Source: a virus (lineage: Duplodnaviria > Heunggongvirae > Uroviricota > Caudoviricetes). From it: a stretch of DNA of 25,709 bases. The DNA lies in IMG/VR virus record IMGVR_UViG_2547132488_000024, positions 1 through 25,709 of that record; one strand, written 5' to 3'. The notes below the pieces were generated by a model. The model searched no databases. It saw nothing but the letters and a program-made list of their open reading frames with translations, and was not told the origin of the DNA. A program made the position numbers and the translations under genes. Below, piece by piece: positions 1 to 25,709 of this stretch (the first letter of the stretch is position 1; the number at the start of each line of letters is the position of its first letter).

Positions 1-108
1 GACAAACAAATTTTCAGTGGACACAAAACAGAAAATCAGGTGTTGATTTACGATCGTAAAACCAAAATCACGCCAACACTGGATTTGCCGCTTGTGGTCA
101 GTAAGTAG
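1..108 (+). CDS. Possible 3' end of an ORF running off the left edge (35 open codons then TAG at 106-108); product unknown
   Basis: Open frame from base 1 to TAG; no start visible; short, so chance open frame not excluded. Confidence 0.2.
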   Translation, partial: DKQIFSGHKTENQVLIYDRKTKITPTLDLPLVVSK

Positions 109-249
109 GCAATACAGAAAATTTTCTGGCAAAAAGACTTGGTATATTAACTCTGAATAACTCCCTAATATCTTGATTTTTCTTGGTGTTAAGTCTGATT
201 AACTTTTCGGCTATTTTGCGTATTGTACTGATTTTTCTTTATTTTTCTT

Positions 250-309
250 CGGTCTTGAAAACCGGCGACCCGAAAGGGTTCCAGAGTTCGAATCTCTGCG
301 CTTCCGCCA
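250..309 (+). other. Partial tRNA-Ser(UGA)-like 3' segment (anticodon loop CTTGAAA through T-arm GGTTCCAGAGTTCGAATCTCTG, acceptor 3' strand and CCA); 5' half absent; likely duplicated att core of an integrated element
   Basis: Matches from memory the 3' ~60 nt of enterobacterial serT; no complementary acceptor 5' strand (GGAAGCG) in the 100 nt upstream. Confidence 0.7.
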
Positions 310-318
310 GATAATCAA

Positions 319-350
319 GGGGTTACCGAATGGTAGCCCCTTTGCCTTTT
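319..350 (+). terminator. Intrinsic terminator-like hairpin (GGGGTTACC-GAAT-GGTAGCCCC) followed by T-rich run, immediately after the tRNA fragment
   Basis: 9-bp stem with one G-U pair, then TTTGCCTTTT. Confidence 0.5.
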
Positions 351-356
351 TGGCTC

Positions 357-386
357 TTGGTATAAACTTGGTATACCAATTGGTAT
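357..386. promoter_or_regulatory. Cluster of TTGGTAT half-sites: direct repeat CTTGGTATA x2 and perfect 14-bp palindrome ATACCAATTGGTAT (373-386); candidate protein-binding site
   Basis: Exact repeats read directly. Confidence 0.35.
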
Positions 387-574
387 GTTTTCTGCAAAAA
401 AAATTCCTAAAATCCCCGCCAGCACAAACAATCACTTGCTCATTCATGCTTTATCAAGAAAATATCCCTGCAAGTTGTGTTGTTTCTTTCTGCGTCCCGA
501 CAGGGTGTTATGGTTCCCCACTTCTCTCGGGACGGACACTTAACGGACGGGAAATTTTCAGGTGTCATTCAGAC

Positions 575-610
575 GTGCTTCGCCCCGGACTGGCGAAGCA
601 CGCTTTTTTT
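575..610 (+). terminator. Strong rho-independent terminator (10-bp perfect stem GTGCTTCGCC/GGCGAAGCAC, 7-nt loop, then GCTTTTTTT)
   Basis: Perfect inverted repeat followed by T7 on plus strand. Confidence 0.7.
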
Positions 611-719
611 CTCAGATTATTCTGTTTTGCCTGTGTGTTGAATAACTCCACTACAGTTATATAAAATCAGTAACGGCTGGAAATCATTCAATACTCGCAC
701 TATCGAAAGTTCGCCAGCC

Positions 720-765
720 AACCGCAGCACGTCCTGCATACGTCGTGTCTGCGGTTTTTCTTTTT
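720..765 (+). terminator. Hairpin (AACCGCAG...CTGCGGTT) followed by TTTTTCTTTTT; plus-strand terminator convergent with gene G
   Basis: 8-bp stem, 21-nt partly paired loop, T-run. Confidence 0.4.
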
Positions 766-768
766 CGC

Positions 769-1311
769 TTACATTGTGTCTGGTTCTTCCGGCCATTCAA
801 TATCCGGCGCGGTCGATGTATCAACACGGTTTAGTAACACCCGATATTTCTTCCAGGTCAGTAACTGTTCCTTTTCCCCCTCTGTCGCCATATCCAAATC
901 CACAGCATCCCGAAGGGGGGCCATGCAATCATCGGCCTGTCGCATTAATAAGCTCTTTTTATTTTTTGCCTGCTGCACCAGTTCTTCATAAGTGCATTCC
1001 CGGTTAATTACCACGCCATCCTTAAACATCCATTTACCCGAAATATCAGCCCGGCGATTTGCTGTAATATCAGGTAATTCAACGACGCTTGCGCCTTCCG
1101 GATTAATTGCTGAAACATCCTTTTCAATACAAATAATAACGCCGTTGTGGTCATAGACCATTTTCAACGTATCAGGCTGAAAGTTCTTTTGTTCCTCATA
1201 CCAGTTTTTCCCATCCTCTGTATAAAGCCATTTGATGTTAAATTGTTTCGTTAGCTGGTATTGCTCTTTTGTTTTAGGGTTGCCAGCAGTAATGTTTTTT
1301 AAGTGCATCAT
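769..1311 (-). CDS. G: Tail fibre assembly protein (P2 gpG-like), 180 aa
   Basis: Position immediately downstream of and overlapping tail fibre gene; size as P2 G. Confidence 0.75.
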
Positions 1312-3416
1312 CGTTCAATACTCCCCGCGTTATACCACACCCCATTAATGCAATACTGAATTGGCCTTGCCTGAATTGTATCAATTAATTCATCACGGTT
1401 TTCGTTAACTGAACCCGTAACGACATAACCTGACCTGTCAGACCAGCCGGGGCCATGCCATGTCTTAACAGATAACAGACCGCCAAGGCGAATACCTGTA
1501 ATAAACCTTGAGTTACATTCTGCCCGCGTATATGCACCAACATCTCCCGCAGAAGGTTTGCGGGTTGTGGTGTAAAACTCTGACCAGTCAGCCTCAAATC
1601 CATAACCATCACGCGCTGAACGATAAAAAATACCGCCGTTCCTGTAATTCACGCGGAACTGTACAGCAGGGCAGCTCCCCGTATTCATATTGAAGTGGAG
1701 GATTAATGTCGATGCGCCACCAATGTTTGCGTTATAGACCCCGCTATTCCAGTTCCAGCCAACAGCTTTATCATTTCCGACAGTGCTTCCTGTTTGCCCT
1801 AAAGCAAATGCAGGCTGCTGGTTTTTCGTGTTGTAGTCTCGTCGCCAGCCAGGAGCGTAAGCATCACCATGATTAATATAAGTGAATTGAGCGTTAGTGA
1901 TTCCGCCGCCGCTGGACGTACTCGGCGTGGTAACGCGTATGGTCATTGCGCCGCGAGTGCCAATAACTTCCACCACAGCACCTGCAAGACAAATATTTCC
2001 GCAACCTGTATCTGTAATGACCTTATTGTTTGCATAAGCCCATGAGCCTTTGCACATCCAGTAAGGATGGTTAAATGCTCCCTGACTCTCCAGCCACGAA
2101 ATAAATTGCGCGGTTGTCCAGACCTGACTATCGCCACCAATATTCAGCCATGCGCTATATGCGCGGCAGGCACCAATATTTTTGGTGAAGGTATCTTTTC
2201 CCGGAATATCTGCGCCGTTCTGGTTTTTCTGTAATGCGCCAGAAGCCTGATTTACCGTTTCCTGTAAACCGAGGTATTCGATAACGGCAGCAACGGTCGA
2301 TTTCGCAAGAATATCCCGCCCGACTTTTGTCAGGGTTGCCAGGCTGGCGACATCATTCCCCGTAAAATACGGAAACCTGTCTGCCGCAGTAGCAAGCCCG
2401 GCCAGCGCCGTCAGGGTGGCATCTTTCGGTTGCTTACCCGCAAGCGCGTTAGTCATGGTGGTCGCAAAATTCGGGTCGTTGCCCAGCGCCGCCGCCAGCT
2501 CGTTCAGCGTGTTCAGTGCGTCAGGTGAAGAGTCTACAAGTGCGGCAATCGCGGCCATAACGAAAGCCGTGCTTGCGATTTGGGTATTATTCGTTCCCTG
2601 TTGTGCAGTTGGTGTTGTTGGCGTTCCGGTCAGTGCCGGGCTGTTTAATGGGGCTTTCTTGTTCGTTTCATCCATTACCGCCTTAACCGCTTTTGGTGTC
2701 GCTGCCAGCGTTTCAGACGTGCTGTTGGTTGCACTGCTGAGCTGGACTATCCCTTTTCGTGCCGTCGTGGAGTCCTGAGCGGTATATTTTCCGTTAGCCA
2801 GGTCATACGCGGCCTTAACCGCTTTCGGCGTTGCGGCCAGCGTTTCAGAATCGCTGTTAGTGGCGCTACTGAGTTGAACAAAGCCTTTTGCGGTCAGCGA
2901 GGCGTCCGGGTGACGTCGTGACTGTTCATGCTCTTTCAGTTTGTCATCCACGTAATCCACTGTGGCCATCACCATGGTGTTATCCACGGTAAGCGCCACG
3001 GTGGCAGTGCTGGATACGGTCAGAATGGTGCGAAATGTTTGTGCACGACCGGACCCTTCGGCAACGGCTGGCTTGTAACTTTCGGCAGTATTGCCCACCG
3101 CGATTAAATCGCCGTGCTCATCAAATACACCAATTTCCCGGATCCAGAATCCGCCCGTTTCAGGAGGAATAACCAGCTCCGCAATAATGCGGTTCTGATG
3201 TGTTGCGTCCAGGATGACGCGATTAACAGTGTGTCGCCACACCTCATGCACCAGACGGGTCTGCTTACTGTCTGGTGTGGGCAACGTGCCGCCACCGTCG
3301 CCCACGGCCATATGAGTCAGGCGGACAGGCTTACCATCTGGCGCGGCTGCCTGAGCTAATTTTTTGGCACCCGTATCGGTGATAACGGTTTTAAATTTAC
3401 GTGTTGTGGTACTCAT
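1308..3416 (-). CDS. H: Tail fibre protein (P2 gpH-like), 702 aa, conserved N-terminal half, tandem fibre repeats, divergent C-terminal receptor-binding part
   Basis: N-terminus and repeat QLSSATNS(D/T)[13 protein letters not shown] x2 resemble P2 H from memory. Confidence 0.9.
2679..2891 (-). repeat. Tandem in-frame ~132-nt repeat inside H (two copies of a 27-aa fibre motif, H residues ~176-202 and ~220-246)
   Basis: Near-identical protein and DNA segments read directly. Confidence 0.7.
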
Positions 3417-3418
3417 GC

Positions 3419-3949
3419 TTAATCGTCCGGATAAATGGTAATGACTTCGCCGTCGTAAGTTGCTGCCGCCGCGAAAATATCTCCCTGAATCTCCTGAATG
3501 ATATTCAGCCCTGTCATGTGGCGGCTGACCGGGCGGGCATCAGCAATCAACCGCTCCATTTCCAGATACATTTCCTCGGTCACACCACTGTCCAGCGTGC
3601 CGACTTCAACGGTAAATGTTCCCGGTTCTCCGCCGAACTCCCACCACTCAGACACACGAATGAGGTATCCCAGCGGCTCAATGGCCCGGCGCAGTGCGCT
3701 GATGGTCCCTTTGTGTCGGTGTATCAGCCATGCATCACGAATCACCTGTCGCTTTGTCTCTTCCGGCCAGTTGCGATCCCAGCGGTCAACGGAAAATGCC
3801 CAGGCGAGATAAGGCAGCAGATGCACCGGGCAGGTGTCCGGTGACCACAGCGTGTTGAGGTCTACTGGGATGTCTGTAATGCGCGCTCCGACAGCTTCGG
3901 CGCAACGCATGAAACTGCTGGCTGATGGCGGTAACAGTGAATTACTCAT
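3419..3949 (-). CDS. I: Baseplate/tail protein I (P2 gpI-like), 176 aa; start moved to ATG 3949 (RBS AAGGTGG)
   Basis: Similarity to P2 I (WNPDTCP..LLPWLAWAFSVDRWD motif); RBS upstream of internal ATG. Confidence 0.85.
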   Translation of the reverse strand: MSNSLLPPSASSFMRCAEAVGARITDIPVDLNTLWSPDTCPVHLLPYLAWAFSVDRWDRNWPEETKRQVIRDAWLIHRHKGTISALRRAIEPLGYLIRVSEWWEFGGEPGTFTVEVGTLDSGVTEEMYLEMERLIADARPVSRHMTGLNIIQEIQGDIFAAAATYDGEVITIYPDD

Positions 3950-4838
3950 TGCGCCCACCTTCGCTGATGGTGAATGACTCACAGCGCGCCGCCTGTATGT
4001 CGCTGATGGCCATATTCTGTGTGGGTTCGATTATCTCCACGCGTTGCACACCGTGCACATGCAGTGCGGCAGCAATGGCTGACAGCGCCACGTCCTGACC
4101 GATAAGCCCCTGCTCAGCCAGCCACTTCCTGAACGACGATTCCGCCGCAGCCAGAATAGGTTCGGATTCCGGGCCGGGGTAAAAGTACAGTTTTGCATTC
4201 AGCCGCCATGTCACGATTCTGGCGCTCTGTACGGTCAGGCGGTCGGCCACCGGGCGGGTATCCTCTGCATTCAGAACGGCGCGAACGGTATTAAGCAACG
4301 CCTCCGTTGCCGTGCCGTCGCCTTCAGTGGACAGGATGGAAACCGTCACATTGGCCGGAGACGGACTGATAGCCCGCGCATCACGCACCAGACCGCTGGC
4401 GCTGCGGGCAAAATACTCGTATGCACCTGACGGGCCAGCAACACTCAGGCCGTCGTACGCCCGTTGCGCCCGCAGTCTAAGCGAGGTGTCGCTCTCCATC
4501 ACCGCGTCGGTGGTATCCGTTGCCGGAGTGATAACCAGGCGCTTTGTGTTCATATTGCCCGCGAGGTTGTCCAGGTCTGTCCCGGCGCTGTGGCTTAACA
4601 TGCAGGCGCGTGCGCCCTCGTTAACCCGCTGGCGTAACAGCATTTCACGAAACGCTGTTGTCTGGGCGATAACGTTAAGGGGTTCCGATTCCAGCTCCAG
4701 CGCGGCGGAAACGGCTTCACGCTGTTCGGCGGGATAGGACGCAATCATCATGGCTTTTGTATCAGCCAGAATTGCTTCAAAGTCAGGCTCCGCGATGATG
4801 GTCGGGTCCGGTAACTGTGAAAGGTCAACGGCAGGCAT
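3942..4838 (-). CDS. J: Baseplate assembly protein J (P2 gpJ-like), 298 aa
   Basis: Synteny, size and N-terminal similarity to P2 J. Confidence 0.9.
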   Translation of the reverse strand: MPAVDLSQLPDPTIIAEPDFEAILADTKAMMIASYPAEQREAVSAALELESEPLNVIAQTTAFREMLLRQRVNEGARACMLSHSAGTDLDNLAGNMNTKRLVITPATDTTDAVMESDTSLRLRAQRAYDGLSVAGPSGAYEYFARSASGLVRDARAISPSPANVTVSILSTEGDGTATEALLNTVRAVLNAEDTRPVADRLTVQSARIVTWRLNAKLYFYPGPESEPILAAAESSFRKWLAEQGLIGQDVALSAIAAALHVHGVQRVEIIEPTQNMAISDIQAARCESFTISEGGRNE

Positions 4839-4841
4839 GAT

Positions 4842-5192
4842 TTACTCTCTCAGCGTGATGGTTAATTCAACATTCTGCATGGTCTGCATGACAGTGCCCG
4901 ACAGCGTCACCCCGGCGCGGCCTCCTGCCTTCCAGACAACGTCGATGGCATCCAGGGCAATGCGGGGTTCCCATCGTGTCAGTGCAATCACGGCAGCACT
5001 CATGCATTGCAGACGCGTGGTGTTATTCATGGGTTCGTCAATCAAATCAGGCACAAGGCTGCCATATTCCCGTCGCATAACCCGGCTTGCCAGCGGGGTG
5101 ATCAGGATGTCCCTGACTGACTGTTTCAGGTGCTCCATATCGTTCAGGTTTCCCGTCCCGTCCGGATTCATTCCTGTGTAGCGGGTTGTCAC
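4842..5192 (-). CDS. W: Baseplate wedge protein W (gp25-like), 116 aa
   Basis: Synteny and size. Confidence 0.8.
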   Translation of the reverse strand: MTTRYTGMNPDGTGNLNDMEHLKQSVRDILITPLASRVMRREYGSLVPDLIDEPMNNTTRLQCMSAAVIALTRWEPRIALDAIDVVWKAGGRAGVTLSGTVMQTMQNVELTITLRE

Positions 5193-5770
5193 TGCGGGCC
5201 TCCTGTCGAATCGCTGCCGCCTTTCACGCCACCGTGTTTATGCGTATGCACGGTAATGCCGTTTGAGGTGAAGTTGCCGCCGCTGTGCGTGATATTGCCG
5301 CTCATCTTTCCTCCTTTTGTGACGTCAAGCGTCGCCGTTCTCAGAAGGTCTGTGCATTCCACGACGGGCGTATCCAGTGTCACGCTGACGGATGCCTGTA
5401 AAGTGGCCGTTTTCATGCCGCTGGCGCTCAGTGCGCCTGCGTCCGCGTCGTAGCGGAACACCGCGCCGTCCGGCGCGCTGACCACGATTTCTTTCAGGCT
5501 TTTGCCGGGGGCCGGAATGGCATCACTCCACAGGCTGCCAATTATCATGGCGGTTTCCGGGTTGCCGCCAATGCAGGCAATTACCACCTGTTCGCCTGGT
5601 GATGGCGGCAGCCACACATTGAAGGCTCCCGCGCGCGTGGTGTTCCAGCGCAGCCAACCTGTTTCCAGTTCGCCGCTGCGAACGCGCACGCGCCAGGACT
5701 TCTCATCAACTTCAGAGATGATCCCGGTGCGGATGATATTGCTCAGTAGCCGCATGAGTTCTGCGCTCAC
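5189..5770 (-). CDS. V: Baseplate spike/assembly protein V, 193 aa
   Basis: Synteny and size; Gly/His-rich C-terminus. Confidence 0.8.
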   Translation of the reverse strand: MSAELMRLLSNIIRTGIISEVDEKSWRVRVRSGELETGWLRWNTTRAGAFNVWLPPSPGEQVVIACIGGNPETAMIIGSLWSDAIPAPGKSLKEIVVSAPDGAVFRYDADAGALSASGMKTATLQASVSVTLDTPVVECTDLLRTATLDVTKGGKMSGNITHSGGNFTSNGITVHTHKHGGVKGGSDSTGGPQ

Positions 5771-6402
5771 CGTACAGCCTCCGCAATCCGGCCCAGCACC
5801 GTGTTATAAATCAGGCGCTCATCTGCCTGGCTGATACCCAGCAGCTCACGTACCGGGTAATCGGTGAAAATGCCCGGCGCAACCTGATCGCGCTCACCGA
5901 ACTGATGAACGCGTGCAATACGTGCGGCCACGCCGCTGTAACCCACCGTCACACCGGAAGCATCTGCACGGGCTTTCAGGTAGCGGGCGGTGCGCAGTTT
6001 TACGAACATGGGGACGCGCTTTGTGCTGTCCTGGTTGATGCGCCGGGTGCGTATTTCCAGAAAGCGGTCGATGTCATCCCGGTAAAACGTGCGGATGCTG
6101 TTTTTATCCTCATCCCACCCGGTGATGGTTCGCCCGTATTTCCCCGTGTCGTGATGCCAGTTTTTCAGCGTGCGTGCTTCGTTATTCCAGATAAAGCGAA
6201 TGCGCTCCTGTATCCGGGTTACGCGGCGTCTGCGTGGTGTCCATGCGGTCCCGTCCGGCGCTTTCTGTGACCGGATACGTGCCTGCTGGGCGCGGCGTAA
6301 ATCCTGTGCCAGCTTTCTGGCGATGTTATTGATGGCCTGCTGATTCAGGCTGTCGCGGATGGCCTCAAAGGTTTCATCCACGCGGGTGAATGCCTTATCC
6401 AT
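5767..6402 (-). CDS. S: Virion morphogenesis / tail completion protein S-like, about 211 aa (ATG 6402; the upstream GTG at 6411 is an alternative start)
   Basis: Synteny; overlaps R stop; longer than P2 S. Confidence 0.7.
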   Translation of the reverse strand: MDKAFTRVDETFEAIRDSLNQQAINNIARKLAQDLRRAQQARIRSQKAPDGTAWTPRRRRVTRIQERIRFIWNNEARTLKNWHHDTGKYGRTITGWDEDKNSIRTFYRDDIDRFLEIRTRRINQDSTKRVPMFVKLRTARYLKARADASGVTVGYSGVAARIARVHQFGERDQVAPGIFTDYPVRELLGISQADERLIYNTVLGRIAEAVR

Positions 6403-6862
6403 CGCTTTCACCCCACGTCACATCCTGGAATACATGCGACCAGTCGCCTTCGGAAGAGGGCAGGCGGGGTTTTGGCTCCGGCAGGTGTTCTGCCTGCGGC
6501 GTGCCCTGACTGCTGCGCGTGATGCGAACGCGTTCCCGCAGGGGGAGCGTAAACAGGAGATCGGCGCTGTCATCGTCATTGATAACGGCGGAGAATTTGA
6601 TGTCCTGATTACGCTCCGGATTGAGCAACAACTGTGGCTGATTTTCTGATAACCACGCCAGTAGCGGCAGCGTGAGGTCGTCCAGCTCCCCGGCGTAATC
6701 CATGACAAACATCACCATCTGATAGCGGTAAACAAACGAGGGCGTTTCTCCGGTCGTTTCAATGTTGCCGCTCTCCACGAAAATGGTGAATTTTTCCGGG
6801 TTGGCCTGACACCATCGGCATGAACGGGTCATGGCTTCACGCAGGGAATCAGTTTTCAGCAT
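6395..6862 (-). CDS. R: Tail completion protein R, 155 aa
   Basis: N-terminus MLKTDSLR similar to P2 R; synteny. Confidence 0.85.
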   Translation of the reverse strand: MLKTDSLREAMTRSCRWCQANPEKFTIFVESGNIETTGETPSFVYRYQMVMFVMDYAGELDDLTLPLLAWLSENQPQLLLNPERNQDIKFSAVINDDDSADLLFTLPLRERVRITRSSQGTPQAEHLPEPKPRLPSSEGDWSHVFQDVTWGESDG

Positions 6863-7139
6863 GGTTGTTGTCCTCGTTGTTCAGTCGTTGCAGCCTGCGC
6901 TGTTCCAGTAATTCAATGGCCCGTTTATCCGCGTTACAGGTTTCCAGTGCATCCAGAAGGCGGTCGCCCCATATACCGAGATTTCCCCATGTGGGAGTGT
7001 CAGGGAAGGGGGGAGGCGTTACCGGTATGGTCAGCGTCTGCGGTATAAGCCGGACTGACGGCGCTGGCCGTGGCGCGTTCTGCGTGCCTGCGCAACCTGT
7101 CAGTAAAACGAGCGTCAGGCAAAGCGTGGGCGCATTCAT
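6849..7139 (-). CDS. lysC: Outer-membrane spanin lipoprotein (LysC/Rz1-like), about 96 aa, lipobox LLTGC, Pro-rich; embedded in the +1 frame of the i-spanin 3' end and extending past it
   Basis: Lipobox, proline-rich region, overlapping architecture; start could also be GTG 7169. Confidence 0.6.
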   Translation of the reverse strand: MNAPTLCLTLVLLTGCAGTQNAPRPAPSVRLIPQTLTIPVTPPPFPDTPTWGNLGIWGDRLLDALETCNADKRAIELLEQRRLQRLNNEDNNHAEN

Positions 7140-7407
7140 CTTTTGCAATATCGTTGCGTAGCTGTTCACGTCTGGCCTCTCCGTCCTGATTTCGCTGTTG
7201 ATTTTCCACGCGGAGTTGCGCCAGCACCTGCTGCATATCCTGTACCCCGGCGCTGATGATATTCAGGGTGTCGACGGTACGTTTCAGGGCGCTGGCCTGC
7301 GCTTCGTTTCTGGCGTTCTCCCGGCCCAGCGACCACGACAGACGCATGGATGTTCCCCATGCGGCAATCAGAAGGAAAGCGACGCCCAGCGTGGGCCAGA
7401 GCTTCAT
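7000..7407 (-). CDS. lysB: Inner-membrane spanin (LysB/Rz-like), about 135 aa, N-terminal TM helix; ATG overlaps endolysin stop (ATGA)
   Basis: TM segment LWPTLGVAFLLIAAW, coiled-coil-like body, synteny. Confidence 0.7.
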   Translation of the reverse strand: MKLWPTLGVAFLLIAAWGTSMRLSWSLGRENARNEAQASALKRTVDTLNIISAGVQDMQQVLAQLRVENQQRNQDGEARREQLRNDIAKDECAHALPDARFTDRLRRHAERATASAVSPAYTADADHTGNASPLP

Positions 7408-7796
7408 GCCGGATAGGCTCCGTGTGGTAACTGAAAATGCGGTCCGTCTTTCAGGGTCTTCCAGTCGCCGCCCCATTCCACCGGAATATTCAGTTCCCGG
7501 CTGGCCTGTCTGAATGCTGCTGCGATTTTTTCGTACAGCGGCCATTCCCATGACACCTGGCTGCCGATATAAGCCACAACATCCACGGCATGTCCCGTAA
7601 GGTGGCGGCTGTTCATGGTCTGGCTCTTACCTGTGGCCACAAGTTGCTTCTGGCGGTAACGGCTGCGCAACCCTTCTGTGATACCAAAATCCACTTCCGA
7701 AATTTCCAGTGCCCGTCGGGTCACTTTCACCAGATCAGGATTTACGCCCTGCAAATTCTTTTCGCTCCGGCTGCTGAATTTAAATGTGTTGCTCAT
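7404..7796 (-). CDS. Endolysin, peptidase M15-type zinc metallopeptidase (SRHLTGHAVD ... GPHFQ motifs), 130 aa; not the P2 K lysozyme type
   Basis: His/Asp motifs typical of M15 L-Ala-D-Glu peptidases; position in lysis cassette. Confidence 0.8.
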   Translation of the reverse strand: MSNTFKFSSRSEKNLQGVNPDLVKVTRRALEISEVDFGITEGLRSRYRQKQLVATGKSQTMNSRHLTGHAVDVVAYIGSQVSWEWPLYEKIAAAFRQASRELNIPVEWGGDWKTLKDGPHFQLPHGAYPA

Positions 7797-8116
7797 TCGT
7801 CCTTCTCCTTCACCCTGCGATTAAAGGCTGCAATAACCTTGTCGCGTGCTTTCTCTGCGCCCATAAAACCGATTGATGCGCCGATAAACGTCACGGCATC
7901 TTCAGGAAACCCGAAGAAGCGCAACGACCCGGCCACGGCCATGGCAAGAACGCCGCACGCCAGCGATCCCGTTACGGTCTGAACCAGTGTTCGTCCGTCA
8001 TAAAGACTCATCAGCGCGGAAATGCTGACCGCCGCGCCTACTGCATACACCGTTGGCAGGTGGTCAAAGAGCCACGCAATAACCTGCTCTGTGATCCCTG
8101 TTTGAATGGTGCTCAC
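7793..8116 (-). CDS. Holin, about 107 aa, GTG start 5 nt after RBS GGGGGAG, predicted TM segments
   Basis: Hydrophobic segments, charged C-terminus, position between X and endolysin; track ORF trimmed because its extension overlaps X. Confidence 0.6.
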   Translation of the reverse strand: MSTIQTGITEQVIAWLFDHLPTVYAVGAAVSISALMSLYDGRTLVQTVTGSLACGVLAMAVAGSLRFFGFPEDAVTFIGASIGFMGAEKARDKVIAAFNRRVKEKDE

Positions 8117-8118
8117 TG

Positions 8119-8319
8119 CTACTCCCCCCACAACTGAATCATTTCTCGTTTCTTCTTCTCCGGCTCCGGCATCTCCACTTCCTGCCCGGCGTCCAGAAAT
8201 ACCTGCTGACAGAGTCCGGGGTTGGCATCCAGCACCTTTTCGGTGACGCCCTGCGTCGTGCCGTAGTACCGGAAACAGAGCGAATCCACGGTGTCGCCTT
8301 CCAGTGCCTTCACTTTCAT
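8119..8319 (-). CDS. X: Tail protein X (LysM-like), 66 aa
   Basis: MKVKALEGDTVDSLCFRYYG similar to P2 X; ATGA overlap with L stop. Confidence 0.8.
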   Translation of the reverse strand: MKVKALEGDTVDSLCFRYYGTTQGVTEKVLDANPGLCQQVFLDAGQEVEMPEPEKKKREMIQLWGE

Positions 8320-8822
8320 CAGCACAACTCCGCAAAGATTCGCGGGCGGCACAGAATGTCAGAGATGGCCCAGCTCACATCGCGCCACAAATCCGATGTC
8401 TGTATATCCAGTGCGTCCGCCCGGCGGTCGCCCTTGTCCGTTGTGTCCGCATCGCGGTAACGCTCCAGAATCAGGGCGCGTGTGGCGGTATAAACAGCAT
8501 TGCGCCAGTGCCAGAGATTGACGCTTTCTCCGTTAATTACGGGTGCCGGAACATCGGCCAGCGTCTGATGGCCAGCCGCCTGCTGTTCCTGCTGCCACGC
8601 TTCCAGCTCGCGGGTAACGTGTGCCACGGCCCCGGTGGCGGTATGCAGCAGGCGGGAGGTGGTCACGCGCCCCGGCAGTCGTATCGCCAGACGCAGCTCA
8701 CGCAGCACAATATCCGGCCAGAATGCACCCGCTGAAATACGGGTATCACCATCATCGGTATCGGTGATGTCGTCCTCTGCGGGTCCGGGATTGGTTCTGG
8801 CAACCATACTCATGGGGTTCAC
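8319..8822 (-). CDS. L: Head completion/stabilisation protein L, 167 aa
   Basis: Synteny and size. Confidence 0.85.
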   Translation of the reverse strand: MNPMSMVARTNPGPAEDDITDTDDGDTRISAGAFWPDIVLRELRLAIRLPGRVTTSRLLHTATGAVAHVTRELEAWQQEQQAAGHQTLADVPAPVINGESVNLWHWRNAVYTATRALILERYRDADTTDKGDRRADALDIQTSDLWRDVSWAISDILCRPRIFAELC

Positions 8823-8914
8823 TCCTGAAAAAATCGGGCGGTGGGTGCGCGGTGTAAACGGTCACGGAGTCAAACCGGAACACCGCGCACGCCGCCCGCT
8901 GACGGGGTCAGCCG

Positions 8915-9715
8915 TTAACCGCGCTTCGCCTTCTGCGTCGCGGTGGTTTTTCGTGTTGCAGGCTTCCGCGTTGTCTTTTTACTTTTGCTGCTTTCGTCCT
9001 GCGCCTGTGGTGTGCTGGCGTCTTCTGGTGCGGCTGCGGAATCGGCTTTTTTCAGGGCGCGGGAAAGGGTTGCAATCTCGCGTTTCACACCTGCGTTCGG
9101 GTTCAGGTGCATTGCTTCGCGCAGCAGCTTCAGTGACAGGGCCATGCTGTCCGCATCACTCAGGCCACGGCGGGCAAAGGCGCAGGCCTTGCATAATTTG
9201 GCGCGCACTTCGTCCGGCATGTCCTGGTTGGTGACAATCTCCCGGAGGGTGTCCAGTGGTTCGATAAAGGCGGACAAATCCGCGTCGGCATCCGTCCCGG
9301 CCTGCGTCAGTACCGGGTTGCAGATTTCTTCGGTCAGTATCGTGGCAGCAGTACGTCCAAAGTTATCCGGCATGATGAGGTTGTGACGGACCACATATGC
9401 ACCAATACGCAGCGCCAGCGGAAGATCGCCGCAGTCAATCGCCCACACCATCAGCGTGGCAATCACTTCATCCTGCTGCCCGCCGTCAGCCTCCAGTGTT
9501 CCCTCAATCCAGCCGGAAAAGTCCGGCAACAACTCTTTTTTGATGGCGGCTTTGGCGCTTCTGGCCTGTACGCCCTTAAGCCGGGCCTGTGCCAGACGCA
9601 GACGATACAGCACCTCTTCATGCGCGGTACGCGCGGCGTGGTCCACGCCTTCATTCGCCCGGCCTGCGCGCTGTGCCATCACGTTCTGCCAGTGTTGCTG
9701 TGCAGGAGTAATCAT
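8915..9715 (-). CDS. M: Terminase endonuclease (small) subunit M, 266 aa
   Basis: Synteny and size; basic C-terminal tail. Confidence 0.85.
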   Translation of the reverse strand: MITPAQQHWQNVMAQRAGRANEGVDHAARTAHEEVLYRLRLAQARLKGVQARSAKAAIKKELLPDFSGWIEGTLEADGGQQDEVIATLMVWAIDCGDLPLALRIGAYVVRHNLIMPDNFGRTAATILTEEICNPVLTQAGTDADADLSAFIEPLDTLREIVTNQDMPDEVRAKLCKACAFARRGLSDADSMALSLKLLREAMHLNPNAGVKREIATLSRALKKADSAAAPEDASTPQAQDESSKSKKTTRKPATRKTTATQKAKRG

Positions 9716-9760
9716 TTGTTCTCTCCGTTACAGGCGGGCATGATGCCCGCCGTGAGTTGA

Positions 9761-10813
9761 TTAGCTGTCGGCGAACTTCAGGCCAGTGACCATCGCGCAC
9801 TTGCCATAGTCTTCAACGACATAAGCGTCATTGATGGACTGGTAGGTGGCGATGCGGTTGTATTCCGGTTCGTCTTTCATCAGACGACGCATTGAACCTT
9901 TCTGCCAGTAAATTGACAGGTTGTTGAATGAGGTGATCAGCATCGTTGAATCCGGGAAGAACGGCGCAAGGAACACGCCCAGCCCGCCAATGGTGCGCGA
10001 TGACAGAATGAGCTGCCCGGCGAGTAATTCCGCATTAGGATTCTGGCCGCTGATGCTGTTCAGCACGGGCAGACGCAGCGAGTTAAACAGGTTGCGCCCC
10101 ATAATCACCACGAGGTCGTCAGCTTCCTTGTGCCATTCATCCAGCAGGGATGAGCGCGCGTCCTGTACCAGTGCATCAGGGTTCGCATACTTACCCGCGT
10201 GTGCCACGGTGTTGTCCATGTTGCGGGAGGTCAGCGTCACGTCATTCATTACGCGCTCGCTGGCATTGGTTCTGATGTGCTCCAGCCATCCCACGTTAAC
10301 GTCCTGAAGCAGTTTGTTAGTGCCGAAATTGGATTTTTCCGCGTGTGATGTACCGTTGAAACCGATCATGATGCGGTCAAGTGCCACCTGTCGGGCAACC
10401 TGTGTACTGATGCGCGACTGAAAATCACTGTGCGCTGCCCATGCGTCAAGCCTCGGATATGAGATAAACGTGTCGTAGTTCACTTGTTCGCACTGGTACT
10501 GACGCGCTTTCATATCGACGACGTTAATCGGGTTACGGCGATCTGTACCATCATAACTGGTATTCGTGCGTGCAATCGGCCCTGTGGTGTCCAGGAGAAC
10601 TTTTTCGCCTTTCTGGTCAGTTACACCGATCACGTTAATTCTTTTCGTAAGTTCGGTACTTTCCTTTGAGGCGTTTTCAAAACGCTGTTGTATCGCCGGG
10701 TTGACGGTAAATCGCGATACCAGCGCAGAAACCGGGATATTGTTAAGCGACGCCTGCTGCGTCATGTAGCGGCCCAGCTTGTTACGGGCATTATCTGACA
10801 TCACCAGATTCAT
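9761..10813 (-). CDS. N: Major capsid protein N, 350 aa
   Basis: Synteny and size. Confidence 0.9.
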   Translation of the reverse strand: MNLVMSDNARNKLGRYMTQQASLNNIPVSALVSRFTVNPAIQQRFENASKESTELTKRINVIGVTDQKGEKVLLDTTGPIARTNTSYDGTDRRNPINVVDMKARQYQCEQVNYDTFISYPRLDAWAAHSDFQSRISTQVARQVALDRIMIGFNGTSHAEKSNFGTNKLLQDVNVGWLEHIRTNASERVMNDVTLTSRNMDNTVAHAGKYANPDALVQDARSSLLDEWHKEADDLVVIMGRNLFNSLRLPVLNSISGQNPNAELLAGQLILSSRTIGGLGVFLAPFFPDSTMLITSFNNLSIYWQKGSMRRLMKDEPEYNRIATYQSINDAYVVEDYGKCAMVTGLKFADS

Positions 10814-10835
10814 AAAAATTTGCTCCTTTGTCTTA

Positions 10836-11705
10836 TCAGAAGTCAGCCAGCTGGTCGGAGGCTGCGCCCGTTGCGGTGAACCGGTTCTGCGGATCGCCGT
10901 CCTGCGTGCGCAGTTTTTCCTTCAGTGCTGCCAGCTCTGTGGTCAGTGACGTAATTTTCTGGCGGTCCTGCTGATGGCGGGTTTCCAGCACATTAAAACG
11001 GTCGATAATGTCGGCCTGTGACGTTGCGACGCCTTCCACCGCTTCCTGAATACGGGAAAAACTGGCGTCATCCGCTTTGCGGCCACGGCCAATAATCCCC
11101 ATTACGCGGTTAAACCACTGGGTGCCTTCTTCCTGGCGTTGTTCTGCCATTTCGATGATTTCAGACTAGATGGCTTCGGAGATAAGCGGCGCTTCACCCT
11201 GGATACTGTTGAACGTCATCACCGCCTGACGTTGCTGTGCCGTGAATTTCAGGCGCTCAGTGCCCAGGCTTGCCGGGGTGTCGGTCATCGCCAGCCCGAC
11301 CAGATAGGCGCGCCCGTTAACGGAGAACTGCGGGTGCAGTTCGATACTGGAATAGATTTTCTTGCCGTCCGCGACAAGCTGCTTCATGCGCTCGGTCGGT
11401 TCGATTTCTGCATACAGCGCAGTACGTCCGGCCAGCGGACCTTCCGTAATGTCTTCCGTACTCAGTGCGGTGACATCGCCCATTGCGGAAAATTCGCTTG
11501 ACGGGCATGGCGAGAGATAGTGCTCAACGTTCACGCGGGCAGCGTAAACATCCGGGTTGAAGTTCTCGGCGGCTTCACGCAGATGCACCGGACTGATTTC
11601 ACGGCCATCAACAGTTGATCCGGAGACAGCCACGCGAAACTTTTTGCGGGATGTCTTTTTTTCATTAGCCATAGTTTTTGCCCCTCTGACTGGTTCTTCA
11701 GTCAT
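10836..11705 (-). pseudogene. O: Capsid scaffold/protease gene O interrupted by a single in-frame TAG (minus-strand codon at 11166-11168); 179-aa N-part and 104-aa C-part are in the same frame
   Basis: Both ORFs share frame; junction ...ISEAI-TAG-SEIIEMAEQRQ... is collinear with the middle of P2 gpO (about 284 aa). Confidence 0.8.
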
Positions 11706-11826
11706 GATGGCAAAGCGTAACAGGCTGATACAAAGGGCTTTTGTTGTAAGAAAACGGCCAGAACAGGGGGTTAAGGAGAACAGTTTCGCGCGCGGGTAAT
11801 CTTCCTGTAATTACTCAGGGGGAGCA

Positions 11827-13578
11827 ATGATTCAGGACGCTTTTGTGCGCCAGCGTGCGCGGCAACTTTACTGGCAGGGTTATCCGCCCGCAGAAATATC
11901 ACGTCTGATGGGAATAAACCCGAACACGATTTATGCGTGGAAAAAACGTGACCAGTGGGATGAAACGCCACCCGTGCAGCGTGTCACGCAGTCCATCGAT
12001 GCGCGCCTCATTCAGCTTACTGAAAAACAGAATAAAACAGGCGGTGACTTTAAGGAAATAGACCTGCTGACCCGGCAGCTTAAAAAGCTGCATGATGGCC
12101 AGCCGGATGTGATGGCCGCAGGAAAGAAAGGCCGGGCGAAAAAACTCAAAAATCATTTCACGCCGGAACAGATTTCCGCACTGCGGGAAAAAATCATCAG
12201 CAGGCTGGAGTGGCATCAGCGGGGCTGGTTTGACTCCCTGACACTTTGCAGGGAAGCCGGGATACGTAACAGGATGATCCTGAAATCCCGACAGATTGGG
12301 GCGACCTGGTATTTTGCACAGGAAGCTCTGCTGATGGCGCTGCGTGACGATGTGGCGCAACCTTACCAGCGTAACCAGATTTTTTTGTCTGCGTCGCGTC
12401 GTCAGGCGTTCCAGTTTAAAAGCATTATTCAGAAGGCCGCGGCTGAAGTTGATGTGGAGCTGAAAGGGGGCGATAAAATCATCCTCTCCAACGGCGCAGA
12501 GCTGCATTTTCTCGGCACTTCTGCTGCGTCGGCACAGTCCTATACGGGCAATTTTTATTTTGATGAATTTTTCTGGGTCAGTCGCTTTGCTGAACTGCGC
12601 AAGGTGGCTGGCGCTATGGCAACCCTCAGCGGACTGCGGCGCACCTACTTCTCCACGCCATCCACCGAAACGCACGAGGCATACGCCTACTGGAACGGCG
12701 ACCGCTGGAATGAGAAAAAGGCCACGCATAAACGCCAGCGTTTTTCTGTGGACTGGAAAACGCTGCATAACGGGCTTATCTGCCCTGACCGGACGTGGCG
12801 GCAAATTGTCACGCTGGAAGATGTGGTTAATTACGGCTGGAAACACACCGATATCGACGAAATTCGTGATGAAAACACCGAAGACGAGTTCCTCAATCTC
12901 TATATGTGTGAGTTTGTCCGCGAAGGGGAATCGGCATTTAACCTGAATATCCTGATTGGCTGCGGTGTTGACGGATACGACGACTGGAAAGACTGGAAAC
13001 CTTTTGCTCCCCGCCCGATGGGGAATCGTCCGGTATGGATTGGGTATGACGCAAACGGCAGCAGTGGCAACGGCGACAGCGGCGCTGTGTCCGTGGTGGT
13101 TCCTCCGGCTGTTCCTGGTGGCCGTTTTCGAACGGTGGAGACGCGACGCGTTCAGGGGCTGGAGTTTGAAGAACAGGCCAGAGTCATTGAAGAGTTCACG
13201 TGTCGCTACAACGTGGAACACATCGGCATTGATGTGACGGGCGGGAACGGGGAGGCTGTTTATCAGATAGTGAAACGGTTTTTCCCTGCTGCTATTCCGT
13301 ACACCTTCACGCTGTCATCAAAACGGTCGCTGGTACTGAAAATGCTGCAAATAATGCGTGCCGGGCGGTGGGAATACGATCGCGCCGAACGCGAGCTGGT
13401 CGCGGCCTTTAACGCCGTGCGTAAGGTGAAAACACCGGGCGGCTTTATCACTTACGAAACGGACCGAGCGAGGGGGATCAGCCACGGCGACCTTGCGTGG
13501 GCAACCATGCTTGCTGTCATTAACGAACCGATTGGCGGCGAAGGAGAAAACGAGCGTTTCACGGTTATGGAGTTCTGA
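11827..13578 (+). CDS. P: Terminase ATPase (large) subunit P, 583 aa
   Basis: Synteny, size, divergent from O. Confidence 0.9.
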   Translation: MIQDAFVRQRARQLYWQGYPPAEISRLMGINPNTIYAWKKRDQWDETPPVQRVTQSIDARLIQLTEKQNKTGGDFKEIDLLTRQLKKLHDGQPDVMAAGKKGRAKKLKNHFTPEQISALREKIISRLEWHQRGWFDSLTLCREAGIRNRMILKSRQIGATWYFAQEALLMALRDDVAQPYQRNQIFLSASRRQAFQFKSIIQKAAAEVDVELKGGDKIILSNGAELHFLGTSAASAQSYTGNFYFDEFFWVSRFAELRKVAGAMATLSGLRRTYFSTPSTETHEAYAYWNGDRWNEKKATHKRQRFSVDWKTLHNGLICPDRTWRQIVTLEDVVNYGWKHTDIDEIRDENTEDEFLNLYMCEFVREGESAFNLNILIGCGVDGYDDWKDWKPFAPRPMGNRPVWIGYDANGSSGNGDSGAVSVVVPPAVPGGRFRTVETRRVQGLEFEEQARVIEEFTCRYNVEHIGIDVTGGNGEAVYQIVKRFFPAAIPYTFTLSSKRSLVLKMLQIMRAGRWEYDRAERELVAAFNAVRKVKTPGGFITYETDRARGISHGDLAWATMLAVINEPIGGEGENERFTVMEF

Positions 13579-14624
13579 TGAGCAGAAAAAATAAAAAAGT
13601 GCGCATGAGTTCACGCATTGATCTCGCTGATGCGCTCAGGAAAGAATCATCGCTCAGTGCATTCACATTTGATGGTCCTTATCGCCTGACCGGGCATGAC
13701 CTGCTGGACAATATGTACTGTGCTGATAACGGGCGGTGGTATGAAACCCCGGTGGACTGGTACGGTCTGGCAAGAGCTGCCCGGCAAACGTCCTGGCATC
13801 AGTCTGCGCTTTACTTTAAGCGCAATGTATTACTCGGTTGCTACATCCCGCACCCGCTGCTTTCCCGGCAGGATTTCTCGGCGCTGGCGCTGGACTGGTT
13901 TGTGTTCGGTAACGCATTTCTTGAGCTTCGAAGCAATATGCTCGGCGAACCGCTTAAATTACGGCACGCACTGGCGAAATACATGCGACGCGGAAGCGAT
14001 CTTGAATCATGGTGGTATGTGCAGGATGGCAAGGACGCGTTCCAGTTTCGCCCTGGCAAAGTGTGCCACCTGATGAATCCGGATATTAACCAGGAAATTT
14101 ACGGCATGCCGGAATATCTTGGCGCATTACTCTCGGCCAGCCTGTCTCATTCGGCGGACATGTTCAGAAAACTGTACTACGACAATGGATCCCACGCCGG
14201 GTGCATCATCTACATCGGTGCAGCGCAGGTAAACCGCGAAAGCATGGACTCCCTGAAAGAAACGTTACAGGGTGCACGTGGTGGTGGTGCGTTTAAAAAT
14301 GTGCTCATTCATGCGCCCAACGGGGGCAAAGAAGGGGTGCAAATTTTGCCGTTCCAGCAGATCACCGCAAAAGATGAGTTCATGAATGTTAAGGCGGCAT
14401 CCCGTGATGATGTGCTGGCTGCGCACCGCGTTCCGCCGCAACTGATGGGGGCGATGCCGGGCGAAAAAAGTGCGTTTGGTGATGTGGAGAAGGCCGCGCG
14501 GGTTTACGCAATTAACGAGCTGATGCCCGTCATGGAGGCCATGAAGCACATCAATGACTGGCTTGGCGAAGATGTGATCCGCTTTAACCCTTACGCACTG
14601 TTAGACACCCAGCCCACATCCTGA
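13578..14624 (+). CDS. Q: Portal protein Q, 348 aa; start overlaps P stop (TGATG)
   Basis: Synteny and size. Confidence 0.9.
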   Translation: MSRKNKKVRMSSRIDLADALRKESSLSAFTFDGPYRLTGHDLLDNMYCADNGRWYETPVDWYGLARAARQTSWHQSALYFKRNVLLGCYIPHPLLSRQDFSALALDWFVFGNAFLELRSNMLGEPLKLRHALAKYMRRGSDLESWWYVQDGKDAFQFRPGKVCHLMNPDINQEIYGMPEYLGALLSASLSHSADMFRKLYYDNGSHAGCIIYIGAAQVNRESMDSLKETLQGARGGGAFKNVLIHAPNGGKEGVQILPFQQITAKDEFMNVKAASRDDVLAAHRVPPQLMGAMPGEKSAFGDVEKAARVYAINELMPVMEAMKHINDWLGEDVIRFNPYALLDTQPTS

Positions 14625-14650
14625 CGCGCTTCGCTTGTCTGCTGCTTCGC

Positions 14651-14673
14651 CGGGGCATAAAAAATTTATGCCC
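14651..14673. terminator. Perfect 10-bp stem hairpin GGGGCATAAA-AAA-TTTATGCCCC just downstream of Q; terminator or cos-proximal structure
   Basis: Perfect inverted repeat; no strong T-run. Confidence 0.4.
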
Positions 14674-14960
14674 CGACTCTCCAGCTCCTGTATCAGTCAG
14701 ATAATTTCACGACGCTTTCCTGCTGATTGCCATCATCGACAGTCAGACTCTTACGCAATCCCACCGCGTTGACTGCATGTTCTCGCCGTCTCAGTGCGAT
14801 TTTGACGGCCTTACCTTTCACCCCATTAAATCAAAAGCCCTCACGTCTTTTTCATGCTCAGCGTGAGAAATACGGCCATTCTGTCGTGTCTCTGCGACAT
14901 CGTTCAGGGAATGCTATTTACCCCCTGAAACGCGGGCTGTTCCCCCGTCACCTGCGCGCA

Positions 14961-15078
14961 GAAAAAACGCGTTTTTTTGTGCACGTACGGATCCTTGACG
15001 GATCCAGCCACCACGCGGGCCGGAAGTACAAAAAGTCGTTCAAAAAAATTGTGCAAACTTGTGCACTATCGTGCAAAC
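14961..15078. promoter_or_regulatory. Cluster of phased repeats: 16-bp palindrome AAAAAACGCGTTTTTT (14962-14977), direct repeats ACGGATCC (14987, 14998; 11-bp phase), GTGCAAAC (15051, 15071; 20-bp phase); candidate packaging/cos or operator region
   Basis: Exact repeats read directly; lies between portal gene and accessory genes where P2 has cos. Confidence 0.35.
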
Positions 15079-15102
15079 AAAAAAAGCGCCTTATCGGCGC
15101 TT
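15078..15102 (-). terminator. Intrinsic terminator for the minus-strand 89-aa gene (stem AAGCGCC/GGCGCTT, then T7 on minus strand)
   Basis: Hairpin plus A-run on plus strand directly after the stop at 15111. Confidence 0.6.
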
Positions 15103-15110
15103 CAAAAGTA

Positions 15111-15380
15111 TCAATTGTTGCTGTGTATTAATCGCCAACCACGAACATATGCTTCATAGGCATCTCTGTGCCTTACAGTTCCAGCCTGGCTAAACGGAAT
15201 GTTAGCTAAAACTAAATCATTCTGAGCCATAGCGCGTCCTTCAAGCGCATCTTTTATGCCTAGCTCAAAAGCACAGGCAGCGCATTTGTGCCGACCTTCT
15301 TGTCCTTGATATTCAGGGAGAGACAGAAATGTTGGATTATAACGATGAGGGTTCTTGCAAATACCTGTTTTAGCCCGCAC
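15111..15380 (-). CDS. Hypothetical protein, 89 aa (GTG start; possible internal ATG starts), Cys/His-containing, AT-rich codons; orphan accessory gene
   Basis: ORF with its own downstream terminator; no family recognised. Confidence 0.4.
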   Translation of the reverse strand: MRAKTGICKNPHRYNPTFLSLPEYQGQEGRHKCAACAFELGIKDALEGRAMAQNDLVLANIPFSQAGTVRHRDAYEAYVRGWRLIHSNN

Positions 15381-15403
15381 TTTATTTACCTCATAGGAAA
15401 AAT

Positions 15404-15490
15404 ATGCGTGCCTTTACAGAGGTGCGTGTAAGCAATAAAATATACGACGCACATTTTGATTTACTTCGGAAGGCACGCATATCAGGTTAA
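15404..15490 (+). CDS. Candidate small ORF (28 aa, MRAFTEVRVSNKIYDAHFDLLRKARISG) with RBS AGGA; start and end embedded in a 13-bp perfect inverted repeat; may instead be a structured sRNA
   Basis: RBS spacing 5 nt, followed by strong terminator; IR 15402-15414 / 15470-15482. Confidence 0.25.
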   Translation: MRAFTEVRVSNKIYDAHFDLLRKARISG

Positions 15491-15510
15491 GTGAGTCCGA
15501 CCGAGTTTTA

Positions 15511-15544
15511 CGCCCCAATAGTTGCTGCTATTGGGGCGTTTTGC
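15511..15544 (+). terminator. Rho-independent terminator (11-bp perfect stem CGCCCCAATAG/CTATTGGGGCG, loop TTGCTG, then TTTT)
   Basis: Perfect stem followed by T-run on plus strand. Confidence 0.7.
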
Positions 15545-15744
15545 ATGGACAATGCCGCGCAATTATCTTGTCGCTCACAATGCGAACGATCTTACAAAAA
15601 GGCACATTACTGTCAAGATAATTGATCGTTTTAATCGATAGATAATAGACAATCTATTTGTTTAACAGATCGATTATTGAAGTAAGTGTGCCAGATGGAA
15701 TGATACTGTCTCTATAAACGTGAGCATTTTTCGCGCAGATGCTT

Positions 15745-16056
15745 TTACTCAGGAAATAACGCCCGGATATTCCCAGCCATCTGGCTGGTTATCTTAGCCA
15801 CTGGTGCAGACTGTGCTTCAAACTTTTTTGAGCTGATTTGTGTCACAGGTAATATCTCATCATCAGCCCATGCGGCCAGTCGGTAAGCCTCTGCCGGATT
15901 CGTCTTCAGAAGTGCCAGCCCGGCCAGAAAAGCCACGCGTTGGCCGCTTTTGCGGGCTTCTGGTGTAAGGCTGTCCAGCCAGGCGCATGCTTCTCCTTCG
16001 TTCTTGACGGCAGCTGGCTTCAGATAGAAACTTATTCTTCTGGTTGGTGTCGTCAT
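15745..16056 (-). CDS. parR: ParR-like centromere-binding adaptor, 103 aa (RHH-type N-terminus similar to R1 ParR)
   Basis: Immediately downstream of parM with RBS AAGGAG; ISFYLKP...LDSL...AFLAGLALL resembles R1 ParR from memory. Confidence 0.6.
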   Translation of the reverse strand: MTTPTRRISFYLKPAAVKNEGEACAWLDSLTPEARKSGQRVAFLAGLALLKTNPAEAYRLAAWADDEILPVTQISSKKFEAQSAPVAKITSQMAGNIRALFPE

Positions 16057-16060
16057 TGGT

Positions 16061-17020
16061 TTACTCCTTGTTCATTGCGTACAGCCCATTAACCAGAGCA
16101 AATTGTGGCACCCCGTCCGCGATGAAAGTCGCATTAACTCCGCAGGCTTCGCGGATAGCGGGTGCCACAATCTCCGCCCCGCCACCGACAACCATCACCC
16201 GCCCGTAACCCGAAAAAACCGCCAGAGCGCGGATCACGCGTTGTTTCAGTGTTTCTTCCTTTTCACGAATAATCGCCATCAGGCTGGCGTAATGCGCGTC
16301 ATTGTGGATGTGCTGGCGCAACCAGGCTTCATCATGGCGATGTTCGATAATGGTATTGGCGATGTGGTGACTGGTGCGCATACCGTTAGTGGCCATCACC
16401 GACAGTACGGCATCGGCCATCAGAGAAACGCCTACGTGTGGATCGCAAAACACCTGGCTGATACCTGCCAGTTGCCCCTGAACCTTTGCCACATCCAGCG
16501 TGGTTCCGCCCAAATCCACAATCAGCAGGGATTCAAACGGACTCATGTCAGCCAGTGCCTTAAAGCCAGCCGGAATGGATTCAGGCATAACCCGCACGTT
16601 ACGGATAGTGAATGCTTCGCCGTTCTGGTACTCCACCGGGCGCATAACGTTCGCTTTTTTGCGGTTGATGTTGGCCATGTCCGGCTGTGCGTTTGTGTCG
16701 AAATACTCGCTCAGTGGCAGGGTGACAACCACATCCACCTCCCGTGGCGTGATGCCTGATTTGACCAGCGCGTGATGAATGGCAATGACATTCACATCGC
16801 TGTACTGGTATTGCGTGTCGGTCGTCTGGACAAAGCGATCGCTGACCGGATCAAAACCATAGCGCACGCCATCAAGCATGTAGTTCGCGGGCTGCGTGCC
16901 ACCGAACGGCGCAGACCATTCCGACTTGAAGCTGTTCGGGCTGATGGCGTTGCGGCGTTCGCCGTTCTCAGTCCATGCCAGCTTGATGTTGGTGGAGCCG
17001 TCGTCGATACAAATTCTCAT
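16061..17020 (-). CDS. parM: ParM/StbA-like actin-family partition ATPase, 319 aa
   Basis: IDDGSTNIKLAW, DLGGTTLD and VVGGGAEI phosphate/adenosine motifs; collinear similarity to R1 ParM from memory. Confidence 0.8.
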   Translation of the reverse strand: MRICIDDGSTNIKLAWTENGERRNAISPNSFKSEWSAPFGGTQPANYMLDGVRYGFDPVSDRFVQTTDTQYQYSDVNVIAIHHALVKSGITPREVDVVVTLPLSEYFDTNAQPDMANINRKKANVMRPVEYQNGEAFTIRNVRVMPESIPAGFKALADMSPFESLLIVDLGGTTLDVAKVQGQLAGISQVFCDPHVGVSLMADAVLSVMATNGMRTSHHIANTIIEHRHDEAWLRQHIHNDAHYASLMAIIREKEETLKQRVIRALAVFSGYGRVMVVGGGAEIVAPAIREACGVNATFIADGVPQFALVNGLYAMNKE

Positions 17021-17050
17021 CTCGATTTTCCTTATGTTGATTAATTAATC

Positions 17051-17160
17051 GTTTACGGGATTTTTAAATCCCGTTTTCGCCTGTTTTGTGCGCGCTTCAT
17101 ATATCGCGGCGCGTTTTTTGCTCATTTACGGGATTTGTGAATCCCGTTTCTGTCTGTTTT
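17051..17160. repeat. Two ~40-bp direct repeats 73 bp apart, each with a 20-bp palindrome (ACGGGATTTTTAAATCCCGT at 17055-17074; ACGGGATTTGTGAATCCCGT at 17128-17147); candidate parC-like centromere/operator; second copy lies in the A gene 3' end
   Basis: Exact sequence; first copy sits about 35 bp upstream of parM start over the likely promoter. Confidence 0.55.
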
Positions 17161-19892
17161 TTGTTTCCACTGGTCAGGCTACCCCGCAGCAGGTCTGCTT
17201 TGCGGCGGGCGCGTTCAGTGGTTTCACTGATTCTCTGTGCGTGCTCTGCGTCACGAATGGCGCGCAGCATGTCAGAAAGCACGGTAACGGGGGTTTTCAT
17301 GGTGTTCTGGTCCTGCTGAAGTGTGGATGCCAGGCGTGCGGCGGCTTCGGGGTCTGATGCCCCGAGCTGTGCCAGATAGCTGGCGACCGGGTTATGGCGG
17401 ATCTCCGTGCTGCTTACGCCGTGATTACGGCTCAGGCGCTGCCAGAGCTGCGTGATTCGGCTGTCCGGGCGGGTATCCGGTTTGCGTACAATTTCAAATC
17501 CCTGCGGTGCAATGATGCTGCCGTCAACGTACAGACTGCCGCCCCGTAACAGGTGCTGCATCTGCTGTTCACCGATATGCAGGCCGAGAGATTCAGCAGA
17601 CTCCCGCCATTCTTTAGCGAGTAACTCGTGGTTATCAGGCAAAGGCCGCGGCTGTTTGCGGCTCTGTGTCCAGCTCTGCATTTCATCACTGCTGTTTTTT
17701 ACCTGTTTGTCACGAAGCGAACGCATCAGCGCCCGGCGCTCGTGTCGTTTCAGTGAGCGCATCCATTCATTTACTTCAACGCCGCCAGGGAGCTGTGGCC
17801 ACGGTGCTGGCTGTTCTGTCCCGTTGTTGCCTGTTTCCTGTACGCGGGGACAGTTATTGCCACGAGTCCAAGGGGCGGCAGGGCCGCCCTGAAGGTCAAA
17901 ACCATTTTCGCGGGCGCTGTCTTCCGCTTCCGGTTTACGTTTTACCAGCTTCCAGTTATCCGGATGCGTGCACACACGGGAGGATTCCCCGATGAGTGGT
18001 GACCAGATCCCGTAAATCTGTACGCTCTGTTCGCCGTAATCGTTCAGCTCATCGGCGAGGTCGTAGGCGGTGCGAATCAGGTAGTCTTTACGTGGAACAA
18101 GTACGCCGCCCTGTTTTTCAATGTAGGAGGCAAAACACCCGGCATCGGCGGCAGCGAGTACCGCATCCATTGCGTCATTCTTCAGCCGTTGCGGGCCTTC
18201 CGGGTTGCGTGCCATCTGGCTGGCAAGGCGGCGGAGTTCACGCCACACCTGACGGGAGGGAATGCCAAAGAACTGGAACTGGCGGACCCGGTGAAGGCGC
18301 GCCCAGCCGATGGCGCGTTCCACGCTCTCGGCCATTGATTTTCCTGTTTCGTGGTCAACGCGTGGCTTGCCCGTTTTCGGGTCGATGCCATCCACGGCGC
18401 GGCTGTCCAGGTTCTTTCCGATGTAGGTGGCGATGTAGCTGGTTGGTGTGCCTTTTGAGCCGTCGACATACTCCACCTTAAAGCGTGGGGTAATATCATC
18501 ACCCAGCTCGTGGCGGTCTTCCTGAATGGCAATATCGCGGGTGATGGCCACGATGCTGTCGATTTCTTCCGGATGAGCAAAGACCATCATGTGCCAGTGC
18601 ACGGTGCCGTCATGGTGAGGCTCCACCGTGCGGATGCCATACCAGCGCAGGCCGTCGCGGTTCAGTTTTTTGCGGACCGCCGCAAAAAACGTGTTAACCA
18701 GGTAATCGCTGGAGTCGCGCATAGTGGCCCCGTTCCATTTGGGGTTCGGATGACCGTTCTCTGTTGTGGCGTGGTATTTTGACGGGCAGGTGACAGTCAG
18801 AAACACCGCTTTGTCGCCACGGGCTTCGGCCAGAAGTTCCAGCCCCTTCATGGTGGCCATCATTTCTGCCTTACGGTGAACCGGGTTACTTACTCCCGCG
18901 TAATACACTGTCTCAAGATCAATCGTGAACCCGTCTTCGTTTTCCAGCATGAAACTTTTCAGGAAATCGCGTGTTTTCTCGCGCTGTGCGCGAAACTCGC
19001 TTAACGCGTCCTGGCTCAGATAGGGTGATGTTTTTCTGGAAACCAGACAGGCGGCGCGGAGTTGTTCTTCTCTCCACTCGCAACGTAACAGCCACAGTTT
19101 GCGTTTCCACCAGTCCGCACAGGTCAGGCGAAGGATTGCGCCCGGTAACAGTTCCGTATCCGGATCGCTCTTGTTCAGAGCTTCGTAATATGGCGGCATG
19201 GCGTGCAGGTGTAACGCCATGCGGGCCAGCATCTGATACGCCTTCAGCGTTACATCCATGGTCAGTTCGCCATCGGTCGCGCCAAAGCCATCGCAGAGTT
19301 TTTCGAAGGTGCTGCTGAACATCGCCGCCGTCATGGTGGCCAGCGTCTGTATCTGGTGTTTGTTGAGCTGCGGCAGGTAAAGCAAATCGTCCAGGCGTTC
19401 GCGTCCGGCAAGGGAGCGATAACCCGGTGTCAGCCAGCGCCCGTCAGTGCGATCCAGACGTTCGAATATTTTGCGCAGGGTTCCGCGTGCATAGCGTTCT
19501 GCCTGCCAGCTCTTTTTGCCTTTCCGGCGATCGGCTTCCTGTTTTTTGCGCAGGAAAGAGAGGTGGCGAATAAGCGGATCGCGCAGATAGGACGGCAGCA
19601 GGCGCAGCGAGGCCATGGCTTCATCCACCGCGCCGCGTGCCTGTTTTTTGGCGTCTCCTGCCAGTGTGATGGTTTTGTCCTGTTTTTCCTGTGCGTCCAG
19701 GCTTTTATTAATCAGGTTGCCCAGCGGCGTGGCGGAGAACGCCGCATCAGCCATTTCCTGGCGGCGCTCGTTCTCTATCCGGTAGGCACCCAGCCAGGAG
19801 GAAAGCGCGGATTCAGGAGCGGGGATCCCCGTTCCTTCACGCCCCACTGCGTGGCGCGGTTGTTGCCAGTCCCTGATGTACTCTGCCGTCAT
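17097..19892 (-). CDS. A: Rolling-circle replication initiator (P2 gpA-like), HUH motif HWHMMVFAH and catalytic tyrosine pair YIATYIGK; 931 aa from first ATG, longer than P2 A
   Basis: HUH and Y-x3-Y motifs; synteny. Confidence 0.85.
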   Translation of the reverse strand: MTAEYIRDWQQPRHAVGREGTGIPAPESALSSWLGAYRIENERRQEMADAAFSATPLGNLINKSLDAQEKQDKTITLAGDAKKQARGAVDEAMASLRLLPSYLRDPLIRHLSFLRKKQEADRRKGKKSWQAERYARGTLRKIFERLDRTDGRWLTPGYRSLAGRERLDDLLYLPQLNKHQIQTLATMTAAMFSSTFEKLCDGFGATDGELTMDVTLKAYQMLARMALHLHAMPPYYEALNKSDPDTELLPGAILRLTCADWWKRKLWLLRCEWREEQLRAACLVSRKTSPYLSQDALSEFRAQREKTRDFLKSFMLENEDGFTIDLETVYYAGVSNPVHRKAEMMATMKGLELLAEARGDKAVFLTVTCPSKYHATTENGHPNPKWNGATMRDSSDYLVNTFFAAVRKKLNRDGLRWYGIRTVEPHHDGTVHWHMMVFAHPEEIDSIVAITRDIAIQEDRHELGDDITPRFKVEYVDGSKGTPTSYIATYIGKNLDSRAVDGIDPKTGKPRVDHETGKSMAESVERAIGWARLHRVRQFQFFGIPSRQVWRELRRLASQMARNPEGPQRLKNDAMDAVLAAADAGCFASYIEKQGGVLVPRKDYLIRTAYDLADELNDYGEQSVQIYGIWSPLIGESSRVCTHPDNWKLVKRKPEAEDSARENGFDLQGGPAAPWTRGNNCPRVQETGNNGTEQPAPWPQLPGGVEVNEWMRSLKRHERRALMRSLRDKQVKNSSDEMQSWTQSRKQPRPLPDNHELLAKEWRESAESLGLHIGEQQMQHLLRGGSLYVDGSIIAPQGFEIVRKPDTRPDSRITQLWQRLSRNHGVSSTEIRHNPVASYLAQLGASDPEAAARLASTLQQDQNTMKTPVTVLSDMLRAIRDAEHAQRISETTERARRKADLLRGSLTSGNKKQTETGFTNPVNEQKTRRDI

Positions 19893-19898
19893 AGTGAT

Positions 19899-20264
19899 TT
19901 ACTTCGTCATGCCATTCAGGGTGTCGCGGCAGACTGTAGCCAGCCGCTGAATTTCCAGCACGGTGTCTTCTGTGTCGGCATGGCGATGTGTGATGCGGAT
20001 GCTGTCGGCAATCACATCGACGATTGCAGAGGATGGGCGCTGGTAAATGCCAATAACGTACGGGGTGCCACCTTCAATGCGGTAAAGCCTGTAATTTCCC
20101 TCGTGGCTGTCAATCATGTAGCGACCATCAATAACAATCTTTCCGTCAGCGAGCTGCGGTACAGGCAGGGATTTCAGGTACATGTCATAACGTTCACGCA
20201 CGCGAACGGCAAGATCACGCTCTGTGTTGAGCAGGTATTCAAGAAAGTCGTTGGCGAGAATCAT
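19899..20264 (-). CDS. Hypothetical early protein, 121 aa, immediately upstream of A
   Basis: ORF tightly coupled to A; no family recognised. Confidence 0.55.
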   Translation of the reverse strand: MILANDFLEYLLNTERDLAVRVRERYDMYLKSLPVPQLADGKIVIDGRYMIDSHEGNYRLYRIEGGTPYVIGIYQRPSSAIVDVIADSIRITHRHADTEDTVLEIQRLATVCRDTLNGMTK

Positions 20265-20336
20265 TGCGGCAATCCTCTTGTTACAGATGTGCGAAGGCCT
20301 CCCGCCGCAAGGTGCAGGAAAGGCCCGGAACAGGAA

Positions 20337-20567
20337 TTAATGGAGTTTGTTTTGCTGCTGGATGAGCTGCTGAAGCTCGCGCAGATCATCCGCCAGATAG
20401 CTGAAAACAGCGGATGAGTAGAGGTTTGAAAGTTCGCAGCTACGCTCATGCAGCATATTGATGTGCATGATTTTAGCGACGCGGAATGCGCGGGAAAGTC
20501 TGCGGTTGATTTCAGTCTGGATGTGACGACGCTCCGCGATAGCGCGGTGCTGTTTGCGGTTTGCCAT
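20337..20567 (-). CDS. Hypothetical basic protein, 76 aa (MANRKQHRAIAERRHIQTEINRR...)
   Basis: ORF with protein-like composition; competing 206-aa overlapping ORF rejected. Confidence 0.45.
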   Translation of the reverse strand: MANRKQHRAIAERRHIQTEINRRLSRAFRVAKIMHINMLHERSCELSNLYSSAVFSYLADDLRELQQLIQQQNKLH

Positions 20568-20744
20568 GATATGTGGCCTCTTGTAGTAAGTTGTGAAAAC
20601 TCACCATCCAGAGGTTCCAAGCTCGGGGTGGTGAGACGTACAGGGTTGGAACTACCGGCTACAAGAGATCCCGGCCCGACCGAAATCGGCCCCGTACGCC
20701 CCACCATAATTCGTGTGCGAAAAAGACGTGGCAATACAGTACGC

Positions 20745-20767
20745 ACAAAAAAACCGCTGGCGCGGTT
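20745..20767 (-). terminator. Weak intrinsic terminator on minus strand (AACCGC-TGGC-GCGGTT, then U7)
   Basis: Short GC stem followed by A-run on plus strand. Confidence 0.3.
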
Positions 20768-20903
20768 GTGCGCTCTTGTAGTCTGCGGGGTTCCAATCCC
20801 GGCACCCGTTTTATGAGGTGCAGCGGAAATGTAACCTGACTGATTGCGGCATGGCAAGCGGTTTTTTTGTGAGAACGGCATACTAAAAAATCCTGATGCT
20901 GCT

Positions 20904-20928
20904 CCGGCCAGCGGTTTCCACTGGCCGG
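20904..20928. terminator. Hairpin CCGGCCAG-CGGTTTCCA-CTGGCCGG directly downstream of the SPFH gene stop; probable operon terminator
   Basis: 8-bp perfect GC-rich stem; T-run 11 nt beyond on minus strand. Confidence 0.4.
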
Positions 20929-20934
20929 GTTTAA

Positions 20935-21759
20935 TTACTTCACCGGAACAAACGGAACAGCGGTATTACTGGTCATGTATTGCGGCAGCGTGCCGTTCCA
21001 TTTGTTGATTGCTTCCAGCTCCATAACACCGGGGTTCTGGCGCAGAGCTTCACCACGCAAACGAATGGCGTCGGCTTCAGCCTGGGCTTTTGTGCGAATG
21101 GCATCGGCCTGTCCGGCAGCTTCTGCGCGCAGCATGTTGGCTTCTGCTTCGCGTTGCTTGACTTCCTGCTCGCGTTGCAGGGTTTTCTGGTTTGCCGTGA
21201 CTTTGGCATTAATGCTGTCGATAACGGTTGGCGGATATTCCGGCTTACCCACATAAGAGAGGCTCATTACCTGAATGCCGATAGGTGTCATCTCTTCCTG
21301 AATGTCTTTAAGTGCTGAATCCAGCAGTTCAGACTTACCACCGTCGATAAACTTATCGGTGGTCATTTTGCTGGCCAGTCGGTTGAGTGCATCGGCGATC
21401 TTCTGGCGCAGGTCAGTGTCGGTAATGTCGTCCACGCCTTTGCGGTAGGTCTGAAACACTGTAGTAACTTTGGATGGATCAACCTTGTAGGCCACACCGA
21501 TGTGATAGCCGATGGTTGTGCCGTCACTCATCTGAAAGCTGAACGGCTCATCGTAGGTCTTCATTTGTTTGAAGGTCGGGAAGATGTAAACCTCGGTATT
21601 CCAGCCTGTCCAGTAGCGACCAACGCCAACCACTTCACCGACGCCTTTATCGTCGCCCAGTTTGTTGACTTTGATGCCTACATTGCCCGGCTCCACGCGG
21701 TCACAGCCAACCAGAAGTGTGGTCATCAGGAGAGGGATGAGTGGTAATAGTTTTTTCAT
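20935..21759 (-). CDS. SPFH/band-7 (stomatin/prohibitin/HflKC-like) lipoprotein, 274 aa, lipobox LLVGC, Ala/Glu-rich coiled-coil C-terminus
   Basis: Signal peptide with lipobox, SPFH-like core, coiled-coil repeat EAEANMLRAEAAGQADAIRTKAQAEADAIRLRGEA. Confidence 0.8.
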   Translation of the reverse strand: MKKLLPLIPLLMTTLLVGCDRVEPGNVGIKVNKLGDDKGVGEVVGVGRYWTGWNTEVYIFPTFKQMKTYDEPFSFQMSDGTTIGYHIGVAYKVDPSKVTTVFQTYRKGVDDITDTDLRQKIADALNRLASKMTTDKFIDGGKSELLDSALKDIQEEMTPIGIQVMSLSYVGKPEYPPTVIDSINAKVTANQKTLQREQEVKQREAEANMLRAEAAGQADAIRTKAQAEADAIRLRGEALRQNPGVMELEAINKWNGTLPQYMTSNTAVPFVPVK

Positions 21760-21968
21760 TGTTTGGTTTCCATAATTGCTTTGATGTAGTTACTGAAAAA
21801 GCGGACAACGCCCGCCGGGTACAGCAAGGCAACAAAAATGCCCAGCAATACCAGGAAGGAGCTGTCTGATGAGATCATTCGGGGGAGTAGTCCTGCATAC
21901 AGAATGATAGAGACGAGGACGCATACCAGCGCCCACACGTATGCGCGAAACCAGGTCTTTTCGTTCAT
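21756..21968 (-). CDS. Small two-helix membrane protein, 70 aa, translationally coupled (ATGA overlap) to the SPFH gene
   Basis: Two hydrophobic segments; 4-nt overlap with downstream gene. Confidence 0.6.
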   Translation of the reverse strand: MNEKTWFRAYVWALVCVLVSIILYAGLLPRMISSDSSFLVLLGIFVALLYPAGVVRFFSNYIKAIMETKQ

Positions 21969-22023
21969 GTCGGTTGCTCTCTTTTGTTATTCAGGAAAAA
22001 GTCAAAAACGTTATCGATGCGCA

Positions 22024-22182
22024 TCATGAGTCGCGCTGCATCGCTTCAGGTGTTTCTGGTTCGCCAGGTGATCCAAATCCAGCGAAGAAATCACCGATCT
22101 CGCTTTGAATGAGTTCCTTTAGTGTTGGCGGGGAGCTCAGGCGTGTACGGCGATGTCTGCGTGTAATTCTCCTTCTGTTCAT
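22024..22182 (-). CDS. Small Arg-rich protein, 52 aa (MNRRRITRRHRRTRLSSPPTLKELIQSEIGDFFAGF...), below ORF-track cutoff; ATGA-coupled to upstream gene
   Basis: In-frame ATG overlapping the stop of the 67-aa gene; found by manual translation. Confidence 0.4.
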   Translation of the reverse strand: MNRRRITRRHRRTRLSSPPTLKELIQSEIGDFFAGFGSPGEPETPEAMQRDS

Positions 22183-22382
22183 CTGCGTGACTCCTGTACG
22201 TGTCGGATAAGGTTCACCTGCACCACGTTGGTGGCGCAGAAGTAAGTGTCGTCAGTGAGATAAATGTGATGCGCGTCAGGTTGCGAACGGTGACGGTCGA
22301 GCGTTTTAATCAGCCGTTCGTCAACTTCGTATTCACGCCCTCTGGATGTGAAACGAATGACGGAAAAACGCTTAATTGCCAT
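22179..22382 (-). CDS. Hypothetical protein, 67 aa; start codon 4 nt downstream of a G11 tract
   Basis: ORF in early operon; poly-G at RBS position. Confidence 0.5.
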   Translation of the reverse strand: MAIKRFSVIRFTSRGREYEVDERLIKTLDRHRSQPDAHHIYLTDDTYFCATNVVQVNLIRHVQESRR

Positions 22383-22386
22383 TGCG

Positions 22387-22397
22387 CCCCCCCCCCC
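22387..22397. repeat. Homopolymer tract C11 (G11 on coding strand) between two early genes, in the RBS region of the 67-aa gene
   Basis: Eleven consecutive C read directly. Confidence 0.9.
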
Positions 22398-22411
22398 TTT
22401 GTCCAGTAACC

Positions 22412-22822
22412 CTATGCGTTAAATACGGTGCGCTGTGCGTCATCAATGAATGCGACTTGAGAGCGCTCTATCAGGCGGAGATTTGTCAGAATTTCTGATT
22501 CCCTTATGGGGTGAGGAGTGATCAGGTATTTATCCTGTAATCCGGCGATAATGGTGTATCGCTGTAGCTCCGAGCCAATTGTGTAAATAAGGCGTCCGGT
22601 GTTAGACAAATCCAGCCCGGTGACTGGTTGTGTTCTGAGAACCGCCAGTTCAGCATCCTGTTTTGCGATAATTTCGGCTGCTTCTGTCGTGACTCTTGCG
22701 ACTATCAGTGTGTGGGTTGCGACGTCCATATGATTATTTGCTATGGCTTTTTTCGCTACTTCGTTTTCTGTCTTTGAAATTTCTTTCAGTGCTCTGATGA
22801 TACCTTCTTCTTTTGCGTGCAT
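22412..22822 (-). CDS. Hypothetical early protein, 136 aa (RBS GGAG)
   Basis: ORF with RBS; no family recognised. Confidence 0.55.
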   Translation of the reverse strand: MHAKEEGIIRALKEISKTENEVAKKAIANNHMDVATHTLIVARVTTEAAEIIAKQDAELAVLRTQPVTGLDLSNTGRLIYTIGSELQRYTIIAGLQDKYLITPHPIRESEILTNLRLIERSQVAFIDDAQRTVFNA

Positions 22823-22915
22823 TTTTGTATCTCCGTTATTTGCGTGTGCGAATACCTCCGTTAATACGGATGGTTTTCACGTTTTCTTATTTAATTTGAT
22901 GTTTTATTTGTATCG

Positions 22916-23029
22916 TTATTCATCAGTGAAAAAACGTTCAATCTTTTTTACTGAATGAATAATTCGCATAATTCCAATGGCGCAGGCCACCGAAATAATC
23001 AGAACAAGCCATGAGATAAATATACTCAT
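22916..23029 (-). CDS. Small hydrophobic peptide, 37 aa (MSIFISWLVLIISVACAIGIMRIIHSVKKIERFFTDE): one TM helix plus charged tail; ATGA-coupled to upstream gene
   Basis: Manual translation; start overlaps the stop of gene 23026..23268. Confidence 0.4.
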   Translation of the reverse strand: MSIFISWLVLIISVACAIGIMRIIHSVKKIERFFTDE

Positions 23030-23268
23030 GCGATATTCCCCAGCTTATACGGTTCAATATGTTCCCCGCATTCTGCGGCACAGATCAGCTCGGAAAGTTC
23101 GTTAAGTGCATCCAGATCATCAGCGTAAAAAGCGACGTCATACAAACTCCGGATTGCCCTGGTCAATGAGTCACGGGCTGCGCGTTCAGCATGAGCGCCT
23201 GATGCACTTAAGCGAAAATAAAATCGTTCAAGTGCTTTGTTAATGAGAGTTTTATATTCTTTGCCCAT
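23026..23268 (-). CDS. Hypothetical early protein, 80 aa
   Basis: ORF in operon context. Confidence 0.5.
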   Translation of the reverse strand: MGKEYKTLINKALERFYFRLSASGAHAERAARDSLTRAIRSLYDVAFYADDLDALNELSELICAAECGEHIEPYKLGNIA

Positions 23269-23279
23269 CGCAACGCCCT

Positions 23280-23558
23280 TTAATCTGCTTTCTGAATTTC
23301 AGCTTCTGAATCCATACAAATAATTTCGATATATGGTTCATCGCCATTAACCTGACGTGCCTTTTCAGCCTCGCTAATGATTTCTCGCACGGTCTGGTAC
23401 GGAAGCTCCACAGTCAGGCGCGTACCGTTCAGATAAACGTAAGTAGCTGCGTTTTTTTCGGATGGAACAACTCCGTCAATGGCTGATGCGCGTAATAACA
23501 GTTCACCGCGAAAATCAATAAAACGGATAAATACACCTTGTGCATGCTCTTTGGTCAT
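23280..23558 (-). CDS. Hypothetical early protein, about 92 aa (start moved to ATG 23558, RBS AGGTG)
   Basis: Internal ATG with RBS lies just after upstream stop; track start would overlap the upstream gene by 50 nt. Confidence 0.5.
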   Translation of the reverse strand: MTKEHAQGVFIRFIDFRGELLLRASAIDGVVPSEKNAATYVYLNGTRLTVELPYQTVREIISEAEKARQVNGDEPYIEIICMDSEAEIQKAD

Positions 23559-23568
23559 AAAGCACCTG

Positions 23569-23910
23569 TTATAAATCAGCCTGTTTAATAAAACTTTGCC
23601 CACGAAGCAGACGATCAACCGTGCGAAGTGCTTCGTATAATGTGAAATCCTGCCCGAATTGATTGTCGCCGCAGCTCAATGCAAAAATGCGGTTTCCGGT
23701 AAACGGATTGCGTGGGCATTTGTGGACCACGATTCCAGCTTTCTCAATAAGCCAGGCATGCTCGCCGATTTGTTTTACTGGGTAGCCATCCGGCGTTGCG
23801 TGTGTATCACTCAGGCTGTAGCGGATGTTGCTGCGTGATGCACTGGTAGCGAAACGGTTAGCGTGGCGTTCAGCACCATTACGAAAGCGTGAATTACGTT
23901 GCTGTTTCAT
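23569..23910 (-). CDS. Hypothetical early protein, 113 aa, basic N-terminus; possibly replication-associated (B-region position)
   Basis: Position between cox-like gene and A as in the P2 B region; no motif recognised. Confidence 0.5.
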   Translation of the reverse strand: MKQQRNSRFRNGAERHANRFATSASRSNIRYSLSDTHATPDGYPVKQIGEHAWLIEKAGIVVHKCPRNPFTGNRIFALSCGDNQFGQDFTLYEALRTVDRLLRGQSFIKQADL

Positions 23911-23928
23911 ATCAAAACTCCCTGCATC

Positions 23929-24255
23929 TCATGCAGCAAAATTAAGAAAGCCTAATCCCAAATCTTCCGCCAGCTTCTTGGCTTTCTTAAGCCAGTGATT
24001 GCGCCAATCTTTACGCTCAGGAGGAAGCTGTTTCGTTGCGTCATAGACCATTTCGAGCCACTCATTCCAAAGGATGAGAAGACGGCGCGAACTCCCTTCC
24101 TCGCCTAAAACCTCGCGCTCAGTAGTTAGAGGGATGAGTCGACGCTCTACCAACTTTCTTACGGCTGATTCGGTCTTACCTGTGCGGCGGGAAAACTCAT
24201 CGACGGTGATGGGGTCTGGGATCTTAAACAATGCCCTCAATAGTTCTTCATTCAT
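23929..24255 (-). CDS. Cox/Apl-like HTH excisionase-regulator, about 108 aa (start ATG 24255, RBS AGGGAG), divergent from C
   Basis: HTH segment VDEFSRRTGKTESAVRKLVERRLIP; divergent arrangement with repressor as in P2. Confidence 0.6.
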   Translation of the reverse strand: MNEELLRALFKIPDPITVDEFSRRTGKTESAVRKLVERRLIPLTTEREVLGEEGSSRRLLILWNEWLEMVYDATKQLPPERKDWRNHWLKKAKKLAEDLGLGFLNFAA

Positions 24256-24350
24256 GTGATAATCTCCCTGTTTGGGGTATTTCTTGCGACGGATGCCCCA
24301 AATCAAACTCATTTGTATAAACATTAATACAGACGTTGGAGAATTGCAAC
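24256..24350. promoter_or_regulatory. Divergent cox-like/C promoter-operator region with inverted repeat TTTGGGGTA ... TGCCCCAAA
   Basis: Intergenic position between divergent regulator genes; inverted repeat read directly. Confidence 0.5.
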
Positions 24351-24653
24351 ATGCGTATGACTATTGGAGAGCGCATAAAAATCATGCGTGAAAGCGAGAG
24401 ACTTACTAGCCTCCCGGATACAGCAAAAATGCTTGGTTTAAACCGTGATGCTCTGTGGAGATATGAAAGCGGTAAAACTATCCCTAATGCTGAAGTAATT
24501 GAGCAAATACTAAACAACCCCAGATTTGAGAAATATGCGTTGTGGTTTATGACTGGGAAAATTGCGCCTGAATCCGGGCAGATAGCTCCGGCTCTCGCAC
24601 ACTATGGGCAAGAGCCAACGGACTTACCCCCATCCGAAAGGAAAATTGGCTAA
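24351..24653 (+). CDS. C: Immunity repressor C (P2 C-like), 100 aa
   Basis: LWFMTGKIAPESGQIAPALAHYGQ closely matches P2 C from memory; RBS GGAGA. Confidence 0.9.
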   Translation: MRMTIGERIKIMRESERLTSLPDTAKMLGLNRDALWRYESGKTIPNAEVIEQILNNPRFEKYALWFMTGKIAPESGQIAPALAHYGQEPTDLPPSERKIG

Positions 24654-24719
24654 CCCTTTATTATTCTTACGTTTTACAAACTGGAAATGTCTTTCCTCGT
24701 TTCACCGGAGGGCTTGCCA

Positions 24720-25709
24720 ATGGCAATTAAAGCGCTCGATGGTGGACGGTATAAAGTGGATGTTAGACCGCGTGGCCGAAGTGGACGTCGGATTCAGCGG
24801 ATTTTTAAGAAAAAGGCAGATGCAGTGGCCTTTGAGCGTTATGTTCTCAGCCACATGCACGATAAGGAATGGCTTGAAAAGCCAACAGAGCAACGTCATC
24901 TCTCAGATCTGCTTCCATTATGGTGGGAATTGGGTGGACGCAATAAGCCATATGCTAACGGCGTTCTAACCAGGTTGAAAAAAATCATCAAAGAAATGAA
25001 TGATCCAAGGGTTAGCCAGATTAATGCTCGTTTCATGGCCGCTTATCGAAGCTCCCGTTTATCCTTGGGAGTAAAAGAGTCTACTGTTCGGCGTGATGAG
25101 TCGGATCTCGGAGGAATGTTTACACTCCTGGCAAATGCCGGGGAATTTCACGGAGAAAATCCGCTCCGCGCCCTCCCCTCTTTGAAACGAAAATCACCCG
25201 AAATGACGTATCTCACCACGGAAGAAATCGCCAAATTACTGGATGCAGTAAGCGGTGATGCCCGGCGGATTACGCTACTTTGTCTCAGTACTGGGGCGAG
25301 ATGGGGAGAAGCGAAAAATCTGCGCGCGGAACACATCATCAATAATCGCGTGACGTTTAACAAAACTAAAAACGGAAAAGTTCGAATTATTCCTGTCTCT
25401 GATGAAGTTGTTAGTGAGATCAAAACAAAGAAATCCGGCCTTTTGTTTGACGTCAATTATGAGGAATATCGCAAGGTGCTTCGCAGTGTTAAGCCAGACC
25501 TACCAAAAGGACAGGCTGTACATGTTCTACGCCATACCTTTGCTGCTCACTTTATGATTAATGGAGGAAATATACTTACGCTCCAGCGAATTATGGGGCA
25601 CGCCACGATCCAGCAAACTATGACCTATGCGCACCTCGCTCCTGATTTCCTCCAGGATGCAATTTCACTTAATCCGTTAAAAGGAGGCATCCACATTTCA
25701 TCCACATAA
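24720..25709 (+). CDS. int: Tyrosine integrase (P2 Int-like), 329 aa from ATG 24720 (RBS GGAGG); stop coincides with window end
   Basis: MAIK..DGGRY.VD..P.GR start, LSTGARWGEA, HVLRHTFA.HFMINGG and YAHLAP catalytic-region motifs match P2 Int. Confidence 0.9.
   Translation: MAIKALDGGRYKVDVRPRGRSGRRIQRIFKKKADAVAFERYVLSHMHDKEWLEKPTEQRHLSDLLPLWWELGGRNKPYANGVLTRLKKIIKEMNDPRVSQINARFMAAYRSSRLSLGVKESTVRRDESDLGGMFTLLANAGEFHGENPLRALPSLKRKSPEMTYLTTEEIAKLLDAVSGDARRITLLCLSTGARWGEAKNLRAEHIINNRVTFNKTKNGKVRIIPVSDEVVSEIKTKKSGLLFDVNYEEYRKVLRSVKPDLPKGQAVHVLRHTFAAHFMINGGNILTLQRIMGHATIQQTMTYAHLAPDFLQDAISLNPLKGGIHISST

Follow-up and report, generated by a model that had tools for sequence, protein, structure and literature searches.

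A lambdoid att site joined to a P88-type prophage through a chimeric tail-fibre gene: a probable product of recombination

The window analysed here is a stretch of 25,709 nucleotides recorded in IMG/VR as viral DNA (IMGVR_UViG_2547132488_000024). It is 100% identical to positions 3 to 25711 of contig APZX01000373.1 (50,294 nt), which belongs to draft assembly GCA_000357685.2. Read from left to right, it holds the 3' end of a lambdoid tyrosine integrase gene, a phage attachment site, a noncoding spacer, a tail-fibre assembly gene, a tail-fibre gene of mixed type, and then the remainder of a P88-type prophage through its integrase gene. The assembly is a fragmented draft of at least 373 contigs, and a single contig underlies the structure. 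This contig ends 2 nt before window position 1, about 250 nt to the left of the attachment-site core. To the right of the P2-like int, it continues with pheL, pheA, tyrA, aroF, and yfiL. The idea that the window is a complete circular element of 25.7 kb is ruled out, since the contig runs 24.6 kb further through pheA, tyrA, and aroF.

The att site at the left end

Positions 1 to 108 (plus strand) are the 3' end of the lambdoid integrase gene, 35 codons with a stop codon at 106 to 108, and the gene is cut by the contig end. All 35 residues, the last of the protein, are identical to those of the integrase in Escherichia coli RM11911 (35/35). The gene end is followed by the P arm of the att site (109 to 249, plus strand), which was delimited by alignment with phage Evi and RM11911 and contains one copy of the heptamer TTGGTAT (139 to 145). 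Next comes the core (250 to 309, plus strand), which is identical over 60 nt to the 3' part of K-12 serT; the identity starts on the 3' side of the anticodon stem and reaches the CCA end. No exact match is longer, and the original prediction had correctly recognized it as a 60-nt 3' fragment of a tRNA-Ser(UGA). ARAGORN finds no tRNA gene in either the window or the source contig and detects the intact 88-nt serT in reference loci, including L009 and L002; the fragment is thus, as had also been claimed, not a complete tRNA. A search within the window for a second copy of the core, or for an intact tRNA, found none.

The DNA on either side of the core was compared by aligning window positions 100 to 470 with the Evi attP, the RM11911 junction, the attL of K_EC180, and the native serT locus of K-12. 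On the left, positions 109 to 249 match the P arm of Evi and RM11911, and neither the 5' half of serT nor the hyaA side of K-12. On the right, the other phage and attL copies remain identical to K-12 through position 315 (66 nt), and the window has G rather than A at 310. From 316 to 391, the window matches Evi, RM11911, and the K_EC180 attL, and K-12 differs. The K-12 match is limited to positions 250 to 350 (89%), and the native yccA side is not found on the right.

The P' arm (310 to 395, plus strand) consists of a terminator and four copies of TTGGTAT (357 to 386, one inverted), in an arrangement identical to that in Evi, RM11911, and the K_EC180 attL. Of the six TTGGTAT copies within the 25.7-kb window, five fall at 139 to 386 and flank the core on both sides, making them candidate arm-type integrase sites. 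The terminator is predicted to fold as a hairpin (317 to 342; -18.8 kcal/mol, z -4.5) followed by a T tract that extends to about 351. Relative to K-12, its loop differs and the base pair at the top of the stem is swapped (AGC...GCT versus ACC...GGT). It had originally been described as native-looking, that is, as the terminator of serT itself. However, because the right flank matches Evi, RM11911, and the K_EC180 attL and differs from K-12, the terminator is instead assigned to the phage, as a replacement copy carried in the P' arm.

Together, the two arms and the core identify the site, by sequence comparison, as the attP form (P arm, core, P' arm) of a lambdoid phage that targets serT, rather than as an attR. 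The original prediction read the tRNA fragment and the terminator as the distal att junction of an element lying to the left. This holds in that the site does belong to the att system of the left-hand element, whose integrase end adjoins it, and fails in that the site is not the attR which that reading entails.

Related forms of this att system are found in three settings. The first is the free phage Evi (LR597642), in which positions 31368 to 31758 are collinear with window positions 1 to 391 without a gap (97.7% identity) and comprise the same integrase 3' end, P arm, core, and P' arm. Unlike the window, Evi diverges after 391 to other cargo (an EspV-like gene, among others) and has another tail-fibre end. 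The second setting is the ordinary prophage end, in which an intact serT is followed by a right arm like that of the window; this is the case in K_EC180 and W13-16 (window 250 to 924, 89.5% identity) and in the lambdoid prophages L008, L009, and L016 (250 to 2760, 98.9%). The third is provided by the complete E. coli genomes RM11911, RM13745, and RM13752, which contain tandem prophages at serT. Like the window, they have an integrase C-terminus, a P arm, the 60-nt serT core, and a P' arm with terminator and TTGGTAT copies, and window positions 1 to 746 are 94.6% identical to them. In RM11911, this attP-form junction lies between two tandem lambdoid prophages, of which the left one ends with tfa, an intact serT, and hyaA. 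Since a complete genome contains such a junction, an attP-form junction of the serT system is a natural arrangement. What differs is the right-hand element: genomes of the RM11911 type have another lambdoid prophage there, whose tail genes are lambdoid as well, whereas the window turns P2-like after 2.2 kb.

The spacer, tfa, and the chimeric tail-fibre gene

The DNA between the P' arm and the first gene (396 to 768) is a spacer found at the tail-fibre end of lambdoid prophages; it contains a second terminator, on the plus strand, at 574 to 602. The same DNA also lies beside tfa at other att sites, by ompW in L004 (396 to 728) and by pot/pepT in L017 (396 to 2760). Because it accompanies tfa at sites other than serT, the P' arm proper is taken to end at 395. 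The gap from the first hairpin to the gene is about 420 bp. An Rfam scan of positions 1 to 1400 gave a single match, a sub-threshold IS009 located inside the gene that follows.

This gene (769 to 1311, minus strand) encodes a 180-residue protein with a Caudo_TAP domain and overlaps the tail-fibre reading frame upstream of it (1308 to 3416). It had been taken for the P2-type gene G. However, the exact protein is that of lambdoid prophages and is indexed in 300 collection blocks. In 9 of the 10 places shown (L008 to L011 and L013 to L017), it follows J, Lom, and a lambdoid Stf of 840 to 843 residues with a phage_tail_N domain; likewise, in 9 of the 10 places shown, it lies about 1 kb from hyaA, with serT between. 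By comparison, its identity to two G proteins of the P88 type is only 60 to 69%. The gene is therefore assigned, on the strength of the protein match, as lambdoid tfa. When this Tfa was used as a query against IMG/VR in search of a free phage collinear with window positions 1 to 2480, the best matches had 67 to 70% identity.

The adjoining gene (1308 to 3416, minus strand) encodes a tail-fibre protein of 702 residues, whose reading frame stays open across the joint described below. Its Pfam domains (Phage_tail_fib and Phage_fiber_2) and SNP haplotypes indicate a chimera, in which the P88/P2 H type accounts for about 312 residues at the N-terminus and the lambdoid Stf type for about 390 at the C-terminus. 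The exact 702-residue protein is recorded in one contig only, APZX01000373.1.

The position of the joint emerges from the distribution of mismatches. Against L008, L009, and L016, there are only 2 mismatches (at 1451 and 1452) in positions 250 to 2480, and 25 in positions 2481 to 2760; the lambdoid L009 is free of mismatches from 1453 to 2480 and has its first at 2481. The P88-type prophages L032 and L033 behave in the opposite manner. They match the window from 2244, with mismatches up to 2361 (L032) or 2377 (L033), and from 2362 or 2378, respectively, through 2770 there is no mismatch at all. The two parental types differ from each other at 5 to 6 sites between 2249 and 2377 and at more than 24 sites between 2481 and 2760, and are identical in between. 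At every left-hand site the window has the lambdoid allele and at every right-hand site the P88 allele, indicating a single clean switch. The narrowest estimate of the crossover interval is thus 2378 to 2480. A 147-nt sequence spanning the switch is also present in 11 ordinary P88-type contigs of IMG/VR, whose similarity to the window ends at 955 or at 2244, and this sequence is thus a natural P88-type haplotype. Since one of these contigs, L035, shows no difference from the window over 2173 to 2528, the interval is widened to 2173 to 2480.

By the same comparisons, the lambdoid portion of the window takes in not only the terminator, the spacer of about 460 bp, and tfa, but also the C-terminal 55% of the tail-fibre gene. 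The spacer, which had been interpreted as P2 DNA standing beside a deletion, is accordingly lambdoid DNA, as it lies within the region (250 to 2480) that is 99.9% identical to lambdoid prophages at serT.

Within the widest crossover interval lies a 26-mer (2259 to 2284, plus strand; TTCCTGTAAACCGAGGTATTCGATAA), which by sequence likeness is a putative crossover site of the gix/cix type and presumably resembles the gix site of Mu. It coincides with the switch in homology at 2244 to 2288 seen in P88-type prophages that have invertible segments. This raises the question of whether the exchange was made by the P88-type invertase, acting between the site in H and an identical site in the lambdoid stf. 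P88-type prophages do encode an invertase beside G, a parent of the L035 type would permit a crossover at the site itself, and the exchange of tail-fibre genes by invertase has previously been proposed (Sandmeier 1994, as cited in PMC3945230). However, L032 differs from the window at 2286/2289 and 2361, and L033 at 2296 and 2377, and at all of these positions the window has the lambdoid allele, which places the crossover to the right of 2361 to 2377. In addition, no invertase gene is present within the window. A general property of serine invertases also argues against their involvement: they have a strong preference for inverting DNA between sites in cis, within an enhancer-bound synapse, and are poor at fusions. 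Because the best right-hand references depart from the window immediately beyond the right end of the gix-like site, general homologous recombination is favoured over the invertase, whose action at this locus seems very unlikely.

The P88-type prophage and its missing tail module

The rest of the window (3419 to 25709) is a P88-type (Xuanwuvirus) prophage, with genes in the order I, J, W, V, S, R, lysis, X, L, M, N, and O; P and Q; a parM/stbB cargo; A through cox; and C and int. It is 96 to 98% identical to P88-type prophages that occupy the raiA|pheL site in many E. coli genomes, or 95 to 98% when counted from 2481 rightwards. Its exact integrase is indexed in 14,392 collection blocks and, in all six places shown, lies at pheL/pheA. 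The integrase end of the P2-like prophage is at its canonical raiA|pheL site. Like its relatives at this site, the prophage is collinear from H to int, has the same integrase and the pheL site, and carries the parM/stbB cargo.

It differs from them in what lies beyond H. The relatives have a G of the P88 type, an invertible segment, an invertase, U, T, E', E, FII, FI, D, ogr, and hok, none of which is present in the window. In a tblastn search of the window, no match was obtained with the P88 invertase, U, T, E', E, FII, FI, D, and hok, nor with ogr and D of strain C11, and the controls I, J, H, and G did match. The genes for the sheath (FI), the tube (FII), and the tape measure, as well as D and the late activator ogr, are therefore absent, as the original prediction had it. 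The arrangement that it expected for such a prophage, that of P2, does not apply. In native P88-type prophages, the DNA to the left of G often begins with an inverted alternative tail-fibre cassette and the gene for a DNA invertase; these are followed by the sheath-to-U block (U, T, E', E, FII, and FI) on the opposite strand, and then by D, ogr, hok, cargo, and raiA.

The second unusual feature of the prophage is an amber codon in the scaffold gene O (minus strand), in which GAG has become TAG at codon 169 (11166 to 11168), just as had been reported. In three prophages whose A protein is identical, O is intact, with 278 residues. The amber codon is real in the assembly, yet as a one-base change it might reflect a sequencing error.

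The absence of the tail module and the amber codon, which is consistent with decay, were the grounds for the original explanation, in which a P2-like prophage by serT lost about 9 kb of tail genes and was left with G beside an attR and the native terminator. However, the prophage is anchored at pheL, not at serT, and the terminator and its flank (310 to 395) belong to a phage P' arm. Moreover, lambdoid prophages share 99.9% identity with the spacer, the supposed G, and half of H; no P2 DNA then lies to the left of about 2480, and a deletion in place cannot create such an arrangement. This explanation is most improbable. The other possibility that had been raised, another integrated element abutting the prophage, comes closest to the present reading, except that the two elements do not stand next to each other but merge within the tail-fibre gene.

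Origin and meaning of the joint

The best explanation, which is held to be probably correct, is that lambdoid DNA carrying the attP form (position 1 to about 2480) was joined to a P88-type prophage by one homologous crossover in the tail-fibre gene, and that the window comes from a real recombinant. The identities of the segments, the attP-form flanks, and the single haplotype switch are shown by the sequence comparisons; that the contig reflects a real chromosome is inferred. The crossover would have occurred inside the stretch of perfect identity (2378 to 2480, or at most 2173 to 2480), within about 500 nt common to the lambdoid stf and the P88-type H. The module for sheath, tube, tape measure, D, and ogr would then have been parted from the baseplate genes by the crossover and would not have been lost through a deletion in situ; the window lacks it because the baseplate and tail-fibre genes stand on one side of the recombination joint and the sheath module on the other.

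Two routes to such a recombinant can be envisioned. In the first, a circular lambdoid genome would insert in the manner of Campbell, by general recombination, into the resident H gene. This single event would leave the attP form intact, followed by tfa and the chimeric H. The P88-type G, the invertase, the genes from U to FI, D, and ogr would then be found beyond the insert, one lambdoid genome length to the left; the serT lambdoid prophage in RM11911 is about 44 kb. In the second route, which takes two events, two different lambdoid prophages would come to lie in tandem at serT, and recombination between stf and H would subsequently invert about 1.7 Mb. In the K-12 orientation, stf at serT (plus strand, 1.03 Mb) and H at pheL (minus strand, 2.74 Mb) are mutually inverted, so that an inversion is the expected product of recombination between them.

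Both routes fit the window, and each kind of event in the second has precedent. In STEC, prophages have been reported in tandem at sites that they share, and serT has been reported to harbour prophages (PMC8767318). Experiments have shown that lambda recombines with prophages across stf/tfa homology (De Paepe et al. 2014, PMC3945230). As in the window, the crossovers in that work fell in short identity within the side-tail-fibre genes of unrelated prophages. Mosaicism of tail fibres among P2, Mu, P1, and lambda has also been described (Haggard-Ljungquist et al. 1992 and Sandmeier 1994, both as cited in PMC3945230). The window shares with it the C-terminal cassette of H, S, or stf together with tfa, and a gix/cix-like site at the boundary between constant and variable parts. 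That mosaicism, however, reflects ancient modular exchange in functional phages, whereas here an att site and an integrase are carried along and the late genes of the recipient are split. As for inversions, those mediated by prophages in the chromosome of E. coli O157 were reportedly described by Iguchi and colleagues in 2006. In the cases of both De Paepe and Iguchi the partners are lambdoid; the window differs in having a P2-like (Peduoviridae) partner and an intact attP-form site in the chromosome.

The chief alternative is that the joint was made by the assembler rather than by the cell. The source genome would then have two separate prophages, a complete one of the P88 type at raiA|pheL and an ordinary lambdoid one at serT, and the assembler would have jumped from one to the other in the exact repeat of 100 to 300 nt that they share. 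A second misjoin would also be needed, at the core of 60 to 66 nt, where the P arm would have been taken over the 5' half of serT, possibly by way of reads from excised circular phage. Several observations favour such a chimera. The structure rests on one contig of a draft with at least 373, which ends 2 nt from the window, and both joints fall at exact repeats of 60 to 300 nt, where assemblers misjoin. The exact chimeric H protein has been recorded only once. Furthermore, the junction was not found elsewhere: among 5,426 complete E. coli genomes, queried with window positions 1 to 1400, 1 to 2800, and 1 to 25000, no match covers the join, and no IMG/VR contig was found in which a P88-type H is joined to the lambdoid tfa C-terminus or P' arm. 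Finally, the attP-form core sequence has no exact match in metagenome contigs or in GTDB representative genomes.

On the other hand, a chimera requires two independent misjoins within 2.4 kb, or one misjoin and abundant attP reads, whereas one biological event, a Campbell insertion by homology, accounts for both joints. The haplotype switch is single and clean, with no mixed consensus. In addition, a real attP-form junction of the same att system exists in a complete long-read genome. An assembly artefact is thus considered unlikely, although it has to be taken seriously.

Within the preferred reading of a real recombinant, a narrower proposal can be made only tentatively, as it may well not hold. 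The lambdoid phage would have become a prophage without its own integrase, by a Campbell-type crossover into the tail-fibre gene of the P2-like prophage, yielding a nested prophage with an intact attP in the chromosome. If so, the lambdoid Int and Xis could not excise the element, given that the chromosomal attP is intact. The baseplate and tail-sheath operons of the P2-like prophage would be split by a whole lambdoid genome, and recombination between the chromosomal attP and serT could drive further large rearrangements.

The event is either a known kind of prophage rearrangement or an artefact, and it matters for annotation and quality control, not as a source of new concepts. Phages that target tRNA genes bring a terminator copy with them, so that a terminator behind the 3' fragment of a tRNA does not prove a boundary between prophage and host. 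Likewise, pipelines that call prophages can report a recombinant, or a misassembly, as one prophage lacking tail genes. If the recombinant is real, a single event would have disabled both prophages, shifted 12 kb of tail genes away from the baseplate genes, and left an active-looking attP in the chromosome. It would then provide a base-resolved case in which unrelated families of temperate phages, lambdoid and P2-like, recombine through a tail-fibre cassette that they have in common.

Boundaries of the window

The window begins at contig position 3, with the first full codon of a truncated integrase, and at 25709 it closes with the stop codon that ends the P2-like integrase gene. Because both ends thus coincide with gene-call boundaries, the window appears to be a "prophage" whose limits were set by a pipeline and which combines pieces of two phages.

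The tail-fibre gene and adjoining lambdoid DNA

A predicted invertase crossover site resembling gix/cix, TTCCTGTAAACCGAGGTATTCGATAA, lies at 2259-2284 inside the tail-fibre gene. The homology switch of P88-type prophages with invertible segments (2244-2288) coincides exactly with this site. The stf gene of the lambdoid prophages at serT also carries the sequence, and no invertase was seen near stf in those prophages. Also in the tail-fibre gene, at 2680-2889, is a tandem repeat of a motif of about 132 nt, whose copy number varies between P88-type prophages: the reference locus L003 gives several overlapping matches, and L019 is offset by one unit.

Within the coding sequence of tfa, the lambdoid tail-fibre assembly gene, there is a sub-threshold Rfam match to IS009 (812-988, minus strand; 63 bits versus a gathering score of 117). 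This match probably reflects the origin of the IS009 family in prophage tfa remnants. Next to tfa, positions 396-768 form a conserved spacer of lambdoid origin, in which no ORF was recognised. On its plus strand the spacer has a strong intrinsic terminator at 574-602 (-21.2 kcal/mol, z -4.8). A promoter-like site lies at 638-667, and the spacer may represent either a small RNA or what is left of a moron.

Gene order and cargo of the P88-type prophages

Unlike P2, the P88-type reference prophages (L019, L026, L027, and L032) follow G with an alternative tail-fibre/tfa cassette together with an invertase gene. Next, on the opposite strand, come U, T, E', E, FII, and FI; then D, ogr, hok, and the gene for a TM2 protein; and finally Com and a DNA methyltransferase gene, which adjoin raiA. 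The annotations of MINF_1A, C11, AH21B060, and ARS-C101 give D as a shortened protein of 266 residues.

In the window, the capsid scaffold gene O has an amber codon at codon 169 (GAG to TAG; 11166-11168, minus strand). This TAG could be a true nonsense mutation, or one base could have been misread in sequencing; O is intact, at 278 residues, in three prophages having an identical 931-residue A protein. The P88-type cargo of the window consists of a ParM/StbA-like actin with a partition/stability protein (15745-17020) and an SPFH/Band_7 protein (20935-21759), and relatives keep both sets.

What the first reader, a model, noticed from the sequence alone, without database searches (positions are those of the whole stretch)
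11148..11171. In-frame amber (TAG) codon splits capsid scaffold gene O
Minus-strand ORFs 11166..11705 and 10836..11150 share one frame, separated only by TAG at 11166-11168 and five sense codons. The junction falls in the middle of the region collinear with P2 gpO, not at a domain boundary, and the downstream ATG has no convincing RBS. This is a nonsense allele of an essential morphogenetic gene. It would make the prophage non-productive unless the host suppresses amber codons, or the base call is wrong.
Basis: seen in the sequence. Interest (0 to 1): 0.55.

Follow-up and report, generated by a model that had tools for sequence, protein, structure and literature searches.

The report
One-off stop codon in prophage scaffold gene
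A single G-to-T change (GAG to TAG) has cut the head-scaffold/protease gene gpO of a P88-like (P2-family) prophage in one draft E. coli genome; every relative examined has the intact codon, so this is an ordinary recent knock-out mutation or a base-call error, not a new gene arrangement.

Summary
On the minus strand, two same-frame ORFs are separated by TAG (11168-11166) and five sense codons. Together they form one collinear Phage_GPO protein (Pfam PF05929, profile 2-159 and 166-267).

The window is 100% identical to E. coli draft contig APZX01000373.1 (GCA_000357685.2) and carries a P88-like prophage. The stop is one G>T change from GAG (Glu).
- GAG is found in P88 and four other phages.
- It is found in 119/119 IMG/VR contigs and 131/131 fetched loci.
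- No complete E. coli genome (928 places) matches an 81-nt probe carrying TAG.
- The six other contigs with the window's exact gpN allele have an intact gpO; one differs from the window at 2 of 6,053 bases.
- The repaired protein occurs verbatim on at least 1,000 contigs.

The other P88 head, lysis and tail genes in the window, and most early genes, are full length.

The break lies in the poorly conserved linker between the protease and scaffold domains (P2 residue 166, inside 142-194). The downstream ATG has no Shine-Dalgarno sequence and is not conserved.

Verdict: a private nonsense allele that probably makes the prophage head-defective, or a sequencing error. Low interest.

The parts
11166..11168 (-). 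In-frame amber codon TAG (codon 169 counted from ATG 11672). The derived base is the T at 11168 (A on the + strand). The ancestral codon is GAG (Glu).
   Evidence: 131/131 other loci have G at 11168, and 119/119 IMG/VR contigs have GAG.
11169..11672 (-). gpO 5' part, 168 codons. It holds the protease domain (D33/H62/S120 in long-ORF numbering, equal to P2 D19/H48/S107), the equivalent of the P2 autocleavage site (F154/T155, equal to P2 141/142) and the first part of the linker.
   Evidence: Pfam PF05929 profile 2-159. Alignment to P2 gpO and P88.
11681..11687 (-). Shine-Dalgarno sequence (AGAGGGG) for the real gpO start at ATG 11672.
   Evidence: SD duplex -7.4 kcal/mol. The start matches the P88 annotation.
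11673..11705 (-). In-frame upstream extension of the longest ORF (MTEEPVRGAKT). Probably not translated.
   Evidence: No SD at ATG 11705 (+1.5 kcal/mol). P2 and P88 gpO begin at the second ATG.
11151..11165 (-). Five sense codons (SEIIE) between the stop and the next ATG. They are part of the normal gpO linker.
10836..11150 (-). gpO 3' part, 104 codons plus stop. It holds the rest of the linker and the whole C-terminal scaffolding domain (equal to P2 195-284). It starts at an internal Met that has no SD and is not conserved (Leu in phage 500465-2, Phe in P2).
   Evidence: Pfam PF05929 profile 166-267..
9761..10813 (-). gpN major capsid protein, the next gene in the operon. It is intact and is the target of gpO scaffolding and cleavage.
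   Evidence: tblastn against P88 gpN gives a full-length match with no stops. PF05125.
11827..13578 (+). gpP large terminase, divergently transcribed from gpO. Intact; included as context.

Best explanation
The gene is gpO, the fused head-maturation protease and internal scaffolding protein of a P88-like (Xuanwuvirus, P2 family) prophage in a draft E. coli genome. A single G>T transversion converted Glu codon 169 (GAG) into amber (TAG). The change is very recent and private to this one assembly.

Shown here: translation from the real start (ATG 11672) would end after 168 residues, giving a protease domain without its C-terminal scaffolding domain.

Inferred: the scaffolding domain in the downstream 104 codons is not made, or is made only in traces. 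Its ATG has no Shine-Dalgarno sequence, and the stop is followed by T. From my own knowledge, not checked here, that is a comparatively efficient termination context.

Inferred from P2 work: gpO is needed to assemble procapsids, probably to incorporate the portal, and to cleave gpN, gpO and gpQ. The prophage should therefore be unable to build functional heads. Its replication, lysis and tail genes are intact. An untranslated 315-nt stretch could also reduce expression of the downstream genes N, M and L through polarity. This is an early step of prophage decay, not a designed two-gene arrangement.
For: - Same frame and collinear Pfam GPO halves.
- The codon is GAG in P88, 503458, Chuche, P88_4B11 and 500465-2.
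- None of 928 places in 845 complete E. coli genomes is identical to an 81-nt probe carrying TAG; the best differ by one base.
- A 35-mer with TAG has no match in the GTDB species genomes, IMG/VR or JGI metagenomes.
- 119/119 IMG/VR matches read GAG.
- The only contig on record with a complete 168-aa product plus stop is APZX01000373.1, which is the window itself.
- Of 7 contigs with the window's exact gpN allele, the 6 others have an intact 278-aa gpO. Two of them were read at the DNA level and show GAG. One differs from the window at only 2 of 6,053 bases. Another is 99.90% identical over 12.9 kb.
- The repaired protein exists verbatim on at least 1,000 contigs.
- All other P88 head, lysis and tail genes in the window, and most early genes, are full length and stop-free.
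- The ORF2 start has SD energy +0.1 kcal/mol against -3.2 to -10.3 for 14 real starts.
- The Met is not conserved.
- There is no tRNA gene in the window or in P88.
- The essential roles of gpO are described in PMC7552001 and PMC6893505.
- The window's other private variants are mostly synonymous (14 of 23 coding), so the contig does not look error-ridden.
Against: - No reads were available, so a consensus base-call error in this fragmented draft (contig number 373) cannot be excluded.
- The break lies in the inter-domain linker, and an ATG lies 15 nt downstream. Some termination-reinitiation, giving a separate scaffolding domain, is physically possible.
- The host genome outside the contig could not be checked for amber suppressors, or for a second P2-like prophage that could supply gpO in trans.
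- Non-productivity was not tested.
Confidence: 0.66

Rival explanations
1. Base-call or assembly error. The isolate really has GAG, and the T at 11168 is a consensus error in a fragmented draft assembly. The prophage gene would then be intact.
For: - The allele is a singleton: one contig in all collections searched.
- The nearest sibling contig differs at only this and one other base in 6 kb.
- The source is a draft with at least 373 contigs.
- From my own knowledge, G>T is a typical oxidative-damage artefact.
Against: - No frameshifts or other stops occur in the other P88 genes across the window, apart from one doubtful 47-aa ORF.
- The other window-private variants are mostly synonymous, as expected of real variation rather than random error.
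- About 3% of random substitutions in this gene give a stop. With thousands of copies on record, a few real nonsense alleles are expected. An independent one was seen in SRR31538338.
- The same contig is listed for 2 samples, though whether these are independent is unknown.
Confidence: 0.24
2. Functional split. After termination at TAG, ribosomes reinitiate at the ATG 15 nt downstream. The phage then makes a separate protease (168 aa) and a separate scaffolding protein (104 aa), comparable to phages that encode protease and scaffold as distinct products. It would remain viable.
For: - The break falls in the variable linker (P2 142-194), leaving both domains whole (PMC7552001).
- The P2 C-terminal domain 195-284 is described as the internal scaffolding protein absolutely required for P2 procapsid assembly.
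- Bacterial post-termination ribosomes can restart within about 40 nt (PMC5972666).
- A second, independent amber 11 codons upstream exists in another sample.
Against: - There is no SD before the ATG, and reinitiation is reported to depend on an SD-like sequence.
- The Met is not conserved in Gemsvirus or P2.
- The allele is a singleton, while at least 1,000 contigs carry the intact version.
- No natural split homologue was found.
- A protease detached from the scaffold domain would, by inference, not be targeted into the procapsid.
- The second amber is explained by ascertainment. Only stops between Met152 and Met175 produce the 104-aa product that I searched for.
Confidence: 0.05
3. The stop is read through. 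The host carries an amber suppressor tRNA, or basal UAG read-through supplies enough full-length gpO for some particle production.
For: None found directly. Amber mutants of phage morphogenetic genes are classically viable in suppressor hosts (own knowledge).
Against: - No tRNA gene in the window, the rest of the source contig that was fetched, or the P88 genome.
- From my own knowledge, natural E. coli isolates rarely carry amber suppressors.
- Scaffolding protein is needed in large copy number, so trace read-through would hardly suffice (inference).
Confidence: 0.05

Closest known systems
gpO of Escherichia phage P88 (Xuanwuvirus P88; YP_009113068.1 / AIZ95133.1)
   Same: 98.9% amino-acid identity over all 278 residues and 98.3% DNA identity over the region. 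The position is the same: between the divergent terminase gene P and the capsid gene N.
   Different: P88 has GAG (Glu169) where the window has TAG. P88 gpO is one uninterrupted 278-codon gene.
gpO of bacteriophage P2 (NP_046759.1; Pfam PF05929. From memory it is filed as MEROPS peptidase family S73; not checked here)
   Same: Collinear over the full length at 35-37% identity. Residues aligned with P2 D19/H48/S107 are conserved. The motif around the autocleavage site is conserved, and the C-terminus is helical. The domain map (protease 1-141, middle 142-194, scaffold 195-284) comes from PMC7552001.
   Different: P2 gpO is a single polypeptide. In the window the reading frame is broken at the equivalent of P2 residue 166.
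Classical amber mutants of phage morphogenetic genes, and point-mutation decay of prophages
   Same: A single nonsense codon in an essential head gene of an otherwise intact temperate phage genome. The predicted phenotype is defective heads unless suppressed.
   Different: This one is natural (or an artefact) in a clinical or environmental draft genome, not a selected laboratory allele. Its phenotype is untested.
Phages with separate or nested protease and scaffold products (e.g. lambda C/Nu3; recalled from memory, not tested here)
   Same: If ORF2 were expressed, protease and scaffold would be separate polypeptides encoded in one frame.
   Different: From memory, in lambda the internal start is a conserved, dedicated initiation site and the protease still carries the scaffold-like C-terminus. 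Here the ATG lacks an SD, is not conserved, and the arrangement is a singleton.

Membership tests
GPO family capsid scaffolding protein / serine peptidase (Pfam PF05929) | Significant match to the PF05929 profile over its full length | tested here: met
   The read-through protein matches profile 2-267 of 268 at 303 bits, against a cut-off of 33.6. The halves score 221.8 and 63 bits.
GPO family capsid scaffolding protein / serine peptidase (Pfam PF05929) | N-terminal serine protease residues (P2 S107, shown by the protease-deficient S107A mutant in PMC7552001; D19 and H48 recalled from Chang et al. 2009, which could not be read here) | tested here: met
   D33, H62 and S120 (long-ORF numbering) align with P2 D19, H48 and S107. 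They are invariant in a 4-sequence alignment.
GPO family capsid scaffolding protein / serine peptidase (Pfam PF05929) | C-terminal scaffolding domain fused to the protease in one polypeptide | tested here: not met
   The domain is present (window residues 210-289, equal to P2 195-284) but is separated from the protease by TAG at codon 169. This is a disrupted member (pseudogene allele) of the family, not a different family.
GPO family capsid scaffolding protein / serine peptidase (Pfam PF05929) | Genomic position: first gene of the O-N-M-L late operon, divergent from P-Q | tested here: met
   The gene order Q, P (+ strand) and O, N, M, L, X, holin... (- strand) is identical to P88 and P2.
GPO family capsid scaffolding protein / serine peptidase (Pfam PF05929) | Protease and scaffolding activity | not testable with these tools
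   Needs expression and assembly assays.
Naturally split protease + scaffold gene pair | The split is conserved across related genomes | tested here: not met
   The allele is a singleton. Short GPO C-terminal homologues turned out to be fragments or to lie in globally broken loci.
Naturally split protease + scaffold gene pair | The downstream gene has its own initiation signals (SD plus a conserved start codon) | tested here: not met
   SD energy is +0.1 kcal/mol. The start Met is replaced by Leu in 500465-2 and Phe in P2.

The most novel reading that the evidence does not exclude
The amber codon sits exactly in the dispensable-looking linker. Termination-reinitiation at the ATG 15 nt downstream could yield a free scaffolding domain plus a free protease. 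This prophage would then be a natural experiment showing that the P2-type protease-scaffold fusion can work as two polypeptides, and a possible evolutionary intermediate between fused and separate protease/scaffold systems.
Probability: 0.04. Interest if true: 0.4.

Novelty: already known. Interest (0 to 1): 0.1.

Why it matters
It matters little beyond annotation. The gene should be marked as a gpO pseudogene (or the base checked), and the prophage scored as probably head-defective despite looking complete. This is relevant to anyone predicting inducible phages or P4-type satellite helpers from this genome. It is also a textbook snapshot of the first step of prophage decay: one nonsense hit on a background otherwise identical to a very common functional allele.

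Tried and rejected
- I looked for the TAG allele elsewhere: E. coli complete genomes, GTDB species genomes, IMG/VR, JGI metagenomes, and exact-product look-ups. Only the source contig was found.
- The many '168-aa' and '104-aa' GPO products on record looked at first like recurrent splits. All but two are contig-end truncations that read GAG, GA or G where the codon is visible, or end just before it.
- I looked for natural stand-alone scaffold-domain homologues with an exhaustive HMMER search using ORF2. There were only 25 hits. The short ones are fragments (a 629-nt contig) or lie in a locus where terminase, GPO and capsid are all broken.
- An AlphaFold2 single-sequence model of the intact protein was too poor to define the linker (pLDDT 42.8) and was not used. 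No solved structure of a relative exists by sequence.
- The primary papers on gpO domains (Chang et al. 2008, 2009) are not held in the library. The domain limits are taken from the same group's later paper, PMC7552001.
- A phage-encoded suppressor tRNA was looked for and not found.
- No internal promoter was found on the gene strand.
This was replaced by the cluster look-up and by using the window's rare gpN allele to find sibling prophages.

Full report
**Observation**

On the minus strand, an ORF that opens at ATG 11705 (or at ATG 11672, see below) ends at TAG 11168-11166. Five sense codons follow (TCT GAA ATC ATC GAA). An ATG at 11150 then opens a 104-codon ORF in the same frame, ending at 10836. 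Both ORFs match Pfam PF05929 (Phage_GPO) in collinear order. ORF1 matches profile positions 2-159 (E 1.6e-65) and ORF2 matches 166-267 of 268 (E 4.6e-17). The read-through protein matches 2-267 (E 2.1e-90).

The real start is very probably ATG 11672. It has a good Shine-Dalgarno sequence (AGAGGGG, duplex -7.4 kcal/mol) and is the annotated start in P88. ATG 11705 has none (+1.5 kcal/mol). The stop is therefore codon 169 of a 278-codon gene.

**What the locus is**

The region is 98.3% identical to Escherichia phage P88 (Xuanwuvirus, Peduoviridae) and is similar to about 1,100 E. coli chromosomal prophages. Over 20,507 bases the window is 100% identical to NCBI contig APZX01000373.1 of assembly GCA_000357685.2. 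The proteins of that contig are named as Escherichia coli.

The gene order is that of P2 and P88: Q and P on one strand; O, N, M, L, X, holin, endolysin, R, S, V, W, J, I, H, G on the other. A tblastn of the P88 proteins against the window gives full-length, single-piece, stop-free matches for every head, lysis and tail gene and most early genes, with two exceptions: gpO itself, and a doubtful 47-aa hypothetical ORF. A few small early or cargo genes have no counterpart. The integrase and repressor are only 42-50% identical. The tail-fibre genes H and G have diverged C-terminal ends, which is normal mosaic variation. The prophage is therefore not broadly decayed.

**Nature of the change**

In P88, 503458, Chuche, P88_4B11 and the more distant 500465-2, the codon is GAG (Glu). 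The window differs by one G>T change. The evidence that TAG is private to this contig is as follows.

- An 81-nt probe centred on the stop finds 928 places in 845 complete E. coli genomes. None is identical; the best differ by one base.
- A 35-mer containing TAG has no match in 185,579 GTDB species genomes, in IMG/VR or in JGI metagenome contigs.
- Across all loci fetched, 131 of 131 have G at window position 11168.

Exact-product look-ups at first seemed to show many '168-aa' and '104-aa' GPO proteins. Inspection shows these are contigs that happen to end or begin there. They read GAG, GA or G where the codon is visible, or end just before it. The only complete 168-aa-plus-stop gene is on APZX01000373.1.

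I then used the window's rare gpN allele as a lineage marker. Seven contigs encode exactly that gpN. The six others are called with an intact 278-aa gpO, and the two that I read at the DNA level have GAG. One of them (Logan SRR28368700) differs from the window at 2 of 6,053 bases: the stop site and one base in gpM. Another (ENA ERZ19692968) is 99.90% identical to the source contig over 12.9 kb. The stop is thus a tip-of-the-tree singleton on a very common functional background.

Aligned with P2 gpO, the stop corresponds to P2 residue 166 and the downstream Met to residue 171. According to PMC7552001, the P2 gpO domains are:

- residues 1-141: the protease;
- residues 195-284: the internal scaffolding domain;
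- residues 142-194: a middle portion of uncertain role, perhaps portal incorporation.

The residues aligned with P2 D19, H48 and S107 all lie in ORF1. So does the equivalent of the 141/142 autocleavage site. S107 is documented by the protease-deficient S107A mutant in the same paper; the other two residues I recall from Chang et al. 2009, which I could not read. The whole scaffolding domain lies in ORF2.

In a four-sequence alignment, invariant columns are dense up to F154 (long-ORF numbering) and sparse from 155 to about 205. The break is therefore in the variable inter-domain linker, not in the middle of a domain.

**Can ORF2 be expressed?**

- The 20 nt before its ATG give an SD duplex energy of +0.1 kcal/mol. 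Fourteen real gene starts in the window give -3.2 to -10.3.
- The Met is Leu in 500465-2 and Phe in P2, so it is not a conserved internal start.
- No promoter-like site lies on the gene strand inside the gene.
- Bacterial post-termination ribosomes can restart within roughly 40 nt. However, restart is reported at start codons preceded by an SD-like sequence, and second-cistron translation depends strongly on the SD (PMC5972666, PMC3592434).

Some reinitiation cannot be excluded, but it should be weak, and scaffolding protein is needed in large amounts. A protease severed from the scaffold domain would also lack its presumed means of entering the procapsid (inference).

No natural two-gene homologue was found. 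An exhaustive HMMER search with ORF2 gave 25 hits. The short ones were fragments, or lay in a locus where terminase, GPO and capsid genes are all broken.

**Real mutation or error?**

I cannot see the reads. Points in favour of a real mutation:

- The window has no frameshifts.
- Of 23 window-private coding variants in 6.7 kb, 14 are synonymous. That is what real variation under selection looks like; random errors would be about 75% non-synonymous.
- About 3% of all single-base substitutions in this gene create a stop. With thousands of copies sequenced, a few genuine nonsense alleles are expected.
- An independent one exists: CAG>TAG, 11 codons upstream, in SRR31538338.

Points in favour of an error:

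- The allele is a singleton in a highly fragmented draft.
- The nearest sibling is otherwise almost identical.

I put a real mutation at about two thirds and an error at about one quarter.

**Mechanism committed to**

The allele is a recent loss-of-function amber mutation. The lysogen would make a 168-residue protease fragment and little or no scaffolding domain. By analogy with P2, where gpO is essential for viable P2 and P4 particles, it would fail to assemble and mature heads. Excision, replication, lysis and tail genes remain intact.

The steps shown are the lesion, its uniqueness, its position, and the lack of initiation signals. The steps inferred are lack of ORF2 translation, possible polarity on N-M-L, and the defective-head phenotype.

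**Comparison and novelty**

This is a disrupted member of the GPO family, nearest to P88 gpO. Nonsense inactivation of prophage genes is commonplace. Nothing here is a new kind of system. The only mildly interesting reading is a viable split at the linker through reinitiation, to which I give about 4%.

Noticed in passing
L007 (Logan SRR31538338_3), locus about 2950-2952; equivalent to window 11199-11201: An independent amber allele of the same gpO: CAG>TAG (Gln158, 278-aa numbering), 11 codons upstream of the window's stop. The codon that is TAG in the window is a normal GAG there. It was found only because it yields the same 104-aa downstream product.
   Followed up: partly
window 1001-2288: This segment aligns to P88 25639-26926 in the opposite orientation to all the rest of the window. 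As a result, tail-fibre ORF 1308..3416 (702 aa) joins the N-terminal approximately 500 residues of P88 gpH to the alternative C-terminal cassette (P88 'tail fiber protein' 25952-26695, 97% identity). The invertible host-range segment is flipped relative to the P88 reference. No invertase gene lies inside the window.
   Followed up: partly
window 14625-15745 (between portal gene Q and the partition genes): This is a variable cargo hotspot. Here it holds only tiny ORFs. Sibling prophages carry different cargo at the same place: Fic + Phd/YefM (L015); HTH_3-Peptidase_M78 + a DUF3368/PIN-like gene (L146); Gp49 + HTH_37, HigB/HigA-like (L147); DUF4760 + an unknown gene (L151, L016); and a ClpX-zinc-finger ORF (P88).
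   Followed up: no
window 10324-10771 (5' third of gpN): Thirteen of the 24 window-private base differences in 8000-14700 cluster here, and gpN is only 91% identical to P88 gpN while its neighbours are 97-100%. This looks like a recombined patch from a rare lineage. Only 7 contigs on record encode exactly this gpN.
   Followed up: partly
window 24336-25709: The integrase (340-codon ORF reaching the window end) and the adjacent HTH repressor are only 50% and 42% identical to those of P88. The prophage therefore has a different integration and immunity module from P88 despite near-identical late genes.
   Followed up: no
window 15745-17020: ParM/StbA-like (319 aa) and Plasmid_stab_B (103 aa) partition genes lie inside the prophage, as in P88. 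This suggests a capacity for plasmid-like maintenance.
   Followed up: no
window 14844-14984: The counterpart of the P88 47-aa hypothetical protein SF19_gp21 contains one in-frame stop. It is doubtful that this is a real gene.
   Followed up: no
protein clusters (P0003): Hundreds of 'partial' GPO proteins on record come from draft contigs that break inside gpO. Separately, a 148-aa truncated GPO named for Shigella flexneri is seen on 246 contigs, which suggests a lineage-fixed truncated gpO remnant there.
   Followed up: no
(APZX01000373.1): The tool lists 'samples_with_this_contig: 2' for the source contig. If the second sample is an independent read set, it would argue against a base-call error. 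I could not find out what it is.
   Followed up: no

Follow-up and report, generated by a model that had tools for sequence, protein, structure and literature searches.

The window analysed here (the whole stretch of 25,709 nucleotides) belongs to an E. coli prophage of the P88-like (P2-family) type, whose cos-proximal hotspot is occupied by a swappable cargo cassette (Table 1). Comparison with four phages, P88, Shae_phiSM, Chuche and PhiR44_2, defines its boundaries: homology ends at 15075-15102 and restarts exactly at 15745, the parR stop, and the slot genes of these phages differ from that of the window. In P2, the old/tin hotspot lies between gpQ/cos and gpA (Rousset et al. 2022, PMC9122126). 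Between the slot and gpA, the present lineage has parM and parR. A previous sequence-only reading had correctly assigned the locus to an exclusion-gene slot: it is the P2 old/tin exclusion hotspot, with breakpoints against the four related phages and a variable insert between conserved backbone on both sides. Like the hotspot cargo described for P2 (PMC9122126), the cassette occupies the slot from cos/gpQ to the replication gene and is swapped as a unit between related phages. However, its 650 bp are far below the usual size of defence systems, and it matches none of the PADLOC defence models. It is a self-contained one-gene cargo of this P88-like prophage.

Table 1. Position of the features of the cassette in the window
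Feature	Position	Strand	Remarks
Swappable cargo cassette (~650 bp)	~15095..15744		cos-proximal hotspot, P88-like (P2-family) E. coli prophage
Terminator-like hairpin 3' of the 89-aa gene	15083..15103	-	8-bp stem, then TTTTTGTTT
89-aa gene, GTG start, PHROG 3941	15111..15380	-	ORF; RefSeq WP_001390707.1, 'hypothetical protein'
Structured 5' leader of the 89-aa mRNA (predicted, ~200 nt)	15381..15582	-	plan common to 40 distinct cassettes
Shine-Dalgarno (SD) GAGGU of the 89-aa gene	15388..15392	-	7 nt before GTG; from sequence
Hairpin 3: 13-bp perfect inverted repeat enclosing a nested 6-bp repeat	15402..15482	-	in the sense leader
28-codon ORF (MRAFTEVRVSNKIYDAHFDLLRKARISG)	15404..15490	+	judged spurious
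Antisense promoter (predicted): -35 TTTACA (15413-15418), 17-nt spacer, -10 TAAAAT (15436-15441)	15413..15441	+	10/12 consensus match
cis-antisense RNA (predicted, ~98 nt)	~15447..15544	+	deduced from promoter and terminator
Hairpin 2: GC-rich, 12-bp stem, 6-nt loop, TTTT	15510..15544	+	predicted antisense terminator; also in the sense leader
11-bp inverted repeat (I4) CAATTATCTTG / CAAGATAATTG	15560..15624		brackets the sense promoter; lineage-specific
Sense promoter (predicted): TTGACA-16 nt-TAAGAT	15589..15616 (15616→15589)	-	10/12 consensus match

The gene of the cassette encodes a small, hydrophilic, Cys/His-rich protein that matches PHROG 3941 with E = 6e-49. Neither Pfam, NCBIfam nor PADLOC gives a significant match for this protein, the cassette is without a match in PDB, Pfam and Rfam, and no recognisable fold, DNA-binding or other, can be assigned to the protein. 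The Pfam profiles RMF and DUF2799 matched a few family members (E ~0.01-0.04) and were judged non-significant. A search with the single protein sequence retrieves only 2 near-identical proteins and a profile search is needed to reach the wider family, which then comprises at least 1484 related protein clusters. The residues that are invariant in this family include C8, H12, C33 and C36. Outside Proteobacteria, its members are located in DpnII-type GATC restriction-modification operons of Firmicutes, Spirochaetes, Endomicrobia and Bacteroidota, as a conserved accessory. The copy in the window is an orphan, the cassette carrying neither a restriction enzyme nor a methyltransferase. The literature, searched for the protein accession and for a small DpnII-associated regulator, describes neither the protein nor the RNA discussed below.

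The gene and its leader are not restricted to the P2 hotspot and are also found in unrelated moron slots, the P22-like cI-N region and a lambdoid Q-lysis region. The variant present in the window alone occurs in 166 of 5426 complete E. coli genomes (~3%), and homologous cassettes were identified in prophages of at least 8 enterobacterial and related genera. Plasmids searched with the DNA of the 180-nt unit gave no match. Because all phage and E. coli matches to this unit have an identity of at least 97.8%, the E. coli copies yield no covariation, and loci anchored on the protein were therefore used for comparison. These are 40 distinct homologous cassettes from Providencia/Proteus, Yersinia, Rahnella, a Salmonella phage, Gilliamella and others. 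Among the closest relatives of the window cassette (L091-L095), L091, L094 and L095 share 75-77% DNA homology with it over ~15687-15511. The L095-type cassette is found in only 7 E. coli genomes, with no model strain with transcriptome maps among them.

Predicted sense promoter and structured leader

The predicted sense promoter, whose position is kept in the homologous cassettes, would start transcription at ~15582. A GATC site (15588-15591) overlaps its -10 hexamer and a second one (15624-15627) lies 7 nt upstream of the -35 hexamer; a GATC just upstream of the sense -35 is present in all homologous cassettes but one. GATC is enriched threefold (171 observed vs ~57 expected). The 11-bp repeat that brackets this promoter is absent from L091-L095. 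Transcription would cover only one of its arms, and it is therefore a candidate DNA-level operator.

The hairpin-rich stretch that had drawn attention to the locus falls entirely within the predicted sense leader. It had been proposed to be an independent unit, divergent from the 89-aa gene. This does not hold: the stretch overlaps the conserved leader of that gene, whose promoter lies farther out. In the predicted full-leader fold of the window the SD is paired with a probability of 0.9-0.98, and in most relatives the SD and the start codon are predicted to be masked in a local hairpin right after GUAAAG. When the segment covered by the antisense RNA was blocked in the folding, no clear on/off switch of the SD was apparent. 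A 29-codon upstream ORF on the minus strand (ATG at 15480, TGA at 15392-15394, overlapping the SD) was considered for a mok-like translational coupling and rejected, as it is not conserved. The Rfam scan suggested earlier provides no family that explains the region: the best matches in the window reach 19-22 bits for gathering thresholds of 43-80 bits (Spot 42, sar, ctRNA_pGA1 and others), the two top-scoring ones (ctRNA_pGA1 and sar) cover the terminator hairpin only, and nothing was found in the leaders of 20 related loci.

The inverted repeats announced for hairpin 3 are both present: ATATGCGTGCCTT (15402-15414) is perfectly complementary to AAGGCACGCATAT (15470-15482), 55 nt apart, and the nested GTGCGT (15422-15427) pairs with ACGCAC (15447-15452). 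In Markov-1 random sequences of 25.7 kb, the expected number of perfect inverted repeats of 13 bp or more within 100 bp is 0.04 per sequence, and the interval 15402-15624 holds a cluster of three inverted repeats with 11 bp or more. The folding check also bears out the structured character of the region, the 150 nt of the plus strand having a folding energy of -56.9 kcal/mol compared with -36.1 ± 3.9 for dinucleotide shuffles (z = -5.35, 0/200 shuffles equally stable). Relatives carry at the same position a hairpin of other sequence, usually including a GATC (TTGAGATCTC or TGTGATCACC), which the 13-bp repeat of the window lacks; compared to L095, the window has ~27 extra nt at hairpin 3. Judged from this sequence comparison, the 13-bp repeat is a lineage-specific enlargement of a family-wide hairpin position. 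It is found only in the near-identical E. coli copies (at least 97.8% identity) and therefore has no covariation support of its own.

The situation is different for hairpin 2, whose stems covary across homologous cassettes. The terminator-like hairpin described in the sequence-only reading exists, ACGCCCCAATAG / CTATTGGGGCGT (15510-15521 / 15528-15539) being followed by TTTT, with a stem of 12 bp rather than 11 that starts 27 nt after the repeat. Alone, this hairpin has a folding energy of -20.6 kcal/mol. It qualifies as a borderline intrinsic terminator: a simple terminator scan requiring 5 T in 8 omitted it, only 4 T being present after the 12-bp stem. The U-tract is short: the window has UUUU after the stem, and many relatives have UUUCC or UCCCUAUA. 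Across the family, the 8 nt that follow the stem include on average 4.05 T on the antisense strand vs 0.72 T on the sense strand. In a covariation test applied to a hand-specified structure and trimmed hairpin segments, 82.5% of cells are paired vs 62.2% in shuffles (0/500 shuffles reach the observed values), and the covariation score is 0.439 vs at most 0.11 in slid controls. RNAalifold, run on a plain MAFFT alignment of the leaders, predicted zero pairs because the hairpin arms are out of register in that alignment. Nine of the 12 pairs changed on both sides, and one-sided (G-U type) changes are absent, a pattern consistent with a helix needed on both strands. The loop is inverted in close relatives, i.e. 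inversions are tolerated, as would be expected if the sense and antisense loops remain complementary. The lack of G-U pairs and the loop inversions would fit a DNA-level palindrome equally well.

Predicted antisense promoter and antisense RNA

The motif TTTAC[AT]-N17-TAnnnT, read on the strand complementary to the gene, is present in all 40 distinct proteobacterial leaders (40/40), at a distance of 33-46 nt to the start codon. The invariant alignment columns are GTAAAG and the A....TA positions of the -10, while ten different -10 hexamers are observed and the spacers have diverged. The motif thus has the sequence features of a sigma-70 promoter, for which -35 and -10 elements 16-18 nt apart and a -10 with T1, A2 and T6 kept are expected. 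The -10 of the L095 type is degraded to TACGAC in the window and now lies 24 nt from the -35, and a new TAAAAT is found at exactly 17 nt. Hairpin 3 encloses this promoter.

Most likely, an antisense RNA of ~100 bases is made from the strand opposite the gene. It would be fully complementary to the sense leader, and its predicted fold consists of an unpaired 5' end of ~19 nt and the terminator hairpin. In relatives its predicted length is 68-82 nt (median 73). In the window it would reach neither the SD nor the start codon (15378-15380). A single 12-mer, at the gpA start region, was found as a trans target within the window; it is complementary over 12 nt (15/17), and a duplex-energy scan of the window did not single it out. 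The structured sRNA envisaged earlier is therefore retained in part: a small plus-strand RNA ending at hairpin 2 is likely, with a start at ~15447 and not at the RBS. Because its promoter lies inside the 28-codon ORF, this predicted RNA would include neither the RBS and ATG nor the left arm of the 13-bp repeat. Only the minus-strand leader holds the two arms together, and a fold of the repeat in a plus-strand ORF mRNA is not supported.

Proposed mechanism and alternative explanations

The reading we favour, with a probability of roughly 65%, is that the stretch forms the central part of the leader that regulates a cargo cassette, controlled by a cis-antisense RNA. A sigma-70 promoter on the minus strand, with its GATC/Dam sites, would direct transcription of a structured leader of ~200 nt and of the PHROG 3941 gene. 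The plus-strand promoter within this leader would fire toward the sense promoter and produce a cis-antisense RNA of ~98 nt ending at the GC-rich hairpin and its U-run. The 13-bp repeat would form in the minus-strand leader only, with its right arm within the segment covered by the antisense RNA. Pairing of this RNA with the leader would keep expression of the protein low or conditional, possibly through RNase III cleavage of the duplex or through refolding of the translation start region, and transcriptional interference between the face-to-face promoters may contribute. The logic would be that of hok/sok, IS10 RNA-IN/RNA-OUT and the EcoRI antisense RNAs, and both repression and activation are conceivable.

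The stretch probably does not encode a tiny peptide but is the conserved region that controls a small mobile gene of the prophage. The peptide interpretation was that of the sequence-only reading: a plus-strand mini-mRNA of ~150 nt with an RBS and a 28-codon ORF, its start sequestered by the 13-bp repeat, as in the mRNA of a type I toxin or in a gene for a small protein. Its elements can be recognised, since AGGA (15395-15398) lies 5 nt before an ATG (15404), 28 open codons lead to a TAA (15488-15490), a strong hairpin and TTTT follow and the plus-strand fold is very stable. However, this stability is explained equally by the minus-strand leader, no promoter-like site comparable to the family-conserved one inside the ORF is found upstream of 15395, and the small ORFs that related cassettes have on one or the other strand vary in their sequence, frame and length, the closest relatives L091-L095 included. 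The peptide is basic, not hydrophobic, and a family search with it gave no match. The ORF is therefore judged spurious, transcription of the unit from the RBS as proposed is not supported, and the mini-mRNA is very improbable. A leader acting on the sense strand only, which might for instance bind a protein or sense temperature or a ligand and mask the SD, the UGUAAAG being an RNA- or protein-binding motif instead of a promoter, agrees with the conserved structure, with a translation start masked in nearly all lineages and with the weak U-tract of the antisense strand in many of them. We consider it unlikely: the invariance is limited to the T-A...T of a hexamer located exactly 17 nt from the invariant TTTAC[AT], with free variation in the spacer and in the core of the hexamer as in a sigma-70 promoter, the window re-created a -10 at the right spacing after an insertion, and the length of the predicted antisense RNA is kept at 68-82 nt.

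The repeats and GATC clusters might instead act at the DNA level, as operators or cruciform-prone sites subject to methylation-dependent control and recognised either by the 89-aa protein or by host factors sensitive to Dam methylation (SeqA, for example), a situation that may coexist with the RNA model. The GATC enrichment beside or within the sense promoter, the repeat I4 with its single transcribed arm, the absence of G-U type changes and the inverted loops of hairpin 2, and the association of the protein with GATC-specific DpnII operons as an accessory all point in this direction. The stems of hairpin 2 vary freely between lineages while the conserved residues of the protein do not, which is unexpected for the binding site of a conserved protein; moreover the 13-bp repeat of the window has no GATC and the protein no assignable DNA-binding fold. 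Control by such elements appears quite unlikely as the main explanation. More tentatively, the regulatory leader with its antisense RNA could be part of something larger, an undescribed and widely mobile GATC/Dam-linked module in which an orphan DpnII-type accessory was captured by enterobacterial temperate phages and equipped with a new sense/antisense RNA pair and GATC-bearing promoters. This rather speculative module could act in toxicity or exclusion in a type I-like manner, its effector not being a membrane protein, or as a GATC-methylation sensor, and in this lineage its antisense RNA might also target the phage replication gene A (gpA).

Comparison with known systems

The hok/sok locus consists of a mobile-element gene with a long folded leader and a masked start, and a short constitutive cis-antisense RNA over the leader, with a terminator hairpin. 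The cassette resembles this and other type I systems in its long folded leader, masked start and predicted short cis-antisense RNA ending in a terminator hairpin, the folded mRNA with a masked translation start being present by prediction. The predicted antisense RNA differs from that of hok/sok in overlapping neither the RBS nor a conserved upstream reading frame. Type I toxins are usually shorter than 60 aa, hydrophobic and membrane-active, in contrast to the 89-aa, hydrophilic, Cys/His-rich protein of the cassette. The type I likeness first proposed for the 28-codon ORF is supported in part: the locus resembles antisense-controlled type I-style modules, while a role of the ORF as toxin mRNA is unsupported. 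No sequence or Rfam relationship links the cassette to hok/sok or to other type I toxin-antitoxin loci (reviews PMC4147584 and PMC8309996).

The predicted face-to-face promoters, overlapping transcripts and, in relatives, stable stem-loop antisense RNA of ~70 nt are reminiscent of IS10 RNA-IN/RNA-OUT. IS10 has face-to-face promoters, a Dam-sensitive pIN and a stable ~70-nt stem-loop antisense RNA that pairs with the 5' end of the sense mRNA and covers the RBS. A Dam (GATC) site within the predicted sense promoter is also found in the cassette and kept in relatives. However, the predicted overlap spans ~100 nt of leader and places the antisense 5' end ~55 nt upstream of the SD, without pairing to the RBS, and the regulated gene is not a transposase. 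In the EcoRI restriction-modification system, small antisense RNAs from reverse promoters regulate the gene set (Mruk et al. 2011, PMC3141266; review PMC3874152). The cassette shares with it a predicted antisense RNA and a family linked to restriction-modification, but in EcoRI these RNAs are located inside the restriction gene, whereas the cassette is an orphan and unrelated to EcoRI in sequence. A precedent for type I-like modules with a protein that acts on DNA is known from the rac prophage, where the small non-membrane protein RalR is under the control of the small RNA RalA (Guo et al. 2014, PMC4041452). RalA is trans-encoded with 16 nt of complementarity only, unlike the predicted cis RNA of the cassette, and RalR is unrelated in sequence.

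If the prediction holds, the cassette would provide a conserved sense-leader/antisense-RNA pair new to Rfam. The locus also calls for caution in annotation, since the structured leader of one strand can give rise, as by-products, to an ORF with an RBS and to a 'terminator' in the reading of the other. Because the family lies within DpnII-type GATC restriction-modification operons, a regulatory, sensing or exclusion role is possible, and it may represent an unrecognised restriction-modification regulator, methylation sensor or exclusion factor. The P2 hotspot is possibly able to carry a minimal, tightly regulated one-gene load overlooked by current defence-system catalogues.

A swappable cassette in the cos-proximal hotspot

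The window represents a P88-type prophage (Xuanwuvirus) of the P2 family. Its homology to P88, Shae_phiSM, Chuche and PhiR44_2 ends at 15075-15102 and restarts exactly at 15745, and in these phages the gap between the breakpoints is filled by quite different genes. The segment from about 15095 to 15744 is therefore a swappable cargo cassette of 650 bp. It sits in the cos-proximal hotspot of P2-like phages described by Rousset et al. (2022; PMC9122126), and its sequence hardly varies among the 166 of 5426 complete E. coli genomes that have it. One E. coli genome, CH4793 (H14), has an IS1 element inside the stretch aligning to window 15100-15750, and one IMG/VR copy (L012) carries a 21-bp insertion at 15727.

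Several elements lie outside the cassette. At 15045-15078 and 14651-14675, the cos-proximal DNA contains short direct repeats (ATTGTGCAAAC / ATCGTGCAAAC and AAAATTGTGC / AAACTTGTGC) and, directly after the portal gene stop, a perfect 11-bp hairpin. A 42-bp sequence is present in two diverged copies, in the spacer between parM and gpA and within the 3' end of gpA. They were detected through cross-matching, at 81-86% identity, with the equivalent regions of related phages and are a candidate parC centromere/promoter array for ParM/ParR partition. Two Rfam families match above threshold, C4 antisense RNA with 79 bits and isrK with 71 bits, a combination known from immunity regions of the P1/P7 type; a 13-14 bp inverted repeat lies nearby.

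Features of the cassette and its surroundings (window coordinates)
Feature	Position	Strand
Terminase	11827-13578	+
Portal	13578-14624	+
cos-proximal DNA	about 14625-15090	
89-aa orphan gene	15111-15380	-
Hairpin-rich stretch	15395-15544	
13-bp inverted repeat	15402-15414 / 15470-15482	
28-codon ORF	15404-15490	
Antisense -35, TTTACA	15413-15418	+
TGTAAAG	15421→15415	-
Nested 6-bp repeat	15422-15427 / 15447-15452	
Antisense -10, TAAAAT	15436-15441	+
Predicted antisense RNA start	~15447	+
GC-rich hairpin	15510-15539	
AT-rich stretch	15545-15744	
11-bp inverted repeat	15560-15570 / 15614-15624	
Sense promoter, TTGACA-16 nt-TAAGAT	15616→15589	-
GATC (Dam) sites	15588-15591, 15624-15627, 15668-15671	
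parR	15745-16056	-
parM	16061-17020	-
gpA	17097-19892	-
42-bp copies	17049-17090, 17122-17163	
C4 antisense RNA match	20624-20711	-
isrK match	20747-20821	-
13-14 bp inverted repeat	~20745 / 20857	

The leader of the 89-aa gene

All the features listed by the sequence-only reading for the hairpin-rich stretch were found in the window: a perfect 13-bp inverted repeat with arms 55 nt apart, a 6-bp repeat nested inside it, an AGGA-led ORF, and a terminator-like, GC-rich hairpin whose 12-bp stem precedes a plus-strand TTTT. The 150 nt of the plus strand fold with an energy of -56.9 kcal/mol (shuffles -36.1 ± 3.9, z = -5.35), and a random sequence of window size should contain only 0.04 perfect inverted repeats with arms of 13 bp or more inside 100 bp. 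These structured features are therefore not due to chance.

The 89-aa gene is mobile and its upstream region travels along with it. Homologues (45-63% identity) occupy other "moron" slots; a P22-like Salmonella phage has one downstream of cI, and a Providencia phage has another between Q and its lysis genes. Many prophages of Enterobacterales and Orbales also carry homologues. Comparison of the 330 nt preceding the start codon in 52 distinct loci identified one architecture common to 40 distinct proteobacterial sequences. In gene orientation, it is composed of a GATC followed by a -35 (TTGAAG or TTGACA) and, after 16-18 nt, a -10 (TAnnAT) that in many cases overlaps a further GATC; a small hairpin; a purine run (ATAGGGAAAG); a GC-rich hairpin whose loop has 6 nt; an A-rich spacer; a second hairpin, usually with a GATC (TTGAGATCTC or TGTGATCACC); an invariant TGTAAAG; about 30 nt usually folding over the SD and start codon; and the 89-aa-family gene. 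In the window, the GC-rich hairpin of this plan is the element first read as a terminator and the second hairpin is the 13-bp repeat, about 27 nt longer than in the related cassettes L091-L095. The latter are 75-77% identical to the window in DNA sequence over ~15687 to 15511 and divergent beyond. Because the window fits this plan, the hairpin-rich stretch most probably corresponds to the middle of the 89-aa gene's conserved leader.

One of the GATC sites of the window overlaps the sense -10 and another lies 7 nt upstream of the sense -35. GATC is three times commoner than expected in enteric orphan cassettes, and the site adjoining the -35 is kept in nearly all related lineages. A perfect 11-bp inverted repeat (CAATTATCTTG / CAAGATAATTG) brackets the sense promoter, with one arm overlapping the -35 and the other at about +13 to +23. 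It resembles a pair of candidate operator half-sites, and the closest related cassettes lack it.

Because the antisense -35 comes after the left arm of the 13-bp repeat, the two arms occur together only in the minus-strand leader. When the full leader is folded, the hairpin extends and pairs the SD with a probability of 0.9-0.98, while in most relatives the SD and start codon are masked instead by a short local hairpin. The start-sequestering fold proposed earlier for the 28-codon ORF is thus an apt idea, but its target would be the 89-aa gene on the other strand. The 13-bp repeat is without covariation support of its own.

A predicted antisense promoter and a covarying hairpin

The leader carries a conserved, predicted promoter on the plus strand, where TGTAAAG reads CTTTACA. 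All 40 distinct leaders contain TTTAC(A/T), exactly 17 nt and TAnnnT, with ten different -10 hexamers (TAAAAT, TAGACT, TACTCT, TAATCT, TACGAT, TAGAAT, TACAAT, TAGTAT, TAAACT and TAACCT) and a spacer of freely variable sequence. The invariant columns of a 25-sequence alignment are GTAAAG and A....TA (T6, A2 and T1 of the hexamer), which argues for a sigma-70 promoter rather than an RNA motif. The TTTACA/TAAAAT pair of the window is the sole plus-strand promoter-like site in a scan of 14600-16100. TACGAT, the -10 of the closest relatives, has become TACGAC in the window, where the insertion has placed it 24 nt away from the -35; the correct 17-nt distance is now taken by TAAAAT, a new and stronger hexamer.

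The predicted antisense RNA would start about 7 nt past the -10 and end with the GC-rich hairpin and its U-run, giving 98 nt (68-82 nt in relatives, median 73). Its segment 15452-15468 (+) is complementary to window 19890-19906 (-) over 12 contiguous nt (15/17 overall), a site that covers both the stop of an upstream ORF and the start codon of replication gene A. By chance alone, one window would contain about 0.27 12-mers of this kind, the match did not stand out in a duplex-energy scan, and the segment belongs to an insertion specific to this cassette lineage.

The 28-codon ORF, earlier taken for an RBS-led gene, starts 9 nt upstream of the conserved antisense -35, so that the predicted RNA would lack its RBS and ATG. 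Small ORFs on either strand of related cassettes differ in frame, length and sequence; the 28-codon ORF is not conserved. A minus-strand 29-codon ORF whose stop overlaps the SD was rejected, likewise for not being conserved. Both are regarded as probable by-products; ATATGCG happens to occur in the repeat arms on both strands.

Covariation was examined in 21 trimmed segments of the GC-rich hairpin. Standard pairs occupy 82.5% of cells (62.2% in shuffles) and 9 of the 12 pairs have changed on both sides. Double changes amount to 48 cells against 13.8 expected, a value reached by 0/500 shuffles, and the covariation score is 0.439 (slid controls at most 0.11). No one-sided, G-U type changes were found in these pairs. 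This would fit a helix required by the transcripts of both strands, the sense leader as well as the antisense RNA, but it would fit equally a palindrome read at the DNA level, a possibility that may coexist with the RNA model. Cassettes that are otherwise nearly identical can have the 6-nt loop in either orientation (CGGCAA vs TTGCCG, CGCTAA vs TTGGCG; loci L004 vs L102 and L119/L122 vs L121/L123/L132), and such inversion preserves the complementarity of the sense and antisense loops. Since the 8 nt beyond the stem are T-rich on the antisense strand only (mean 4.05 T, against 0.72 on the sense strand), the hairpin could probably terminate the antisense transcript only. Its U-run is short (UUUU in the window, often UUUCC elsewhere), making the predicted terminator of marginal quality.

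The 89-aa protein and its possible control

The 89-aa protein belongs to PHROG 3941. No significant match was obtained in Pfam, NCBIfam or PADLOC, and the related protein clusters, at least 1484, are all annotated "hypothetical". Invariant residues include C8, H12, C33, C36 and the SQAG.VRHKD motif. An AlphaFold model (mean pLDDT 80) matched no fold in PDB or BFVD. In Firmicutes, Spirochaetes, Endomicrobia and Bacteroidota, the gene lies within or beside DpnII-type GATC restriction-modification operons (Pfam DpnII, MethyltransfD12, N6_N4_Mtase; loci examined include L048, L051, L053-L058 and L139-L146); outside Proteobacteria, the family is a conserved accessory gene of these operons. The L058 copy, from a Flavobacteriaceae genome, is a fusion with a DndB-like protein. 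Operon context, this fusion and the GATC enrichment of enteric cassettes indicate some link between the protein and GATC methylation or restriction.

The sequence comparisons establish the cassette itself, the conservation of both promoters, the covariation of the hairpin and the lack of conservation of the ORF. Beyond these, we propose that the minus-strand promoter would produce a leader-plus-gene mRNA with a masked translation start, and that the plus-strand promoter within the leader would give rise to a small RNA antisense to about 100 nt of that leader, with the GC-rich hairpin and the 13-bp repeat's 5' arm among the covered elements. Their pairing, to which convergent transcription may add, would set the protein level and could lead to RNase III cleavage or refolding. 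The effect might be negative, as for hok/sok, IS10 or EcoRI (PMC3141266), or positive. Dam methylation at the promoter GATCs may be a second control layer.

Type I toxin-antitoxin, IS10 and restriction-modification antisense RNAs follow the same cis-antisense logic. However, the cassette fails at least one defining feature of each, since its protein is not a small membrane toxin like those of type I systems, its predicted antisense RNA does not cover the RBS, and no Rfam family at threshold matched it in the window or 20 related loci. The interest of the cassette is raised by the uncharacterised, DpnII-linked protein that it carries.

What the first reader, a model, noticed from the sequence alone, without database searches (positions are those of the whole stretch)
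15745..17160. Actin-type ParM/ParR-like module with palindromic parC-like repeats in the cos-to-A accessory slot
In P2 the slot between cos and gene A carries old/tin exclusion cargo. Here it holds a parM-like actin ATPase with intact phosphate and adenosine motifs, a parR-like small gene coupled by an AAGGAG RBS, and two ~40-bp direct repeats each with a 20-bp palindrome. The first repeat overlies the likely parM promoter, as parC does in plasmid R1. A plasmid-type segrosome in an integrase-bearing P2-like prophage is unusual. It could mean episomal maintenance, or an actin-like module co-opted for another role such as exclusion.
Basis: partly seen in the sequence, partly recalled or inferred. 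Interest (0 to 1): 0.7.

Follow-up and report, generated by a model that had tools for sequence, protein, structure and literature searches.

The report
ParMRC partition cassette in P88-like prophage
This is a real plasmid-type (actin-like) DNA-segregation cassette, but it is a fixed, already annotated and already published feature of a very common family of P2-like E. coli prophages, and what it does for an integrating phage has never been tested.

Summary
On the minus strand the window has parM (16061-17020; Pfam StbA_N 1.7e-81; E 1e-92 to plasmid R1 ParM structures). parR follows 4 nt downstream (15745-16056; Plasmid_stab_B 7.8e-24; its profile hits the pB171 ParR structure at 1e-15). Upstream lie two 42-nt repeats, each with a 20-bp palindrome, 73 bp apart.

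It is not unusual and it is not swappable cargo. The window is a P88-like (Xuanwuvirus) prophage. At least 80% of the module occurs in 1278 of 5426 complete E. coli genomes, where RefSeq already annotates it as ParM/partition protein. Rousset et al. 2022 already reported that about a quarter of P2-like phages carry a putative partition system here.

New here:
- gpA-parM-parR synteny persists down to 53% ParM identity (Hafnia, Plesiomonas, Serratia, Enterobacter).
- parM and the DNA-binding and C-terminal parts of parR are under purifying selection.
- Paired GGG-N10-CCC sites recur at the same positions in three genera.
- The truly variable slot lies downstream of parR.

Most likely the cassette partitions the extrachromosomal phage circle before integration or after excision, as SrpMRC does for SXT/R391 elements. 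This is inferred, not shown. Novelty: already known. Interest: low to moderate.

The parts
17122..17163 (-). parC-like repeat 1 (42 nt), with palindrome ACGGGATTCACAAATCCCGT at 17128-17147. It lies inside the last codons of gene A.
   Evidence: Direct-repeat family D1 and inverted repeat I2. The pattern is unique to these two sites in the window. A GGG-N10-CCC site sits at the equivalent position (-125 to -131 from the parM ATG) in E. coli, Plesiomonas and Hafnia relatives.
17049..17090 (-). parC-like repeat 2 (42 nt), with palindrome ACGGGATTTAAAAATCCCGT at 17055-17074. It ends 34 nt before the parM ATG.
   Evidence: A GGG-N10-CCC site sits at -52 to -59 in three genera, always 72-73 bp from site 1.
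17021..17048 (-). parM leader with a conserved TTAATCAA...AAGGA Shine-Dalgarno region. Any dedicated promoter would have to overlap repeat 2.
   Evidence: Sequence. The same motif appears in Plesiomonas and Hafnia. This stretch varies least of the non-coding parts within the clade. No consensus promoter was detected.
16061..17020 (-). parM, the actin-fold segregation ATPase (319 aa).
   Evidence: Pfam PF06406 1.7e-81 and PF21523 1.7e-68. E 1.2e-92 to R1 ParM structures, with nucleotide-binding motifs intact. 46.5% identical to an R1-type plasmid ParM. dN/dS 0.06-0.25. Intact in 80 of 80 IMG/VR relatives.
15745..16056 (-). parR, the centromere-binding adaptor (103 aa). It has an N-terminal ribbon-helix-helix domain, a hypervariable linker and a conserved C-terminal tail ...NIRALFPE.
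   Evidence: Pfam PF10784 7.8e-24. The ParR profile hits the pB171 ParR/StbB structure 2jd3 at 1.2e-15. dN/dS is 0.03-0.14 in codons 1-66, about 1 in the linker and about 0 in the tail. The tail aligns with the R1-type ParR tail ...KKNAMKLIN.
17097..19892 (-). Gene A (rolling-circle replication initiator, 931 aa), immediately upstream. Its 3' end carries repeat 1. No terminator-like site on the sense strand separates it from parM.
   Evidence: Pfam PF05840 2.6e-129. Terminator scan. gpA-parM-parR synteny in other genera.
14625..15744 (.). The truly variable segment between parR and the portal gene. It is context, not part of the partition cassette. Here it is low in G+C and holds one 89-aa ORF of unknown function (15111-15380, -).
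   Evidence: G+C of 40-46% against 54-56% for parMR. The interval length is 990-4173 bp in 55 relatives, and the ORF has a homologue in only 9 of 80. PHROG 3941, unknown function.

Best explanation
This is a complete R1-family type II (ParMRC) DNA-partition cassette. It is a fixed backbone module of P88-like (Xuanwuvirus) prophages and of a wider group of P2-like prophages of Enterobacterales. It is not swappable cargo.

Proposed mechanism:
- ParR dimers bind the two GGGATT-N4-AATCCC palindromes through the N-terminal ribbon-helix-helix domain.
- The conserved ParR C-terminal tail captures the growing ends of ATP-ParM filaments.
- A filament bundle spanning two ParR/parC complexes pushes two phage DNA circles apart.

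Almost all copies are integrated and carry an integrase. The substrate is therefore most likely the transient extrachromosomal circle. That circle exists after infection and early gene-A-driven replication but before integration, or after excision. Partition would let both daughter cells inherit a copy, so lysogeny would be established or kept more reliably. This is what SrpMRC does for excised SXT/R391 elements.

parMR sits directly downstream of gene A with no terminator-like site and no recognisable promoter of its own. It is therefore probably expressed with the early replication operon.

Shown here: homology, intact motifs, selection, synteny and conserved sites. Inferred: ParR binding to the palindromes, filament-driven segregation, the substrate and the timing.
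For: - Homology and intact motifs.
- ParR has both functional ends under strong constraint and a neutral linker.
- parM dN/dS is 0.06-0.25.
- 80 of 80 relatives have an intact parM and 77 of 78 a full-length parR.
- gpA-parM-parR-[cargo]-portal synteny holds in Plesiomonas (62% ParM identity), Hafnia (61%), Serratia (58%) and Enterobacter (53%). These ParMs cluster apart from plasmid ParMs in a neighbour-joining tree.
- Two GGG-N10-CCC sites lie 72-73 bp apart at the same distance from the ATG in E. coli, Plesiomonas and Hafnia, although the spacer sequences differ.
- The two lineages whose ParR beta-strand reads RKISFY instead of RR(I/V)SFY carry a different inverted repeat, AGAAAAAT.
- The half-site AAATCCCG resembles the R1-type iteron AAACCCA.
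- No terminator-like site on the sense strand and no consensus promoter between gene A and parM.
- Precedent in an integrative element: SrpMRC of SXT/R391 (PMC4489591).
Against: - No experiment exists for this cassette.
- Only two palindromes (four half-sites) are present, against ten iterons in R1-type parC. Whether that is enough to build a segrosome is unknown.
- Within the P88-like clade the palindromes are no more conserved than their flanks.
- A single non-replicating circle needs no partition, so the benefit depends on replication before integration, which was not shown.
- Expression timing is inferred from the absence of signals only.
- Episomal copies are very rare in assemblies (2 of 1452 places).
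Confidence: 0.55

Rival explanations
1. AlpAC-like role in lytic development. The ParM filaments and the ParR adaptor move or position the excised or infecting phage circles so that they replicate efficiently. This is what the actin-like AlpC and its adaptor AlpA do for the Corynebacterium prophage CGP3. On this reading the payoff is replication or burst, not inheritance.
For: parMR lies directly downstream of the replication initiator gene A, with no intervening terminator-like site and no promoter of its own. That suggests co-expression with early lytic genes. CGP3 AlpAC is an experimentally supported precedent: an integrated prophage, an adaptor that binds upstream of the operon, early induction, and a requirement for efficient replication (PMC4446434). 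From memory, P2-type phages replicate to monomeric circles, which are discrete objects that filaments could move.
Against: The proteins are close relatives of true plasmid-segregation ParM/ParR (46.5% and 34% identity to the R1 type), not of AlpC. There are no expression or localisation data. The classical P2 phage manages without such a system.
Confidence: 0.2
2. Facultative plasmid prophage. P88-like phages can persist for many generations as low-copy plasmids instead of integrating, and ParMRC is their plasmid-maintenance function. This is the suggestion made by Rousset et al.
For: One PLSDB record (NZ_CP148288.1, 34,461 bp, circular) is an entire P88-like genome deposited as a plasmid. Rousset et al. 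raise the idea. The P1-like plasmid prophage D6 uses a 48%-identical ParM/StbA.
Against: There are 1450 chromosomal places against 2 plasmid places in complete E. coli genomes. Of the loci whose lysogeny region was seen (the window, P88, the Plesiomonas relative and the circular 'plasmid' record), all carry an integrase. No theta-type plasmid replicon is present, only rolling-circle gene A. The circular record could simply reflect spontaneous induction. I could not check whether the chromosome of that strain also holds the prophage.
Confidence: 0.12
3. Exclusion or incompatibility function. The cassette harms superinfecting phages or plasmids that carry a similar centromere, or it is an actin-like defence module in the old/tin slot.
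For: The locus neighbours the known P2 defence hotspot.
Against: Neither protein hits PADLOC. The cassette is invariant rather than swapped among relatives. It is co-inherited with gene A across genera. Its G+C matches the backbone.
Confidence: 0.05
4. Decaying relic of an old plasmid-phage recombination with no present function, or only ParR retained as a transcription factor.
For: The cassette survives in a degraded prophage remnant in O157:H7 EDL933. The palindromes are not especially conserved within the clade.
Against: Purifying selection acts on parM and on both functional ends of parR. 80 of 80 relatives have an intact parM. Synteny holds at 53-62% protein identity. The ATPase motifs are intact.
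Confidence: 0.04

Closest known systems
ParMRC (StbA/StbB) type II partition system of plasmid R1 and other IncF-type plasmids
   Same: The parC-parM-parR gene order is the same. ParM is 46.5% identical over 318 aa with identical nucleotide-binding motifs. ParR is 34% identical over the N-terminal ribbon-helix-helix domain, and the C-terminal tails are alike. The half-site AAATCCCG resembles the iteron AAACCCA.
   Different: The host replicon is an integrating P2-like prophage, not a low-copy plasmid. parC is two 20-bp palindromes 73 bp apart, one of them inside gene A. R1-type parC has two blocks of 11-bp direct iterons around a consensus promoter. No recognisable promoter of its own was found. 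These ParMs form a separate clade that is at most about 52% identical to any plasmid ParM.
SrpMRC of SXT/R391 integrative conjugative elements (Carraro et al. 2015, PMC4489591)
   Same: Both are type II partition cassettes in an element that is normally integrated, carries an integrase and replicates by a rolling-circle initiator when excised. Both have only a few direct and inverted repeats as the centromere (four 13-bp repeats in srpC). SrpMRC was shown to reduce loss of the excised element.
   Different: SrpM and SrpR are only distantly related to R1 ParM/ParR, whereas the phage proteins are clear R1-family members. The host element is a conjugative element, not a phage. srpMR expression is known to depend on the SetCD activator. 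Regulation here is unknown.
AlpAC of Corynebacterium glutamicum prophage CGP3 (Donovan et al. 2015, PMC4446434)
   Same: Both are in an integrated prophage and encode an actin-like filament former plus an adaptor that binds sites upstream of the operon.
   Different: AlpC belongs to a different actin-like family and the gene order differs. Its shown role is efficient replication or transport of induced phage DNA rather than segregation. The host is an actinobacterium.
ParM/StbA-StbB of the P1-like plasmid prophage D6
   Same: It is a phage-borne ParM (48% identical) with a downstream StbB-type ParR.
   Different: From memory, D6 is maintained as a plasmid and does not integrate. Its upstream repeats (TCTCAAAnnnnnCTCA) are unrelated to the palindromes here.
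The putative plasmid partitioning system that Rousset et al. 2022 (PMC9122126) reported between gpA and gpQ of E. coli P2-like phages
   Same: Most probably the same cassette at the same locus. They report it in about a quarter of P2-like phages and suggest plasmid-like maintenance. I did not check their protein clusters against this sequence.
   Different: They listed it among hotspot contents. The evidence here shows that it is a conserved module on the gene-A side of the hotspot, not one of the swapped cargoes.

Membership tests
Type II ParMRC partition system (R1 type) | Actin-fold ATPase ParM with intact phosphate-1, phosphate-2 and adenosine motifs | tested here: met
   PF06406 1.7e-81 and PF21523 1.7e-68. 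E 1.2e-92 to 1mwk, with DDGSTNIK, MPESIPAG, DLGGTTLD and GGGAE conserved.
Type II ParMRC partition system (R1 type) | Small ParR gene immediately downstream of parM, with an N-terminal ribbon-helix-helix DNA-binding domain | tested here: met
   4-nt gap between the genes, with the Shine-Dalgarno sequence inside the parM 3' end. PF10784 7.8e-24. The profile hits the pB171 ParR structure 2jd3 at 1.2e-15.
Type II ParMRC partition system (R1 type) | ParR C-terminal tail that binds ParM | tested here: inconclusive
   A conserved C-terminal motif (K/R)N(I/A)xxLFP aligns with the R1-type tail KKNAMKLIN and has dN/dS of about 0. Binding itself cannot be tested here.
Type II ParMRC partition system (R1 type) | cis-acting parC: an array of ParR-binding repeats upstream of parM that embraces the promoter | tested here: inconclusive
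   Two palindromic repeats are present upstream, and their position is conserved in three genera. There are only four half-sites, one repeat lies inside gene A, and no consensus promoter was found. R1-type parC has two blocks of tandem 11-bp iterons around a TTGACA promoter.
Type II ParMRC partition system (R1 type) | Stabilises a low-copy extrachromosomal replicon | not testable with these tools
   This needs a plasmid-stabilisation assay. Copies are almost always chromosomal: 1450 places against 2 on plasmids.
P2 old/tin-type hotspot cargo (anti-phage defence) | Variable presence among otherwise similar phages | tested here: not met
   80 of 80 P88-like IMG/VR loci carry an intact parM, while the interval downstream of parR varies from 990 to 4173 bp. 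The cassette is syntenic with gene A in other genera.
P2 old/tin-type hotspot cargo (anti-phage defence) | Similarity to known defence proteins | tested here: not met
   No PADLOC hit for ParM, ParR or the 89-aa ORF.
Phage-plasmids (P1, D6, N15 type) | Maintained extrachromosomally, with no integrase and a plasmid-type replicon | tested here: not met
   The prophage is integrated next to pheA and has an integrase. Copies are chromosomal in 1450 of 1452 places. The only replication gene is rolling-circle gpA.
Partition systems of integrative elements (SrpMRC-like, by function) | ParM-like ATPase, small DNA-binding adaptor and upstream repeats, in an element with an integrase and a rolling-circle initiator | tested here: met
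   Compare the description of srpMRC.
Partition systems of integrative elements (SrpMRC-like, by function) | Expression coupled to the excised, replicating state, and a measurable reduction in loss of the element | not testable with these tools
   The only indirect evidence is that no terminator-like site and no promoter lie between gene A and parM.

The most novel reading that the evidence does not exclude
The cassette is expressed with the early replication operon and gives an E. coli myovirus a cytoskeletal step. ParM filaments would separate or position gene-A-generated monomeric circles during the lysis-lysogeny window or during lytic growth. They would measurably raise lysogenisation frequency, prophage retention or replication efficiency. 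A quarter of E. coli strains would then carry a working actin-like machine whose real client is a phage genome, built on a minimal two-palindrome centromere.
Probability: 0.3. Interest if true: 0.6.

Novelty: already known. Interest (0 to 1): 0.3.

Why it matters
As an observation it adds little. The genes are already named in RefSeq and the cassette was noted in print in 2022.

The open point is functional. Why does a phage lineage that integrates, and that is present in about 24% of complete E. coli genomes including O157:H7 EDL933 and ST131 strains, keep a complete plasmid-segregation machine under purifying selection across several genera?

A simple set of deletion and stabilisation experiments in P88 or phiSM would show whether temperate phages use active partition during the unintegrated phase. 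That would extend to phages the blurring of the line between integrative elements and plasmids already seen with SXT/R391.

The analysis also refines the map of the P2 defence hotspot. In this lineage its left border is parR, not gene A.

Tried and rejected
- The scan of genome contigs with the single ParM protein returned only 3 near-identical loci, so it could not show diversity.
- The viral-contig scan with a ParM alignment was filled by relatives 98-100% identical. That was useful for counting intact copies but not for deep comparison.
- Diverse contexts had to come from the look-up of encoding contigs instead.
- The sigma-70 scan found no promoter at the repeats. By eye, candidate -10 hexamers near TTAATTAAT lack the key A2 and T6 positions, so I make no promoter claim.
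- Folding the repeat region as RNA gave a stable structure (z = -3.85). That follows trivially from two similar palindromes. In Plesiomonas the site has only 4-bp arms, which favours a protein-binding site over a hairpin.
- Within-clade conservation did not set the palindromes apart from their flanks.
- I tried to test whether the strain with the circular 34.4-kb 'plasmid' copy also has a chromosomal copy. That assembly does not appear among the best hits of the E. coli collection, so the test failed.
- The P2 cos sequence recalled from memory was not found, so cos is not mapped.
- Rfam gave only sub-threshold hits in the variable region.
- Literature searches for ParM or StbA in P2-like, P88 or Peduoviridae phages found no functional study.
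- Defence function: rejected. Recent plasmid-to-phage transfer: rejected, because identity drops from at least 91% within the clade to at most about 62% outside it, the best plasmid ParM being about 52% identical, and G+C matches the backbone.
Full report
**What is there**

On the minus strand the window holds three genes in a row. The first is a 931-aa gene A homologue (17097-19892; Pfam Phage_GPA 2.6e-129). Next comes a 319-aa ORF (16061-17020), then a 103-aa ORF (15745-16056) that starts 4 nt after the previous stop, with AAGGAG inside the last codons of the upstream gene.

The 319-aa protein matches both Pfam ParM domains (StbA_N 1.7e-81; ParM C-terminal 1.7e-68). It aligns over its whole length with the solved plasmid R1 ParM (1mwk, E 1.2e-92). 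DDGSTNIK, MPESIPAG, DLGGTTLD and GGGAE are preserved.

The 103-aa protein matches Plasmid_stab_B (7.8e-24). A profile of it and its relatives hits the solved pB171 ParR/StbB (2jd3) at 1.2e-15.

Upstream of parM are two 42-nt direct repeats (17049-17090 and 17122-17163), 83% identical and 73 bp apart. Each holds a 20-bp palindrome ACGGGATTnnnnAATCCCGT. With up to 3 mismatches the pattern occurs nowhere else in the window. Shuffles give a mean of 0.17 matches, and none of 100 reaches 2.

**What the element is**

The window is 100% identical to a prophage integrated next to pheA in E. coli MINF_1A. It is 95-97% identical to Escherichia phage P88, Citrobacter phage phiSM and other Xuanwuvirus members of the Peduoviridae.

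RefSeq already annotates the two genes as 'plasmid segregation protein ParM' and 'plasmid partitioning/stability family protein'. PHROGs has 'partition protein' families for both. At least 80% of the module is present in 1278 of 5426 complete E. coli genomes, at 1450 chromosomal places and 2 plasmid places. One of these genomes is O157:H7 EDL933, where the cassette survives in a degraded prophage.

Rousset et al. 2022 surveyed exactly this gpA-gpQ interval. [quoted passage not shown] The phiSM paper lists the gene only as a 'fitness' factor. I found no functional study.

**It is backbone, not cargo**

All 80 P88-like IMG/VR loci have an intact 319-aa parM, and 77 of 78 have a full-length parR. 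The distance from parR to the portal gene varies from 990 to 4173 bp in 55 loci. The 89-aa ORF that fills this space in the window has a homologue in only 9 of 80. G+C is 54-56% across parMR, like the phage backbone, but 40-46% at 15000-15750.

ParM relatives of intermediate identity sit in the same gpA-parM-parR-[cargo]-portal arrangement in four other genera:
- Plesiomonas, 62% identity
- Hafnia, 61%
- Serratia, 58%
- Enterobacter, 53%

In a neighbour-joining tree these P2-context ParMs group together, apart from the plasmid ParMs. The best plasmid ParM is only about 52% identical, and that of the plasmid prophage D6 is 48% identical. More distant relatives sit in a Dickeya conjugative element and in an integrated plasmid. 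The cassette was therefore acquired long ago and has been inherited with the phage replication module.

**It is kept functional**

- parM has dN/dS of 0.06-0.25 against six relatives.
- parR is mosaic. The N-terminal DNA-binding domain (codons 1-66) has dN/dS of 0.03-0.14. The linker (67-90) is about 1, and 39 distinct ParR sequences occur among 78 loci. The C-terminal tail is about 0.
- The tail motif (K/R)N(I/A)xxLFP aligns with the tail of an R1-type ParR (...KKNAMKLIN) read from an IncF plasmid. From memory, that is the part of R1 ParR that binds ParM.

Both the DNA-binding end and the presumed ParM-binding end of the adaptor are therefore under constraint.

**The repeats**

The strongest evidence that they are functional is comparative. 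E. coli-type loci, Plesiomonas and Hafnia each have exactly two GGG-N10-CCC sites in the 230 nt upstream of parM. The positions are -125/-52, -131/-59 and -128/-55, so the two sites are always 72-73 bp apart. The ten central bases differ between genera and are not even self-complementary in Plesiomonas. That pattern fits a protein-binding site better than an RNA hairpin.

Serratia and Enterobacter lack this site and share a different inverted repeat, AGAAAAAT. Their ParR beta-strand reads RKISFY instead of RR(I/V)SFY. This is suggestive co-variation from a small sample.

The half-site AAATCCCG resembles the iteron AAACCCA of an R1-type parC. The architectures differ, however. R1-type parC has two blocks of tandem 11-bp iterons flanking a TTGACA promoter. 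The phage has four half-sites arranged as two palindromes.

Within the P88-like clade the palindromes are not more conserved than their flanks. Variation falls in the central four bases and spares the GGGAT and ATCCC cores.

The upstream repeat lies inside the last codons of gene A, whose stop codon is at 17097-17099. No sigma-70 consensus promoter was detected at either repeat. No terminator-like site on the sense strand lies between gene A and parM. The downstream repeat ends 34 nt before the ATG, so a dedicated promoter would have to overlap it, but none is recognisable. Read-through from the early (gene A) operon is therefore at least as likely as R1-style autoregulated transcription. That is inference.

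**Mechanism**

The parts list is that of a working segrosome, so I take the R1 mechanism as the default:
- ParR binds the palindromes.
- The ParR tail caps ATP-ParM filaments.
- The filaments push two centromere-bearing DNA molecules apart.

The client cannot usually be a stable plasmid. Copies are chromosomal in 1450 of 1452 places, an integrase is present in the window and in the three relatives whose lysogeny region was seen, and gene A is a rolling-circle initiator. The most likely client is the transient circular phage genome, either after infection and early replication but before integration, or after excision.

This matches SrpMRC of SXT/R391 elements. That cassette has four short repeats as its centromere and reduces loss of the excised, rolling-circle-replicating element. 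I give this reading 0.55.

The main rival (0.2) is the AlpAC model from prophage CGP3. There an actin-like protein and its adaptor are early-induced and are needed for efficient replication of the excised phage DNA.

A true facultative plasmid lifestyle (0.12) has one circular 34.4-kb 'plasmid' record in its favour. It is otherwise contradicted by the distribution of copies.

Exclusion (0.05) has no support. A relic (0.04) is contradicted by the selection data.

**Verdict**

The claims of unusualness, of cargo status and of promoter overlap are not supported. The feature is already annotated and published as an observation.

The value added here is fourfold:
- the cassette is a conserved lineage module;
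- all functional parts are under selection;
- its putative centromere is a minimal, position-conserved pair of palindromes;
- the defence hotspot of this lineage starts after parR.

The biological role remains an open and easily testable question.

Noticed in passing
window 15083-15616: The low-G+C variable segment holds an 89-aa ORF (15111-15380, -; PHROG 3941, unknown function; no Pfam, NCBIfam or PADLOC hit). A promoter-like site lies about 200 nt upstream on the minus strand (15616-15589, TTGACA-16-TAAGAT). A terminator-like hairpin follows the ORF (15103-15083). RefSeq leaves the whole 1.1-kb interval unannotated in MINF_1A. A homologue is present in only 9 of 80 P88-like relatives.
   Followed up: partly
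window 15413-15545 (+): A promoter-like site (TTTACA-17-TAAAAT, 15413-15441) is followed about 70 nt later by a perfect 12-bp hairpin (15510-15539) and then TTTT. Together they would give a roughly 100-nt transcript antisense to the long 5' leader of the 89-aa ORF. Rfam gives only sub-threshold hits to antisense-RNA families (ctRNA_pGA1 at E 0.23, sar at E 0.32), and these cover only the hairpin. This may be an antisense-regulated cargo gene.
   Followed up: partly
window 15745-16056 (parR codons 67-90) and L021-L100: The ParR linker is hypervariable: 39 distinct ParR proteins among 78 loci, with dN/dS of about 1. Several clearly different linker and C-half alleles (window/P88 type, EDL933 type, E. 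albertii type) sit next to ParMs that are 97-99% identical and next to the same palindromes. Recombination breakpoints seem to fall inside parR, around codon 18 in many E. coli genomes.
   Followed up: partly
window 17091-17121: Between the two repeats, around the gene A stop codon, a GC-rich inverted repeat (CGCGC...GCGCG) shows an apparent compensatory change in phage 520873 (CGTGC...GCACG). It could be a small hairpin or another binding site at the gene A/parM junction.
   Followed up: no
L006 (NZ_JBQPOM010000071.1): A contig labelled Vagococcus sp. WN89Y (a Gram-positive genus) carries a P88-like prophage region with a ParM 97% identical to the one in the window. This probably reflects a contaminated or mislabelled assembly.
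   Followed up: no
L013 and L014: More distant ParM/ParR pairs (48-50% identity) sit in a chromosomal conjugative element of Dickeya (integrase, TraG, TraU) and in an integrated plasmid of Mangrovibacter (Rep3, ParAB). R1-family parMR cassettes therefore occur in several kinds of integrated elements, not only in these phages.
   Followed up: no
L011 7450-8084; L012 7411-8757; L015 7506-8216: The slot just downstream of parR carries different cargo in different relatives: HicAB toxin-antitoxin (Serratia), a KAP-family NTPase (Enterobacter) and a DUF3800 protein (E. coli). This fits a defence/accessory hotspot that begins after parR.
   Followed up: no
L020 (E. coli O157:H7 EDL933, NZ_CP008957.1 2693864-2698041): In EDL933 the P2-like prophage is truncated just after parR by an IS3-family element, yet gene A, parM and parR remain intact ORFs.
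   Followed up: no

Follow-up and report, generated by a model that had tools for sequence, protein, structure and literature searches.

A predicted SPFH lipoprotein and its small membrane partner form an optional two-gene phage module within a P88-like early operon

A two-gene accessory module of the N4 gp19/gp20 family

Judged from sequence, the locus described here is an accessory module of two phage genes that belongs with coliphage N4 gp19/gp20 (PHROG 1130 and PHROG 200), and in it the gene for a small membrane protein precedes that for an SPFH/Band-7 lipoprotein. The window, that is, the whole 25,709-nucleotide stretch of DNA analysed, has a P88-like (Xuanwuvirus) backbone, and the pair lies within the early operon of this prophage. 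A first-pass annotation had compared the locus with P2; the pair is indeed accessory to the backbone, but that backbone is P88-like and not P2 itself. The features of the locus and its neighbourhood are as follows.

20935-21759, minus strand: SPFH/Band-7 lipoprotein gene (ORF, 274 aa; PHROG 200 member)
21756-21968, minus strand: small partner gene (ORF, 70 aa; PHROG 1130 member)
21965-22182, minus strand: frameshifted short ead/Ea22-like gene, a flank remnant outside the module (comparison with P88 gp10)
22024-22182, minus strand: 52-aa ORF, the 5' part of the frameshifted ead/Ea22-like gene
20872-22175, no strand: variable segment bearing the pair (blastn against vB_EcoM-705R2 and Shae_phiSM)
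20904-20928, minus strand: GC-rich hairpin with an 11-bp stem, 7 nt past the SPFH stop codon (folding)
20857-20828, minus strand: promoter-like site by isrK/C4 (promoter scan)
20747-20821, minus strand: isrK-like sRNA (Rfam, 71.3 bits, at the gathering threshold), a downstream neighbour outside the module
20624-20711, minus strand: C4 antisense RNA (Rfam, 79.2 bits, at the gathering threshold), a downstream neighbour outside the module

The ORFs of 274, 70 and 52 aa were all found on the minus strand as first described, and so was the coupling of the 70-aa membrane protein gene to the 274-aa lipoprotein gene, the stop of the former and the start of the latter overlapping as ATGA. In profile searches, the 274-aa protein matches PHROG 200 at E=1.5e-111 and the 70-aa protein matches PHROG 1130 at E=1.4e-20, a family also matched by the partner from Stx2 phages (7e-23) and that from SSU5-like elements (2e-25).

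Accessory status, distribution and expression context

The earlier reading of the pair as accessory, not core, was borne out by two close relatives. In blastn comparisons with vB_EcoM-705R2 and Shae_phiSM, homology stops at 20871 and restarts at 22176; these phages share both flanks with the window phage, namely the isrK/C4/derepression side and the 67-aa-gene side, and the pair is missing from them. Against P88, positions 19801-22075 are common, and window positions 22076-22175 stand in place of 440 bp of P88. Among complete E. coli genomes with this early region, the SPFH junction occurs in 145 of 1152 (~13%). The pair was also found in Stx2 lambdoid phages, P1-like and SSU5-like phage-plasmids, virulent N4-like phages and PVP-SE1, with more distant SPFH homologues in phiCbK and crAss-like phages. 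It is present in 406 of 50,697 phage records and in 640 plasmid records, nearly all non-mobilizable, of which 64 are Yersinia records; the Y. pestis plasmid examples listed are about 100 kb. We conclude, on these sequence comparisons, that the pair is an optional cargo of the P88-like early operon, common to hundreds of temperate and virulent phages.

The genomic setting differs among carriers. In the window the pair sits in the early operon upstream of gene A, in P1-like elements it occupies the tciABC slot in the C1-controlled ban operon, in SSU5-like plasmids it follows recA/exonuclease, and in N4-like phages it follows RNAP2. In the N4-like phage Jura, the pair has annotated terminators on both sides. 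A crude scan for sigma-70-like consensus sites upstream of the pair returned none in the window, Stx2 or P1-like contexts, and a promoter belonging to the pair is not supported in these three contexts, although a scan of this kind cannot exclude expression in the lysogen. As for the proposed moron, the pair is missing from close relatives, but no promoter-like site of its own was seen in the contexts scanned. Its place among early or replication genes suggests that the pair is transcribed with them, and so made during lytic development and not from a lysogen promoter of its own.

Flanking remnant and downstream hairpin

The 52-aa Arg-rich ORF had been taken for a coupled member of the cassette. 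We found instead that it is ATGA-coupled to the upstream 67-aa ORF (22179-22382) and separated from the 70-aa partner gene by a gap of 55 nt. The match to P88 gp10, an ead/Ea22-like protein, covers its C-terminal half; the 3' part of the ead/Ea22-like gene runs on in a different frame as far as 21965, and there an ATGA overlap with the start of the partner gene would result. A Salmonella prophage carries an intact 60-aa version, and in E. coli HNSQ2209, which has an identical locus, PGAP annotates 21965-22102 as a pseudogene. Together, the frame shift, the likeness to P88 gp10, the intact Salmonella copy and the PGAP call indicate that the 52-aa ORF is a decayed flanking gene. A three-gene cassette was rejected because this frameshifted remnant is missing from the Stx2, P1-like, SSU5-like and N4-like contexts.

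The terminator hairpin reported after the lipoprotein gene is real as a structure, its 79-nt region folding at -26.9 kcal/mol (z=-3.9), but on the coding strand it does not have the form of a canonical terminator. The terminator scan did not call it on the minus (coding) strand and gave a weak plus-strand call at 20912-20927; the coding-strand scan missed it because the U6 run (20885-20890) lies 13 nt beyond the hairpin. The hairpin falls within the segment missing from phages without the pair (insertion boundary 20871/20872), and canonical terminators follow the SSU5-like and N4-like copies.

Predicted architecture of the SPFH protein

The SPFH-like core first suspected from the letters alone was confirmed by profile search and modelling. 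Pfam Band_7 (PF01145) matches residues 21-207 of the 274-aa protein at 108.4 bits (E=5.5e-31; gathering cut-off 23.6 bits) and spans profile positions 2-176 of 176. The AF2 model (pLDDT 92.6) consists of an SPFH core followed by one long Ala/Glu/Gln-rich helix (177-241), a short helix (243-253) and a tail, KWNGxLP...PFVPVK. Foldseek places this model closest to HflK/C, PHB1/2, erlin1/2 and stomatin (E 4e-14 to 1e-11 over 240-300 columns), with flotillin also among the full-length alignments; the best matches are SPFH proteins whose cage faces the periplasm, the intermembrane space or the ER lumen. The modelled core, long helix and C-terminal segment are arranged as in cage-forming members of the superfamily, and oligomerisation is predicted.

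The first description, a lipoprotein with an Ala/Glu coiled coil, likewise finds its counterpart in a lipobox at Cys19 and in the long helix. The N-terminus reads MKKLLPLIPLLMTTLLVGC|D, a predicted signal peptide that ends in the lipobox LVGC at MKKLLPLIPLLMTTLLVG-C19; this putative processing site fits [LVI][ASTVI][GAS]C and leaves Asp at +2. The lipobox Cys is invariant in a 12-sequence alignment (38-61% identity to the window SPFH protein), and among full-length homologues a lipobox is present in 106 of the 120 close ones and in 110 of the 139 distant ones. Among the 106 close homologues with a lipobox, the +2 residue is Asp in 101 and Glu in five. Some homologues have Tyr, Trp or Phe in place of the Cys, or a plain N-terminal signal-anchor helix, variants in which the same topology appears to be kept. 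Asp at +2 is the residue expected for inner-membrane retention (Lol avoidance), which makes the inner membrane the predicted location; Arg at +3 might make this signal less effective. Signal-anchor variants and the fusions described below point independently to the inner membrane.

The small partner and its linkage to the SPFH gene

As first noted, the 70-aa protein contains two hydrophobic helices; they are predicted to be transmembrane, with an N-in/C-in topology. A turn motif, P-x-[LM]-[IVM]-S, is conserved in the family and reads LLPRMISS in the window protein. A suggested NfeD-like domain did not materialise. The Pfam search of the partner returned no match and NCBIfam a single non-significant one (E=0.064); at 70 aa the protein is too short for an OB domain and comprises two helices only, and an NfeD-type partner was accordingly rejected.

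The linkage between the two genes is tight. The partner gene lies directly upstream of the SPFH gene in 79 of 80 viral loci. About 22 of the best 150 cluster representatives are SPFH proteins of fusion length (322-392 aa), and every one of the 13 such sequences read consists of partner, signal peptide and SPFH region, as does a continuous 383-aa ORF on an Iamiaceae contig. Standalone and fused forms of the partner align in register, and a structure model of a fusion has three N-terminal helices. A locus search with the 12-sequence alignment returned 12 genomes; the pair is kept in Pantoea, Yersinia, Kluyvera, Lelliottia, Leptospirales, Pseudomonas and Vulcanibacillus genomes, as well as in N4-like, PVP-SE1 and Burkholderia Maja phages.

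Contrasting constraint on the two proteins

In comparisons of the P88-like, Stx2 and P1-like copies, the mature SPFH domain differs by a dN of 0.007-0.012 against a dS of 0.38-1.1, so that dN/dS is ~0.01 and purifying selection is extreme, whereas the partner varies freely and its identity in these comparisons is 20-41%. Nucleotide homology between contexts begins at about codon 16-17 of the SPFH gene. We asked whether the SPFH core had swept recently, after recombination with a breakpoint at the lipobox, and rejected this, given that dS of the mature part is already 0.4-1.1; for the same reason, the contrast between the two proteins is explained by constraint and not by age. The exported SPFH domain is about as tightly conserved as one could expect of any accessory phage protein. 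We count this conservation, a feature of the sequences compared, in favour of a conserved host-side constraint.

A proposed mechanism and its alternatives

The model that we prefer, tentatively and with slightly less than even confidence, is that a coupled hairpin partner and a periplasmic SPFH cage serve phage development via the host inner membrane. On sequence and homology, the first gene encodes a small hairpin protein of the inner membrane, predicted to be N-in/C-in; the translationally coupled second gene encodes an exported SPFH protein, predicted to be held at the inner membrane by a lipid anchor on Cys19, with its whole body in the periplasm. By homology to HflK/C, prohibitin and erlin, this protein would form a closed multimeric dome on the non-cytoplasmic membrane face, and the partner hairpins may act in trans as its transmembrane anchor or fence, an element present in cis in classical SPFH proteins. 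Genomic context would place production of the pair in lytic development. In the least certain step, the dome would wall off a patch of inner membrane and sequester or shield a highly conserved host component, the paradigm, by analogy, being a quality-control protease of the FtsH type; alternatively, the dome may stabilise the membrane, with phage development profiting. FtsH as the client of the cage is a candidate only, proposed by analogy. The sharper version, which makes the pair a viral equivalent of HflK/C that captures FtsH or another quality-control or transport complex and thereby reprograms membrane proteolysis or integrity, is in our estimate rather unlikely, though if true it would make an HflK/C-like strategy common to N4-like, rV5-like, P2-like, lambdoid, P1-like and SSU5-like phages.

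The locus had been put forward as a candidate defence-type module. In PADLOC-DB 2.0, the SPFH protein had no match and the partner matched only PDC-M18B (E=0.017 over 22 residues); nothing was significant for either protein, the defence-system assignment was rejected, and a lysogen defence system is not the reading that the evidence favours. We give a doubtful but serious place to the related idea that a periplasmic SPFH assembly and its partner exclude superinfecting phages or defend the envelope by blocking DNA entry or envelope penetration. An envelope location, a small membrane partner and a lipoprotein would all suit such a role, as would the patchy occurrence of optional cargo in a variable slot (145/1152 genomes), which exclusion genes show as well, and the scatter of the pair over unrelated temperate phages and phage-plasmids. 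T4, a virulent phage, also has exclusion genes, and both early expression and presence in virulent phages are compatible with exclusion; in PVP-SE1 and Maja the pair sits amid other small membrane proteins. However, no PADLOC model matched significantly, our literature search found no functional report on the pair, and a dome covering a membrane patch offers no obvious general block to injection. The dN/dS of ~0.01 in the periplasmic domain is the reverse of what an arms race would leave and, together with the presence of the pair in virulent phages, argues against a role in lysogen benefit or an arms race.

Lysogenic conversion, in which a prophage-expressed lipoprotein alters the envelope (vesicles, capsule, serum resistance) and is recognised by TLR2 as a ligand, as reported for PM0222, seems to us quite improbable. 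Pasteurella multocida PM0222 (Pmorf0222), a 25-35 kDa HflK/C-like protein of a lambda-like prophage, is detectably expressed in the lysogen, occurs both in cells and in outer-membrane vesicles, and affects the envelope and virulence (PMC9872710). Its lysogen expression would count against our preferred model if PM0222 belonged to this family. The frequency of our pair in Stx2 phages and ~100-kb Y. pestis plasmids would agree with conversion; its commonness in virulent phages of non-pathogens and environmental taxa, and the lack of a promoter-like site of its own in the three contexts scanned, would not, and an inner-membrane location, not one on the surface, is what Asp+2, the fusions and the inner-membrane partner indicate. 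Very improbable, finally, is a lysis clock or abortive-infection device in which a holin-like or depolarising partner is restrained by the SPFH cage until a trigger. The partner, at ~60-80 aa with two helices, an N-in/C-in topology and a charged C-terminal tail, does share the general shape of class II holins, and its gene is tightly coupled and sometimes fused to the SPFH gene. Yet no holin family in Pfam or PHROGs matched it, the holin, endolysin and Rz-type genes of the prophage lie elsewhere, the holin and endolysin genes in the late region, and the pair is outside that lysis cassette. Moreover, a permanent fusion of toxin and restrainer is hard to square with triggered release, and it is the partner that shows poor conservation, whereas the protein supposed to restrain it hardly varies.

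SPFH cage structures are now understood (HflK/C-FtsH, prohibitin, erlin, stomatin), and their clients and purpose are debated. In N4, P88 or P1-like elements the compact phage version lends itself to genetics, and the pair could reveal both the purpose of SPFH cages and the demands that phages make on the inner membrane of the host. Our search of the literature on phage and prophage SPFH, band 7 and prohibitin proteins, N4 gp20 and the Stx-phage "serine protease" found no functional study; the gene has been noted in obligately lytic Pseudomonas phages, with its role "still not clear" (PMC8540360). The legacy annotation "serine protease" on genes of this family is wrong.

Comparison with known systems

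T4 Imm and Sp, T5 Llp, phi80 Cor and TP-J34 Ltp are small membrane or lipoprotein exclusion proteins that act at the envelope and are optional and early; their likeness to the pair is one of analogy, with no relationship in sequence or fold. PM0222 is of similar size, prophage-encoded and HflK/C-like, a likeness drawn from its description alone, and its reported presence in outer-membrane vesicles differs from the inner-membrane location predicted for the present family.

The SPFH-NfeD operons of E. coli (QmcA-YbbJ and YqiK-YqiJ) likewise combine an SPFH protein with a small membrane partner in two genes, and QmcA (PDB 8z5g) matches the window protein in fold (E=1.7e-8). In contrast to these, the window partner is without an NfeD/OB domain and its gene is the upstream one; QmcA has its SPFH body on the cytoplasmic side, whereas that of the window protein is predicted to be exported.

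HflK/HflC (PDB 7vhq, 7vhp, 7wi3, 9cz2) are the top match among solved proteins (sequence E=1.2e-4, structure E=4e-14). They share with the window protein the domain order of SPFH, long helix and C-terminal segment, and an inner-membrane anchor with a periplasmic body, as predicted here. They differ in that identity is 16-18%, that a K/C gene pair stands against a single SPFH gene, and that an N-terminal transmembrane helix takes the place of the lipid anchor and separate two-helix partner. Orthology was rejected, as NCBIfam scores fall far under the equivalog cut-offs (hflC 25.7 bits against 134.4; hflK 23.5 against 159.4).

Coliphage N4 gp19/gp20 (PHROG 1130/200), in contrast, are true homologues and the same pair, although N4 is a virulent phage in which the two genes form their own transcription unit. 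In N4-like Jura, gp20 is 64.5% identical to the window SPFH protein and gp19 carries the same turn motif.

An intact SPFH lipoprotein and its membrane partner

Three minus-strand ORFs of 52, 70 and 274 aa were found where the first-pass annotation had placed them. These and the neighbouring features are as follows:

20935-21759, minus strand: SPFH lipoprotein gene, 274 aa
21756-21968, minus strand: partner gene, 70 aa
22024-22182, minus strand: Arg-rich ORF, 52 aa
20904-20928, minus strand: hairpin past the SPFH stop, 11-bp stem (79-nt region, -26.9 kcal/mol, z = -3.9)
20337-20567: "derepression protein" gene, 76 aa (Pfam PF25738)
22412-22822: 136-aa ORF of a second variable segment (PHROG 9338, function unknown)

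The 274-aa protein begins with a lipoprotein signal peptide (MKKLLPLIPLLMTTLLVGC-D, with Cys19 and Asp at +2) and matches the entire Pfam Band_7 profile (108.4 bits against a cut-off of 23.6, E = 5.5e-31), while it scores just 25.7 bits with the NCBIfam HflC model (cut-off 134) and 23.5 bits with the HflK model (cut-off 159). Its 70-aa partner contains two hydrophobic helices and carries basic residues at either end, and its stop overlaps the 274-aa start as ATGA, bearing out the proposed coupling. An SPFH lipoprotein with a membrane partner had thus been recognised correctly, and the pair is real and intact. Pfam and NCBIfam searches with the 70-aa protein returned nothing significant, and the suggested NfeD-type pair is not supported.

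The 52-aa ORF had been considered a coupled gene ahead of the pair, in a cassette of two or three genes. It is indeed coupled, but by an ATGA overlap to the upstream 67-aa ORF (22179-22382) and not to the 70-aa gene, which lies 55 nt away. Its C-terminal half (..GSPGEPETPEAMQ) resembles residues about 62-83 of P88 gp10 (ead/Ea22-like), and the rest of the gp10-like sequence (RIDNVFDFFLN..) runs on in a different frame to 21965, where it would overlap the 70-aa start, the same arrangement as for gp10 in P88. Furthermore, a Salmonella prophage carries an unbroken 60-aa ORF with the same Arg-rich N-terminus, the identical locus of E. coli is annotated by PGAP with a pseudogene at 21965-22102, and window positions 22076-22175 replace 440 bp of P88. 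These sequence comparisons show the 52-aa ORF to be a decayed neighbour gene; it is absent from all other genomic contexts of the pair, and a three-gene cassette is not borne out. The hairpin was also found, with a U6 run 13 nt downstream on the coding strand; the terminator scan did not call it on that strand.

Optional cargo of a P88-like early operon

The window is a P88-like prophage (Xuanwuvirus, Peduoviridae). Its module is 100% identical to a copy in the chromosome of E. coli HNSQ2209, where the prophage adjoins pheL. The replication endonuclease (17097-19892, minus strand) has 931 aa in the window and 940 aa in HNSQ2209, a 27-nt difference, so the two are not identical throughout despite the identical module. 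The pair sits in the early operon, preceded by the 136-aa and 67-aa genes and followed by an isrK-like sRNA, a C4 antisense RNA, the "derepression protein" gene, a 121-aa gene and the endonuclease. The flanks up to 20871 and from 22176 recur in phages vB_EcoM-705R2 and Shae_phiSM, which lack the pair; in Shae_phiSM the slot holds a D5-like DNA-binding gene. In a set of 5426 complete E. coli genomes, the isrK/C4/derepression flank is present in 1152 and the SPFH-isrK junction in 145. The pair is therefore optional cargo of a variable slot and, as proposed, accessory in this lineage. No sigma-70-like site was found upstream of it in the window, Stx2 or P1-like contexts.

Several features of this region deserve mention. 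The isrK-like and C4 RNAs lie back to back (20624-20821, minus strand) just upstream of the "derepression protein" gene, an arrangement reminiscent of immI, the antirepressor region that c4 controls in P1/P7; in the window it lies inside a P2-type early operon. The stretch with both RNAs also carries a PGAP "ash family" pseudogene, and an overlapping 206-aa ORF (20261-20881), whose equivalent is annotated as a CDS in vB_EcoM-705R2, is probably spurious. An 11-C run (22387-22397; G11 on the coding strand) lies between the 136-aa stop and the 67-aa ATG, a few bases upstream of the latter, and could be either a sequencing-prone site or a slippage-prone tract with an effect on translation initiation. 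The second variable early-operon segment (22392-22838) occurs in Shae_phiSM and vB_EcoM-705R2, not in P88. Just downstream of the endonuclease (15745-17020, minus strand), the annotation of the near-identical HNSQ2209 locus places a 319-aa ParM-like gene and a 103-aa partition/stability gene, so this integrated P2-like prophage carries segregation genes of plasmid type.

Distribution of the pair

The SPFH gene is present in 716 of 5426 E. coli genomes, in about equal shares on chromosomes and plasmids. It adjoins xis/int in Stx2 lambdoid phages, where it is annotated "serine protease", and lies after recA in SSU5-like plasmids (~110 kb). In P1-like phage-plasmids (e.g., RCS47) the pair occupies exactly the upl-trnI slot, which in P1 itself holds tciABC, in the C1-controlled ban operon; the pair (RCS47 3001-4045) and TerB-like tciABC (P1 14234-14930) are alternative cargo of one slot. 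Of 640 plasmid records with the gene, 604 are non-mobilizable and 64 are from Yersinia (Y. pestis examples listed at ~100 kb).

In all contexts examined (Stx2, P1-like, SSU5-like), the SPFH start is directly preceded or overlapped by a two-helix ORF of 62-78 aa; so it is in 79 of 80 IMG/VR loci, the 80th being a contig end with just 210 bp upstream. These partners match PHROG 1130, and the SPFH protein is PHROG 200. By tblastn, 406 of 50,697 phage records encode the SPFH protein, virulent phages among them. N4-like phages carry a homologue 64.5% identical, and in phage Jura the pair, labelled N4 gp19/gp20, has annotated terminators on both sides. PVP-SE1 and relatives encode the partner as gp115 and the SPFH protein as gp117. 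Further matches include Burkholderia Maja phage, Bruynogheviruses, phiEa104, phiCbK, and crAss-like, Lak and jumbo phages; the gene upstream of SPFH in TL, phiEa104 and phiCbK was not recognisable as the same partner. The pair is also kept in distant bacterial genomes (Leptospirales, Pseudomonas, Vulcanibacillus). Overall, it is a member of a very widespread, uncharacterised phage family.

Phage records of several kinds (Stx2, P1-like, phiCbK-like and others) call the SPFH protein "serine protease" or "putative serine protease". This appears to be an old name passed on from record to record, which a PVP-SE1 note traces to phage phiP27; the SPFH protein showed no protease domain.

Natural fusions, membrane anchor and topology

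A HMMER search of 1.84 billion cluster representatives gave 2887 matches with E < 1e-3, of which 216 had E < 1e-30; lengths were mostly 270-300 aa. About 22 of the best 150 measure 322-392 aa and are extended at the N-terminus by about the length of a partner. In the 13 of these whose sequences were read, two helices resembling the partner come first, followed by a signal peptide with lipobox and the SPFH protein; a 383-aa ORF of this build is continuous on an Iamiaceae contig. Fused and standalone partners align in register, with a common Pro and Ser in the inter-helix turn (P-x-[LM]-[IVM]-S) and a common Gly and Pro in helix 2. AF2 modelled one fusion as three N-terminal helices (pLDDT 70-82) followed by the SPFH body. 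The fusions imply that the partner must be N-in/C-in, with the conserved turn and the SPFH body periplasmic.

Asp at +2 is found in 101 of 106 close homologues bearing a lipobox. In some abundant SPFH variants the lipobox Cys is replaced by Tyr, Trp or Phe, so that the signal peptide would remain as an uncleaved anchor and lipidation would not be indispensable in the family. Such variants occur in SSU5-like plasmids and Klebsiella (e.g., GIIGY-DRVEP), one cluster occurring on 175 contigs. In certain distant homologues the anchor is a plain signal-anchor helix. Together, these replacements show that the membrane anchor is interchangeable while topology is kept.

Constraint on the SPFH core and possible roles

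Between P88-like, Stx2 and P1-like copies, the mature SPFH core (245 codons) shows dN of 0.007-0.012 and dS of 0.38-1.10 (dN/dS about 0.01-0.03); comparison with the SSU5-like copy gives a dN of 0.12 with saturated dS. Signal peptides, in contrast, are 30-55% identical between copies, and partners merely 20-41% between phage types (window versus P88, 83%). Recent transfer of the core is ruled out as the cause by the already large dS, and the contrast therefore reflects constraint. Such a pattern suits a tightly packed homo-oligomer in contact with a conserved host component, and not a protein in an arms race with other phages. The proposed defence system is not supported.

No functional study of the pair was found in the literature searched, and one paper states that the role "is still not clear" (PMC8540360). 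Placement among early/replication genes in four unrelated temperate lineages, an own transcription unit in N4-like phages and occurrence in virulent phages point to a role during lytic development. Of three competing explanations, superinfection exclusion is the likeliest. Lysogenic conversion ranks behind it, with the HflK/C-like protein PM0222 of a Pasteurella prophage as an unverified lead (PMC9872710), and a holin-like partner controlled by an SPFH cage is the least likely.

Comparison with known SPFH assemblies

AF2 predicted the window SPFH protein with a pLDDT of 92.6 (108-sequence alignment) as a beta-rich SPFH core, helices, a long helix (177-241), then a short one, and a tail of low confidence that ends in KWNGTLP..AVPFVPVK. 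Foldseek against the PDB ranked HflK/HflC best (7vhq, E = 4e-14), followed by the human prohibitin complex, erlin1/2, stomatin, flotillin, QmcA-YbbJ and major vault protein, with 240-300 aligned columns in the top matches. By sequence alone, HflK (E = 1e-4) was the only solved relative apart from a prohibitin-2 fragment. SPFH proteins of many phages and giant viruses also match, none with a described function. The structural interpretation has good support: a predicted lipid-anchored, periplasm-facing HflK/C-like assembly at the inner membrane, in which a separate hairpin would replace the classical transmembrane segment. By analogy, FtsH would be the obvious paradigm for its client. The unusually strong conservation makes the pair a reasonable experimental target.

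All of the Foldseek matches named above form closed rings or cages, and in the three best matches (HflK/C, prohibitin and erlin) the body lies on the non-cytoplasmic face, as predicted here. Whereas classical SPFH proteins carry their own transmembrane segment, the window pair combines a lipid anchor with a partner supplied in trans, and is an unusually conserved architectural variant of the SPFH cage.
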